64,000 nt of DNA, taken from assembly GCA_026770705.1 (NCBI GenBank), contig JANJGN010000033.1, forward strand, positions 9,486,001 through 9,550,000. The letters run 5' to 3'. This document shows positions 1 to 64,000 of the stretch, piece by piece. The DNA is from Isurus oxyrinchus (Eukaryota). Each line of letters begins with the position of its first letter. The stretch's first letter is position 1. The translations under genes and the position numbers were made by a program. The notes under the pieces are model-generated. The model saw nothing but the letters and a program-made list of their open reading frames with translations. It had not been told where the DNA came from and did not search any database.

Positions 1-2420
1 CCCTCAGTACTGACCCTCTGACAGTGCAGCACTCCCTCAGTACTGACCCTCTGACAGTGCAGCACTCCCTCAGTACTGATCCTCTGACAGTGCAGCACTC
101 CCTCAGTACTGACCCTCTGACAGTGCAGCACTCCTTCAGTACTGACCCTCTGACAGTGCGGCACTCCCTCAGTACTGACCCTCTGACAGTGCGGCCCTCC
201 CTCAGTACAGACCCTCTGACAGTGCGGCCCTCCCTCAGTACAGACCCTCTGACAGTGCAGCACTCCCTCAGTACTGACCCTCCGACAGAGCTGCGCTCCT
301 TCAGTTTTGACGCTCTGACAGCGCGGCGCTCCCTCAGTACTGACCGTCTGACCGTGCGACGATCCCTCAGTACTGACTCATTGACAGCGCGGCGGTCCCT
401 CAGTACTGACCCTCCGACAGTGCAGCACTCCCTCAGTACTGACCGTCTGACCGTGCGACGATCCCTCAGTACTGACTCATTGACATTGCGGCGGTCCCTC
501 AGTACTGACCCTCCGACAGTGCAGCACTCGCTCAGTACTGACCCTCCGACAGTGCGGTGCTCCCTCAGTACTGACCCTCTGACAGTGCAGCACTCCCTCA
601 GTACTGGTCCTCTAGCAGTGCAGCACTCCCTCAGTACTGACCCTCTGACTGTGCGACGATCCCTCAGTACTGACTCATTGACAGTGCGGCGCTCCCTCAG
701 TACGGACTCCCTGACAGTGCAAAACTCCCACTTTTCTGACCCTCTGTCAGTGCGGCACTCCCTCAGTACTGACCCTCCGACAGTGCAGCACTCCCTCAGT
801 ACTGACCCTCTGACAGTGTGGCACTCCCTCAGTAAAGACCCTCCGACAGTGCAGCACTCACTCAGTCCTGACCCTCCGACAGTGCAGCACTCCCTCAGTA
901 CTGGCCCTCTAGCAGTTTGGCGCTCCCTCAGTACTGACCCTCTGACAATGTGGCATCCCTGAGTATTGACCCTCCGACAGCGCGGCGCTCCCTCAGTACT
1001 GACCATCTGACAGTGCAGCACTCCCTCAGTACTGACCATCCGATAGTGCGGCAATCCCTCAATACTGACCCTCCGACAGTGCAGCACTCCCTCAGTACTG
1101 GTCCTCTAGCAGTGCGGTGCTCCCTCAGTACTGACCCTCCGACAGTGCAGCACTCTATCAGTACTGGTCCTCTAGCAGGGCGGCACTCCCTCAGTACTGA
1201 CCCTCTGACCGTGCGACGATCCCTCAGTACTGACACCCTGACAGTGCAGCAGTCCCTCAGTACTGACTCATTGACAGTGCGGTGCTCCCTCAGTACTGAC
1301 CCTCCGACAGTGCAGCACTCCCTCAGTACTGGTCCTCTAGCAGGGCGGCACTCCCTCAGTACTGACCCTCTGACCGTGCGACGATCCCTCAGTACTGACA
1401 CCCTGACAGTGCAGCAGTCCCTCAGTACTGACTCATTGACAGTGCGGCGCTCCCTCAGTACTGACCCTCCGACAGTGCGGCACTCCCTCAGTACTGACTC
1501 TCTGACAGTGTTGCACACCCTCAGTACTGACCCTCCGACAGTGCTGCGCTCCTTCAGTATTGACCATTCGACACTTCAATACTCCCTCAGTACTGACCCT
1601 CCGACAGTTGCACACGCCCTCAGTACTGACCCTCCAACAGTGCAGCACTCCCTCAGTACTGAGCCTCCGACAGTGCAACACTCCCTCAGTCCTGACCCTC
1701 CGACAGAGCTGCACTTCTTCAGTTTTGTCCCTCTGACAGTGCAATGCTCCCTCAATACTGACCATCCGGCAGTTGCACATTCCCTCAGTACTGACCCTCC
1801 GACATTGAAGCACTCCCTCAGTACTGACCCTCAGACAGTGCGGCGCTCCCTCAGTACTAACTCTCTGACAGTGCGGCCCTCCCTCTGTACTGACCCTCTG
1901 ACAGTGCGGCACTCCCTCAGTACTGACCCTCTGAGAGTGTGGCACTCCCTCAGTACTGAGCCTCTGATAGTGCGGCACTCGCTCAGTACTGACTCTACGA
2001 CAATGCGGCACTCCCTCAGTACTGACCCTCTGACAGTGCGGCACTCCCTCAGTAAAGACCCGCCGACAGTGCAGCACTCCCTCAGGACTGTCTCTCCGAC
2101 AGTGCAGCACTCCCTCAGGACTGTCTCTCCGACAGTGCAGCACTCCCTCAGTACTGACCCTCCGACATTGCAGCACTCCCTCAGTACTGACCCTCCGACA
2201 GTACGGCACTCCCTCAGTACTGACCCTCCGACACTGCAGCACTCTCTCAGGACTGACTCTCCGACAGTACAGCCCTCCCTCACTTCTGACTCTCCGACAG
2301 TACAGCCCTCCCTCACTACTGACCCTCCGACAGTACGGCACTCCCTCAGTACTGACCCTCCGACATTGCAGCACTCCCTCAGCACTGACTCTTTGACAGT
2401 ACTGCACTCCCTCAGCACTG
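1..2420. repeat. 33-bp tandem repeat (minisatellite), ~73 copies, open at the window start
   Basis: Unit CCCTCAGTACTGACCCTC(T/C)GACAGTGCAGCACT repeats continuously. It contains the palindrome TCAGTACTGA. Local multi-unit duplications have offsets 99 (341/440) and 165 (1166/1331). Confidence 0.98.
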
Positions 2421-2457
2421 CACAGGGAGATTTAGCCTGTGTTCTGTTCTCGAGTCC
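2408..2457 (-). mobile_element. SINE remnant contiguous with the last 33-mer
   Basis: CCCTCAGCACTGCACAGGGAGATTTAGCCTGTGTTCTGTTCTCGAGTC resembles the reverse complement of the head-proximal body of the SINE at 7051-7506 and of my recalled consensus for the shark Deu-domain SINE. Confidence 0.6.
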
Positions 2458-2616
2458 CTCACGAAAACTTGCTGGTGCACAGTCTTCATGTCGAGAGGCA
2501 TTTAGCTTCATTGTGGTGGCACCTGTGTTTTTGCCAGAGCACTGGTTGGCATTAAGATTGTACCAAGAGGCTGGAGGCTGAGGGAACTTTACTAATTATG
2601 TTTATTGATTCCATAG

Positions 2617-2973
2617 GACAGTTTTCGTGTCACGAAGTTGTCTCAGACCTGAACGCTCAGTGTGGAAGTAACGTTGCTCTCCCTTGTACCTTTTCTGGTG
2701 AAATAAAGCCTTATCGTATTATCTGGCAGAAAGAGCTTTCAGATGGTCAAGTCGTTGTGCACCAGCAGCCTGAAGTCCCTGTCAATGGTGGCTTGCCTTC
2801 CATCAACAAGATCAGGGCAGTAATGCAGCCGGATTGGGATGAGGAGAGAAATGCAAGTCTCACCCTCAAGAGCGTTACATTGAAGGACAGCGGCACTTAC
2901 GTCTGTTATGTTCGTTTCACCTCGGAACATCCAAGCTCAGTTTGCTCTAGGGTATTGTTGGAAGTACATCAAA
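2617..2973 (+). CDS. Internal exon encoding an IgV-set domain (B7/butyrophilin-like motifs) of a putative GPI-anchored IgSF protein
   Basis: Branch-like CTAAT at 2592-2596, acceptor ccatag|GA at 2616/2617, donor CAA A|gtaagt at 2973/2974. Length 357 nt, phase 1-1. Peptide has ALPC (B strand), IIWQK (C strand Trp), NASLTLKSV (E strand) and DSGTYVC (F strand), a canonical IgV signature. Confidence 0.9.
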
Positions 2974-3592
2974 GTAAGTAGATCTGAAAGGGCATCGAGT
3001 AGCTACGTCAATGTAGTGTTCAATGGTTTAATTGATCTGTTTTTGATAATACGAGCCTGACCACTGATCTATGCCCACCTTCCTTGATTCGCTGATTCAG
3101 AGCTTGGGTAAACAGGGGAGCCTTTAGAAGAAGCTGAGCTGCAAGCAGAAAAGGAGACATGTTGTGATTGCAGAGTTATTTTAAAGAACTGCAGATAAAC
3201 CTGTTGCAGGCTTAGAAAGTAGTGTCATCTCTGCACTGTTCCAAGAAATATAAAAGATTTAACAAACTGGCAAGTGCACGACATTCAAACTTAAAGGGAT
3301 ATATTGTGGAGCTTGACCACAGAGCAAGCAAGAGCAGCTTCTATTTACAAAGTGCCTTTAGCTTCATGAAATGGCCTGAGGAAAGCCTTGCCATATGCAA
3401 TTGCAGGTCGGAGGTGGGATTATCTGCAGGATTCCTTGTCCCACACTGCCCACTAGTTACCCGACCGATGTGGACAAAGAATTGGGAAAACAGCCTCATC
3501 AAATTCCTCCCTGTCTTTTTTTACGAGACCAACACCCAGGGTGAAAGGTTAAAGTGATGTGGCGGGGAACAAGGAACTGGAATGAAAAAGCG

Positions 3593-3910
3593 AAAACAGA
3601 AACAGAAATACCTGGAAAAAACTCAGCAGGTCTGGCAGCATCGGCGGAGAAGAGCACAGTTGATGTTTCGAGTCCTCGTGACCCTTCAACAGAACTAAGT
3701 AAAAATAGGAAAGAGGTGAAATAAATTGGATGAGTGGATATATTTCACCCCTTTCCTATTTTTACTCAGTTCTGTCGAAGGGTCATGAGGACTCGAAACG
3801 TCAACTGTACTCTTCTCCGCCGATGCTGCCAGACCTGCTGAGTTTTTCCAGGTATTTCTGTTTCTGTTTTTGTTTTGGATTTCCAGCATCCGCAGTTTTT
3901 TTTTTGCTTT
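3593..3910. mobile_element. Foldback of a Penelope-LTR-like repeat: inverted arms 3593-3723 and 3741-3870, with the + copy continuing to ~3910
   Basis: Arms are reverse complements over ~130 bp with about 6 transitions and 1 indel, around a 17-nt spacer. The GAAGGG..GAC.CGAAACGT motif is typical of Penelope-like terminal repeats (family assignment from recall). Confidence 0.75.
3767..3807 (+). ncRNA. Minimal type I hammerhead ribozyme-like motif (core A6 replaced by U)
   Basis: CAGTT-CTGTCGA-A-GGGTC-ATGAG-GACTC-GAAA-CGTC-AACTG. Helix I is CAGTT/AACTG, helix II is GGGTC/GACTC, followed by the GAAA box, a palindromic ACGT in place of helix III, and a GUC cleavage triplet. Confidence 0.55.
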
Positions 3911-3959
3911 TAAGGAACCGGAATGCTCTGCTTGGAATAAACCAGGTTTGGGGGGTACT

Positions 3960-4335
3960 TTTGATGGCAGCTTTCGAACGCTTGGAGGGTTTTGACAGAA
4001 TACACAAGGAGGGGATTTATCCTTGCAGTGGCTGAAGGGTCAAGAATCAGCGGACACTGATTTAAAATTATGGCAAAAGGTGAAATGAGGGAAAACTGCT
4101 TTTTACCCAACGAGTGGTTAAAATTTGGTGGGCACTATCTCATAGGGCGGTGGAGACCGATTCAAAAGTGCCTTTCAAATAGGAATTGGATAAATACTTG
4201 AAAGAGAAAATAATAGCTGGGATCTTGGGGAAGAGTGAGGGTGGGTGAGCAGGACTGACTGGATTGCTCTACTAAAGGGCTGGCACATACCTGATGGGCT
4301 GAAAGGCCTGCCTCTATGCTGTACTTTTCTATAAT
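3960..4335 (+). mobile_element. Degenerate CR1-type LINE 3' fragment
   Basis: LMAAFERLEGFDRI resembles CR1 LIEVFKIMKGFDRV. It is followed by FFTQRVV-like and ELDKYL-like DNA and the tail GATGGGCTGAAAGGCCTGCCTCTATGCTGTA. Confidence 0.8.
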
Positions 4336-4340
4336 TGTAA

Positions 4341-5065
4341 GATATGGAATGCAGAAAGTTAGCTTGCGGGTACAGCAAGCAAATAGGAAGGCAAATGGCC
4401 TGTTGACTTGGATTCCAAGGGGATTGGGGTACAGGAATTAGAAGCTCTTGCTAAAATTGTACAGGACCTTGGTGAGACCAAACCTGGAATACTGTACACA
4501 GCTTTGGTCTCCAAGATTAAGGGAGGATATACTTGCATTGGAAGTGGTACAGCGAAGGCTCACTCAACTGGAGGCAGCACAGCGCAGGTTTACTAAACTG
4601 GTCCCTGGGATGAGGGGATTATCCTATAAGGAGAGGCTGAGTAAGTTGGGTCTGTATTCCCTAGAGTTTGGAAGAGCGAGAGGCGGCCTTATTGAACCAT
4701 ACAAGGCCCTGAAGGGGCTTGACCGGGTGGACGCTGAGATTGTTTCCGCTGGTCGGGGGGGGTCTAAAACACGGGGGCACAGACTCGCGATAAGGGGACC
4801 GAACATTTAGGACTGAGATGAGGAGAAATTTCTTCGCTCAAAGCGCTGTGAATTTTTGGAATTCTCTACCCGTAGAGGGACGTGGAGGCACCATCGTCGG
4901 TAAAATGGAAGGCCGGGATAGACAGAATTTTGGTCTCTCAAGGGGTCGACAGATATGAGGAATGGGTGGGAAAATGGGTTTGAAGCCCAAGGGTCAGCCA
5001 TGATTGTATTGGGCAGTGGAACAGGCTCGAGGGGCCGAATGGCCTACTTCCGCTCCTGTTTTGTG
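4341..5065 (+). mobile_element. 5'-truncated CR1-type LINE (end of ORF2 plus 3' UTR)
   Basis: ORF 4448-4810 reads LYRTLVRPNLEYCTQLWSP...QRRFTKLVPGMRGLSYKERL..LGLYSLE..RGGLIE..TRGH, the classic CR1 ORF2 C-terminus. Tail is GGGGCCGAATGGCCTACTTCCGCTCC. Confidence 0.93.
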
Positions 5066-5125
5066 CGTACCTATGGCCGTATCTAACTTATCCGTCATCG
5101 TGACTCTGTTGCTTTCCTTCCGTAG

Positions 5126-5452
5126 GTGCAGAGCTTTGCTGGGTGATGCCTGCGCCGGTCACAGTGGAAGCTGGGAGAAAGCAGGACCCCACATGGCCCT
5201 CCAACCCAAAGTGCTTCAACTCCGAGGAGCTGGACGTGTCCTGTAGGCACGGTCAAGGCTCGCCTGAGCAGCTTTGCAAGCTCAGCGAAGGGGGAGCGAC
5301 AGGAGATCTCCGGGGTGAGAATTGCACCATGAGCCTGGGAGGTCTCCAGATGCCGATCCGCTCTGTCACTCGACGAGACGACTACGAGTGTTGCCTTGGA
5401 GACGGCACAACCAAGCGGAAGTTGTGTGTGTGCTCTAGCGTCAACGTCACAG
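5126..5452 (+). CDS. Internal exon encoding a Cys-rich, divergent Ig-like second domain
   Basis: Pyrimidine-rich acceptor gctttccttccgtag|GT at 5125/5126, donor ACA G|gtaaaa at 5452/5453. Length 327 nt, phase 1-1, in frame with the IgV exon and free of stops. Motifs: PAPVTVEAG (A' strand), PKC, D-D-Y-E-C and VCSSVNVT. Confidence 0.78.
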
Positions 5453-5509
5453 GTAAAATCTCTCTTGAGCCCCTCGCCAATTTGTCCTCTCCCTACCATG
5501 ATCCGTCAT

Positions 5510-6240
5510 AAGCTCCTTGTGGCAGTCAAAGAGGCCATTCTGCCCATCAAGCCCATGCTAGCTCTCCGTAGAGCAATCCATGCTCCCAATCCACCCCCCC
5601 CTCCTGCTCTATCCCCGTATCCCTTTGCGAGTTTATTTCCCTTGAGCATCCATCCAATTTCCTTTTGAAATCATTCATCGTCTCCGCTTCCCCCCACCTC
5701 CACCACCCCCCCCCCAACCCTCCCTTCGTGGGCAGCGAGTTCCAGGTCATTACAACCCACTGCATCAAAATATTCTTCCTCACATCCCCCTCCTACCCCG
5801 CACCCCCTGTATCTCCTACCCACATCTGTGTCCCCTACTTCTTCTGCCAACAGCTAACGTCTTTTCTTTACCCAGGGCTGAATTTTACAGCACCTCCCAC
5901 TGGTAGGATTTTACAGCCCAGCCGAAGTCTATGGGCTTTCCGTTGGCTCGCCATTTTTTTACTGCCAAAGGCAAATTGGAGGCTCCATTCACAATGTAGG
6001 ATCCCGCTTTTCACCTTAGGAGGCCTATCACCCGAATCAGGCTGCGACAGGGCTGTAAAACTCTGCCCCTTCTTATATAAACCTTGTGCCCCTCTGTCAG
6101 ATCCCACCCCACCCCACCCCCCACCCCCAACCTCCTTCACCCCAAGCAGAGCAATCCCGGCTTCTCCAACCCAACCTTGTCGCTAGAATCCCTCAGCCCC
6201 TGGAAGCACCCTGGTAAATCTCCGCTACACCATCTCAAGC
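5510..6240 (-). mobile_element. Degenerate CR1-type LINE 3' fragment interrupted by a MITE-like insertion
   Basis: Minus-strand ORF 5547-5783 contains WVVMTWNSLP...EAETMNDFKRKLD. CR1-like sequence resumes at 6069-6240. Confidence 0.75.
5875..6068. mobile_element. MITE-like element, 194 bp, with 17-bp imperfect terminal inverted repeats
   Basis: GGGCTGAATTTTACAGC (5875-5891) versus the reverse complement of 6052-6068, GGGCAGAGTTTTACAGC: 15/17 identical. No target-site duplication could be read. Confidence 0.6.
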
Positions 6241-6559
6241 GGTAGTGGTATTGTCACTGTCACTAGACGAACGATCCAGGGTAATGCTACTGGGACCTAG
6301 TTCAAATGCAGCCATGGCAGAACCCAATAAAAAAGTTGACATTGGGGAAGAGTAATGATTATCAGTCATTTTGAAAACCCGTCTGCTTCACTAATGCCCT
6401 TTAGGGAAGGAAATCTGCTGTCCTTACCTGGACGGGCCTAGTCTCCATGTGACTCCAGGCCCCCCCAGCAACGCCATTGATTCTTAAATGCCCCTGAACG
6501 AGGGCAAAGAGGGGATGGGCCCAGCCAGTGAGAGCCCATGTCCTGTGAACGAATAAAAA
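6241..6559 (+). mobile_element. SINE with a LINE-shared 3' tail
   Basis: B-box-like GTTCAAAT near 6300, a body matching an abundant elasmobranch SINE (recall), and a tail 6502-6559 that aligns to the LINE tail at 11628-11698. Confidence 0.7.
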
Positions 6560-6679
6560 GGGGGTTAGTTGAAATGTTAAATCCAGTTAATAAACCTGGA
6601 AGTGAAAACGAGTTCTCAGTACTGCGGAAGCGTCCCTGATTGTGGTAAAAGGTTTTCACTAGTGTTCTTTTGTTAACAG

Positions 6680-6768
6680 CGGCCGCAAGCAGTGCTGAAT
6701 CGATGCTCGGGAAACACGGTTGGCATTCCATCACCCTGCTGCTAACCGTCGCTGCAATTCTTGTCTGA
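6680..6768 (+). CDS. Terminal coding exon, GPI-anchor-signal-like C-terminus
   Basis: Acceptor tgttcttttgttaacag|CG at 6679/6680, phase 1. Reads (A)AASSAESMLGKHGWHSITLLLTVAAILV* with TGA at 6766-6768: small residues, a polar spacer and a 12-residue hydrophobic tail ending at the stop. Confidence 0.72.
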
Positions 6769-6895
6769 AGAAAGCGCGCCCCAACAGAGTTGGCAAAGGA
6801 TGAAGGGTGGCATTGGAGAAAGGAGATTTTGCTGAGCGAAGGGGCAGGTTTGAAAGAGCAAATAGGCCTTTGTCCGGTCCGGTTTCTTTTGCTGA

Positions 6896-6901
6896 AATAA
6901 A
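6896..6901 (+). terminator. Candidate polyadenylation signal AATAAA
   Basis: First AATAAA after the stop codon, ~128 nt downstream of TGA 6768. Confidence 0.55.
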
Positions 6902-7050
6902 GATAAAATTGCCTCCATGACAAGGCGGATAAATCAATCCTCGCAGGGCTGAATCAATCCTCACGGGGCTCCATGCATCGGGCATCCAGAGCAAAGATGT
7001 GCCTGGATTACTCACCCTCAGGGTGGCGGTGCTTTCCGAGTTCAAGCCAA

Positions 7051-7506
7051 GGCTCGGTGGGTAGTGCTCCCACCTTTCAGACTGAAGATCGGGGGCTTTC
7101 GAGCCCCACTCCTCGGGGCTCAATTGAGCACAGCATTCTTGGGGTGACGCTCCCTTGCGCTGAGGGGGTGGGGGAGGGGGAGGCGGTGCGGCACATTTGG
7201 AGGCACAGTCCTCCTCAAGGAAATGTTGAACTGCGGCCCAGTCCACCCTCTTGGGTGGGAGTGAAGGGTTTGAAGGGAAGGGGGGGGTGGGGCGGTGGGG
7301 GAACTCCTCCCTCGTGCCCTGACTAGTGCTTACGCCTCAATCGACCTCACAAAAAACAGGCAATGGGAAGTTCGTGGGATCTTGCTGTGTACAAATTGGC
7401 TGCTGCGTTCCCCACATGGCCCACTGTCCATGAAGCCCTTTAGGATGTTGTGAAAGGCCCTATATGAAATGCGGGTCTTTTTTAAAATCCTTACATGAAT
7501 GCAAGC
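7051..7506 (+). mobile_element. Near full-length, diverged tRNA-headed Deu-domain-type SINE (SacSINE1-like)
   Basis: Head GGCTCGGTGGGTAGTGCTC...GAGCCCCACTCC...TTGAGCACA, central GTGGGATCTTGCTGTGTACAAATTGGCTGCTGCGTT, and L2-like tail GTGAAAGGCCCTATATGAAATGC. Family name from recall. Confidence 0.7.
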
Positions 7507-8129
7507 CTATTTTGATATTTTTAATCTTTTGTCCTTAACCTGAACCGCAAAATCTGACAAATTTCTCAACCACACTAATGACTGATGGGGATCACAGGAT
7601 GTGGTTTAAGATCATTATTACTGGAAGGAACATTATGACTGCATCCGCCAACGTTACTGGAAGCCCGGGCTGTTTGCACAGCTCTGTAACGTGCATGTTT
7701 ACCAGTCGCTTTTTCTTCACACCAGTGTCAACACTTCAGAAGGGGTTGAAAACTGAATTGGTTCTCAGATGGAGCAAGTCTGTGGCCAAGTCTCCTACAG
7801 TCCTGAGCCGGGTGTGAAGTTCATTTCACACACTGAGCGCGTTGCAACACTTAAGTAAAAGCTGACTGGAAATCATGTTCCACGTGATGCTGTTTCAGTC
7901 ACAGGGCTCTGTTTTGGCCTGTCAAAGCAACTCACTTCTGTCCTAAAGGAAAACAGAGGCTGTCTAGAAGGTAAGATAGCAGAATGTAACAACAGCAAAC
8001 CAAAGTCAACGCTCGGTGAAAGCACAACTTAGAAATAAGTGACCGATGGTCATGCATGTGTGGTTGGGGGGAATGGGGGGTGCGGGGTGGGGTTAGCATG
8101 TGCAGACTAGCTCTCTGTTGTACATGGAC

Positions 8130-8520
8130 TGTACAGCAGAGAAAAGGCCATTCGGCCCATCTGCTCCAAGCTGGCATTTCTGCCCCACACGAGCCTCCTC
8201 CCACCCGGTCTTCACCTCACCCGATCAACATATCATTTATTCCTTTATCCCTCATGTTTCCCCTTAACTGTATCTATACTGTTCACCTCAACCGCTTTCT
8301 GCTGATAGTTCCACATTCTCACCACTCTCTCTCGTGAATTCCCATTTGGATTTATTGGTGACCACCTTACATTTATGGCCCAGAGTTTTGAATCTCCCCA
8401 AGCATTTTCTCTACACCCACCTTTTCTAATTTAAAAGCACCTTATCAAAACCTCTTTCTAATTTAAAAGCACCTTATCAAAATCTCTTTCTAATTTAAAA
8501 GCCCTCTATCAGGTCACAAC
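8130..8520 (-). mobile_element. CR1-type LINE 3' fragment
   Basis: Begins with TGTACAGCAGAGAAAAGGCCATTCGGCCCAT, the reverse complement of the CR1 tail also seen at 5030-5060, followed by degenerate ORF2-end sequence. Confidence 0.75.
8421..8505. repeat. 32-bp tandem duplication (~2.6 copies) inside the CR1 fragment
   Basis: TCTAATTTAAAAGCACCTTATCAAAACCTCTT starts at 8425, 8457 and (partial) 8489. Confidence 0.9.
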
Positions 8521-8546
8521 TTCAAGAGAAATGATTCAAACAACAT

Positions 8547-8930
8547 CAACTTGCATTTGTATAGCGCCTCTAACATAGTAAAACCTTACAAGGTCCTTTG
8601 CTGGAGTGACTATCAATCAAGGTTTGACACTGAGCCACATAAGGAGATATCGGGATGGGCGACCAAGAGCTTGGTTCAAGAGTTAGGTTTTACCAAGCGT
8701 CTTAAAGGAGCAAGAGAGAGAGGCGGGGAGGCTTAAGGAGTGAATTCCAGAGCCTGGGGCCTAGGCAGCTGCAGGCCCAGATGCCAACGGTGGAGCGATT
8801 AAAATCAGGGATGCTCAAGCGGTTGGAATTGGGGGTGCGCAGAGATCTCGGAGGGCCGTGGGGCTGGAGGAGATTGGGAGAGGGCAAGGCCACAGAGAGA
8901 TTTGAAAACAAGAGAATGTTAAAATGCAAG
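8547..8930 (-). mobile_element. L2-type LINE 3' end
   Basis: Minus ORF 8702-8929 reads LRTPNSNRLSIPDFNRSTVG..SCLGPRLWNSLLKPPRLS (L2 ORF2 end). The tail is the reverse complement of AGGCGCTATACAAATGCAAGTTG. Confidence 0.8.
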
Positions 8931-8989
8931 CTTGCGATATTGTCATCTGGAGCCTGATTGTGAGGGATCGGTCAGTTCACACTGGGCTC

Positions 8990-9130
8990 TATTATTAATG
9001 GGACGTGGGTGTCTCTGGCTAGGCTACCTTCATTGCCCATCCCTAGTTACCCTTGAGAAGATGGTGGTGAGCTGCTTTCTTGAAGCGCTGCAGTCCACGT
9101 GCTGTTGATACTCGTTACAATGCTGCTGAA
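8990..9130 (-). mobile_element. LINE 3' tip, same family as 11283-11698
   Basis: The reverse complement contains TTCAAGAAAGCAGCTCACCACCATCTTCTCAAGGGTAACTAGGGATGGGCAA, matching 11595-11647. Confidence 0.8.
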
Positions 9131-9345
9131 TAGTTTTGGTTCAAATTTTCTCCAAATCAGAATAGCTCGGGATCGAATTTCATTCAATGATCGTGCCTTG
9201 GGGTGTTTTAACATGTTAATACTCATGTTTACCCTGTTGTCTTATCATATTCTCCTGACTGACTCTCCTGAATTTCTGTTTCACACAATGTGTGACAACC
9301 CCAGCAACTCACAAAGGGGGAACTGTCCAAACTTGTCCATTGTAG

Positions 9346-10262
9346 GAATGAAGGAGGCGAGGGAGGGAGGGAGGGTGTGAGACTGAGTGAAGGAGGCGGG
9401 AAGATTGAAGGAGAGAGAGGAGACTGAGGGAGGGAGGGAAGACAGAGGTAGGGATGAAAAGAATGAAGGCTGAAAGAGAGGGGGTAAGACTGAGGGAGGT
9501 CAGGAAGCTTGGTTTGGGGGGAAGAGGGTGAAGGCTGAGGGGAGGAGGAAGGTCGGGAGACTGAGGGGGGGGGAATGTGAGGCTGTGCGAGGGAGAAAGG
9601 GAAGGAGAGAGGGAAGACTGAGGAGGCGAGGGTGCAACAGCGAAGGGAGAGAGGGAGGGAAAAGGATAGAAAAGAGAGAAGGAAGATTGAGGGTAAGGGG
9701 GTAAGACTGATTGAGGGAGGGAAGATTGAGGGAGAGAGGGATGACTGAGGGAGGCCAGGACACTGAAGGAGGGAAGGAAACAGTGAAGGCTGAGGGAAAG
9801 AGAGAGGAAGGAGGACGGGATGGAGATAAGGAAGACAGGGAGAGAGGGAAGACAGGGGAAAGGAGGGAGAGAGGGGAAACTGAGGGAAGGAGAGAGAGGG
9901 AAGACTGAGGGGAGGGAACATGAGACTGAAGTAGGAAGAAAGGGAGGGAGAGAGGGAAAAGCTGAGGGAGGTCAGGAGGCTGAGGTGGAGAATGTGAGGC
10001 CGAGGGAGGCAGAAAAGGAGAGAGGGGGAGGCTGAGGGAGGGAGAGAGAGCAAAAACTAAACGAGAGAGGGAGGGAAAAGGATAGAAAGGAGAGAGGGCA
10101 GATAGAGGAATGGAAGAAAGGAGGGGGATGACTGATTGAGGGAGGGAAGGAAGATTGAGGGAGAGGGGAAGACTGAGGGAGGCCAGGAGACTGAAGGAGG
10201 GAGGAGAGAGCGAAGGCTGAGGGAAGGAGGGAGGAAGGGGAAACTGTGGGAGGGAGGGAGGG
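9346..10262. repeat. Purine-rich (GA) low-complexity tract with a recurring GACTGAGGG core
   Basis: The + strand is almost only G and A. An internal duplication has offset ~416 (AAAAGGATAGAA at 9660 and 10076). Confidence 0.85.
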
Positions 10263-10919
10263 ACAAGCTCCACAGTTTGGAGAATGAGTGGATGGTGCAA
10301 CCACTCGGCATTTCGACACATTGAGGCAGCAGGGCTGAGGTGATGGAACCTCCGGTCACTTCACCGAGGGTGTGTTCAGCGTCTAGTTTGGTGCCGCCTC
10401 CTGTGTGGCGTGAATGTCAGTTTGCGGGTCCGGTTGCAAACGGTGCAGTTGAGGCCACTGTTGGGGGGGTGGGGGGAAGGTGGGGGGGGAAGGTGGGGGG
10501 GGGGGTGAGGGTGTGCCCACCTGTCCCATCGGGAGCCTGACTCCGTTCTCCTCAATCCTTTGAAGCTGTTGGAGGACAGGAGCCCCTCCATTTGGATAGG
10601 TCAAGGGTCGACGGTAGTAGAGGCCCAGTTCACAGGCCCGGAACCTGGCTCTCCGGGTGTCTTGGGACCTGAGTTTGGGGGTGTCGCCTTGCTGGGGTGG
10701 GGGGGGTGGGGGGGGGGGTTCCCGTGCCCATCTTGGCGTGGGATGCCACCTCTGGAAGTGTCCGGCCCAGCAGGAACTTGGGCGTCGGGGCGTTTGATTG
10801 ACGGGGTTAGCGAACGAGACAAGATGGAAATAGAAAAGAGGCGTCAGATATTGGAGCTCACCAGTGACAATGGGCAGATTGCGAAAGACTGAACTGCATT
10901 CAACTCCTGATATTGCGGG

Positions 10920-11190
10920 TGCATTGTAATGTGGAGAATGTGCCAGCTAATCTGGGCACAGCAAGCTCCCACAATCAGTAAAAGTGATAAGTAAAGAGAT
11001 ATTCTGTTTTCGACGATATTTATCTTTGCACGTAATGTAGGCTGAGTTAGGCCACAGCGCTCAGGGACGACCCACCACACCGCTTCCCCCCCACCCCCTC
11101 TGCTCTTCTCCCGTTGGGATCTTTTACATCCGCCTGAGACTGGGAAGGCTGGGCCCTCGGTTAATTGTTGAGTCCGACAGTCCCGAGAAC
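10920..11190 (-). mobile_element. Deu-domain-type SINE fragment
   Basis: GCACAGCAAGCTCCCAC is the reverse complement of the core at ~7375-7390. TGGGATCTTTTACATCCGCCTGAGA...CCTCGGTTAA...TCCGACAGT ends in the same TCCGACAGT seen in the 33-mer. Confidence 0.7.
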
Positions 11191-11282
11191 TCTCACTGAC
11201 CATAGCAAACATCAGGCGAGATTCCAGCAGGAACCACAGACCCCAGGAGGTAAAAGCAGAGTGAAAAGCAGGAGGCAGCACA

Positions 11283-11698
11283 TCCACAAACATTCACTCC
11301 CTCCACCACTGATGCACAGTAGCAGCAGTGTGTGTACCATCGACAAGATGCACTGTAGCAACTCACCAAGGCTCCTTTGACAGCACCTTCCAAATCCACG
11401 ACCTCTACCATCTAGAAGGATAAGGGCAGCAGACACATGGGAACACCACCACCTGGAAGTTCCCCTCCAAGCCACTCACCATCCTGACTTGGAAATATAT
11501 CGGCCGTTCCTTCACTGTCGCTGCGTCAAAATCCTGGAGCTCTCCCTCCCTAACAGCGCTGTGGGTGTACCTACACCACAGGGACAGCAGCGGCTCAAGA
11601 AGGCAGCTCACCACCACCTTCTCAAGGGGCAATTAGGGATGGGCAATAAATGCTGGGCCAGCCAGCGACACCCACATACCATGAACGAATTAAAAAAA
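11283..11698 (+). mobile_element. 5'-truncated LINE (CR1/L2 group), ORF2 end plus 3' tail
   Basis: Frameshifted IHSLHH..AVCTI.KMHCSNSPRLL...SLPNSAVGVPTPQ...KKAAHHHLLKG, ending GGGCAATTAGGGATGGGCAATAAATGC...GAACGAATTAAAAAAA. Confidence 0.85.
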
Positions 11699-11940
11699 GG
11701 CCAGATTGAAGGGCATAGTGGATCACGGGAAGGTGCCCACTTCTCAGTTGCCTCCATCAAGCCAGGTCTCAAGATCATGGAGGCCTTCCATTCATCACTC
11801 TGCTAAGGCTGCTCCTCTGATCCACTTTCGGATCTTGGACTGGAATTCAGTCTAGGACCTTGACTACGCCCCATAACCATCGCTTTCAGCAAGGCAGGGC
11901 CTTTGTTTGACCACCCACCACTCCGCCAGAGAATCTGAGA

Positions 11941-12505
11941 AATTTACAGCATGTAATGAGGCCCTTCGGCCCATTGCGTCGGCTCCTAGGCATCCACCCT
12001 AAATCCACCTCTGTCTCTTGGGCCATAGCCCTGTAGATTTTGACCTTTCAAGAAGTACTTCTTTTAAGTGTTAAGAGGGTTTCAGCCTCTACCACACCTT
12101 CAGTCAGTGAGTTCCAGGTCCCTCACCACCCTCTGGGTGAAAACATTTCTCATCGAGGCCCTTGTAAACCTCTCACCTCTTACCCTAAATCTATGCCCCC
12201 TGGTTATGGATCCCTCAGCCAAAAGGAATAGGGCCTCCCTATCCACTCTACCTAGACTCATCATCTTAACCACCCCAGTTCAGCCTCCTCTGTTCCAAAA
12301 GAAACAGCCCCAGCCCATATAATCTCTATCGCTGAAATTCTCCAGTCGTTGCCCTGTAAACCTCAGCACTGCGATGTGGCATAACTAGTGTTTTATTCAG
12401 TTCCAGCATCACCTCACAGCTCTTACGTTTTACACCTGGGCTAATAAAGCAAAGTATCCCTTAAAACCTCTTGACCACCTCACCTACCTATCCAACCACC
12501 TTCAG
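11941..12505 (-). mobile_element. Degenerate CR1-type LINE 3' fragment
   Basis: Tail reverse complement GAGGCCCTTCGGCCCAT. GAGTTCCAGGTCCCTCACCACCCTCTGGGTGAAAA read on the minus strand gives FFTQRVVRTWNS-like sequence. Confidence 0.75.
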
Positions 12506-12856
12506 GACTCACTAAGGTCAGGGAGGCATAAGAATTCCTAATGAGGAGTGACTAGACTCATCGGCATGCTGCCCTCTCCCACGATTGGCCCTTCTCAGGG
12601 CAAGGAAAGGGTTTTAAGATCTAGTTGCACCAGAGCCTTGGCCTGGCTGGTGAACTGGAAACTCACAAGGGACAGTTCATTAAATGTGCCCAGAAAAGTG
12701 TGACTCATCAGAGAAGTAGGAGCCCCTCAATCTGAAGTACAGGCACATGTTGGGTTGAATGGCCTGTTTCAGTGCTGTAAATATTGTGTCATAAACATTC
12801 ATGACACAAACCGATTATACTGATTCCACCCAAGCAAAAAGGTTCAACCGAATTCA

Positions 12857-15800
12857 GAGCACTGTGCACAGTTCCAGTCTCCATATCACGCTTGGAGCAC
12901 TGTGCACAGTTCCAGTCTCCATTTCGCGCTTGGAGCACTGTGCACAGCTCCAGTCTCCATATCACGCTTGGAGGAATGTGCACAGTTCCAGTCTCCAAAT
13001 CACGCTTGGAGCACTGTGCACAGTTCCAGTCTCCATATCACGCTTGGAGGAATGTGCACAGTTCCAGTCTCCATATCACACTTGGAGCACTGTGCACAGT
13101 TCCAGTCTCCATAACACGCTTGGAGCACTGTGCACAGTTCCAGTCTCCATAACACTCTTGGAGCACTATGTACAGTTCCAGTCCCCATATCACACTTGGA
13201 GCACTATGCACAATTCCAGTCTCCATATCAGGCTTGGAGCACTGTGCACAGTTCGAGTCTCCATATCACACTTGGAGCACTGTGTATAGTTCCAGTCTCC
13301 ATATCAAACTTGGAGCACTGTGTACAGTTCCAGTCTCCAAATCACACTTGGAGCATTGTGTACAGTCCGGTCTCTATATCACACCTGGAGCACTGTGTAC
13401 AGTTCCAGTCTCCAAATCACACATGGAGCACAGAGCACAGTTCCAGTCTCCATATCAAACTTGGTGCACAGTGCCAAGCTCCAGTCTCCATATCATGCTT
13501 TGTGCATTGTGTACAGTTCCAACCTCAATATCACTCTTGGAGCACTGTGCACAGTTCTAGTCTCCATATCACACTTGGAGCACTGTGCACAGTTCCAGTC
13601 TCCATTTCTCGCTTGGCGCACTGTGTACAGTCCCGGTCTCCATATCACACTTGGAGCACTGTGGACAGTTCCAGTCTCCATATCACGCTTGGAGCACTAG
13701 GCACAGTTCCTGTCTCCATATCACACTTGGAGCATTGTGCACAGTTCCGGTTTCCATATCACACTTGGAGCACTGAGCTCAGTTCTGGTCTCCATGTCAC
13801 ACTTGTAGCATTGTGCACAGTTCCGGTCTCCATATCACACTTGGAGCACTGTGCACAATTCTGGTCTTTTATCACATTTGGAGCACTGTGTACAGTTCTG
13901 GTCTCCAAATCACACTTGGAGCATTGTGTACAGTCCGGTCTCCATATCACACTTGGAGGAATATGTACAGTTCAGGTCTCCAAATCACAATTGGAGCACT
14001 GCGCACAGTTCCGGTCTCCATTTCCCACTTGGAGCACTGTGCACAGTTCTGGTCTCCAAATCACACTTGGAGAATTGTGTACAGTCCGGTCTCCATATCA
14101 CACTTGGAGGAATGTGCACAGTTCTGGTCTCCATATCACACTTGGAGCTCTGTGTACAGTCCGGTCTCCAAATCACACTTGGAGCACTGTGCACAGTTCC
14201 AGTCTCTATATCACACTTGGAGCACGCTGCACAGTTCGAGTCCCTATATCACACTTGGAGCACTGTGCACAGTTCCAGTCTCCATTTCTTGCTTGGAGGA
14301 CTGTGTATATTTCCGGTCTCCATATCACACTTGGGGCACTGTGGACAGTTCCAGTCTGCAAATCACACTTAAAGCACTGTGCACAGTTCCAGTCTCCATA
14401 TCACGCTTGGAGAACTGTGCTCAGTTCCTGTCTCCATATCACACTTGGAGCACTGTGCACAGTTCCTGTCTCCATATCACACTTGGAGCACTGTGCACAG
14501 TTCCAGTCTCCAAATCACACTTGGAGCACTGTGCACAGTTCCGGTCTCCATGTCACACTTGGAGCATTGTGCACAGTTCCAGTCCCCAAATCACACTTGG
14601 AGCACTGTACACAGTTCCAGTCTCCAAATCACACTTGGAGCACTGTGTATAGTTCCAGTCTCCAAATCACACTTGGAGCACTGTGTATAGTTCCAGTCTC
14701 CATATCATATTTGGAGCACTGTGTACAATTCCAGTCTCCACATCACACTTGGACTACTGTGCACAGTTCCAGTCTCCACATCACACTTGGAACCCTGTAC
14801 ACAGTTCCAGTCTCCAAATCACACTTGGAGCACTGTGCACAGCTCCAGTCTCCATATCACGCTTGGTGCACCATGTACAGCTTTAGTCTCCATATCACAC
14901 CTGGAGTAGTGTCCACAGTTCCAGCCTCCATATCACACTTGGAGCACTGTGCTCAGTTCTGGTCTCCACTTCTCACTTGGAGCACTGTGCACAGTTCCGG
15001 TCTCCATATCACACTTGGAGCACTGTGTAAATTTCCGGTTTCCATGTCATACTTGGAGCACTGTGCACTGTTCCAGTCTCCATATCACGCTTGGAGCTCT
15101 ACGCACAGTTCCAGTCTCCATATCACACTTAGAGCACTGTGTACAGTTGCGGTCTCCAAATTTCACATGGAGCACAGAGCACAGTTCCAGTTCTCTATAT
15201 CACACTTGGATCACAGTGCACAGTTCCGGTCTCCATACCATACTTGGAGCACCGTGTACAGTTCTTGTCTCCATATCATACTTGGAGCACCGTGTACAGT
15301 TCCAGTCTCCAAATCACACTTGGAGCACTGCGCACAGTTCCAGTCTCCACATCACACTTGGAGCACTGTACACAGTTCCAGTCTCCATATCACGCTTGGA
15401 GCACTGTGCACAGCTCCAGTCTCCATATCACGCTCGGAGCACTGTGCACAGTTCCAGTCTCCATATCACGCTTGGTGCACTGTGTACAGTTCCAGTCTCC
15501 ATATCACACTTGCAGTAGTGTCCCCAGTTCCAGCCTCCATGTCACATTTGGAGAACTGTGCACATTTCTGGTCGCCACTTCTGACTTGGAGCACTGTGCA
15601 CAGTTCCAGTCTCCAAATCACACTTGGAGCACTGTGCACAGTTCCAGTCTCCATATCACACTTGGAGCACTGTGTACAGTTCCAGTCTCCAAATCACTTG
15701 GAGCACTGTGCACAGTTCCAGTCTCCATATCACACTTGGAGCATTGTGTACAGTTCCAGTCTCCATATCACACTTGGAGCACTGTGCTCAGTTCCAGTTG

Positions 15801-18800
15801 CAAAATCACACTTGGAGCACTGTGCACAATTCCGGTCTCCATTTATCACTTGGAGCACTGTGCACATTTCTGGTCTCCAAATCACACTTGGAGCACTGTG
15901 CACAGTTCTGGTCTCCAAATCACACTTGGAGCACTGTGCACAGTTCTGGTCTCCATTTCTCACTTGCAGGAATGTGCACAGTTCTGGTCTCCATATCATG
16001 GTTGGAGCACTGTGCAAAGCTCCAGTCTCCATATCACGCTTGGTGCATTGTATACAGTTCCAGCCTCCATATCACACTTGGAGCACTGTGCACAGTTCCG
16101 GTCTCCACATCACACTTGGAGAACTGTGCACAGTTCCAGACTCCATTTCTCGCTTGGAGCACTGTGTACAGTTCCTGTCTCCATATCACACTTGGAGCAC
16201 TGTGCACCGTTCCAGTCTCCATATCACATTTGGCGCATTGTGCACAGTTCCGGTCTCCATATCACACTTGGAGCACTGTGCACAGTTCCGGTCTCCATAT
16301 CACACTTGGAGCACTGTGCACAATTCCAGTCTCCATATCATATTTGGAGCACTCTGTACAGTTCCAGTCTCCAAATCACACTTGGAGCATTGTGCACAGT
16401 TCCAGTCTCCATGTCACACTTGGAGCACTGTGTAAAGTTCCAGTCTCCAAATCATACAAGGAGCACAGTGCACAGTTTCAGTCTCTATATCACACTTAGA
16501 ACCCTGTACGCATTTGCAGTCTCCATTTCACGCTTGGAACACTGTGCACAGCTCCAGTCTCCATATCACGCTTGGTGCACTGTGTACAGTTCTAGTCTCC
16601 ATATCACACCTGGAGTAGTTTCCACGGTTCCGGGCTCCATATCACACTTGGAGCACTGTTTACAGTTCCAGTCTCCATATCACACTTGGAGCACTGTGTA
16701 CAGTTCCAATCTCCAAATCACACAAAGAGCACAGTGCATGTTTCCAGTCTCCATATCACACTTGGAGCACTGTGTACAGTTCTGGTCTCCAAATTTCACA
16801 TGGAGCACAGAGCACAGTTCCAGTTCTCTATATCACACTTGGATCACAGCGCACAGTTCCGGTCTCCATATCATACTTGGAGCACTGTGTACAGTTCTTG
16901 TCTCGATATCATACTTGGAGCACCGTGTACAGTTCCAGTCTCCAAATCACACTTGGAACACTGCGCACAGTTCCAGTCTCCACATCACACTTGGAACACT
17001 GTGTACAGTTCCAGTCTCCAAATCACAGTTGGAGAACTGTGCACAGTTTGAGTCTCTATATGACACTTGGAGCACTGTGCACAGTTCGAGTCTCTATATC
17101 ACACGTGGAGCACTGTGCACAATTCAAGTCTCTATATCACACTTGCAGCACTGTCTACAGTTCCAGTCTCCACATCACACTTGGACCATTTTGCACAGTT
17201 CCAGTCTATGTTTCTCGCTTGGAGCAGTGTGTATAGTTCCAGTCTCCATATCACACTTGGAGCGCTGTGTACAGTTCCAGTCTCCAAATCACACTTGGAG
17301 TAATGTGCACAGTTCCGGTCTCCATTTCTCGCTTGGAGGAATGTGCACAGATCTGGTCCCCAAATCACACTTGGAGAACTGTGTACAGTTCCAGTCTCCA
17401 AATCACACATGGAGCACAGAGCACAATTCCAGTCTCCATATCACACTTGGAGCACTGTACACAGTTCCAGTCTCCATATCACACATGGAGCACGGTGCGC
17501 AGTTCAAGTCTCCAAATCACACTTGGGGCATTGTGTACAGTCCAGTCTCCATATCACACTTGGAGCACTATGCCCTGTTCCAGTCTCCCTATCACACTTG
17601 GTGCACTGTGCACTGTTCCGGTCTCCATATCACACTTGGAGCATTGTGCACAGTTCCAGTCTATGTTTCTCACTTGGAGCACTGTGTACAGTTCCTTTCT
17701 CCATTTCTCACTTGGAGCACTGTGCATAGTTTCAGTCTCCATATCACACTTGGAGCGCTGTGTACAGTTCCAGTCTCCATATCACACTTGGAGCACTGTC
17801 TACAGTTCCAGTCTCCAAATCACACTTGGAGCACTGTGCACAGTTCGGGTCTCCGTTTCTCACTTGGAGGAATGTGCACAGATCTGGTCTCCAAATCACA
17901 CTTGCAGAACTGTGCACAGTGGTGGTTTCCATATTACACTTGGAGCACTGTGTACAGTTCCAGTTTCCATATCACACTTGGTGCACTGTGCACAGTTCCA
18001 ATCTCCATATCCCACTTGGAGCACTGTGCAGAGATCCAGTCTCCATATCATGCTTGGTGCACTGTGTTCAGTTCCAGTCTCCATATCACACTTGGCGTAG
18101 TGTCCACTGTTCCAGTCTCCATATCACACTTGGAGCATTGTGCACAGTTCCGGTCTCCAAATCACACTTGGAGCACTGTGCACTGTTCCAGTCTCCACAT
18201 CACACTTGGAGCATTGTGCACAGTTCCGGTCTCCAAATCACACTAGGAGCACTGTGTACAGTACCAGTCTCCAAATCACACTTGGAGCACTGTGTACAGT
18301 TCCAGTCTCCAAATCACACTTGGAGCACTGTGCACAGTTCCGGTCTCCATTTCTCACTTGGAGCAATGTGCACAGTTCTGGTCACCAAATCACACTTGGA
18401 GCACTGTGTACAGTTCCAGTCTCCAAATCACAGTTGGAGCACTGTGCAGAGTTCCAGTCTCCATTTCGCGATTGGAGCACTGTGTACAGATCCGGTCTCC
18501 ATTTCTCGCCTGGAGCACTGTGTACAGTTCCAGTCTCCTTATCACGCTTGTAGCACTGTGCACAGCTCCAGTCTCCATATCACGCTTGGTGCACTGTGTA
18601 CAGTTCCGGTCTCCATATCACACATGGAGTAGTGTCCACAATTCCAGACTCCATATCAAGCTTGGAGAACTATGCACAGTTCCAGTCTGCATATCACACT
18701 TGGAGCACAGTGCACAGTTCCGATCTCCATTTCAGATTTAGATAACTGTGTACAGTTCCAGTCTCCAAATCACACTTGGAGCACTATGTAGAGATCCAGT

Positions 18801-21800
18801 CTCCATATTACACGTAGAGCGCTGTGCACAGTTCCAGTCTCCATATCACGCTTGGAGCACTGTGCACAGCTCCAGTCTCCATATCATGCTTGGAGCACTG
18901 TGAACAGTTCCAGTCTCCAAATCACACATGGAGTAGTGTCCACAATTCCAGTCTCCATATCACACTTGGAGCACTGTGTACAGTTCCGGTCTCCATATTA
19001 CACTTGGAGTCCTGTGTACAGTTCCTGTCTCCATATTACACTTGGAGCACTGTGTACAGTTCCTGTCTCCAAATCACACTTGGAGCACTGTGCACAGTTC
19101 CAGTCTCTATATCACACTTGGAGCACGGTGCACAGTTCCAGTCTCCAAATCACACTTGGAGCACTGTGTACACTTCCAGTCTCCAGATCATACTTGCAGC
19201 ACTGTGTACAGTTTCAGTCTCCATATCATGCTTGGAGAACTATGCACAGTTCCAGTCTCCATATCACACTCGGAGCACTGTGCACAGTTCCAATCTCCAA
19301 TTTACACTTGGAGCATTGTGTACATTTCCAGTACCCATATCACACTTGGAGCACTGTGAACAGTTCCTGTCTCCATATCACACTTGGAGTATTGTGCACA
19401 GTTCCGGTCTCCAAATCACACTTGGAGCACTGTGCACTGTTCCGGTCTCCATTTCTCACTTGGAGGAATGTGCACAGTTCTGGTCTCCAAATCACACTAG
19501 GAGCACTGTGTACAATCCGAGTCTCCAAATCACACTTGGAGCACTGTGTACGGTTCCAGTCTCCAAATCACACTTGGAGCACTGTGCACAGTTCCGGTCT
19601 CCCTTTCTCACTTGCAGCACTGTACACAGTTCTGGTCACCAAATCACACTTGGTGCACTATGTACAGTTCCAGTCTCCAAATCACAGTTGGAGAACTGTG
19701 CACAGTTCCAGTCTCCATATCACGCTTGGAGCACTCTGCACAGCTCCAGTCTCCATATCACGCTTGGTGCACTGTGTACATTTCCAGTCTCCATATCACA
19801 CTTGGAGTAGTGTCCACAGTTCCAGCCTCCCATATCACACTTGGAGCACTGTGCACAGTTCTGGTCTCCACTTCTCACTTGGAGCACTGTGCACAGTTCT
19901 GGTCTCCAAATCACACTTGGAGCACTGCGTACAGTTCCAGTCTCCATATCACACTTGGAGCACTGCGTACAGTTCCAGTCTCTATATCACACTTGTAGCA
20001 TTGTGCACAGTTCCGGTCTCTATGTCATACTTGGAGAACTGTGTACAGTTCCATTCTCCATATCACGCTTGGAGCACTATGCACAGTTCCAGTCTCCATA
20101 TCACACTTGCAGCACTGTGTATATTTCCAGTCTCCAAATCACACATAGAGCACAGAGCACAGTTCCAATCTCCATATCACACTTGGAGCACAGTGCACAG
20201 TACCGGTCTCCAAATCACTCTTGGAGAACTGTGTATAAATCCAGTCTCCATATCATGCTTGGTGCACTGTGTACAGTTCCAGTCTCCATATTACACTTGG
20301 AGTAGTGTACACTGTTCCAGTCTCCATATCACACTTGGAGCACGCTGCACAGTTCGAGTCTCTATATCACACTTGGAGCACTGTGCACAGTTCCAGTCTC
20401 CAAATCACACTTGGAGCTCTTTGCACAGTTCCAGTCTCCACATCACACTTGGAGCACTGTAGCCAGTTCCAGTCTCCATATCACGCTTGGAGCACTGTGC
20501 ACAGCTCCAGTCTCCATATCACACTTGGAGCACTGTGCACAGATCCAGTCTCCATATCACACTTGGAGCACTGTGCACAGATCCAGTCTCCATATCACAC
20601 TTGGAGCACTGTGTACAGTTCCAGTCTCCATTTTAATCTTAGAGGAATGTGCACAGTTCTGCACTCCAAATCACACTTGGAGCACTGTGTACAGTTCCAG
20701 TCTCCATATCAAACTTGGAGTAGTGTCCACTGTTCCAGTCTCCATATCACACTTGGAGCGCTGTGTCCAGTTCCAGTCTCCATATTATACTTGGAGCATT
20801 GTGTACAGTTCCAGTCTCCATATCACACTTGGAGTAATGTGCACAGTTCCGGTCTCCATTTCTCGCTTGGAGGAATGTGCACAAATCTGGTCCCCAAATC
20901 ACACTTGGAGCACTGTGCACAGTTGTGGTCTCAATATTACACTTGGAGCACTGTGTACAGTTCCAGTCTCCATATCATGCTGGAGCACTATGCACAGTTC
21001 CAGTCTCCATATCACACTTGGAGCACTGTGTATAATTCCAGTCACAAATCACACATGGAGCACAGAGCACAGTTCCAGTCTCCATATCACACTTGGAGCA
21101 CAGTGCACAGTTCCGGTCTCCATTTCATATTTGGAGCACTGTGTACAGTTCCAGTCTCCATATCACACTTGGAGCACGGTGCGCAGTTCCAGTCTCCAAA
21201 TCACACTTGGGGCATTGTGTACAGTCCAGTCTCCATATCACACTTGGAGCACTATGCTCTGTTCCAGTCTCCATATCACACTTGGAGCACTGTGCACTGT
21301 TCCGGTCTCCATATCACACTTGGAGCGTTGTGCACAGTTCCAGTCTATGTTTCTCACTTGGAGCACTGTGTACAGTTCCTTTCTCCATTTCTCGCTTGGA
21401 GCACTGAGTATAGTTCTGGTCTCCATATCACACATGGAGCGCTGTGTACAGTTCCAGTCTCCATATCACACTTGGAGCACTGTCTACAGTTCCAGTCTCC
21501 AAATCACACTTGGGGCACTGTGCACAGATCCGGTCTCCATTTCTTACTTGGAGGAATGTGCACAGATCTGGTCTCCAAATCACACTTGGAGAACTGTGCA
21601 CAGTGGTGGTTTCCGTATTACACTTGGAGCACTGTGTACAGTTCCAGTTTCCATGTCACACTTGGTGCACTGTGCACAGTTGCAGTCTCCATATCACACT
21701 TGGAGCACTGTACTCAGTTCCAATCTCCATATCACACTTGGAGCACTGTGCAGAGATCCAGTCTCCATATCATGCTTGGTGCACTGTGTACAGTTCCAGT

Positions 21801-24800
21801 CTCCATATCACACTTGGAGTAGTGTCCACTGTTCCAGTCTCCATATCACACTTGGAGCACGCTGCACAGTTCGAGTCTCTATATCACACTTGGAGCACTT
21901 TGCACAGTTCCAGTCTCCACATCACACTTGGAGCATTGTAGACAGTTCCAGTCTCCGTATCACGCTTGGAGCACGTTGCACAGCTCCAGTCTCCATATCA
22001 CGCTTGGTGCACTGTGCACAGTTCCAGTCTCCATATCACTCCTGGAGCACTGTGCACAGCTCCAGTCTCCATATCACACTTGGTGCATTGTGTACAGTTC
22101 CAGTCTCCATATAACACTTGGAGCACTGTGTACAATTCCAGTCTCCACATTACTCTTGGAGGAATGTGCAAAGTTCTGCACTCCAAATCACACTTAGAGC
22201 ACTGTACACAGTTCCAGTCTCCATATCACGCTTGGAGCATGTTGCACAGCTCCAGTCTCCATATCACGGTTGGTGCACTGTACACAAATCCAGTCTCCAT
22301 ATCACGCTTGGAGCACTGTGTACAGTTCCATTCTCCATATCAAACTTGGAGTAGTGTCCACTGTTCCAGTCTCCATATCACACTTGGAGCGCTGTGTACA
22401 GTTCCATTCTCCATATTACACTTGGAGGAATGTGCACAGTTCTGGTCTCCAAATCACACTTGGAGCACTGTGCACTGTTCCGTTCTCCATTTCTCGCTTG
22501 GAGGAATGTGCACAGTTCTGGTCTCCAAATCACAGTTGGAGAACTCTACACAGTTCTGGTCTCCATATTACACTTGGAGCACTGTGTAGAGTTCCAGTCC
22601 CAATATCACACTTGGAGCACTGTGCACAGTTCCAGTCTCTATATCACACTTGGAGTACTGTGTACACTTCCGGTCTCCATATCATACTTGGAACAATGTG
22701 TACCGTTCCAGTCTCCATATCATGCTTGGAGAACTATGCACAGTTCCAGTCTCCATATCACACTCGGAGCACTGGGTACAGTTCCTGTCTCCATATGACG
22801 CTTGGAACACTGTGAACAGTTCCAGTCTCCATATCAGACTTGGAGCATTGTGTACAGTTCCAGTACCCATATCAAACTTGGAGCACTGTGAACAGTTCCA
22901 GTCTCCACATCACACTTGGAGCATTGTGCACAGTTCCGGTCTCCAAATCACACTTGGAGCACTGTGCACTGTTCCAGTCTCCACATCACACTTGGAGCAT
23001 TGTGCACAGTTCCGGTCTCCAAATCACACTAGGAGCACTGTGTACAGTACCAGTCTCCAAATCACACTTGGAGCACTGTGTACAGTTCCAGTCTCCAAAT
23101 CACACTTGGAGCACTGTGCACAGTTCCGGTCTCCATTTCTCACTTGGAGCAATGTGCACAGTTCTGGTCACCAAATCACACTTGGAGCACTGTGTACAGT
23201 TCCAGTCTCCAAATCACAGTTGGAGCACTGTGCAGAGTTCCAGTCTCCATTTCGCGATTGGAGCACTGCGTACAGTTCCGGTCTCCATTTCTCGCCTGGA
23301 GCACTGTGTACAGTTCCAGTCTCCTTATCACGCTTGTAGCACTGTGCACAGCTCCAGTCTCCATATCACGCTTGGTGCACTGTGTATAGTTCCAGTCTCC
23401 ATATCACACATGGAGTAGTGTCCACAATTCCAGACTCCATATCACGCTTGGAGAACTATGCACAGTTCCAGTCTGCATATCACACTTGGAGCACTGTGTA
23501 TATTTCCAGTCTCCAAATCACACATGGAGCACAGAGCACAGTTCCAGTCTCCATATCACACTTGGAGCACAGTGCACAGTTCCGATCTCTATTTCAGATT
23601 TAGATAACTGTGTACAGTTCCAGTCTCCAAATCACACTTGGAGCACTATGTAGAGATCCAGTCTCCATATTACACATAGAGCGCTGTGCACAGTTCCAGT
23701 CTCCATATCACGCTTGGAGCACTGTGCACAGCTCCATTCTCCATATCACGCTTGGAGCACTGTGAACAGTTCCAGTCTCCAAATCACACATGGAGTAGTG
23801 TCCACAATTCCAGTCTCCATATCACACTTGGAGCACTGTGCACAGTTCCGGTCTCCATATTACACTTGGAGTCCTGTGTACAGTTCCTGTCTCCATATTA
23901 CACTTGCAGCACTGTGTACAGTTCCTGTCTCCAAATCACACTTGGAGCACTGTGCACAGTTCCAGTCTCTATATCACACTTGGAGCACGGTGCACAGTTC
24001 CAGTCTCCAAATCACACTTGGAGCACTGTGTGCACTTCCAGTCTCCAGATCATACTTGCAGCACTGTGTACAGTTTCAGTCTCCATATCATGCTTGGAGA
24101 ACTATGCACAGTTCCAGTCTCCATATCACACTCGGAGCACTGTGCACAGTTCCAATCTCCAATTCACACTTGGAGCATTGTGTACATTTCCAGTACCCAT
24201 ATCACACTTGGAGCACTGTGAACAGTTCCTGTCTCCATATCACACTTGGAGCATTGTGCACAGTTCCGGTCTCCAAATCACACTTGGAGCACTGTGCACT
24301 GTTCCGGTCTCCATTTCTCACTTGGAGGAATGTGCACAGTTCTGGTCTCCAAATCACACTAGGAGCACTGTGTACAATCCGAGTCTCTAAATCACACTTG
24401 GAGCACTGTGTACGGTTCCAGTCTCCAAATCACACTTGGAGCACTGTGCACAGTTCCGGTCTCCCTTTCTCACTTGCAGCACTGTACACAGTTCTGGTCA
24501 CCAAATCACACTTGGTGCACTATGTACAGTTCCAGTCTCCAAATCACAGTTGGAGAACTGTGCACAGTTCCGGTCTCCATATCACGCTTGGAGAACTCTG
24601 CACAGCTCCAGTCTCCATATCACGCTTGGTGCACTGTGTACATTTCCAGTCTCCATATCACACTTGGAGTAGTGTCCACAGTTCCAGCCTCCATATCACA
24701 CTTGGAGCACTGTGCACAGTTCTGGTCTCCACTTCTCACTTGGAGCACTGTGCACAGTTCTGGTCTCCAAATCACACTTGGAGCACTGCGTACAGTTCCA

Positions 24801-27800
24801 GTCTCCATATCACACTTGGAGCACTGCGTACAGTTCCAGTCTCTATATCACACTTGTAGCATTGTGCACAGTTCCGGTCTCTATGTCATACTTGGAGCAC
24901 TGTGTACAGTTCCATTCTCCATATCACGCTTGGAGCACTATGCACAGTTCCAGTCTCCATATCACACTTGCAGCACTGTGTATATTTCCAGTCTCCAAAT
25001 CACACATAGAGCACAGAGCACAGTTCCAATCTCCATATCACACTTGGAGCACAGTGCACAGTACCGGTCTCCAAATCACTCTTGGAGAACTGTGTATAAA
25101 TCCAGTCTCCATATCATGCTTGGTGCACTGTGTACAGTTCCAGTCTCCATATTACACTTGGAGTAGTGTACACTGTTCCAGTCTCCATATCACACTTGGA
25201 GCACGCTGCACAGTTCGAGTCTCTATATCACACTTGGAGCACTGTGTACAGTTCCAGTCTCCAAATCACACTTGGAGCTCTTTGCACAGTTCCAGTCTCC
25301 ACATCACACTTGGAGCACTGTAGCCAGTTCCAGTCTCCATATCACGCTTGGAGCACTGTGCACAGCTCCAGTCTCCATATCACACTTGGAGCACTGTGCA
25401 CAGATCCAGTCTCCATATCACACTTGGAGCACTGTGCACAGATCCAGTCTCCATATCACACTTGGAGCACTGTGTACAGTTCCAGTCTCCATTTTAATCT
25501 TAGAGGAATGTGCACAGTTCTGCACTCCAAATCACACTTGGAGCACTGTGTACAGTTCCAGTCTCCATATCAAACTTGGAGTAGTGTCCACTGTTCCAGT
25601 CTCCATATCACACTTGGAGCGCTGTGTCCAGTTCCAGTCTCCATATTATACTTGGAGCATTGTGTACAGTTCCAGTCTCCATATCACACTTGGAGTAATG
25701 TGCACAGTTCCGGTCTCCATTTCTCGCTTGGAGGAATGTGCACAAATCTGGTCCCCAAATCACACTTGGAGCACTGTGTACAGTTCCAGTCTCCATATCA
25801 CACTTGGAGCACTATGCTCTGTTCCAGTCTCCATATCACACTTGGAGCACTGTGCACTGTTCCGGTCTCCATATCACACTTGGAGCACTGTGCACTGTTC
25901 CGGTCTCCATATCACACTTGGAGCATTGTGCACAGTTCCAGTCTATGTTTCTCACTTGGAGCACTGTGTACAGTTCCTTTCTCCATTTCTCGCTTGGAGC
26001 ACTGTGTATAGTTCTGGTCTCCATATCACACATGGAGCGCTGTGTACAGTTCCAGTCTCCATATCGCACTTGGAGCACTGTCTACAGTTCCAGTCTCCAA
26101 ATCACACTTGGGGCACTGTGCACAGATCCGGTCTCCATTTCTTACTTGGAGGAATGTGCACAGATCTGGTCTCCAAATCACACTTGGAGAACTGTGCACA
26201 GTGGTGGTTTCCATATTACACTTGGAGCACTGTACTCAGTTCCAGTTTCCATGTCACACTTGGTGCACTGTGCACAGTTCCAGTCTCCATATCACACTTG
26301 GAGCACTGTACTCAGTTCCAATCTCCATATCACACTTGGAGCACTGTGCAGAGATCCAGTCTCCATATCATGCTTGGTGCACTGTGTACAGTTCCAGTCT
26401 CCATATCACACTTGGAGTAGTGTCCACTGTTCCAGTCTCCATATCACACTTGGAGCACGCTGCACAGTTCGAGTCTCTATATCACACTTGGAGCACTGTG
26501 TACAGTTCCAGTCTCCAAATCACACTTGGAGCACTTTGCACAGTTCCAGTCTCCACATCACACTTGGAGCATCGTAGACAGTTCCAGTCTCCGTATCACG
26601 CTTGGAGCACGTAGCACAGCTGCAGTCTCCATATCACACTTGGTGCATTGTGTACAGTTCCAGTCTCCATATAACACTTGGAGCACTGTGTACAGTTCCA
26701 GTCTCCACATTACTCTTGGAGGAATGTGCAAAGTTCTGCACTCCAATTCACACTTAGAGCACTGTACACAGTTCCAGTCTCCATATCACGCTTGGAGCAT
26801 GTTGCACAGCTCCAGTCTCCATATCACGGTTGGTGCACTGTACACAAATCCAGTCTCCATATCACGCTTGGAGCACTGTGTACAGTTCCATTCTCCATAT
26901 CAAACTTGGAGTAGTGTCCACTGTTCCAGTCTCCATATCACACTTGGAGCGCTGTGTACAGTTCCATTCTCCATATTACACTTGGAGGAATGTGCACAGT
27001 TCTGGTCTCCAAATCACACTTGGAGCACTGTGCACTGTTCCGTTCTCCATTTCTCGCTTGGAGGAATGTGCACAGTTCTGGTCTCCAAATCACAGTTGGA
27101 GAACTCTACACAGTTCTGGTCTCCATATTACACTTGGAGCACTGTGTAGAGTTCCAGTCCCAATATCACACTTGGAGCACTGTGCACAGTTCCAGTCTCT
27201 ATATCACACTTGGAGTACTGTGTACACTTCCGGTCTCCATATCATACTTGGAACAATGTGTACCGTTCCAGTCTCCATATCATGCTTGGAGAACTATGCA
27301 CAGTTCCAGTCTCCATATCACACTCGGAGCACTGGGTACAGTTCCTGTCTCCATATGACGCTTGGAACACTGTGAACAGTTCCAGTCTCCATATCAGACT
27401 TGGAGCATTGTGAACAGTTCCAGTCTCCAAATCACACATGGAGTAGTGTCCACAATTCCAGTCTCCATATCACACTTGGAGCACTGTGCACAGTTCCAGT
27501 CTCCATATCACACTTGGAGAACTGCATACAGTCCAGTCTCTATATCACACTTGGAGCATTGTGCACAGTTCCGGTCTCTATGTCATATTTGGAGCACTGT
27601 GTACAGTTCCAGTCTCCATATCTCGCTTGGAGAACTATGCACAGTTCCAGTCTGCATATCACACTTGGAGCACTGTGTATATTTCCAGTCTCCAAATCAC
27701 ACATGGAGCACAGAGCACTGTTCCAGTCTCCATATCACACTTGGAGCACAGTGCACAGTTCCGATCTCCATTTCAGATTTAGATAACTGTGTACAGTTCC

Positions 27801-30800
27801 AGTCTCCAAATCACACTTGGAGCACTATGTAGAGATCCAGTCTCCATATTACACGTAGAGCATTGTGCACAGTTCCAGTCTCCATTTCACACTTGGAGCT
27901 CTGTGTACAGTTCCAGTCTCCAAATCACACTTGGAACACTGTGCACAGTTCCAGTCTCCATTTCCTGCTTGGTGCACTGTGTGTAGTTCCGGTCTCCATT
28001 TCTCGCTTGGAGCACTGTGTATAGTTCCAGTCTCCATATCACACTCGGAGCACTGTGCACAGTTCCAATCTCCATATCACACTTGGAGCATTGTGTACAT
28101 TTCCAGTACGCATATCACACTTGGAGCACTGTGAACAGTTCCTGTCTCCATATCACACTTGGAGCATTGTGCACAGTTCCGGTCTCCATTTCACACTTGG
28201 AGCACTGTGCACAGTTCCAGTCTCTATATCACACTTGGAGCACGGTGCACATTTCCAGTCTCTATATCACACTTGGAGCACGGTGCACGGTTCCAGTCTC
28301 TATATCACACTTGGAGCACTGTATACGGTTCCGATCTCCATATCATACTTGGAGCACTGTGTACAGTTCCAGTCTCCAAATCACACTTGGAGAACAGTGC
28401 ACAGTTCGGGTCTCCATATAACACTTGGAGCACTGTTTACAGTTCCAGTCCCCATATCACACTTGGAGCACTGTGCACAGTTCCAGTCTCCATATCACAC
28501 TTGGAGCACTGTGTACAGTTCCAGTCACCAAATCACACTTGGAGCACTGTGCACAGTTCCAGTCTCCACATCAAACTTGGAGCACTGTGTACAGATCCGG
28601 TCTCCATTTCACACTTGGAGGAATGTGCACAGATCTGGTCGCCAAATCACACTTGGAGAACTCTGCACAGTGGTGGTTTCCATATTTCACTTGGAGGACT
28701 GTACTCAGTTCCAATCTCCATATCACACTTGGAGCACTGTGCACAGTTCCAGTCTCGATATCACACTTGGAGCACTGCGTACAATTCCAGTCTCTATATC
28801 ACACCTGGAGCATTGTGCACAGTTCCAGTCTCTATGTCATACCTGGAGCACTGTGTACAGTTCCAGTCTCCATATCACGCTTGGAGAACTATGCACAGTT
28901 CCAGTCTGCATCTCACACTTGGAGGACTGTGTATATTTCCAGTCTCCAAATCACACATGGAGCACAGAGCACAGTTCCAGTCTCCATATCACACTTGGAG
29001 CAAAGTGCACAGTTCCGATCTCCATTTCAGATTTAGATAACTGTGTACAGTTCCAGTCTCCAAATCACACTTGGAGCACTGTGTACAGTTCCAGTCTCCA
29101 TATCACGCTTGGAGCACTATGCACAGTTCCAGTCTCCATATCACACTTGGAGCACTGTGTATATTTCCAGTCTCCAAAATAACACATAGAGCACAGAGCA
29201 CAGTTCCAGTCTCCATATCACACTTGGAGCACAGTGCACAGTTCCGGTCTCAATTTCATATCTGGAGCCCCGTGTACAGTTCCAGTCTCCAGATCGCACT
29301 TGGAGAACTGTGTATAGATCCAGTCTCCATATTACACGTAGAGCATTGTGCACAGTTCCAGTCTCCATTTCACACTTGGAGCACTGTGCACAGTTCCAGT
29401 CTCTATATCACACTTGGAGCACGGTGCACATTTCCAGTCTCTATATCACACTTGGAGCACAGTGCACAGTTCCAGTCTCCATATCACACTTGGAGCACTG
29501 TGCACAGTTCCAGTCTCCATATCACACTTGGAGCACTGTGTACAGTTCCAGTCTCTATATCACACTTGGAGCACGGTGCACAGTTCCGGTCTCCATATCA
29601 CACTTGGAGCACTGTGCACAGTTCCAGTCTCCAAATCACACTTGGAGCACTGTGTACAGTTCCAGTCTCTATATCACACTTGGAGCACCGTGCACATTTC
29701 TAGTCTCTATATCACACTTGGAGCACAGTGCACAGTTCCAGTCTCCACATCACACTTGGAGCACTGTGCACAGTTCCAGTCTCCATATCACATGTGGAGC
29801 ACTGTGTACAGTTCCAGTCTCCAAATCACACTTGGAGCACTGTGCACAGTTCCAGTCTCCATATCACGCTTGGTGCACTGTGTACAGTTCCAGTCTCCAT
29901 ATCACACTTGGAGTAGTGTCCACAGTTCAGGCCTCCATCTCACACTTGGAGTACTGTGCACAGTTCTGGTCTCCACTTCTGACTTGGAGCACTGTGCACA
30001 GTTCCGATCTCCAAATCACACTTGGAGCACTGTTTACAGTTCCAGTCTCCAAATCAAACTTGGAGCACTGTGCACCGTTCCAGTCTCTATATCACACTTG
30101 GAGCACTGTGCACAGTTCCAGTCTCCATATCACACTTGGAGCACTGTGCACAGCTCCAGTCTCCATATCACAATTGGAGCACTGTGCACAGTTCCAGTCT
30201 CCATATCACTCTTGGAGCACTGCCTACAGTTCCAGTCTCCATATCACACTTGGAGCACTGTGCACAGTTCCAGTCTCGATATCACACTTGGAGCACTGCA
30301 TACAGTTCCAGTCTCTATACCACACTTGGAGCATTGTGCACAGTTCCGGTCTGTATGTCATATTTGGAGAACTGTGTACAGTTCCAGTCTCCATATCTCG
30401 CTTGGAGAACTATGCACAGTTCCAGTCTGCATATCACACTTGGAGCACTGTGTATATTTCCAGTCTCCAAATCACACATGGAGCACAGAGCACTGTTCCA
30501 GTCTCCATATCACACTTGGAGCACAGTGCACAGTTCCGATCTCCATTTCAGATTTAGATAACTGTGTACAGTTCCAGTCTCCAAATCACACTTGGAGCAC
30601 TATGTAGAGATCCAGTCTCCATATTACACGTAGAGCATTGTGCACAGTTCCAGTCTCCATTTCACACTTGGATCACTATGCACAGTTCTGGTCTCCAAAT
30701 CACACAAGGAGCACTATGCACATTTCCATTCTCTATATCACACTTGGAGCACGGTGCACAGTTCCAGTCTCCAAATCACACTTGGAGCACTGTGCACAGT

Positions 30801-33800
30801 TCCAGTCTCCATTTCTCACTTGGAGCACTGTGCACAGTTCTGGTCACCAAATCACACTTGGAGCACTGTGTACAGTTCCAGTCTCCAAATCACACTTGGA
30901 ACACTGTGCACAGTTCCAGTCTCCATTTCCTGCTTGGAGTCCTGTGTACAGTTCCTGTCTCCATATTACACTTGGAGCCCTGTGTACAGTTCCTGTCTCC
31001 AAATCACACTTGGAGCACTGTGCACAATTCCAGTCTCTATATCACACTTGGAGCACGGTGCACAGTTCCAGTCTCTATATCACACTTGGAGCACTGTGTA
31101 CACTTCCAGTCTCCAGATCATACTTACAGCACTGTGTACAGTTTCAGTCTCCATATCATGCTTGGAGAACTATGCACAGTTCCAGTCTCCATATCACACT
31201 CGGAGCACTGTGCACAGTTCCAATCTCCGTATCACACTTGGAGCATTGTGTACATTTCCAGTACCCATATCACACTTGGAGCATTGTGTACAGTTCCAGT
31301 CTCCGTATCACGCTTGGAGCACAGAGCATAGTTCCAGTCTCCATATCACACTTGGAGCACAGTGCACAGATCCGGTCTCTATTTCATATCTGGAGCCCAG
31401 TGTACAGTTCCAGTCTCCAAATCACACATGGAGCACTGTGCACAGCTCCAGTCTCCATATTACAAGTAGAGCATTATGCACAGTTCCAGTCTCCATTTCA
31501 CACTTGGAGCACTGTGCACAGTTCCAGTCTCTATATCACACTTGGAGCACGGTGCACATTTCCAGTCTCTATATCACACTTGGAGCACGGTGCACGGTTC
31601 CAGTCTCTATATCACACTTGGAGCACTGTATACGGTTCCGATCTCCATATCACACTTGGAGCACTGTGTACAGTTCCAGTATCCATATCACACTTGGTGC
31701 ACTGTGCACAGTTGCAGTCTCCATATCACACTTGGAGCACTGTACTCAGTTCCAATCTCCATATCACACTTGGAGCACTGTGCACAGTTCCAGTCTCGAT
31801 ATCACACTTGGAGCACTGCGTACAATTCCAGTCTCTATATCACACCTGGAGCATTGTGCACAGTTCCAGTCTCTATGTCATACCTGGAGCACTGTGTACA
31901 GTTCCAGTCTCCATATCACGCTTGGAGAACTATGCACAGTTCCAGTCTGCATATCACACTTGGAGCACTGTGTATATTTCCAGTCTCCAAATCACACATG
32001 GAGCACAGAGCACAGTTCCAGTCTCCATATCACACTTGGAGCAAAGTGCACAGTTCCGATCTCCATTTCAGATTTAGATAACTGTGTACAGTTCCAGTCT
32101 CCAAATCACACTTGGAGCACTGTGTACAGTTCCAGTCTCCATATCACGCTTGGAGCACTATGCACAGTTCCAGTCTCCATATCACACTTGGAGCACTGTG
32201 TATATTTCCAGTCTCCAAATCACACATAGAGCACAGAGCACAGTTCCAGTCTCCATATCACACTTGGAGCAAAGTGCACAGTTCCGATCTCCATTTCAGA
32301 TTTAGATAACTGTGTACAGTTCCAGTCTCCAAATCACACTTGGAGCACTATGTAGAGATCCAGTCTCCATATTACACGTAGAGCATTGTGCACAGTTCCA
32401 GTCTCCATTTCACACTTGGAGCACTATGCACAGTTCCAGTCTCCAAATCACACAAGGAGCACTATGCACATTTCCATTCTCTATATCACACTTGGAGCAC
32501 GGTGCACAGTTCCAGTCTCCAAATCACACTTGGAGCACTGTGCACAGTTCCGGTCTCCATTTCTCACTTGGAGCACTGTGCACAGTTCTGGTCACCAAAT
32601 CACACTTGGAGCACTGTGTACAGTTCCAGTCTCCAAATCACACTTGGAACACTGTGCACAGTTCCAGTCTCCATTTCCTGCTTGGAGTCCTGTGTACAGT
32701 TCCTGTCTCCATATTACACTTGGAGCCCTGTGTACAGTTCCTGTCTCCAAATCACACTTGGAGCACTGTGCACAGTTCCAGTCTCTATATCACACTTGGA
32801 GCACGGTGCACAGTTCCAGTCTCTATATCACACTTGGAGCACTGTGTACACTTCCAGTCTCCAGATCATACTTGCAGCACTGTGTACAGTTTCAGTCTCC
32901 ATATCATGCTTGGAGAACTATGCACAGTTCCAGTCTCCATATCACACTCGGAGCACTGTGCACAGTTCCTATCTCCGTATCACACTTGGAGCATTGTGTA
33001 CATTTCCAGTACCCACATCACACTTGGAGCACTGTGTAGAGTTCCAGTCTCCATATCACGCTTGGAGCACAGAGCATAGTTCCAGTCTCCATATCACACT
33101 TGGAGCACAGTGCACAGATCCGGTCTCTATTTCATATCTGGAGCCCAGTGTACAGTTCCAGTCTCCAAATCACACATGGAGCACTGTGCACAGCTCCAGT
33201 CTCCATATTACAAGTAGAGCATTATGCACAGTTCCAGTCTCCATTTCACACTTGGAGCACTGTGCACAGTTCCAGTCTCTATATCACACTTGGAGCACGG
33301 TGCACATTTCCAGTCTCTATATCACACTTGGAGCACGGTGCACGGTTCCAGTCTCTATATCACACTTGGAGCACTGTATACGGTTCCGATCTCCATATCA
33401 CACTTGGAGCACTGTGTACAGTTCCAGTATCCATATCACACTTGGTGCACTGTGCACAGTTGCAGTCTCCATATCACACTTGGAGCACTGTACTCAGTTC
33501 CAATCTCCATATCACACTTGGAGCACTGTGCACAGTTCCAGTCTCGATATCACACTTGGAGCACTGCGTACAATTCCAGTCTCTATATCACACCTGGAGC
33601 ATTGTGCACAGTTCCAGTCTCTATGTCATACCTGGAGCACTGTGTACAGTTCCAGTCTCCATATCACGCTTGGAGAACTATGCACAGTTCCAGTCTGCAT
33701 ATCACACTTGGAGCACTGTGTATATTTCCAGTCTCCAAATCACACATGGAGCACAGAGCACAGTTCCAGTCTCCATATCACACTTGGAGCAAAGTGCACA

Positions 33801-36800
33801 GTTCCGATCTCCATTTCAGATTTAGATAACTGTGTACAGTTCCAGTCTCCAAATCACACTTGGAGCACTGTGTACAGTTCCAGTCTCCATATCACGCTTG
33901 GAGCACTATGCACAGTTCCAGTCTCCATATCACACTTGGAGCACTGTCTATATTTCCAGTCTCCAAATCACACATAGAGCACAGAGCACAGTTCCAGTCT
34001 CCATATCACACTTGGAGCACAGTGCACAGTTCCGGTCTCAATTTCATATCTGGAGCCCTGTGTACAGTTCCAGTCTCCAAATCACACTTGGAGCACTGTG
34101 TATAGATCCAGTCTCCATATTACACGTAGAGCATTGTGCACAGTTCCAGTCTCCATTTCACACTTGGAGCACTGTGCACAGTTCCAGTCTCTATATCACA
34201 CTTGGAGCACGGTGCACATTTCCAGTCTCTATATCACACTTGGAGCACAGTGCACAGTTCCAGTCTCCATATCACACTTGGAGCACTGTGCACAGTTCCA
34301 GTCTCCATATCACACTTGGAGCACTGTGTACAGTTCCAGTCTCCAAATCACACTTGGAGCACTGTGCACAGTTCCAGTCTCCATATCACACTTGGAGCAC
34401 TGCATACAGTTCCAGTCTCCATATCACACTTGGAGCACTGTGCACAGTTCCAGTCTCGATATCACACTTGGAGCACTGCATACAGTTCCAGTCTCTATAT
34501 CACACTTGGAGCATTGTGCACAGTTCCGGTCTCTATGTCATATTTGGAGCACTGTGTACAGTTCCAGTCTCCATATCTCGCTTGGAGAACTATGCACTGT
34601 TCCAGTCTGCATATCACACTTGGAGCACTGTGTATATTTCCAGTCTCCAAATCACACATGGAGCACAGAGCACTGTTCCAGTCTCCATATCACACTTGGA
34701 GCACAGTGCACAGTTCCGATCTCCATTTCAGATTTAGATAACTGTGTACAGTTCCAGTCTCCAAATCACACTTGGAGAACTATGTAGAGATCCAGTCTCC
34801 ATATTCCACGTAGAGCATTGTGCACAGTTCCAGTCTCCATTTCACACTTGGAGCACTATGCACAGTTCCAGTCTCCAAATCACACAAGGAGCACTATGCA
34901 CATTTCCATTCTCTATATCACACTTGGAGCACGGTGCACAGTTCCAGTCTCCAAATCACACTTGGAGCACTGTGCACAGTTCCGGTCTCCATTTCTCACT
35001 TGGAGCACTGTGCACAGTTCTGGTCACCAAATCACACTTGGAGCACTGTGTACAGTTCCAGTCTCCAAATCACACTTGGAACACTGCGCACAGTTCCAGT
35101 CTCCATTTCCTGCTTGGAGTCCTGTGTACAGTTCCTGTCTCCATATCACACTTGGAGCACTGTGCACAGTTCCAGTCTCAATATCACACTTGGAGCACTG
35201 TGTACAGTTCCAGTCTCCATGTCACGCTTGGAGAACTATGCACAGTTCCAGTCTGCATATCACACTTGGAGCACTGCGTATATTTCCAGTCTCCAAATCA
35301 CACATGGAGCACAGAGCACAGTTCCAGTCTCCATATCACACTTGGAGCAAAGTGCACAATTCCGATCTCCATTTCAGATTTAGATAACTGTGTACAGTTC
35401 CAGTCTCCAAATCACACATGGAGCACTGTGTACAGTTCCGGTCTCAATTTCATATCTGGAGCCCTGTGTACAGTTCCATTCTCCAAATCACACTTGGAGC
35501 ACTGTGTATAGATCCAGTCTCCATATTACACGTAGAGCATTGTGCACAGTTCCAGTCTCCATTTCACACTTGGAGCACGGTGCACATTTCCAGTCTCCAT
35601 ATCACACTTGGAGCACTGTGCACAGTTCCAGTCTCCATATCACACTTGGAGCACTGTGTACAGTTCCAGTCTCCAAATCACACTTGGAGCACTGTGCACA
35701 GTTCCAGTCTCCATATCACGCTTGGTGCACTGTGTACAGTTCCAGCCTCCATCTCACACTTGGAGTACTGTGCACAGTTCTGGTCTCCACTTCTGACTTG
35801 GAGCACTGTGCACAGTTCCGATCTCCAAATCACACTTGGAGCACTGTTTACAGTTCCAGTCTCCAAATCACACTTGGAGCACTGTGCACCGTTCCAGTCT
35901 CTATATCACACTTGGAGCACTGTGCACAGTTCCAGTCTCCATATCACACTTGGAGCACTGTGCACAGCTCCAGTCTCCATATCACAATTGGCGCACTGTG
36001 CACAGTTCCAGTCTCCATATCACTCTTGGAGCACTGCATACAGTTCCAGTCTCCATATCACACTTGGAGCACTGGGCACAGTTCCAGTCTCCATATCACA
36101 CTTGGAGCACTGCATACAGTTCCAGTCTCTATATCACACTTGGAGCATTGTGCACAGTTCCGGTCTCTATGTCATATTTGGAGCACTGTGTACAGTTCCA
36201 GTCTCCATATCTCGCTTGGAGGAATGTGCACAGTTCTGGTCTCCAAATCACACTAGGAGCACTGTGTACAATCTGAGTCTCCAAATCACACTAGGAGCAC
36301 TGTGTACAGTTCCAGTCTCCAAATCACACTTGGAGCACTGTGCACAGTTCCGGTCTCCCTTTCTCACTTGCAGCACTGTACACAGTTCTGGTCACCAAAT
36401 CACACTTGGAGCACTATGTACAGTTCCAGTCTCCAAATCACACTTGGAGCACTGTGCACAGTTCCGGTCTCCATATCATGCTTGGAGCACTCTGCACAGT
36501 TCCAGTCTCCAAATCACACTTGGAGCACTGTGCACAGTTCCGGTCTCCCTTTCTCACTTGCAGCACTGTACACTGTTCTGGTCACCAAATCACACTTGGA
36601 GCACTATGTACAGTTCCAGTCTCCAAATCACACTTGGAGCACGGTGCACAGTTCCAGTCTCTATATCACACTTGGAGCACTGTATATGGTTCCGATCTCC
36701 ATATCATACTTGGAGCACTGTGTACAGTTCCAGTCTCCAAATCACACTTGGAGAACTGTGTACAGTTCGGGTCTCCATATAACACTTGGAGCACTGTTTA

Positions 36801-39800
36801 CAATTCCAGTCCCCATATCACACTTGGAGCACTGTGCACAGTTCCAGTCTCCATATCACACTTGGAGCACTGTGTACAGTTCCAGTCTCCAAATCACACT
36901 TGGAGCACTGTGCACAGTTCCAGTCTCCATATCACAATTGCAGCACTGTGCACAGTTCCAGTCTCCATATCACACTTGGAGCACTGTGCACAGTTCCAGT
37001 CTCCATATCACGCTTGGAGTAGTGTCCACAGTTCCAGCCTCCATCTCACACTTGGAGTACTGTGCACAGTTCTGGTTTCCACTTCTGACTTGGAGCACTG
37101 TGCACAGTTCCGATCTCCAAATCACACTTGGAGCACTGTGTACAGTTCCAGTCTCCAAATCACACTTGGAGCACTGTGCACAGTTCCAGTTTCCATATCA
37201 CACTTGGAGCACTGTGCACAGCTCCAGTCTCCATATCACAATTGGAGCACTGTGCACAGTTCCAGTCTCCATATCACACTTGGAGCACTATGCACAGTTC
37301 CAGTCTCCATATCACACTTGGAGCACTGGGCACAGTTCCAGTCTCCATATCACACTTGGAGCACTGCATACAGTTCCAGTCTCTATATCACACTTGGAGC
37401 ATTGTGCACAGTTCCGGTCTCTATGTCATATTTGGAGCACTGTGTACAGTTCCAGTCTCCATATCTCGCTTGGAGAACTATGCACAGTTCCAGTCTGCAT
37501 ATCACACTTGGAGCACTGTGTATATTTCCAGTCTCCAAATCACACATGGAGCACAGAGCACTGTTCCAGTCTCCATATCACACTTGGAGCACAGTGCACA
37601 GTTCCGATCTCCATTTCAGATTTAGATAACTGTGTACAGTTCCAGTCTCCAAATCACACTTGGAGCACTATGTAGAGATCCAGTCTCCATATTACACGTA
37701 GAGCATTGTGCACAGTTCCAGTCTCCATTTCACACTTGGAGCACTATGCACAGTTCCAGTCTCCAAATCACACAAGGAGCACTATGCACATTTCCATTCT
37801 CTATATCACACTTGGAGCACGGTGCACAGTTCCAGTCTCCAAATCACACTTGGAGCACTGTGCACAGTTCCGGTCTCCATTTCTCACTTGGAGCACTGTG
37901 CACAGTTCTGGTCACCAAATCACACTTGGAGTACTGTGTACAGTTCCAGTCTCCAAATCACACTTGGAACACTGTGCACAGTTCCAGTCTCCATTTCCTG
38001 CTTGGTGCACTGTGTATAGTTCCGGTCTCCATATCACGCTTGGAGCACTGTGCACAGCTCCAGTCTCCATATCACGCTTGGAGCACTGTGAACAGTTCCT
38101 GTCTCCAAATCACACATGGAGTAGTGTCCACAATTCCAGTCTCCATATCACACTTGGAGCACTGTGTACAGTTCCGGTCTCCATATTACACTTGGAGTCC
38201 TGTGTACAGTTCCTGTCTCCATATTACACTTGGAGCCCTGTGTACAGTTCCTGTCTCCAAATCACACTTGGAGCACTGTGCACAGTTCCAGTCTCTATAT
38301 CACACTTGGAGCACTGTGAACAGTTCCTGTCTCCATATCTCACTTGGTGGAATGTGCACAGTTCTGGTCTCCAAATCACACTTGGAGCATTGTGTACAGT
38401 TCCAGTCTCCAAATCACACTTGGAGCACTGTGCACAGTTCCGGTCTCCATATCACGCTTGGAGCACACTGCACAGCTCCAGTCTCAATATCACGCTTGAT
38501 GCACTGTGTACAGTTCTAGTCTCCACTTCACACTTGGAGCATTGTGCACAGTTCTGGTCTCCAAATCACACTTGGAGCACTGCGTACAGTTCCAGTCTCC
38601 ATATCACACTTGGAGCACTGTGTACAGTTCCAGTCTCCATATCACGCTTGGAGCACTATGCACACTTCCAGTCTCCATATCACACTTGGAGCACTGTCTA
38701 TATTTCCAGTCTCCAAATCACACATAGAGCACAGAGCACAGTTCCTGTCTCCATTTCACACTTGGAGCACAGTGCAAAATTCCGGTCTCCATTTCATATT
38801 TGGAGCCCTGTGTGCAGCTCCAGTCTCCAAATCACACTTGGTGTACTGTGCACAGTTCCAGTTTCTATACACATTTGGAGCACAGTGCGCAGTTCCGGTC
38901 TCCATTTCATATTTGGAGCACTGTGTACAGTTCCAGACTCCAAATCACACTTGGAGCACTGTGCACTGTTCCAGTCTCCATATCACACTAGAGCACGGTG
39001 CGCAGTTCCAGTCTCTAAATCTCACTTGGGGCATTGTGTACAGTCCAGTCTCCATATCACACTTGGAGCACTATGCACTGTTCCAGTCTCCATATCACAC
39101 TTGGAGCACTGTGCTCAGTTCCGGTCTCCATATCACACTTGAAGCACTGTACACAGTTCCAGTGACCATATCACACTTGGAGCATTGTGTACAGTTCCAG
39201 TCTCCAAATCACACTTGTAGTAATTTGCACAGTTCCGGTCTCCATTTCTCGCTTGCAGGAATGTGCACAGATCTGGTCCCCAAAACACACTTGGAGCACT
39301 GTGCACAGTTCCGGTCGCCATATCACACTTGCAGCACTGTACACAGTTCCAGTGTCCCTATCACACTTGGAGCACTGTGCACAGTTCTAGTCTCCATATT
39401 ACACTTGGAGCATTGTGCACAGTTCCAGGCTATGTTTCTCACTTGGAGCCGTGTGTACAGTTCCTTTCTCCATTTCTCGCTTGGAGCACTGTGTATAGTT
39501 CCAGTCTCCATATCACACTTGGAGCGCTTTGTACAGTTCCAGTCTCCATATCACACTTGGAGCACTGTCTACAGTTCCAGTCTCCAAATCACACTTGGAG
39601 AACTGTGCACAGTGCTGGTTTCCATATTACACTTGGAAAACTGTGTACAGTTCTAGTCTCCATATCACACTTGGAGCACTGTGCACTGTTCCAGTCCCAA
39701 TATCACACTTGGCGGAATGTGCACAGATCTGGTCTCCAAATCACACTTGGAGAACTGTGTACAGTTGTGGTCTCCATATTACACTTGGAGCACTGTGTAC

Positions 39801-42800
39801 AGTTCCAGTCTCCATATGACGCTGGGAGCACTATGCACAGTTCCAGTCTCCATATCACACTTGGAGCACTGTGTACAGTTCTAGTCTCTATATCACACTT
39901 GGAGAACTATGCACAGTTCCGGTCTCTATGTCTTATTTGGAGCACTGTGTACAGTTCCAGTCTCCATATCACGCTTGGAGAACTATGCACAGTTCCAGTC
40001 TGCATATCACACTTGGAGCACTGTGTATATTTCCAGTCTCCAAATCACCCATGGAGCACAGAGCACAGTTCCAGTCTCCATATCACACTTGGAGCACTGT
40101 GTATAGATCCAGTCTGCATATTACACGTAAAGCATTGTGCACAGTTCCAGTCTGCATTTCACACTTGGAGCACTATGCACAGTTCCAGTCTACAAATCAC
40201 ACAAGGAGCACTATGCACAGTTCCAGTCTCCATATCAAACTTGGAGTACGGTGCACGGTTCCAGTCTCCATATTACACTTGGAGCATTGTGCACAGTTCC
40301 AGTCAATGTTTCTCGCTTGGAGCACTGTGTACAGTTCCTTTCTCCATTTCTCGCTTGGAGCACTGTGTATCGTTCCAGTCTCCAAATCACACTTGGAGCA
40401 CGGTGCACAGTTCCAGTCTCTATATCACACTTGGAGCACTGTGTACACTTCCAGTCTCCAGATCATACTTGCAGCACTGTGTACAGTTTCAGTCTCCATA
40501 TCATGCTTGGAGAACTATGCACAGTTCCAGTCTCCATATCACACTCGGAGCACTGTGCACAGTTCCGGTCTCCAAATCACACTTGGAGCACTGTGCACTC
40601 TTCCGGTCTCCATTTCTCACTTGGAGGAATGTGCACAGTTCTGGTCTCCAAATCACACTAGGAGCACTGTGTACAATCTGAGTCTCCAAATCACACTAGG
40701 AGCACTGTGTACAGTTCCAGTCTCCAAATCACACTTGGAGCACTGTGCACAGTTCCGGTCTCCCTTTCTCACTTGCAGCACTGTACACAGTTCTGGTCAC
40801 CAAATCACACTTGGAGCACTATGTACAGTTCCAGTCTCCAAATCACACTTGGAGCACTGTGCACAGTTCCGGTCTCCATATCATGCTTGGAGCACTCTGC
40901 ACAGTTCCAGTCTCCAAATCACACTTGGAGCACTGTGCACAGTTCCGGTCTCCCTTTCTCACTTGCAGCACTGTACACTGTTCTGGTCACCAAATCACAC
41001 TTGGAGCACTGTGTACAGTTCCAGTCTCCAAATCACACTTGGAGCACTGTGCACAGTTCCAGTCTCCATATCACAATTGCAGCACTGTGCACAGTTCCAG
41101 TCTCCATATCACACTTGGAGCACTGTGCACAGTTCCAGTCTCCATATCACGCTTGGAGTAGTGTCCACAGTTCCAGCCTCCATCTCACACTTGGAGTACT
41201 GTGCACAGTTCTGGTTTCCACTTCTGACTTGGAGCACTGTGCACAGTTCCGATCTCCAAATCACACTTGGAGCACTGTGTACAGTTCCAGTCTCCAAATC
41301 ACACTTGGAGCACTGTGCACAGTTCCAGTTTCCATATCACACTTGGAACACTGTGCACAGCTCCAGTCTCCATATCACAATTGGAGCACTGTGCACAGTT
41401 CCAGTCTCCATATCACACTTGGAGCACTATGCACAGTTCCAGTCTCCATATCACACTTGGAGCACTGGGCACAGTTCCAGTCTCCATATCACACTTGGAG
41501 CACTGCATACAGTTCCAGTCTCTATATCACACTTGGAGCATTGTGCACAGTTCCGGTCTCTATGTCATATTTGGAGCACTGTGTACAGTTCCAGTCTCCA
41601 TATCTCGCTTGGAGAACTATGCACAGTTCCAGTCTGCATATCACACTTGGAGCACTGTGTATATTTCCAGTCTCCAAATCACACATGGAGCACAGAGCAC
41701 TGTTCCAGTCTCCATATCACACTTGGAGCACAGTGCACAGTTCCGATCTCCATTTCAGATTTAGATAACTGTGTACAGTTCCAGTCTCCAAATCACACTT
41801 GGAGCACTATGTAGAGATCCAGTCTCCATATTACACGTAGAGCATTGTGCACAGTTCCAGTCTCCATTTCACACTTGGAGCACTATGCACAGTTCCAGTC
41901 TCCAAATCACACAAGGAGCACTATGCACATTTCCATTCTCTATATCACACTTGGAGCACGGTGCACAGTTCCAGTCTCCAAATCACACTTGGAGCACGGT
42001 GCACAGTTCCGGTCTCCATTTCTCACTTGGAGCACTGTGCACAGTTCTGGTCACCAAATCACACTTGGAGTACTGTGTACAGTTCCAGTCTCCAAATCAC
42101 ACTTGGAACACTGTGCACAGTTCCAGTCTCCATTTCCTGCTTGGTGCACTGTGTATAGTTCCGGTCTCCATATCACGCTTGGAGCACTGTGCACAGCTCC
42201 AGTCTCCATATCACGCTTGGAGCACTGTGAACAGTTCCTGTCTCCAAATCACACATGGAGTAGTGTCCACAATTCCAGTCTCCATATCACACTTGGAGCA
42301 CTGTGTACAGTTCCGGTCTCCATATTACACTTGGAGTCCTGTGTACAGTTCCTGTCTCCATATTACACTTGGAGCCCTGTGTACAGTTCCTGTCTCCAAA
42401 TCACACTCGGAGCACTGTGCACAGTTCCGGTCTCCAAATCACACTTGGAGCACTGTGCACTCTTCCGGTCTCCATTTCTCACTTGGAGGAATGTGCACAG
42501 TTCTGGTCTCCAAATCACACTAGGAGCACTGTGTACAATCTGAGTCTCCAAATCACACTAGGAGCACTGTGTACAGTTCCAGTCTCCAAATCACACTTGG
42601 AGCACTGTGCACAGTTCCGGTCTCCCTTTCTCACTTGCAGCACTGTACACAGTTCTGGTCACCAAATCACACTTGGAGCACTATGTACAGTTCCAGTCTC
42701 CAAATCACACTTGGAGCACTGTGCACAGTTCCGGTCTCCATATCATGCTTGGAGCACTCTGCACAGTTCCAGTCTCCAAATCACACTTGGAGCACTGTGC

Positions 42801-45800
42801 ACAGTTCCGGTCTCCCTTTCTCACTTGCAGCACTGTACACTGTTCTGGTCACCAAATCACACTTGGAGCACTATGTACAGTTCCAGTCTCCAAATCACAC
42901 TTGGAGCACGGTGCACAGTTCCAGTCTCTATATCACACTTGGAGCACTGTATATGGTTCCGATCTCCATATCATACTTGGAGCACTGTGTACAGTTCCAG
43001 TCTCCAAATCACACTTGGAGAACTGTGTACAGTTCGGGTCTCCATATAACACTTGGAGCACTGTTTACAATTCCAGTCCCCATATCACACTTGGAGCACT
43101 GTGCACAGTTCCAGTCTCCATATCACACTTGGAGCACTGTGTACAGTTCCAGTCTCCAAATCACACTTGGAGCACTGTGCACAGTTCCAGTCTCCATATC
43201 ACAATTGCAGCACTGTGCACAGTTCCAGTCTCCATATCACACTTGGAGCACTGTGCACAGTTCCAGTCTCCATATCACGCTTGGAGTAGTGTCCACAGTT
43301 CCAGCCTCCATCTCACACTTGGAGTACTGTGCACAGTTCTGGTTTCCACTTCTGACTTGGAGCACTGTGCACAGTTCCGATCTCCAAATCACACTTGGAG
43401 CACTGTGTACAGTTCCAGTCTCCAAATCACACTTGGAGCACTGTGCACAGTTCCAGTTTCCATATCACACTTGGAACACTGTGCACAGCTCCAGTCTCCA
43501 TATCACAATTGGAGCACTGTGCACAGTTCCAGTCTCCATATCACACTTGGAGCACTATGCACAGTTCCAGTCTCCATATCACACTTGGAGCACTGGGCAC
43601 AGTTCCAGTCTCCATATCACACTTGGAGCACTGCATACAGTTCCAGTCTCTATATCACACTTGGAGCATTGTGCACAGTTCCGGTCTCTATGTCATATTT
43701 GGAGCACTGTGTACAGTTCCAGTCTCCATATCTCGCTTGGAGAACTATGCACAGTTCCAGTCTGCATATCACACTTGGAGCACTGTGTATATTTCCAGTC
43801 TCCAAATCACACATGGAGCACAGAACACTGTTCCAGTCTCCATATCACACTTGGAGCACAGTGCACAGTTCCGATCTCCATTTCAGATTTAGATAACTGT
43901 GTACAGTTCCAGTCTCCAAATCACACTTGGAGCACTATGTAGAGATCCAGTCTCCATATTACACGTAGAGCATTGTGCACAGTTCCAGTCTCCATTTCAC
44001 ACTTGGAGCACTATGCACAGTTCCAGTCTCCAAATCACACAAGGAGCACTATGCACATTTCCATTCTCTATATCACACTTGGAGCACGGTGCACAGTTCC
44101 AGTCTCCAAATCACACTTGGAGCACTGTGCACAGTTCCGGTCTCCATTTCTCACTTGGAGCACTGTGCACAGTTCTGGTCACCAAATCACACTTGGAGTA
44201 CTGTGTACAGTTCCAGTCTCCAAATCACACTTGGAACACTGTGCACAGTTCCAGTCTCCATTTCCTGCTTGGTGCACTGTGTATAGTTCCGGTCTCCATA
44301 TCACGCTTGGAGCACTGTGCACAGCTCCAGTCTCCATATCACGCTTGGAGCACTGTGAACAGTTCCTGTCTCCAAATCACACATGGAGTAGTGTCCACAA
44401 TTCCAGTCTCCATATCACACTTGGAGCACTGTGTACAGTTCCGGTCTCCATATTACACTTGGAGTCCTGTGTACAGTTCCTGTCTCCATATTACACTTGG
44501 AGCCCTGTGTACAGTTCCTGTCTCCAAATCACACTTGGAGCACTGTGCACAGTTCCAGTCTCTATATCACACTTGGAGCACTGTGAACAGTTCCTGTCTC
44601 CATATCTCACTTGGTGGAATGTGCACAGTTCTGGTCTCCAAATCACACTTGGAGCATTGTGTACAGTTCCAGTCTCCAAATCACACTTGGAGCACTGTGC
44701 ACAGTTCCGGTCTCCATATCACGCTTGGAGCACACTGCACAGCTCCAGTCTCAATATCACGCTTGGTGCACTGTGTACAGTTCTAGTCTCCACTTCACAC
44801 TTGGAGCATTGTGCACAGTTCTGGTCTCCAAATCACACTTGGAGCACTGCGTACAGTTCCAGTCTCCATATCACACTTGGAGCACTGTGTACAGTTCCAG
44901 TCTCCATATCACGCTTGGAGCACTATGCACACTTCCAGTCTCCATATCACACTTGGAGCACTGTCTATATTTCCAGTCTCCAAATCACACATAGAGCACA
45001 GAGCACAGTTCCTGTCTCCATTTCACACTTGGAGCACAGTGCAAAATTCCGGTCTCCATTTCATATTTGGAGCCCTGTGTGCAGCTCCAGTCTCCAAATC
45101 ACACTTGGTGTACTGTGCACAGTTCCAGTTTCTATACACATTTGGAGCACAGTGCGCAGTTCCGGTCTCCATTTCATATTTGGAGCACTGTGTACAGTTC
45201 CAGACTCCAAATCACACTTGGAGCACTGTGCACAGTTCCAGTCTCCATATCACACTAGAGCACGGTGCGCAGTTCCAGTCTCTAAATCTCACTTGGGGCA
45301 TTGTGTACAGTCCAGTCTCCACATCACACTTGGAGCACTGCGTACAGTTCCAGTCTCTATATCACACTTGGAGAACTATGCACAGTTCCGGTCTCTATGT
45401 CTTATTTGGAGCACTGTGTACAGTTCCAGTCTCCATATCACGCTTGGAGAACTATGCACAGTTCCAGTCTGCATATCACACTTGGAGCACTGTGTATATT
45501 TCCAGTCTCCAAATCACCCATGGAGCACAGAGCACAGTTCCAGTCTCCATATCACACTTGGAGCACTGTGTATAGATCCAGTCTGCATATTACACGTAAA
45601 GCATTGTGCACAGTTCCAGTCTGCATTTCACACTTGGAGCACTATGCACAGTTCCAGTCTACAAATCACACAAGGAGCACTATGCACAGTTCCAGTCTCC
45701 ATATCAAACTTGGAGTACGGTGCACGGTTCCAGTCTCCATATTACACTTGGAGCATTGTGCACAGTTCCAGTCAATGTTTCTCGCTTGGAGCACTGTGTA

Positions 45801-48800
45801 CAGTTCCTTTCTCCATTTCTCGCTTGGAGCACTGTGTATCGTTCCAGTCTCCAAATCACACTTGGAGCACGGTGCACAGTTCCAGTCTCCATATCACACT
45901 TGGAGCACTGTGTACACTTCCAGTCTCCAGATCATACTTGCAGCACTGTGTACAGTTTCAGTCTCCATATCATGCTTGGAGAACTATGCACAGTTCCAGT
46001 CTCCATATCACACTCGGAGCACTGTGCACAGTTCCGGTCTCCAAATCATACTTGGAGCACTGTGCACTCTTCCGGTCTCCATTTCTCACTTGGAGGAATG
46101 TGCACAGTTCTGGTCTCCAAATCACACTAGGAGCACTGTGTACAATCTGAGTCTCCAAATCACACTAGGAGCACTGTGTACAGTTCCAGTCTCCAAATCA
46201 CACTTGGAGCACTGTGCACAGTTCCGGTCTCCCTTTCTCACTTGCAGCACTGTACACAGTTCTGGTCACCAAATCACACTTGGAGCACTATGTACAGTTC
46301 CAGTCTCCAAATCACACTTGGAGCACTGTGCACAGTTCCGGTCTCCATATCATGCTTGGAGCACTCTGCACAGTTCCAGTCTCCAAATCACACTTGGAGC
46401 ACTGTGCACAGTTCCGGTCTCCCTTTCTCACTTGCAGCACTGTACACTGTTCTGGTCACCAAATCACACTTGGAGCACTATGTACAGTTCCAGTCTCCAA
46501 ATCACACTTGGAGCACGGTGCACAGTTCCAGTCTCTATATCACACTTGGAGCACTGTATATGGTTCCGATCTCCATATCATACTTGGAGCACTGTGTACA
46601 GTTCCAGTCTCCAAATCACACTTGGAGAACTGTGTACAGTTCGGGTCTCCATATAACACTTGGAGCACTGTTTACAATTCCAGTCCCCATATCACACTTG
46701 GAGCACTGTGCACAGTTCCAGTCTCCATATCACACTTGGAGCACTGTGTACAGTTCCAGTCTCCAAATCACACTTGGAGCACTGTGCACAGTTCCAGTCT
46801 CCATATCACAATTGGAGCACTGTGAACAGTTCCAGTCTCCATATCACACTTGGAGCACTGTGCACAGTTCCAGTCTCCATATCACGCTTGGAGTAGTGTC
46901 CACAGTTCCAGCCTCCATCTCACACTTGGAGTACTGTGCACAGTTCTGGTTTCCACTTCTGACTTGGAGCACTGTGCACAGTTCCGATCTCCAAATCACA
47001 CTTGGAGCACTGTGTACAGTTCCAGTCTCCAAATCACACTTGGAGCACTGTGCACAGTTCCAGTTTCCATATCACACTTGGAGCACTGTGCACAGCTCCA
47101 GTCTCCATATCACAATTGGAGCACTGTGCACAGTTCCGGTCTCCAAATCACACTTGGAGCACTGTGCACTCTTCCGGTCTCCATTTCTCACTTGGAGGAA
47201 TGTGCACAGTTCTGGTCTCCAAATCACACTAGGAGCACTGTGTACAATCTGAGTCTCCAAATCACACTAGGAGCACTGTGTACAGTTCCAGTCTCCAAAT
47301 CACACTTGGAGCACTGTGCACAGTTCCGGTCTCCCTTTCTCACTTGCAGCACTGTACACAGTTCTGGTCACCAAATCACACTTGGAGCACTATGTACAGT
47401 TCCAGTCTCCAAATCACACTTGGAGCACTGTGCACAGTTCCGGTCTCCATATCATGCTTGGAGCACTCTGCACAGTTCCAGTCTCCAAATCACACTTGGA
47501 GCACTGTGCACAGTTCCGGTCTCCCTTTCTCACTTGCAGCACTGTACACTGTTCTGGTCACCAAATCACACTTGGAGCACTATGTACAGTTCCAGTCTCC
47601 AAATCACACTTGGAGCACGGTGCACAGTTCCAGTCTCTATATCACACTTGGAGCACTGTATATGGTTCCGATCTCCATATCATACTTGGAGCACTGTGTA
47701 CAGTTCCAGTCTCCAAATCACACTTGGAGAACTGTGTACAGTTCGGGTCTCCATATAACACTTGGAGCACTGTTTACAATTCCAGTCCCCATATCACACT
47801 TGGAGCACTGTGCACAGTTCCAGTCTCCATATCACACTTGGAGCACTGTGTACAGTTCCAGTCTCCAAATCACACTTGGAGCACTGTGCACAGTTCCAGT
47901 CTCCATATCACAATTGCAGCACTGTGCACAGTTCCAGTCTCCATATCACACTTGGAGCACTGTGCACAGTTCCAGTCTCCATATCACGCTTGGAGTAGTG
48001 TCCACAGTTCCAGCCTCCATCTCACACTTGGAGTACTGTGCACAGTTCTGGTTTCCACTTCTGACTTGGAGCACTGTGCACAGTTCCGATCTCCAAATCA
48101 CACTTGGAGCACTGTGTACAGTTCCAGTCTCCAAATCACACTTGGAGCACTGTGCACAGTTCCAGTTTCCATATCACACTTGGAGCACTGTGCACAGCTC
48201 CAGTCTCCATATCACAATTGGAGCACTGTGCACAGTTCCAGTCTCCATATCACACTTGGAGCACTATGCACAGTTCCAGTCTCCATATCACACTTGGAGC
48301 ACTGGGCACAGTTCCAGTCTCCATATCACACTTGGAGCACTGCATACAGTTCCAGTCTCTATATCACACTTGGAGCATTGTGCACAGTTCCGGTCTCTAT
48401 GTCATATTTGGAGCACTGTGTACAGTTCCAGTCTCCATATCTCGCTTGGAGAACTATGCACAGTTCCAGTCTGCATATCACACTTGGAGCACTGTGTATA
48501 TTTCCAGTCTCCAAATCACACATGGAGCACAGAGCACTGTTCCAGTCTCCATATCACACTTGGAGCACAGTGCACAGTTCCGATCTCCATTTCAGATTTA
48601 GATAACTGTGTACAGTTCCAGTCTCCAAATCACACTTGGAGCACTATGTAGAGATCCAGTCTCCATATTACACGTAGAGCATTGTGCACAGTTCCAGTCT
48701 CCATTTCACACTTGGAGCACTATGCACAGTTCCAGTCTCCAAATCACACAAGGAGCACTATGCACATTTCCATTCTCTATATCACACTTGGAGCACGGTG

Positions 48801-51800
48801 CACAGTTCCAGTCTCCAAATCACACTTGGAGCACTGTGCACAGTTCCGGTCTCCATTTCTCACTTGGAGCACTGTGCACAGTTCTGGTCACCAAATCACA
48901 CTTGGAGTACTGTGTACAGTTCCAGTCTCCAAATCACACTTGGAACACTGTGCACAGTTCCAGTCTCCATTTCCTGCTTGGTGCACTGTGTATAGTTCCG
49001 GTCTCCATATCACGCTTGGAGCACTGTGCACAGCTCCAGTCTCCATATCACGCTTGGAGCACTGTGAACAGTTCCTGTCTCCAAATCACACATGGAGTAG
49101 TGTCCACAATTCCAGTCTCCATATCACACTTGGAGCACTGTGTACAGTTCCGGTCTCCATATTACACTTGGAGTCCTGTGTACAGTTCCTGTCTCCATAT
49201 TACACTTGGAGCCCTGTGTACAGTTCCTGTCTCCAAATCACACTTGGAGCACTGTGCACAGTTCCAGTCTCTATATCACACTTGGAGCACTGTGAACAGT
49301 TCCTGTCTCCATATCTCACTTGGTGGAATGTGCACAGTTCTGGTCTCCAAATCACACTTGGAGCATTGTGTACAGTTCCAGTCTCCAAATCACACTTGGA
49401 GCACTGTGCACAGTTCCGGTCTCCATATCACGCTTGGAGCACACTGCACAGCTCCAGTCTCAATATCACGCTTGATGCACTGTGTACAGTTCTAGTCTCC
49501 ACTTCACACTTGGAGCATTGTGCACAGTTCTGGTCTCCAAATCACACTTGGAGCACTGCGTACAGTTCCAGTCTCCATATCACACTTGGAGCACTGTGTA
49601 CAGTTCCAGTCTCCATATCACGCTTGGAGCACTATGCACACTTCCAGTCTCCATATCACACTTGGAGCACTGTCTATATTTCCAGTCTCCAAATCACACA
49701 TAGAGCACAGAGCACAGTTCCTGTCTCCATTTCACACTTGGAGCACAGTGCAAAATTCCGGTCTCCATTTCATATTTGGAGCCCTGTGTACAGTTCCAGT
49801 CTCCAAATCACACTTGGAGTACTGTGTATAGATCCAGTCTCCATATTACACGTAGAGCATTGTGCACAGTTCCAGTCCCCATTTCACACTTGGAGCACTG
49901 TGCACAGTTCCAGTCTCTATATCACACTTGGAGCACGGTGCACAGTTCCAGTCCCTATATCACACTTGGAGCACTGTATACGGTTCCGATCTCCATCTCA
50001 TACTTGGAGCACTGTGTGCAGCTCCAGTCTCCAAATCACACTTGGTGTACTGTGCACAGTTCCAGTTTCTATACACATTTGGAGCACAGTGCGCAGTTCC
50101 GGTCTCCATTTCATATTTGGAGCACTGTGTACAGTTCCAGACTCCAAATCACACTTGGAGCACTGTGCACTGTTCCAGTCTCCATATCACACTAGAGCAC
50201 GGTGCGCAGTTCCAGTCTCTAAATCTCACTTGGGGCATTGTGTACAGTCCAGTCTCCATATCACACTTGGAGCACTATGCACTGTTCCAGTCTCCATATC
50301 ACACTTGGAGCACTGTGCTCAGTTCCGGTCTCCATATCACACTTGAAGCACTGTACACAGTTCCAGTGACCATATCACACTTGGAGCATTGTGTACAGTT
50401 CCAGTCTCCAAATCACACTTGTAGTAATTTGCACAGTTCCGGTCTCCATTTCTCGCTTGCAGGAATGTGCACAGATCTGGTCCCCAAAACACACTTGGAG
50501 CACTGTGCACAGTTCCGGTCGCCATATCACACTTGCAGCACTGTACACAGTTCCAGTGTCCCTATCACACTTGGAGCACTGTGCACAGTTCTAGTCTCCA
50601 TATTACACTTGGAGCATTGTGCACAGTTCCAGGCTATGTTTCTCACTTGGAGCCGTGTGTACAGTTCCTTTCTCCATTTCTCGCTTGGAGCACTGTGTAT
50701 AGTTCCAGTCTCCATATCACACTTGGAGCGCTTTGTACAGTTCCAGTCTCCATATCACACTTGGAACACTGTCTACAGTTCCAGTCTCCAAATCACACTT
50801 GGAGAACTGTGCACAGTGCTGGTTTCCATATTACACTTGGAAAACTGTGTACAGTTCTAGTCTCCATATCACACTTGGAGCACTGTGCACTGTTCCAGTC
50901 CCAATATCACACTTGGCGGAATGTGCACAGATCTGGTCTCCAAATCACACTTGGAGAACTGTGTACAGTTGTGGTCTCCATATTACACTTGGAGCACTGT
51001 GTACAGTTCCAGTCTCCATATGACGCTGGGAGCACTATGCACAGTTCCAGTCTCCATATCACACTTGGAGCACTGCGTACAGTTCCAGTCTCTATATCAC
51101 ACTTGGAGCATTGTGCACAGTTCCGGTCTCTATGTCTTATTTGGAGCACTGTGTACAGTTCCAGTCTCCATATCACGCTTGGAGAACTATGCACAGTTCC
51201 AGTCTGCATATCACACTTGGAGCACTGTGTATATTTCCAGTCTCCAAATCACCCATGGAGCACAGAGCACAGTTCCAGTCTCCATATCACACTTGGAGCA
51301 CTGTGTATAGATCCAGTCTGCATATTACACGTAAAGCATTGTGCACAGTTCCAGTCTGCATTTCACACTTGGAGCACTATGCACAGTTCCAGTCTACAAA
51401 TCACACAAGGAGCACTATGCACAGTTCCAGTCTCCATATCAAACTTGGAGTACGGTGCACGGTTCCAGTCTCCATATTACACTTGGAGCATTGTGCACAG
51501 TTCCAGTCAATGTTTCTCGCTTGGAGCACTGTGTACAGTTCCTTTCTCCATTTCTCGCTTGGAGCACTGTGTATCGTTCCAGTCTCCAAATCACACTTGG
51601 AGCACGGTGCACAGTTCCAGTCTCTATATCACACTTGGAGCACTGTGTACACTTCCAGTCTCCAGATCATACTTGCAGCACTGTGTACAGTTTCAGTCTC
51701 CATATCATGCTTGGAGAACTATGCACAGTTCCAGTCTCCATATCACACTCGGAGCACTGTGCACAGTTCCGGTCTCCAAATCACACTTGGAGCACTGTGC

Positions 51801-54800
51801 ACTCTTCCGGTCTCCATTTCTCACTTGGAGGAATGTGCACAGTTCTGGTCTCCAAATCACACTAGGAGCACTGTGTACAATCTGAGTCTCCAAATCACAC
51901 TAGGAGCACTGTGTACAGTTCCAGTCTCCAAATCACACTTGGAGCACTGTGCACAGTTCCGATCTCCCTTTCTCACTTGCAGCACTGTACACAGTTCTGG
52001 TCACCAAATCACACTTGGAGCACTATGTACAGTTCCAGTCTCCAAATCACACTTGGAGCACTGTGCACAGTTCCGGTCTCCATATCATGCTTGGAGCACT
52101 CTGCACAGTTCCAGTCTCCAAATCACACTTGGAGCACTGTGCACAGTTCCGGTCTCCCTTTCTCACTTGCAGCACTGTACACTGTTCTGGTCACCAAATC
52201 ACACTTGGAGCACTATGTACAGTTCCAGTCTCCAAATCACACTTGGAGCACGGTGCACAGTTCCAGTCTCTATATCACACTTGGAGCACTGTATATGGTT
52301 CCGATCTCCATATCATACTTGGAGCACTGTGTACAGTTCCAGTCTCCAAATCACACTTGGAGAACTGTGTACAGTTCGGGTCTCCATATAACACTTGGAG
52401 CACTGTTTACAATTCCAGTCCCCATATCACACTTGGAGCACTGTGCACAGTTCCAGTCTCCATATCACGCTTGGAGCACTGTGAACAGTTCCTGTCTCCA
52501 AATCACACATGGAGTAGTGTCCACAATTCCAGTCTCCATATCACACTTGGAGCACTGTGTACAGTTCCGGTCTCCATATTACACTTGGAGTCCTGTGTAC
52601 AGTTCCTGTCTCCATATTACACTTGGAGCCCTGTGTACAGTTCCTGTCTCCAAATCACACTTGGAGCACTGTGCACAGTTCCAGTCTCTATATCACACTT
52701 GGAGCACTGTGAACAGTTCCTGTCTCCATATCTCACTTGGTGGAATGTGCACAGTTCTGGTCTCCAAATCACACTTGAGGCATTGTGTACAGTTCCAGTC
52801 TCCAAATCACACTTGGAGCACTGTGCACAGTTCCGGTCTCCATATCACGCTTGGAGCACACTGCACAGCTCCAGTCTCAATATCACGCTTGGTGCACTGT
52901 GTACAGTTCTAGTCTCCACTTCACACTTGGAGCATTGTGCACAGTTCTGGTCTCCAAATCACACTTGGAGCACTGCGTACAGTTCCAGTCTCCATATCAC
53001 ACTTGGAGCACTGTGTACAGTTCCAGTCTCCATATCACGCTTGGAGCACTATGCACACTTCCAGTCTCCATATCACACTTGGAGCACTGTCTATATTTCC
53101 AGTCTCCAAATCACACATAGAGCACAGAGCACAGTTCCTGTCTCCATTTCACACTTGGAGCACAGTGCAAAATTCCGGTCTCCATTTCATATTTGGAGCC
53201 CTGTGTACAGTTCCAGTCTCCAAATCACACTTGGAGTACTGTGTATAGATCCAGTCTCCATATTACACGTAGAGCATTGTGCACAGTTCCAGTCCCCATT
53301 TCACACTTGGAGCACTGTGCACAGTTCCAGTCTCTATATCACACTTGGAGCACGGTGCACAGTTCTAGTCTCTATATCACACTTGGAGCACGGTGCACAG
53401 TTCCAGTCCCTATATCACACTTGGAGCACTGTATACGGTTCCGATCTCCATCTCATACTTGGAGCACTGTGTGCAGCTCCAGTCTCCAAATCACACTTGG
53501 TGTACTGTGCACAGTTCCAGTTTCTATACACATTTGGAGCACAGTGCGCAGTTCCGGTCTCCATTTCATATTTGGAGCACTGTGTACAGTTCCAGACTCC
53601 AAATCACACTTGGAGCACTGTGCACTGTTCCAGTCTCCATATCACACTAGAGCACGGTGCGCAGTTCCAGTCTCTAAATCTCACTTGGGGCATTTTGTAC
53701 AGTCCAGTCTCCATATCACACTTGGAGCACTATGCACTGTTCCAGTCTCCATATCACACTTGGAGCACTGTGCTCAGTTCCGGTCTCCATATCACACTTG
53801 AAGCACTGTACACAGTTCCAGTGACCATATCACACTTGGAGCATTGTGTACAGTTCCAGTCTCCAAATCACACTTGTAGTAATTTGCACAGTTCCGGTCT
53901 CCATTTCTCGCTTGCAGGAATGTGCACAGATCTGGTCCCCAAAACACACTTGGAGCACTGTGCACAGTTCCGGTCGCCATATCACACTTGCAGCACTGTA
54001 CACAGTTCCAGTGTCCCTATCACACTTGGAGCACTGTGCACAGTTCTAGTCTCCATATTACACTTGGAGCATTGTGCACAGTTCCAGGCTATGTTTCTCA
54101 CTTGGAGCCGTGTGTACAGTTCCTTTCTCCATTTCTCGCTTGGAGCACTGTGTATAGTTCCAGTCTCCATATCACACTTGGAGCGCTTTGTACAGTTCCA
54201 GTCTCCATATCACACTTGGAGCACTGTCTACAGTTCCAGTCTCCAAATCACACTTGGAGAACTGTGCACAGTGCTGGTTTCCATATTACACTTGGAAAAC
54301 TGTGTACAGTTCTAGTCTCCATATCACACTTGGAGCACTGTGCACTGTTCCAGTCCCAATATCACACTTGGCGGAATGTGCACAGATCTGGTCTCCAAAT
54401 CACACTTGGAGAACTGTGTACAGTTGTGGTCTCCATATTACACTTGGAGCACTGTGTACAGTTCCAGTCTCCATATGACGCTGGGAGCACTATGCACAGT
54501 TCCAGTCTCCATATCACACTTGGAGCACTGCGTACAGTTCCAGTCTCTATATCACACTTGGAGCATTGTGCACAGTTCCGGTCTCTATGTCTTATTTGGA
54601 GCACTGTGTACAGTTCCAGTCTCCATATCACGCTTGGAGAACTATGCACAGTTCCAGTCTGCATATCACACTTGGAGCACTGTGTATATTTCCAGTCTCC
54701 AAATCACCCATGGAGCACAGAGCACAGTTCCAGTCTCCATATCACACTTGGAGCACTGTGTATAGATCCAGTCTGCATATTACACGTAAAGCATTGTGCA

Positions 54801-57800
54801 CAGTTCCAGTCTGCATTTCACACTTGGAGCACTATGCACAGTTCCAGTCTACAAATCACACAAGGAGCACTATGCACAGTTCCAGTCTCCATATCAAACT
54901 TGGAGTACGGTGCACGGTTCCAGTCTCCATATTACACTTGGAGCATTGTGCACAGTTCCAGTCAATGTTTCTCGCTTGGAGCACTGTGTACAGTTCCTTT
55001 CTCCATTTCTCGCTTGGAGCACTGTGTATCGTTCCCGTCTCCAAATCACACTTGGAGCACGGTGCACAGTTCCAGTCTCTATATCACACTTGGAGCACTG
55101 TGTACACTTCCAGTCTCCAGATCATACTTGCAGCACTGTGTACAGTTTCAGTCTCCATATCATGCTTGGAGAACTATGCACAGTTCCAGTCTCCATATCA
55201 CACTCGGAGCACTGTGCACAGTTCCGGTCTCCAAATCACACTTGGAGCACTGTGCACTCTTCCGGTCTCCATTTCTCACTTGGAGGAATGTGCACAGTTC
55301 TGGTCTCCAAATCACACTAGGAGCACTGTGTACAATCTGAGTCTCCAAATCACACTAGGAGCACTGTGTACAGTTCCAGTCTCCAAATCACACTTGGAGC
55401 ACTGTGCACAGTTCCGGTCTCCCTTTCTCACTTGCAGCACTGTACACAGTTCTGGTCACCAAATCACACTTGGAGCACTATGTACAGTTCCAGTCTCCAA
55501 ATCACACTTGGAGCACTGTGCACAGTTCCGGTCTCCATATCATGCTTGGAGCACTCTGCACAGTTCCAGTCTCCAAATCACACTTGGAGCACTGTGCACA
55601 GTTCCGGTCTCCCTTTCTCACTTGCAGCACTGTACACTGTTCTGGTCACCAAATCACACTTGGAGCACTATGTACAGTTCCAGTCTCCAAATCACACTTG
55701 GAGCACGGTGCACAGTTCCAGTCTCTATATCACACTTGGAGCACTGTATATGGTTCCGATCTCCATATCATACTTGGAGCACTGTGTACAGTTCCAGTCT
55801 CCAAATCACACTTGGAGAACTGTGTACAGTTCGGGTCTCCATATAACACTTGGAGCACTGTTTACAATTCCAGTCCCCATATCACACTTGGAGCACTGTG
55901 CACAGTTCCAGTCTCCATATCACACTTGGAGCACTGTGTACAGTTCCAGTCTCCAAATCACACTTGGAGCACTGTGCACAGTTCCAGTCTCCATATCACA
56001 ATTGGAGCACTGTGCACAGTTCCAGTCTCCATATCACACTTGGAGCACTGTGCACAGTTCCAGTCTCCATATCACGCTTGGAGTAGTGTCCACAGTTCCA
56101 GCCTCCATCTCACACTTGGAGTACTGTGCACAGTTCTGGTTTCCACTTCTGACTTGGAGCACTGTGCACAGTTCCGATCTCCAAATCACACTTGGAGCAC
56201 TGTGTACAGTTCCAGTCTCCAAATCACACTTGGAGCACTGTGCACAGTTCCAGTCTCCATATCACACTTGGAGCACTGTGCACAGCTCCAGTCTCCATAT
56301 CACAATTGGAGCACTGTGCACAGTTCCAGTCTCCATATCACACTTGGAGCACTATGCACAGTTCCAGTCTCCATATCACACTTGGAGCACTGGGCACAGT
56401 TCCAGTCTCCATATCACACTTGGAGCACTGCATACAGTTCCAGTCTCTATATCACACTTGGAGCATTGTGCACAGTTCCGGTCTCTATGTCATATTTGGA
56501 GCACTGTGTACAGTTCCAGTCTCCATATCTCGCTTGGAGAACTATGCACAGTTCCAGTCTGCATATCACACTTGGAGCACTGTGTATATTTCCAGTCTCC
56601 AAATCACACATGGAGCACAGAGCACTGTTCCAGTCTCCATATCACACTTGGAGCACAGTGCACAGTTCCGATCTCCATTTCAGATTTAGATAACTGTGTA
56701 CAGTTCCAGTCTCCAAATCACACTTGGAGCACTATGTAGAGATCCAGTCTCCATATTACACGTAGAGCATTGTGCACAGTTCCAGTCTCCATTTCACACT
56801 TGGAGCACTATGCACAGTTCCAGTCTCCAAATCACACAAGGAGCACTATGCACATTTCCATTCTCTATATCACACTTGGAGCACGGTGCACAGTTCCAGT
56901 CTCCAAATCACACTTGGAGCACTGTGCACAGTTCCGGTCTCCATTTCTCACTTGGAGCACTGTGCACAGTTCTGGTCACCAAATCACACTTGGAGTACTG
57001 TGTACAGTTCCAGTCTCCAAATCACACTTGGAACACTGTGCACAGTTCCAGTCTCCATTTCCTGCTTGGTGCACTGTGTATAGTTCCGGTCTCCATATCA
57101 CGCTTGGAGCACTGTGCACAGCTCCAGTCTCCATATCACGCTTGGAGCACTGTGAACAGTTCCTGTCTCCAAATCACACATGGAGTAGTGTCCACAATTC
57201 CAGTCTCCATATCACACTTGGAGCACTGTGTACAGTTCCGGTCTCCATATTACACTTGGAGTCCTGTGTACAGTTCCTGTCTCCATATTACACTTGGAGC
57301 CCTGTGTACAGTTCCTGTCTCCAAATCACACTTGGAGCACTGTGCACAGTTCCAGTCTCTATATCACACTTGGAGCACTGTGAACAGTTCCTGTCTCCAT
57401 ATCTCACTTGGTGGAATGTGCACAGTTCTGGTCTCCAAATCACACTTGGAGCATTGTGTACAGTTCCAGTCTCCAAATCACACTTGGAGCACTGTGCACA
57501 GTTCCGGTCTCCATATCACGCTTGGAGCACACTGCACAGCTCCAGTCTCAATATCACGCTTGGTGCACTGTGTACAGTTCTAGTCTCCACTTCACACTTG
57601 GAGCATTGTGCACAGTTCTGGTCTCCAAATCACACTTGGAGCACTGCGTACAGTTCCAGTCTCCATATCACACTTGGAGCACTGTGTACAGTTCCAGTCT
57701 CCATATCACGCTTGGAGCACTATGCACACTTCCAGTCTCCATATCACACTTGGAGCACTGTCTATATTTCCAGTCTCCAAATCACACATAGAGCACAGAG

Positions 57801-60800
57801 CACAGTTCCTGTCTCCATTTCACACTTGGAGCACAGTGCAAAATTCCGGTCTCCATTTCATATTTGGAGCCCTGTGTACAGTTCCAGTCTCCAAATCACA
57901 CTTGGAGCACTGTGTATAGATCCAGTCTCCATATTACACGTAGAGCATTGTGCACAGTTCCAGTCCCCATTTCACACTTGGAGCACTGTGCACAGTTCCA
58001 GTCTCTATATCACACTTGGAGCACGGTGCACAGTTCTAGTCTCTATATCACACTTGGAGCACGGTGCACAGTTCCAGTCCCTATATCACACTTGGAGCAC
58101 TGTATACGGTTCCGATCTCCATCTCATACTTGGAGCACTGTGTGCAGCTCCAGTCTCCAAATCACACTTGGTGTACTGTGCACAGTTCCAGTTTCTATAC
58201 ACATTTGGAGCACAGTGCGCAGTTCCGGTCTCCATTTCATATTTGGAGCACTGTGTACAGTTCCAGACTCCAAATCACACTTGGAGCACTGTGCACTGTT
58301 CCAGTCTCCATATCACACTAGAGCACGGTGCGCAGTTCCAGTCTCTAAATCTCACTTGGGGCATTGTGTACAGTCCAGTCTCCAAATCACACTTGGAGCA
58401 CTATGCACTGTTCCAGTCTCCATATCACACTTGGAGCACTGTGCTCAGTTCCGGTCTCCATATCACACTTGAAGCACTGTACACAGTTCCAGTGACCATA
58501 TCACACTTGGAGCATTGTGTACAGTTCCAGTCTCCAAATCACACTTGTAGTAATTTGCACAGTTCCGGTCTCCATTTCTCGCTTGCAGGAATGTGCACAG
58601 ATCTGGTCCCCAAATCACACTTGGAGCACTGTGTATAGATCCAGTCTCCATATTACACGTAGAGCATTGTGCACAGTTCCAGTCTCCATTTCACACTTGG
58701 AGCACTGTGCACATTTCCAGTCTCCAACTCACACAAGGAGCACTATGCACAGTTCCAGCCTCTATATCACACTTGTATCACTGTGCACAGTTCCCATCTC
58801 CATATCATACTTGGAGCACTGTGTACAGTTCCAGTCTCCATATCACACTTGGAGCACTGTGCACAGTTCCGGTCGCCATATCACACTTGCAGCACTGTAC
58901 ACAGTTCCAGTGTCCCTATCACACTTGGAGCACTGTGCACAGTTCTAGTCTCCATATTACACTTGGAGCATTGTGCACAGTTCCAGGCTATGTTTCTCAC
59001 TTGGAGCCGTGTGTACAGTTCCTTTCTCCATTTCTCGCTTGGAGCACTGTGTATAGTTCCAGTCTCCATATCACACTTGGAGCGCTTTGTACAGTTCCAG
59101 TCTCCATATCACACTTGGAGCACTGTCTACAGTTCCAGTCTCCAAATCACACTTGGAGAACTGTGCACAGTGCTGGTTTCCATATTACACTTGGAAAACT
59201 GTGTACAGTTCTAGTCTCCATATCACACTTGGAGCACTGTGCACTGTTCCAGTCCCAATATCACACTTGGCGGAATGTGCACAGATCTGGTCTCCAAATC
59301 ACACTTGGAGAACTGTGTACAGTTGTGGTCTCCATATTACACTTGGAGCACTGTGTACAGTTCCAGTCTCCATATGACGCTGGGAGCACTATGCACAGTT
59401 CCAGTCTCCATATCACACTTGGAGCACTGCGTACAGTTCCAGTCTCTATATCACACTTGGAGCATTGTGCACAGTTCCGGTTTCTATGTCTTATTTGGAG
59501 CACTGTGTACAGTTCCAGTCTCCATATCACGCTTGGAGAACTATGCACAGTTCCAGTCTGCATATCACACTTGGAGCACTGTGTATATTTCCAGTCTCCA
59601 AATCACCCATGGAGCACAGAGCACAGTTCCAGTCTCCATATCACACTTGGAGCACAGTGCACAGTTCCGGTCTCCATTTCAGATTTGGAGCACTGTGTAC
59701 AGTTCCAGTCTCCAAATCACACTTGGAGCACTGTGTATAGATCCAGTCTGCATATTACACGTAAAGCATTGTGCACAGTTCCAGTCTGCATTTCACACTT
59801 GGAGCACTATGCACAGTTCCAGTCTACAAATCACACAAGGAGCACTATGCACAGTTCCAGTCTCCATATCAAACTTGGAGTACGGTGCACGGTTCCAGTC
59901 TCCATATTACACTTGGAGCATTGTGCAAAGTTCCAGTCAATGTTTCTCGCTTGGAGCACTGTGTACAGTTCCTTTCTCCATTTCTCGCTTGGAGCACTGT
60001 GTATCGTTCCAGTCTCCATATCACACTTGGAGCACTGTGTACAGTTCCAGTCCCAATATCACACTTGGCGGAATGTGCACAGTTCCGGTCTCCATTTCTC
60101 GCTTGGAGGAATGTGCACAGATCTGGTCTCCAAATCACACTTGGAGAACTGTGTACAGTTGTGGTCTCCATATTACACTTGGAGCACTGTGTACAGTTCC
60201 AGTCTCCATATGACGCTGGGAGCACTATGCACAGTTCCAGTCTCCATATCACACTTGGAGCACTGCGTACAGTTCCAGTCTCTATATCACACTTGGAGCA
60301 CTGTGTATATTTCCAGTCTCCATATCACACTTGGAGCACAGTGCACAGTTCCGGTCTCCATTTCAGATTTGGAGCACTGTGTACAGTTCCAGTCTCCATT
60401 TCACGCTTGGAGAACTATGCACAGTTCCAGTCTGCATATCACACTTGGAGCACTGTGTATATTTCCAGTCTCCATATCACACTTGGAGCACAGTGCACAG
60501 TTCCGGTCTCCATTTCAGATTTGGAGCACTGTGTACAGTTCCAGTCTCCAAATCACACTTGGCGCACTGTGTATAGATCCAGTCTGCATATTACACGTAA
60601 AGCATTGTGCACAGTTCCAGTCTGCATTTCACACTTGGAGCACTATGCACAGTTCCAGTCTACAAATCACACAAGGAGCACTATGCACAGTTCCAGTCTC
60701 CATATCAAACTTGGAGTACGGTGCACGGTTCCAGTCTCCATATTACACTTGGAGCATTGTGCACAGTTCCAGTCAATGTTTCTCGCTTGGAGCACTGTGT

Positions 60801-63800
60801 ACAGTTCCTTTCTCCATGTCTCGCTTGGAGCACTGTGTATCGTTCCAGTCTCCATATCACACTTGGAGCACTGTCTGCAGTTCTAGTCTCCAAAACACAC
60901 TTGGAGCACTGTGCACCGTTCCGGTCTCCATTTCTCGTTTGGAGGAATGTGCACAGATCGGGTCTCCAAATCACTCTTGGAGCACTGTGTATAGATCCAG
61001 TCTCCATATTACACGTAGAGCATTGTGCACAGTTCCAGTCTCTATATCACACTTGGAGCACGGTGCACAGTTCCCGTCTTTATATCACACTTGGAGCACT
61101 GTATACGGTTCCGAGCTCCATATCATACTTGGAGCACTGTGTACAGTTCCAGTCGCCAAATCACAATTGGAGTACTGTGCACAGTTCCAGTCTCCGTATT
61201 ACACTTGGAGCATTTTGCACAGTTCCAGTCTATGTTTCTCGCTTGGAGCACAGTGTATAGTTCCAGTCTCCATATCACACTTGGAGCGCTGTGTACAGTT
61301 CCAGTCTCCATATCACACTTGGAGCACTGTCTACAGTTCCAGTCTCCAAATCACACTTGTAGTAATGTGCACATTTCCGGTCTCCATTTCTCGCTTGGAG
61401 GAATGTGCACAGATCTGGTCTCCAAATCACACTTGGAGAACTGTGCACAGTTCTGGTCTCCATATTACACTTGGAGCACTGTGTACTGTTCCAGTCTCCA
61501 AATCACACTTGGAGCACTGTGTATAGATCCAGTCTCCATATTGCACGTAGAGCATTGTGCACAGTTCCAGCCTCCATATCACACTTGGAGCACTGTGCAC
61601 TGTTCTGATCTCCACTTCTCCCTTGGAGCACTGTGCACAGTTCCGGTCTCCAAATCACAATTGGAGCACTGTGCACTGTTCCGGTCTCCATTTCTCACTT
61701 GGAGGAATGTGCACAGTTCTATTCTCCAAATCACAGTTGGAGCACTGTGTACAGTCCGAGTCTCCAAATCACACTTGGAGCACTGTGTACAGTTCCAGTC
61801 TCCAAATCACACTTGGAGCATTGTGCACAGTTCCGGTCTCTATGTCTTATTTGGAGCACTGTGTACAGTTCCAGTCTCCATTTCACGCTTGGAGAACTAT
61901 GCACAGTTCCAGTCTCCATATCACACTTGGAGCACTGTGTATATTTCCAGTCTCCATATCACACTTGGAGGACAGTGCACAGTTCCGGTCTCCATTTCAG
62001 ATTTGGAGCACTGTGTACAGTTCCAGTCTCCAAATCACACTTGGAGCACTGTGTATAGATCAAGTCTGCATATTACACGTAAAGCATTGTGCACAGTTCC
62101 AGTCTGCATTTCACCCTTGGAGCACTATGCACAGTTCCAGTCTACAAATCACACAAGGAGCACTATGCACAGTTCCAGTCTCCATATCAAACTTGGAGTA
62201 CGGTGCACGGTTCCAGTCTCCATATTACACTTGGAGCATTGTGCACAGTTCCAGTCAATGTTTCTCGCTTGGAGCACTGTGTACAGTTCCTTTCTCCATT
62301 TCTCGCTTGGAGCACTGTGTATCGTTCCAGTCTCCATATCACACTTGGAGCACTGTGCACAGTTCCGGTCTCCATTTCTCGTTTGGAGGAATGTGCACAG
62401 ATCGGGTCTCCAAATCACTCTTGGAGCACTGTGTATAGATCCAGTCTCCATATTACACGTAGAGCACTGTGCACAGTTCCAGTCTCCATTTCACACTTGG
62501 AGCACTGTGCACAGTTCCAGTCTCTATATCACACTTGGAGCACGGTGCACAGTTCTAGTCTCTATATCACACTTGGAGCACGGTGCACAGTTCCCGTCTT
62601 TATATCACACTTGGAGCACTGTATACGGTTCCGATCTCCATATCATACTTGGAGCACTGTGTACAGTTCCAGTCTCCAAATCACACTTGGAGTACTGTGC
62701 ACAGTTCCAGTCTCCGTATTACACTTGGAGCATTTTGCACAGTTCCAGTCTATGTTTCTCGCTTGGAGCACAGTGTATAGTTCCAGTCTCCATATCACAC
62801 TTGGAGCGCTGTGTACAGTTCCAGTGACCCTATCACACTTGTATCACTGTGCAGAGTTCAAGTCTCCATATCACACTTGGAGCAATGTGCACAGTTCCAG
62901 TCTCCAAATCACAATTGGGGCATTGTGTGCAGTCCAGTCTCCATATCACACTTGGAGCATTATGCACTGTTCCAGTCTCCATATCACACTTGGAGCGCTG
63001 TGCACATTTCCGGTCTTCTTACACACTTGGAGCACTGTACACAGTTCCAGTGAACCTATCACACTTGGAGCACTGTGCACAGTTCCAGTCCCCATATCAC
63101 ACTTGGAGCACTGTGCACAGTTCCAATCTCTATATCACACTTGGAGCACTGTGTACACTTCCGGTCTCCATATCATACTTAGAGTACTGTGTACAGTTCC
63201 CGTCTCCAAATCACACTTGTAGTAATGTGCACAGTTCCGGTCTCCATTTCTCGCTTGGAGGATTGTGCACAGATCTGGGTCCAAATCACACTTGGAGCAC
63301 TGTGCACAGTTCTGGTCTCCATATTACACTTGGAGCACTGTGTACTGTTCCAGTCTCCAAATCACACTTGGAGCACTGTGTATAGATCCAGTCTCCATAT
63401 TACACGTAGAGCATTGTGCACAGTTCCAGCCTCCATATCACACTTGGAGCACTGTGCACAGTTCCGGTCTCCAAATCACAATTGGAGCACTGTGCACTGT
63501 TCCGGTCTCCATTTCTCACTTGGAGGAATGTGCACAGTTCTGGTCTCCAAATCACACTTGGAGCACTGTGTACAGTCCGAGTCTCCAAATCACACTTGGA
63601 GCACTGTGTACAGTTCCAGTCTCCATTTCTCGCTTGGAGCACTGTGTACAGTTCCGGTCTCCATTTCTCGCTTGGAGCACTGTGTATAGTTCCAGTCTCC
63701 AGATCACACTTGGAGCGCTGTGCACAGTTCCCGGCTCCATATCACACTTGGAGTAGTGTCCACAGTTCCAGCCTCCATATCACACTTGGAGCACTGTGCA

Positions 63801-64000
63801 CAGTTCTGGTCTCCACTTCTCACTTGGAGCACGGTGCACAGTTCCGGTCTCCATATCACACTTGGAGCACTGTGTGCAGTTCCAGTCTCCAAATCACACT
63901 TGGAGCACTGTTCACAGTTCCAGTCTCCCTATCACAATTGGAGCACTGTGCACTGTTCCAGTCTCCCTACCATGCTTGGAGCACTGTGTACAGTTCCAGT
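12857..64000. repeat. 38-bp satellite array, ~1,345 copies, >51 kb, open at the window end
   Basis: Consensus CACACTTGGAGCACTGTG(C/T)ACAGTTCCAGTCTCCA(T/A)AT is uninterrupted and head-to-tail from 12857. No other insertion was seen. The + strand consensus has no stop codon in any frame, giving the 38-aa periodic ORFs. Confidence 0.99.

Follow-up and report, generated by a model that had tools for sequence, protein, structure and literature searches.

A 33-bp satellite array of probable SINE origin beside an Ig-like exon in Isurus oxyrinchus

We analyzed a 64,000-nucleotide stretch of Isurus oxyrinchus DNA, hereafter called the window (assembly GCA_026770705.1, contig JANJGN010000033.1, positions 9,486,001 to 9,550,000 of the forward strand). 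The left end of the window is occupied by a tandem array at positions 1-2420, for which TRF returned a period of 33, 73.4 copies, 82% matches and a score of 2904. The array is truncated by the window start at position 1, and the 73.4 units are the part of it that lies inside the window. Each unit is made up of a SINE-like core of approximately 30 nt, the SINE-sense strand of which is the minus strand, and a 3-nt linker that reads ACC on the plus strand (counted per position: A in 65, C in 66, and C in 56 of 73 units). About 190 nt past the array there is an Ig-like exon (2617-2985, plus strand), recognized from an ORF at 2598-2981 with a V-domain-like translation and an AG acceptor near 2616; this places the array shortly upstream of the exon, either in an intron or in an upstream region. 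Two copies of a SINE family are present further along, and at 12857-64000 the window is filled by 1346 copies of a 38-bp satellite that runs past the window end. The Ig-like gene is wedged between the 33-bp and 38-bp satellites; the latter spans at least 51 kb and is some 10 kb away from the 33-bp array.

When the units of the 33-bp array were aligned in register, one 1-bp deletion was seen near position 955. The units differ from their consensus at a mean of 3.8 of 33 positions, with approximately 1.4 mismatches on average in the first eight units (left, interior side) and approximately 4 in the last twelve (right edge). Two CpG sites are present per unit and each is about half decayed: position 19 is C in 32 and T in 40 units, and position 28 is G in 34 and A in 32. 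Near-identical blocks of several sizes were found, with five units at 1123-1320 and 1288-1485 (98-99% identity), three units at 331-429 and 430-528 (98%), and single units at 2080 and 2113 (100%). The array is therefore still turning over by unequal exchange or slippage. Three of the six reading frames are open in 1-2581, on both strands, yielding ORFs of 312, 543, 324, and 226 aa with an 11-residue period. Together with the nearby exon, such long array ORFs can mislead gene prediction, and they are a ready source of spurious predicted proteins.

The terminal unit and its junction are located at 2388-2423 (minus strand), where ...ACTG is followed by CAC in place of ACC. Positions 2410-2429 read CCTCAGCACTGCACAGGGAG, with GCAC at 2420-2423; the initial annotation had claimed that the last unit ends in GCAC at this point and not in GACC, and the sequence bears this out. 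In SINE sense GACC is GGTC and GCAC is GTGC. GGTC is found at 42 of the 66 unit starts in the window and AGTC at 10, whereas GTGC is found at a single one, the terminal junction. The neighbour of the last unit is therefore not a further unit, and the joint falls in the register of a unit start.

To characterize the junction and its flank in other material, four public sequencing runs (among them X1, X6, X15, and X19) were mapped to 2345-2945 at 80% likeness. X19 is an independent whole-genome library of the window's own species, and X15 comes from a second species. In X19, 14,964 reads depart from the mapped sequence at 2420 and carry on as array. A contig of the second species (record 16 of X15, 671 nt) spans 2371-2945 with 12 differences and no gaps; it includes one and a half units of the array's end, the junction with its flank, and the Ig-like exon. 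This gap-free crossing shows that the junction did not arise in assembly and that it is older than the split of the two species; the joint between array and flank was already present in the common ancestor of these two sharks.

The X19 data also show how abundant the unit is. Out of 13,355,879 raw reads, 70,203 (0.53%) matched the mapped sequence, nearly all of them on 2345-2428. At least 29,673 of the matching reads show tandem joints, where the read goes back to an earlier position, and another category, 31,512 matching reads with loose ends, has a consensus that continues as array. By these two signs at least 87% of the X19 matches are array reads. Dividing the depth of the unit contigs by the unique depth gives approximately 7-9 x 10^5 units in both species, a ratio that should not be read as a copy number. 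The 33-bp family would be a major satellite of both genomes, on the order of 10^7 bases provided that the library is representative. The family is common to the two species and is present in other elasmobranch-like contigs, as described below.

The two SINE copies within the window were used for comparison with the unit. The first, at 7010-7485 on the plus strand, is old and looks full-length, with a tRNA-like head, a unit-like segment at 7179-7203, a body, and a tail. A B-box-like stretch was seen by eye at approximately 7090-7105, and a G-rich insertion precedes the decayed unit-like segment. The unit core matches 7179-7203 at 18 of 24 positions, which is not significant alone; this is the sole in-window copy that spans the segment, and it is decayed there. 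The second copy lies at 10920-11181 on the minus strand. Read in SINE sense it starts with ACTGTCGGA, which is the 3' part of the unit core, and it ends on the window strand in TCCGACAGT at 11173-11181, an exact 9-mer corresponding to unit positions 17-25 and likewise not significant alone. That the minus-strand SINE ends in a segment of the 33-mer, as had been noted earlier, is thus correct. The two copies are homologous, with a local score of 24 where none of 1500 genomic controls exceeded 20; the homology is centred on a conserved GTGGGAGCTTGCTGTG motif in the 3' part of the plus copy, and in both copies the unit-like segment lies approximately 175-205 nt upstream of this motif. Both are very decayed, and ARAGORN and Rfam identified no tRNA within 1-13500. 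The parent SINE is a candidate member of the SacSINE1/Deu-SINE family. Elements of this family, as Nishihara 2006 is cited in PMC5499810, combine a tRNA-related head with a conserved central domain and a tail of the L2 type, and are widespread in sharks. The layout of the in-window copies is comparable by eye.

Beyond the array, the sequence at 2421 to approximately 2535 (outer limit approximate) is putatively what is left, in decayed form, of the head (5' end) of the parent SINE and is collinear with the terminal unit on the minus strand, as judged from contig depth and anchored alignments. Contig depth at 2429-2449 is approximately 16 times the unique depth, which holds from 2471 onward. Position 2424 is a T in 60 of the 68 X19 raw reads that cross the boundary, giving GCACTGGGAG, and the same T is found in paralogous contigs of three runs (35 in X1, 20 in X6, and 28 in X15). 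The raised depth and the agreement of the paralogs on T indicate that the first 20 or so letters past the array occur in multiple copies in each of the two species. An array at another locus, L002, carries CTCCCAGTGC right before its first unit, at the place where the window, read in the same direction, shows CTCCCTGTGC, so that the two flanks have in common a boundary motif CTCCC(A/T)GTGC, a 10-mer with one mismatch.

Alignments of the flank were anchored at the unit boundary, with anchors picked by eye, and scored against 4000 controls. The score of the window flank against the L002 flank was reached by 7 of the 4000 controls, and that of the L002 flank against the head of the plus copy by 21. 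For the window flank against the plus-copy head, 29 controls reached the score over 40 nt and 106 over 70 nt. The anchored p values of approximately 0.002-0.007 are uncorrected and stand among some 30 comparisons; the three anchored comparisons are mutually consistent and suggestive of a SINE-head flank. Free local alignments of the window flank with the plus copy, the L002 flank, or a further array (L083) were not significant, nhmmer with a MAFFT profile built from other flanks found nothing to link the array flanks with the in-window SINE copies, and ARAGORN and Rfam reported no tRNA in 2421-2560. The proposed resemblance of 2421-2560 to the SINE at approximately 7120-7170 is weakly borne out by the anchored comparison (29/4000 at 40 nt), but not by free alignment or nhmmer. 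In what we presume to be the shark SINE consensus, the 30-nt core would be present once, and this consensus would match 2421-2500 at approximately 60% without gaps. The SINE identity of the flank draws on the 20-25 letters at the boundary, the anchored alignments, and this presumed consensus, and we infer it for the part beyond approximately 25 nt. Taken together, there is modest support for a terminal unit that extends in register into SINE sequence on one side.

Further arrays were fished out with peptides from the array ORFs, by word searches and by an exhaustive protein search with a two-frame peptide (P0002:176-240). The exhaustive search yielded three true array ORFs among 50 matches, two of which led to DNA. 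Altogether five further arrays were recovered, L001, L002, L084, and L085 from JGI sample 3300026616 and L083 from a Logan run, all with periods of approximately 33 and related units; with that of the window this makes six arrays at different loci. The JGI sample is a metagenome with shark- or ray-like host contigs, judged by its elasmobranch SINEs and exons. Two unit subtypes were seen within it, AGTACTG...TGTCAGAGG and AGTGCTG...TGTGGGAGG. A word search with the plus-frame array peptide gave no matches, and a 26-mer scan of genome contigs and viral contigs found nothing. Eighty metagenome loci that contained a 16-mer of the unit matched neither the array flank nor either of the SINE copies, and these were taken as chance matches.

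In L001 (848-1765) and L002 (480-908) the array starts approximately 50-200 nt from an apparent exon splice donor, and the exon in L001 is CUB-like. The 33-bp arrays are often intronic and near exons, and gene callers read through them. The initial annotation had asked whether array flanks are collinear halves of a SINE. On the head side this is clear in L002, possible in L084, where ATTCCCGT is followed by a unit entered midway, and ambiguous in L083; the head side of L085 is truncated by the contig end, and in L001 no recognizable SINE was found on either side. The tail sides gave no such result: the flanks of L083, L084, L085, and L002 did not match the SINE bodies of the window significantly, and the conserved 3' motif was absent from them. 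A conserved-motif search likewise produced no tie between the array flanks and the in-window copies. The tail-side sequence may be so old that it is beyond pairwise detection.

The linker between units was compared across the six arrays, in SINE sense throughout. GGTC is found at 5 of 5 positions in L084 and 13 of 14 in L085, in addition to the 42 of 66 in the window; it is the commonest linker in L001 (7 of 16) and is tied with GGAC in L002 (3 of 6). L083 has mostly GGGC (4 of 5), which is one step from GTGC and also one step from GGTC. GTGC does not occur between units in any array examined. At the linker positions 2355-2357, covered by approximately 68,000 reads, no variant reached 10%.

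These counts bear on how the unit arose. It had been proposed that slippage on two GCAC tetramers created the unit and that any SINE copy can seed such an array. In its strict form, each array would be born on site in an ordinary SINE copy by slippage between two GCAC tetramers 33 bp apart. GCAC does stand exactly at the terminal junction of the window and the same tetramer is found at the L002 junction; moreover, the loci are unrelated and genic, with the Ig-like exon here and, by our own reading of the contigs, exon-like sequence at L001 and L002. However, this process predicts GTGC linkers, and the observed linker departs from the prediction at two positions: GGTC dominates in the window, L084, and L085, is commonest or joint-commonest in L001 and L002, and is uniform across the reads at the threshold given above. 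We therefore regard recurrent birth on site as improbable, and the notion that any copy can seed an array finds no support in the comparison. Since a derived linker is common to unrelated loci from several samples, a single founding unit is favoured over per-copy seeding, and the linkers argue for one such unit that later spread. Of the slippage proposal, the GCAC on the head side (window and L002) stood and the GCAC-type linker between units did not, while no second GCAC was legible in any of the copies read; a two-base change that arose later in a single founder would reconcile the GACC linker with slippage on GCAC. The spread may have taken place through a SINE subfamily with an internal tandem or through dispersal as satellite DNA. 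The fixed linker, which is foreign to the SINE, is a marker that separates one founding event from recurrent seeding across an assembly, and it makes the "library" model of satellites testable.

The first of these routes can be stated more fully. A SINE subfamily with at least two GGTC-linked units would have been retrotransposed, scattering small SINE-flanked arrays over many loci, among them introns, and some of these arrays would then have expanded in place. This would account for the common linker and for the head-side boundary at the window, at L002, and perhaps at L084, and SINEs with short internal duplications of approximately 30 nt have been reported (PMC10702118). LINE-driven copying, however, begins at the 3' end, and a tail is expected in such copies; no tail-side flank matches the SINE body, and a SINE copy with just two units did not turn up in the sequence examined. 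Seeds carried by a SINE are accordingly a tentative proposal, one that we consider possible but not probable. Somewhat more doubtful still is the broader claim that a SINE subfamily with a short internal tandem was the vehicle that scattered satellite seeds genome-wide, gene introns included. If it were true, a major vertebrate satellite would owe both its sequence and its dispersal directly to a SINE, with one seed family reaching approximately 0.5% of one library's reads and a similar level, by contig depth, in a second species.

Two other explanations would remove the SINE as the source. The 33-bp satellite could be the older element, one monomer of it having been taken up when the SINE body was assembled. 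SINE bodies are often of unknown origin, and the evidence for polarity here is the anatomy of the junction alone. Yet the boundary tetramer differs from the linker between units and the array ends in register, which is what expansion inside a host sequence leaves behind, and each in-window SINE copy holds at most one decayed unit; we find the reverse direction very hard to credit. We attach equally little weight to an array that simply abuts unrelated unique sequence and resembles a SINE by chance. The non-significant free local alignments and nhmmer search are what such a coincidence would produce, but the first 20 or so nucleotides past the array recur in many copies in both species and their paralogs agree on one consensus, the L002 10-mer recurs with one mismatch at the same boundary-anchored position, and three anchored comparisons agree.

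Our preferred explanation, to which we assign a probability of roughly 0.75, is that the 33-bp array is a satellite derived from a SINE. Slippage or unequal exchange between short direct repeats that flank a segment of the SINE would be the likely cause of the first unit, and the founding unit would then have become fixed with a 3-nt linker foreign to the SINE (GGTC in SINE sense, GACC on the plus strand of the window). Arrays then grew and turned over through unequal exchange or replication slippage, in steps of one to five units, to which the near-identical blocks in the array testify directly. At the present locus the array ends in register in what appears to be a decayed SINE head, from 2421 to approximately 2535. 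The microhomology step and the arrival of arrays at many loci are the parts of this scheme that we reconstruct and do not read from the array itself. The initial description of the array as a slice of a SINE that runs into its parent is upheld by the in-register end, the GCAC, and the multi-copy flank, but not by the free alignments or the tail-side flanks.

Copying from inside a short jumping element is a known way for satellites to arise. To our knowledge, few cases directly tie interspersed repeats to tandem ones, and the best-documented case that involves a SINE is that of squamates, in which the satellites stay small. SINE-derived satellites (sSat) have been described in 56 squamate genomes (Vassetzky, Kosushkin and Ryskov 2023, PMC10702118). 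Their unit comes from the interior of a tRNA-related SINE and is 67 nt long in the main snake form; a SINE flank on one side is the commonest pattern, subtelomeric regions are preferred, they are not amplified like typical satellites, and their existence outside squamates was left uncertain (PMC10702118). The shark array resembles them in several respects. Its unit is a putative internal slice of a SINE, and one longer terminal unit runs on into apparent SINE sequence on one side only. The arrays occur at many loci per genome with a family common to related species, and have locus-specific multi-unit subvariants. The units are also more homogeneous (3.8/33 mismatches) than the SINE copies, which barely align with one another. 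It differs from the squamate satellites in its elasmobranch host, in a unit of 33 nt as opposed to 67 nt in the main snake form, in a 3-nt linker foreign to the SINE, and in its abundance, approximately 0.5% of reads where the squamate families lack the amplification of typical satellites. Satellites derived from retrotransposons are also known in plants (PMC7004042). As in those, a short slice of a mobile element has been amplified into long head-to-tail arrays; unlike those, the array would come from a non-coding SINE and has kept its connection to the putative parent copy.

No paper on a SINE-derived satellite in sharks was found in a literature search that left out most subscription journals. 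The squamate type of architecture is now seen in a cartilaginous fish, at about half a percent of reads and common to two species, with one array still joined to its putative parent copy by a junction that is orthologous in both. What we describe is a known kind of satellite, notable for its abundance and for its preserved, orthologous parent junction.

Other repeats were observed between the SINE-like flank and the 38-bp satellite. A G/A-rich degenerate minisatellite occupies 9350-10260, with TRF periods of 17-27. The 10-mer ACTGAGGGAG, taken from the 33-bp unit, occurs four times on the plus strand of this region, against a chance expectation of 0.39 for the window as a whole. The idea that the minisatellite is an old array copy, decayed and in inverted orientation, was rejected, as it has no 33-bp periodicity. 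At 8419-8511 there is a 32-bp tandem repeat (2.9 copies, 93% identity) inside an apparent other interspersed repeat. A near-perfect long inverted repeat at 3590-3870 would form a hairpin and gave sub-threshold Rfam matches to the plant miRNA families MIR7696, MIR8562, and MIR1507 on both strands; we read it as a probable foldback or MITE-like element, not as a miRNA gene.
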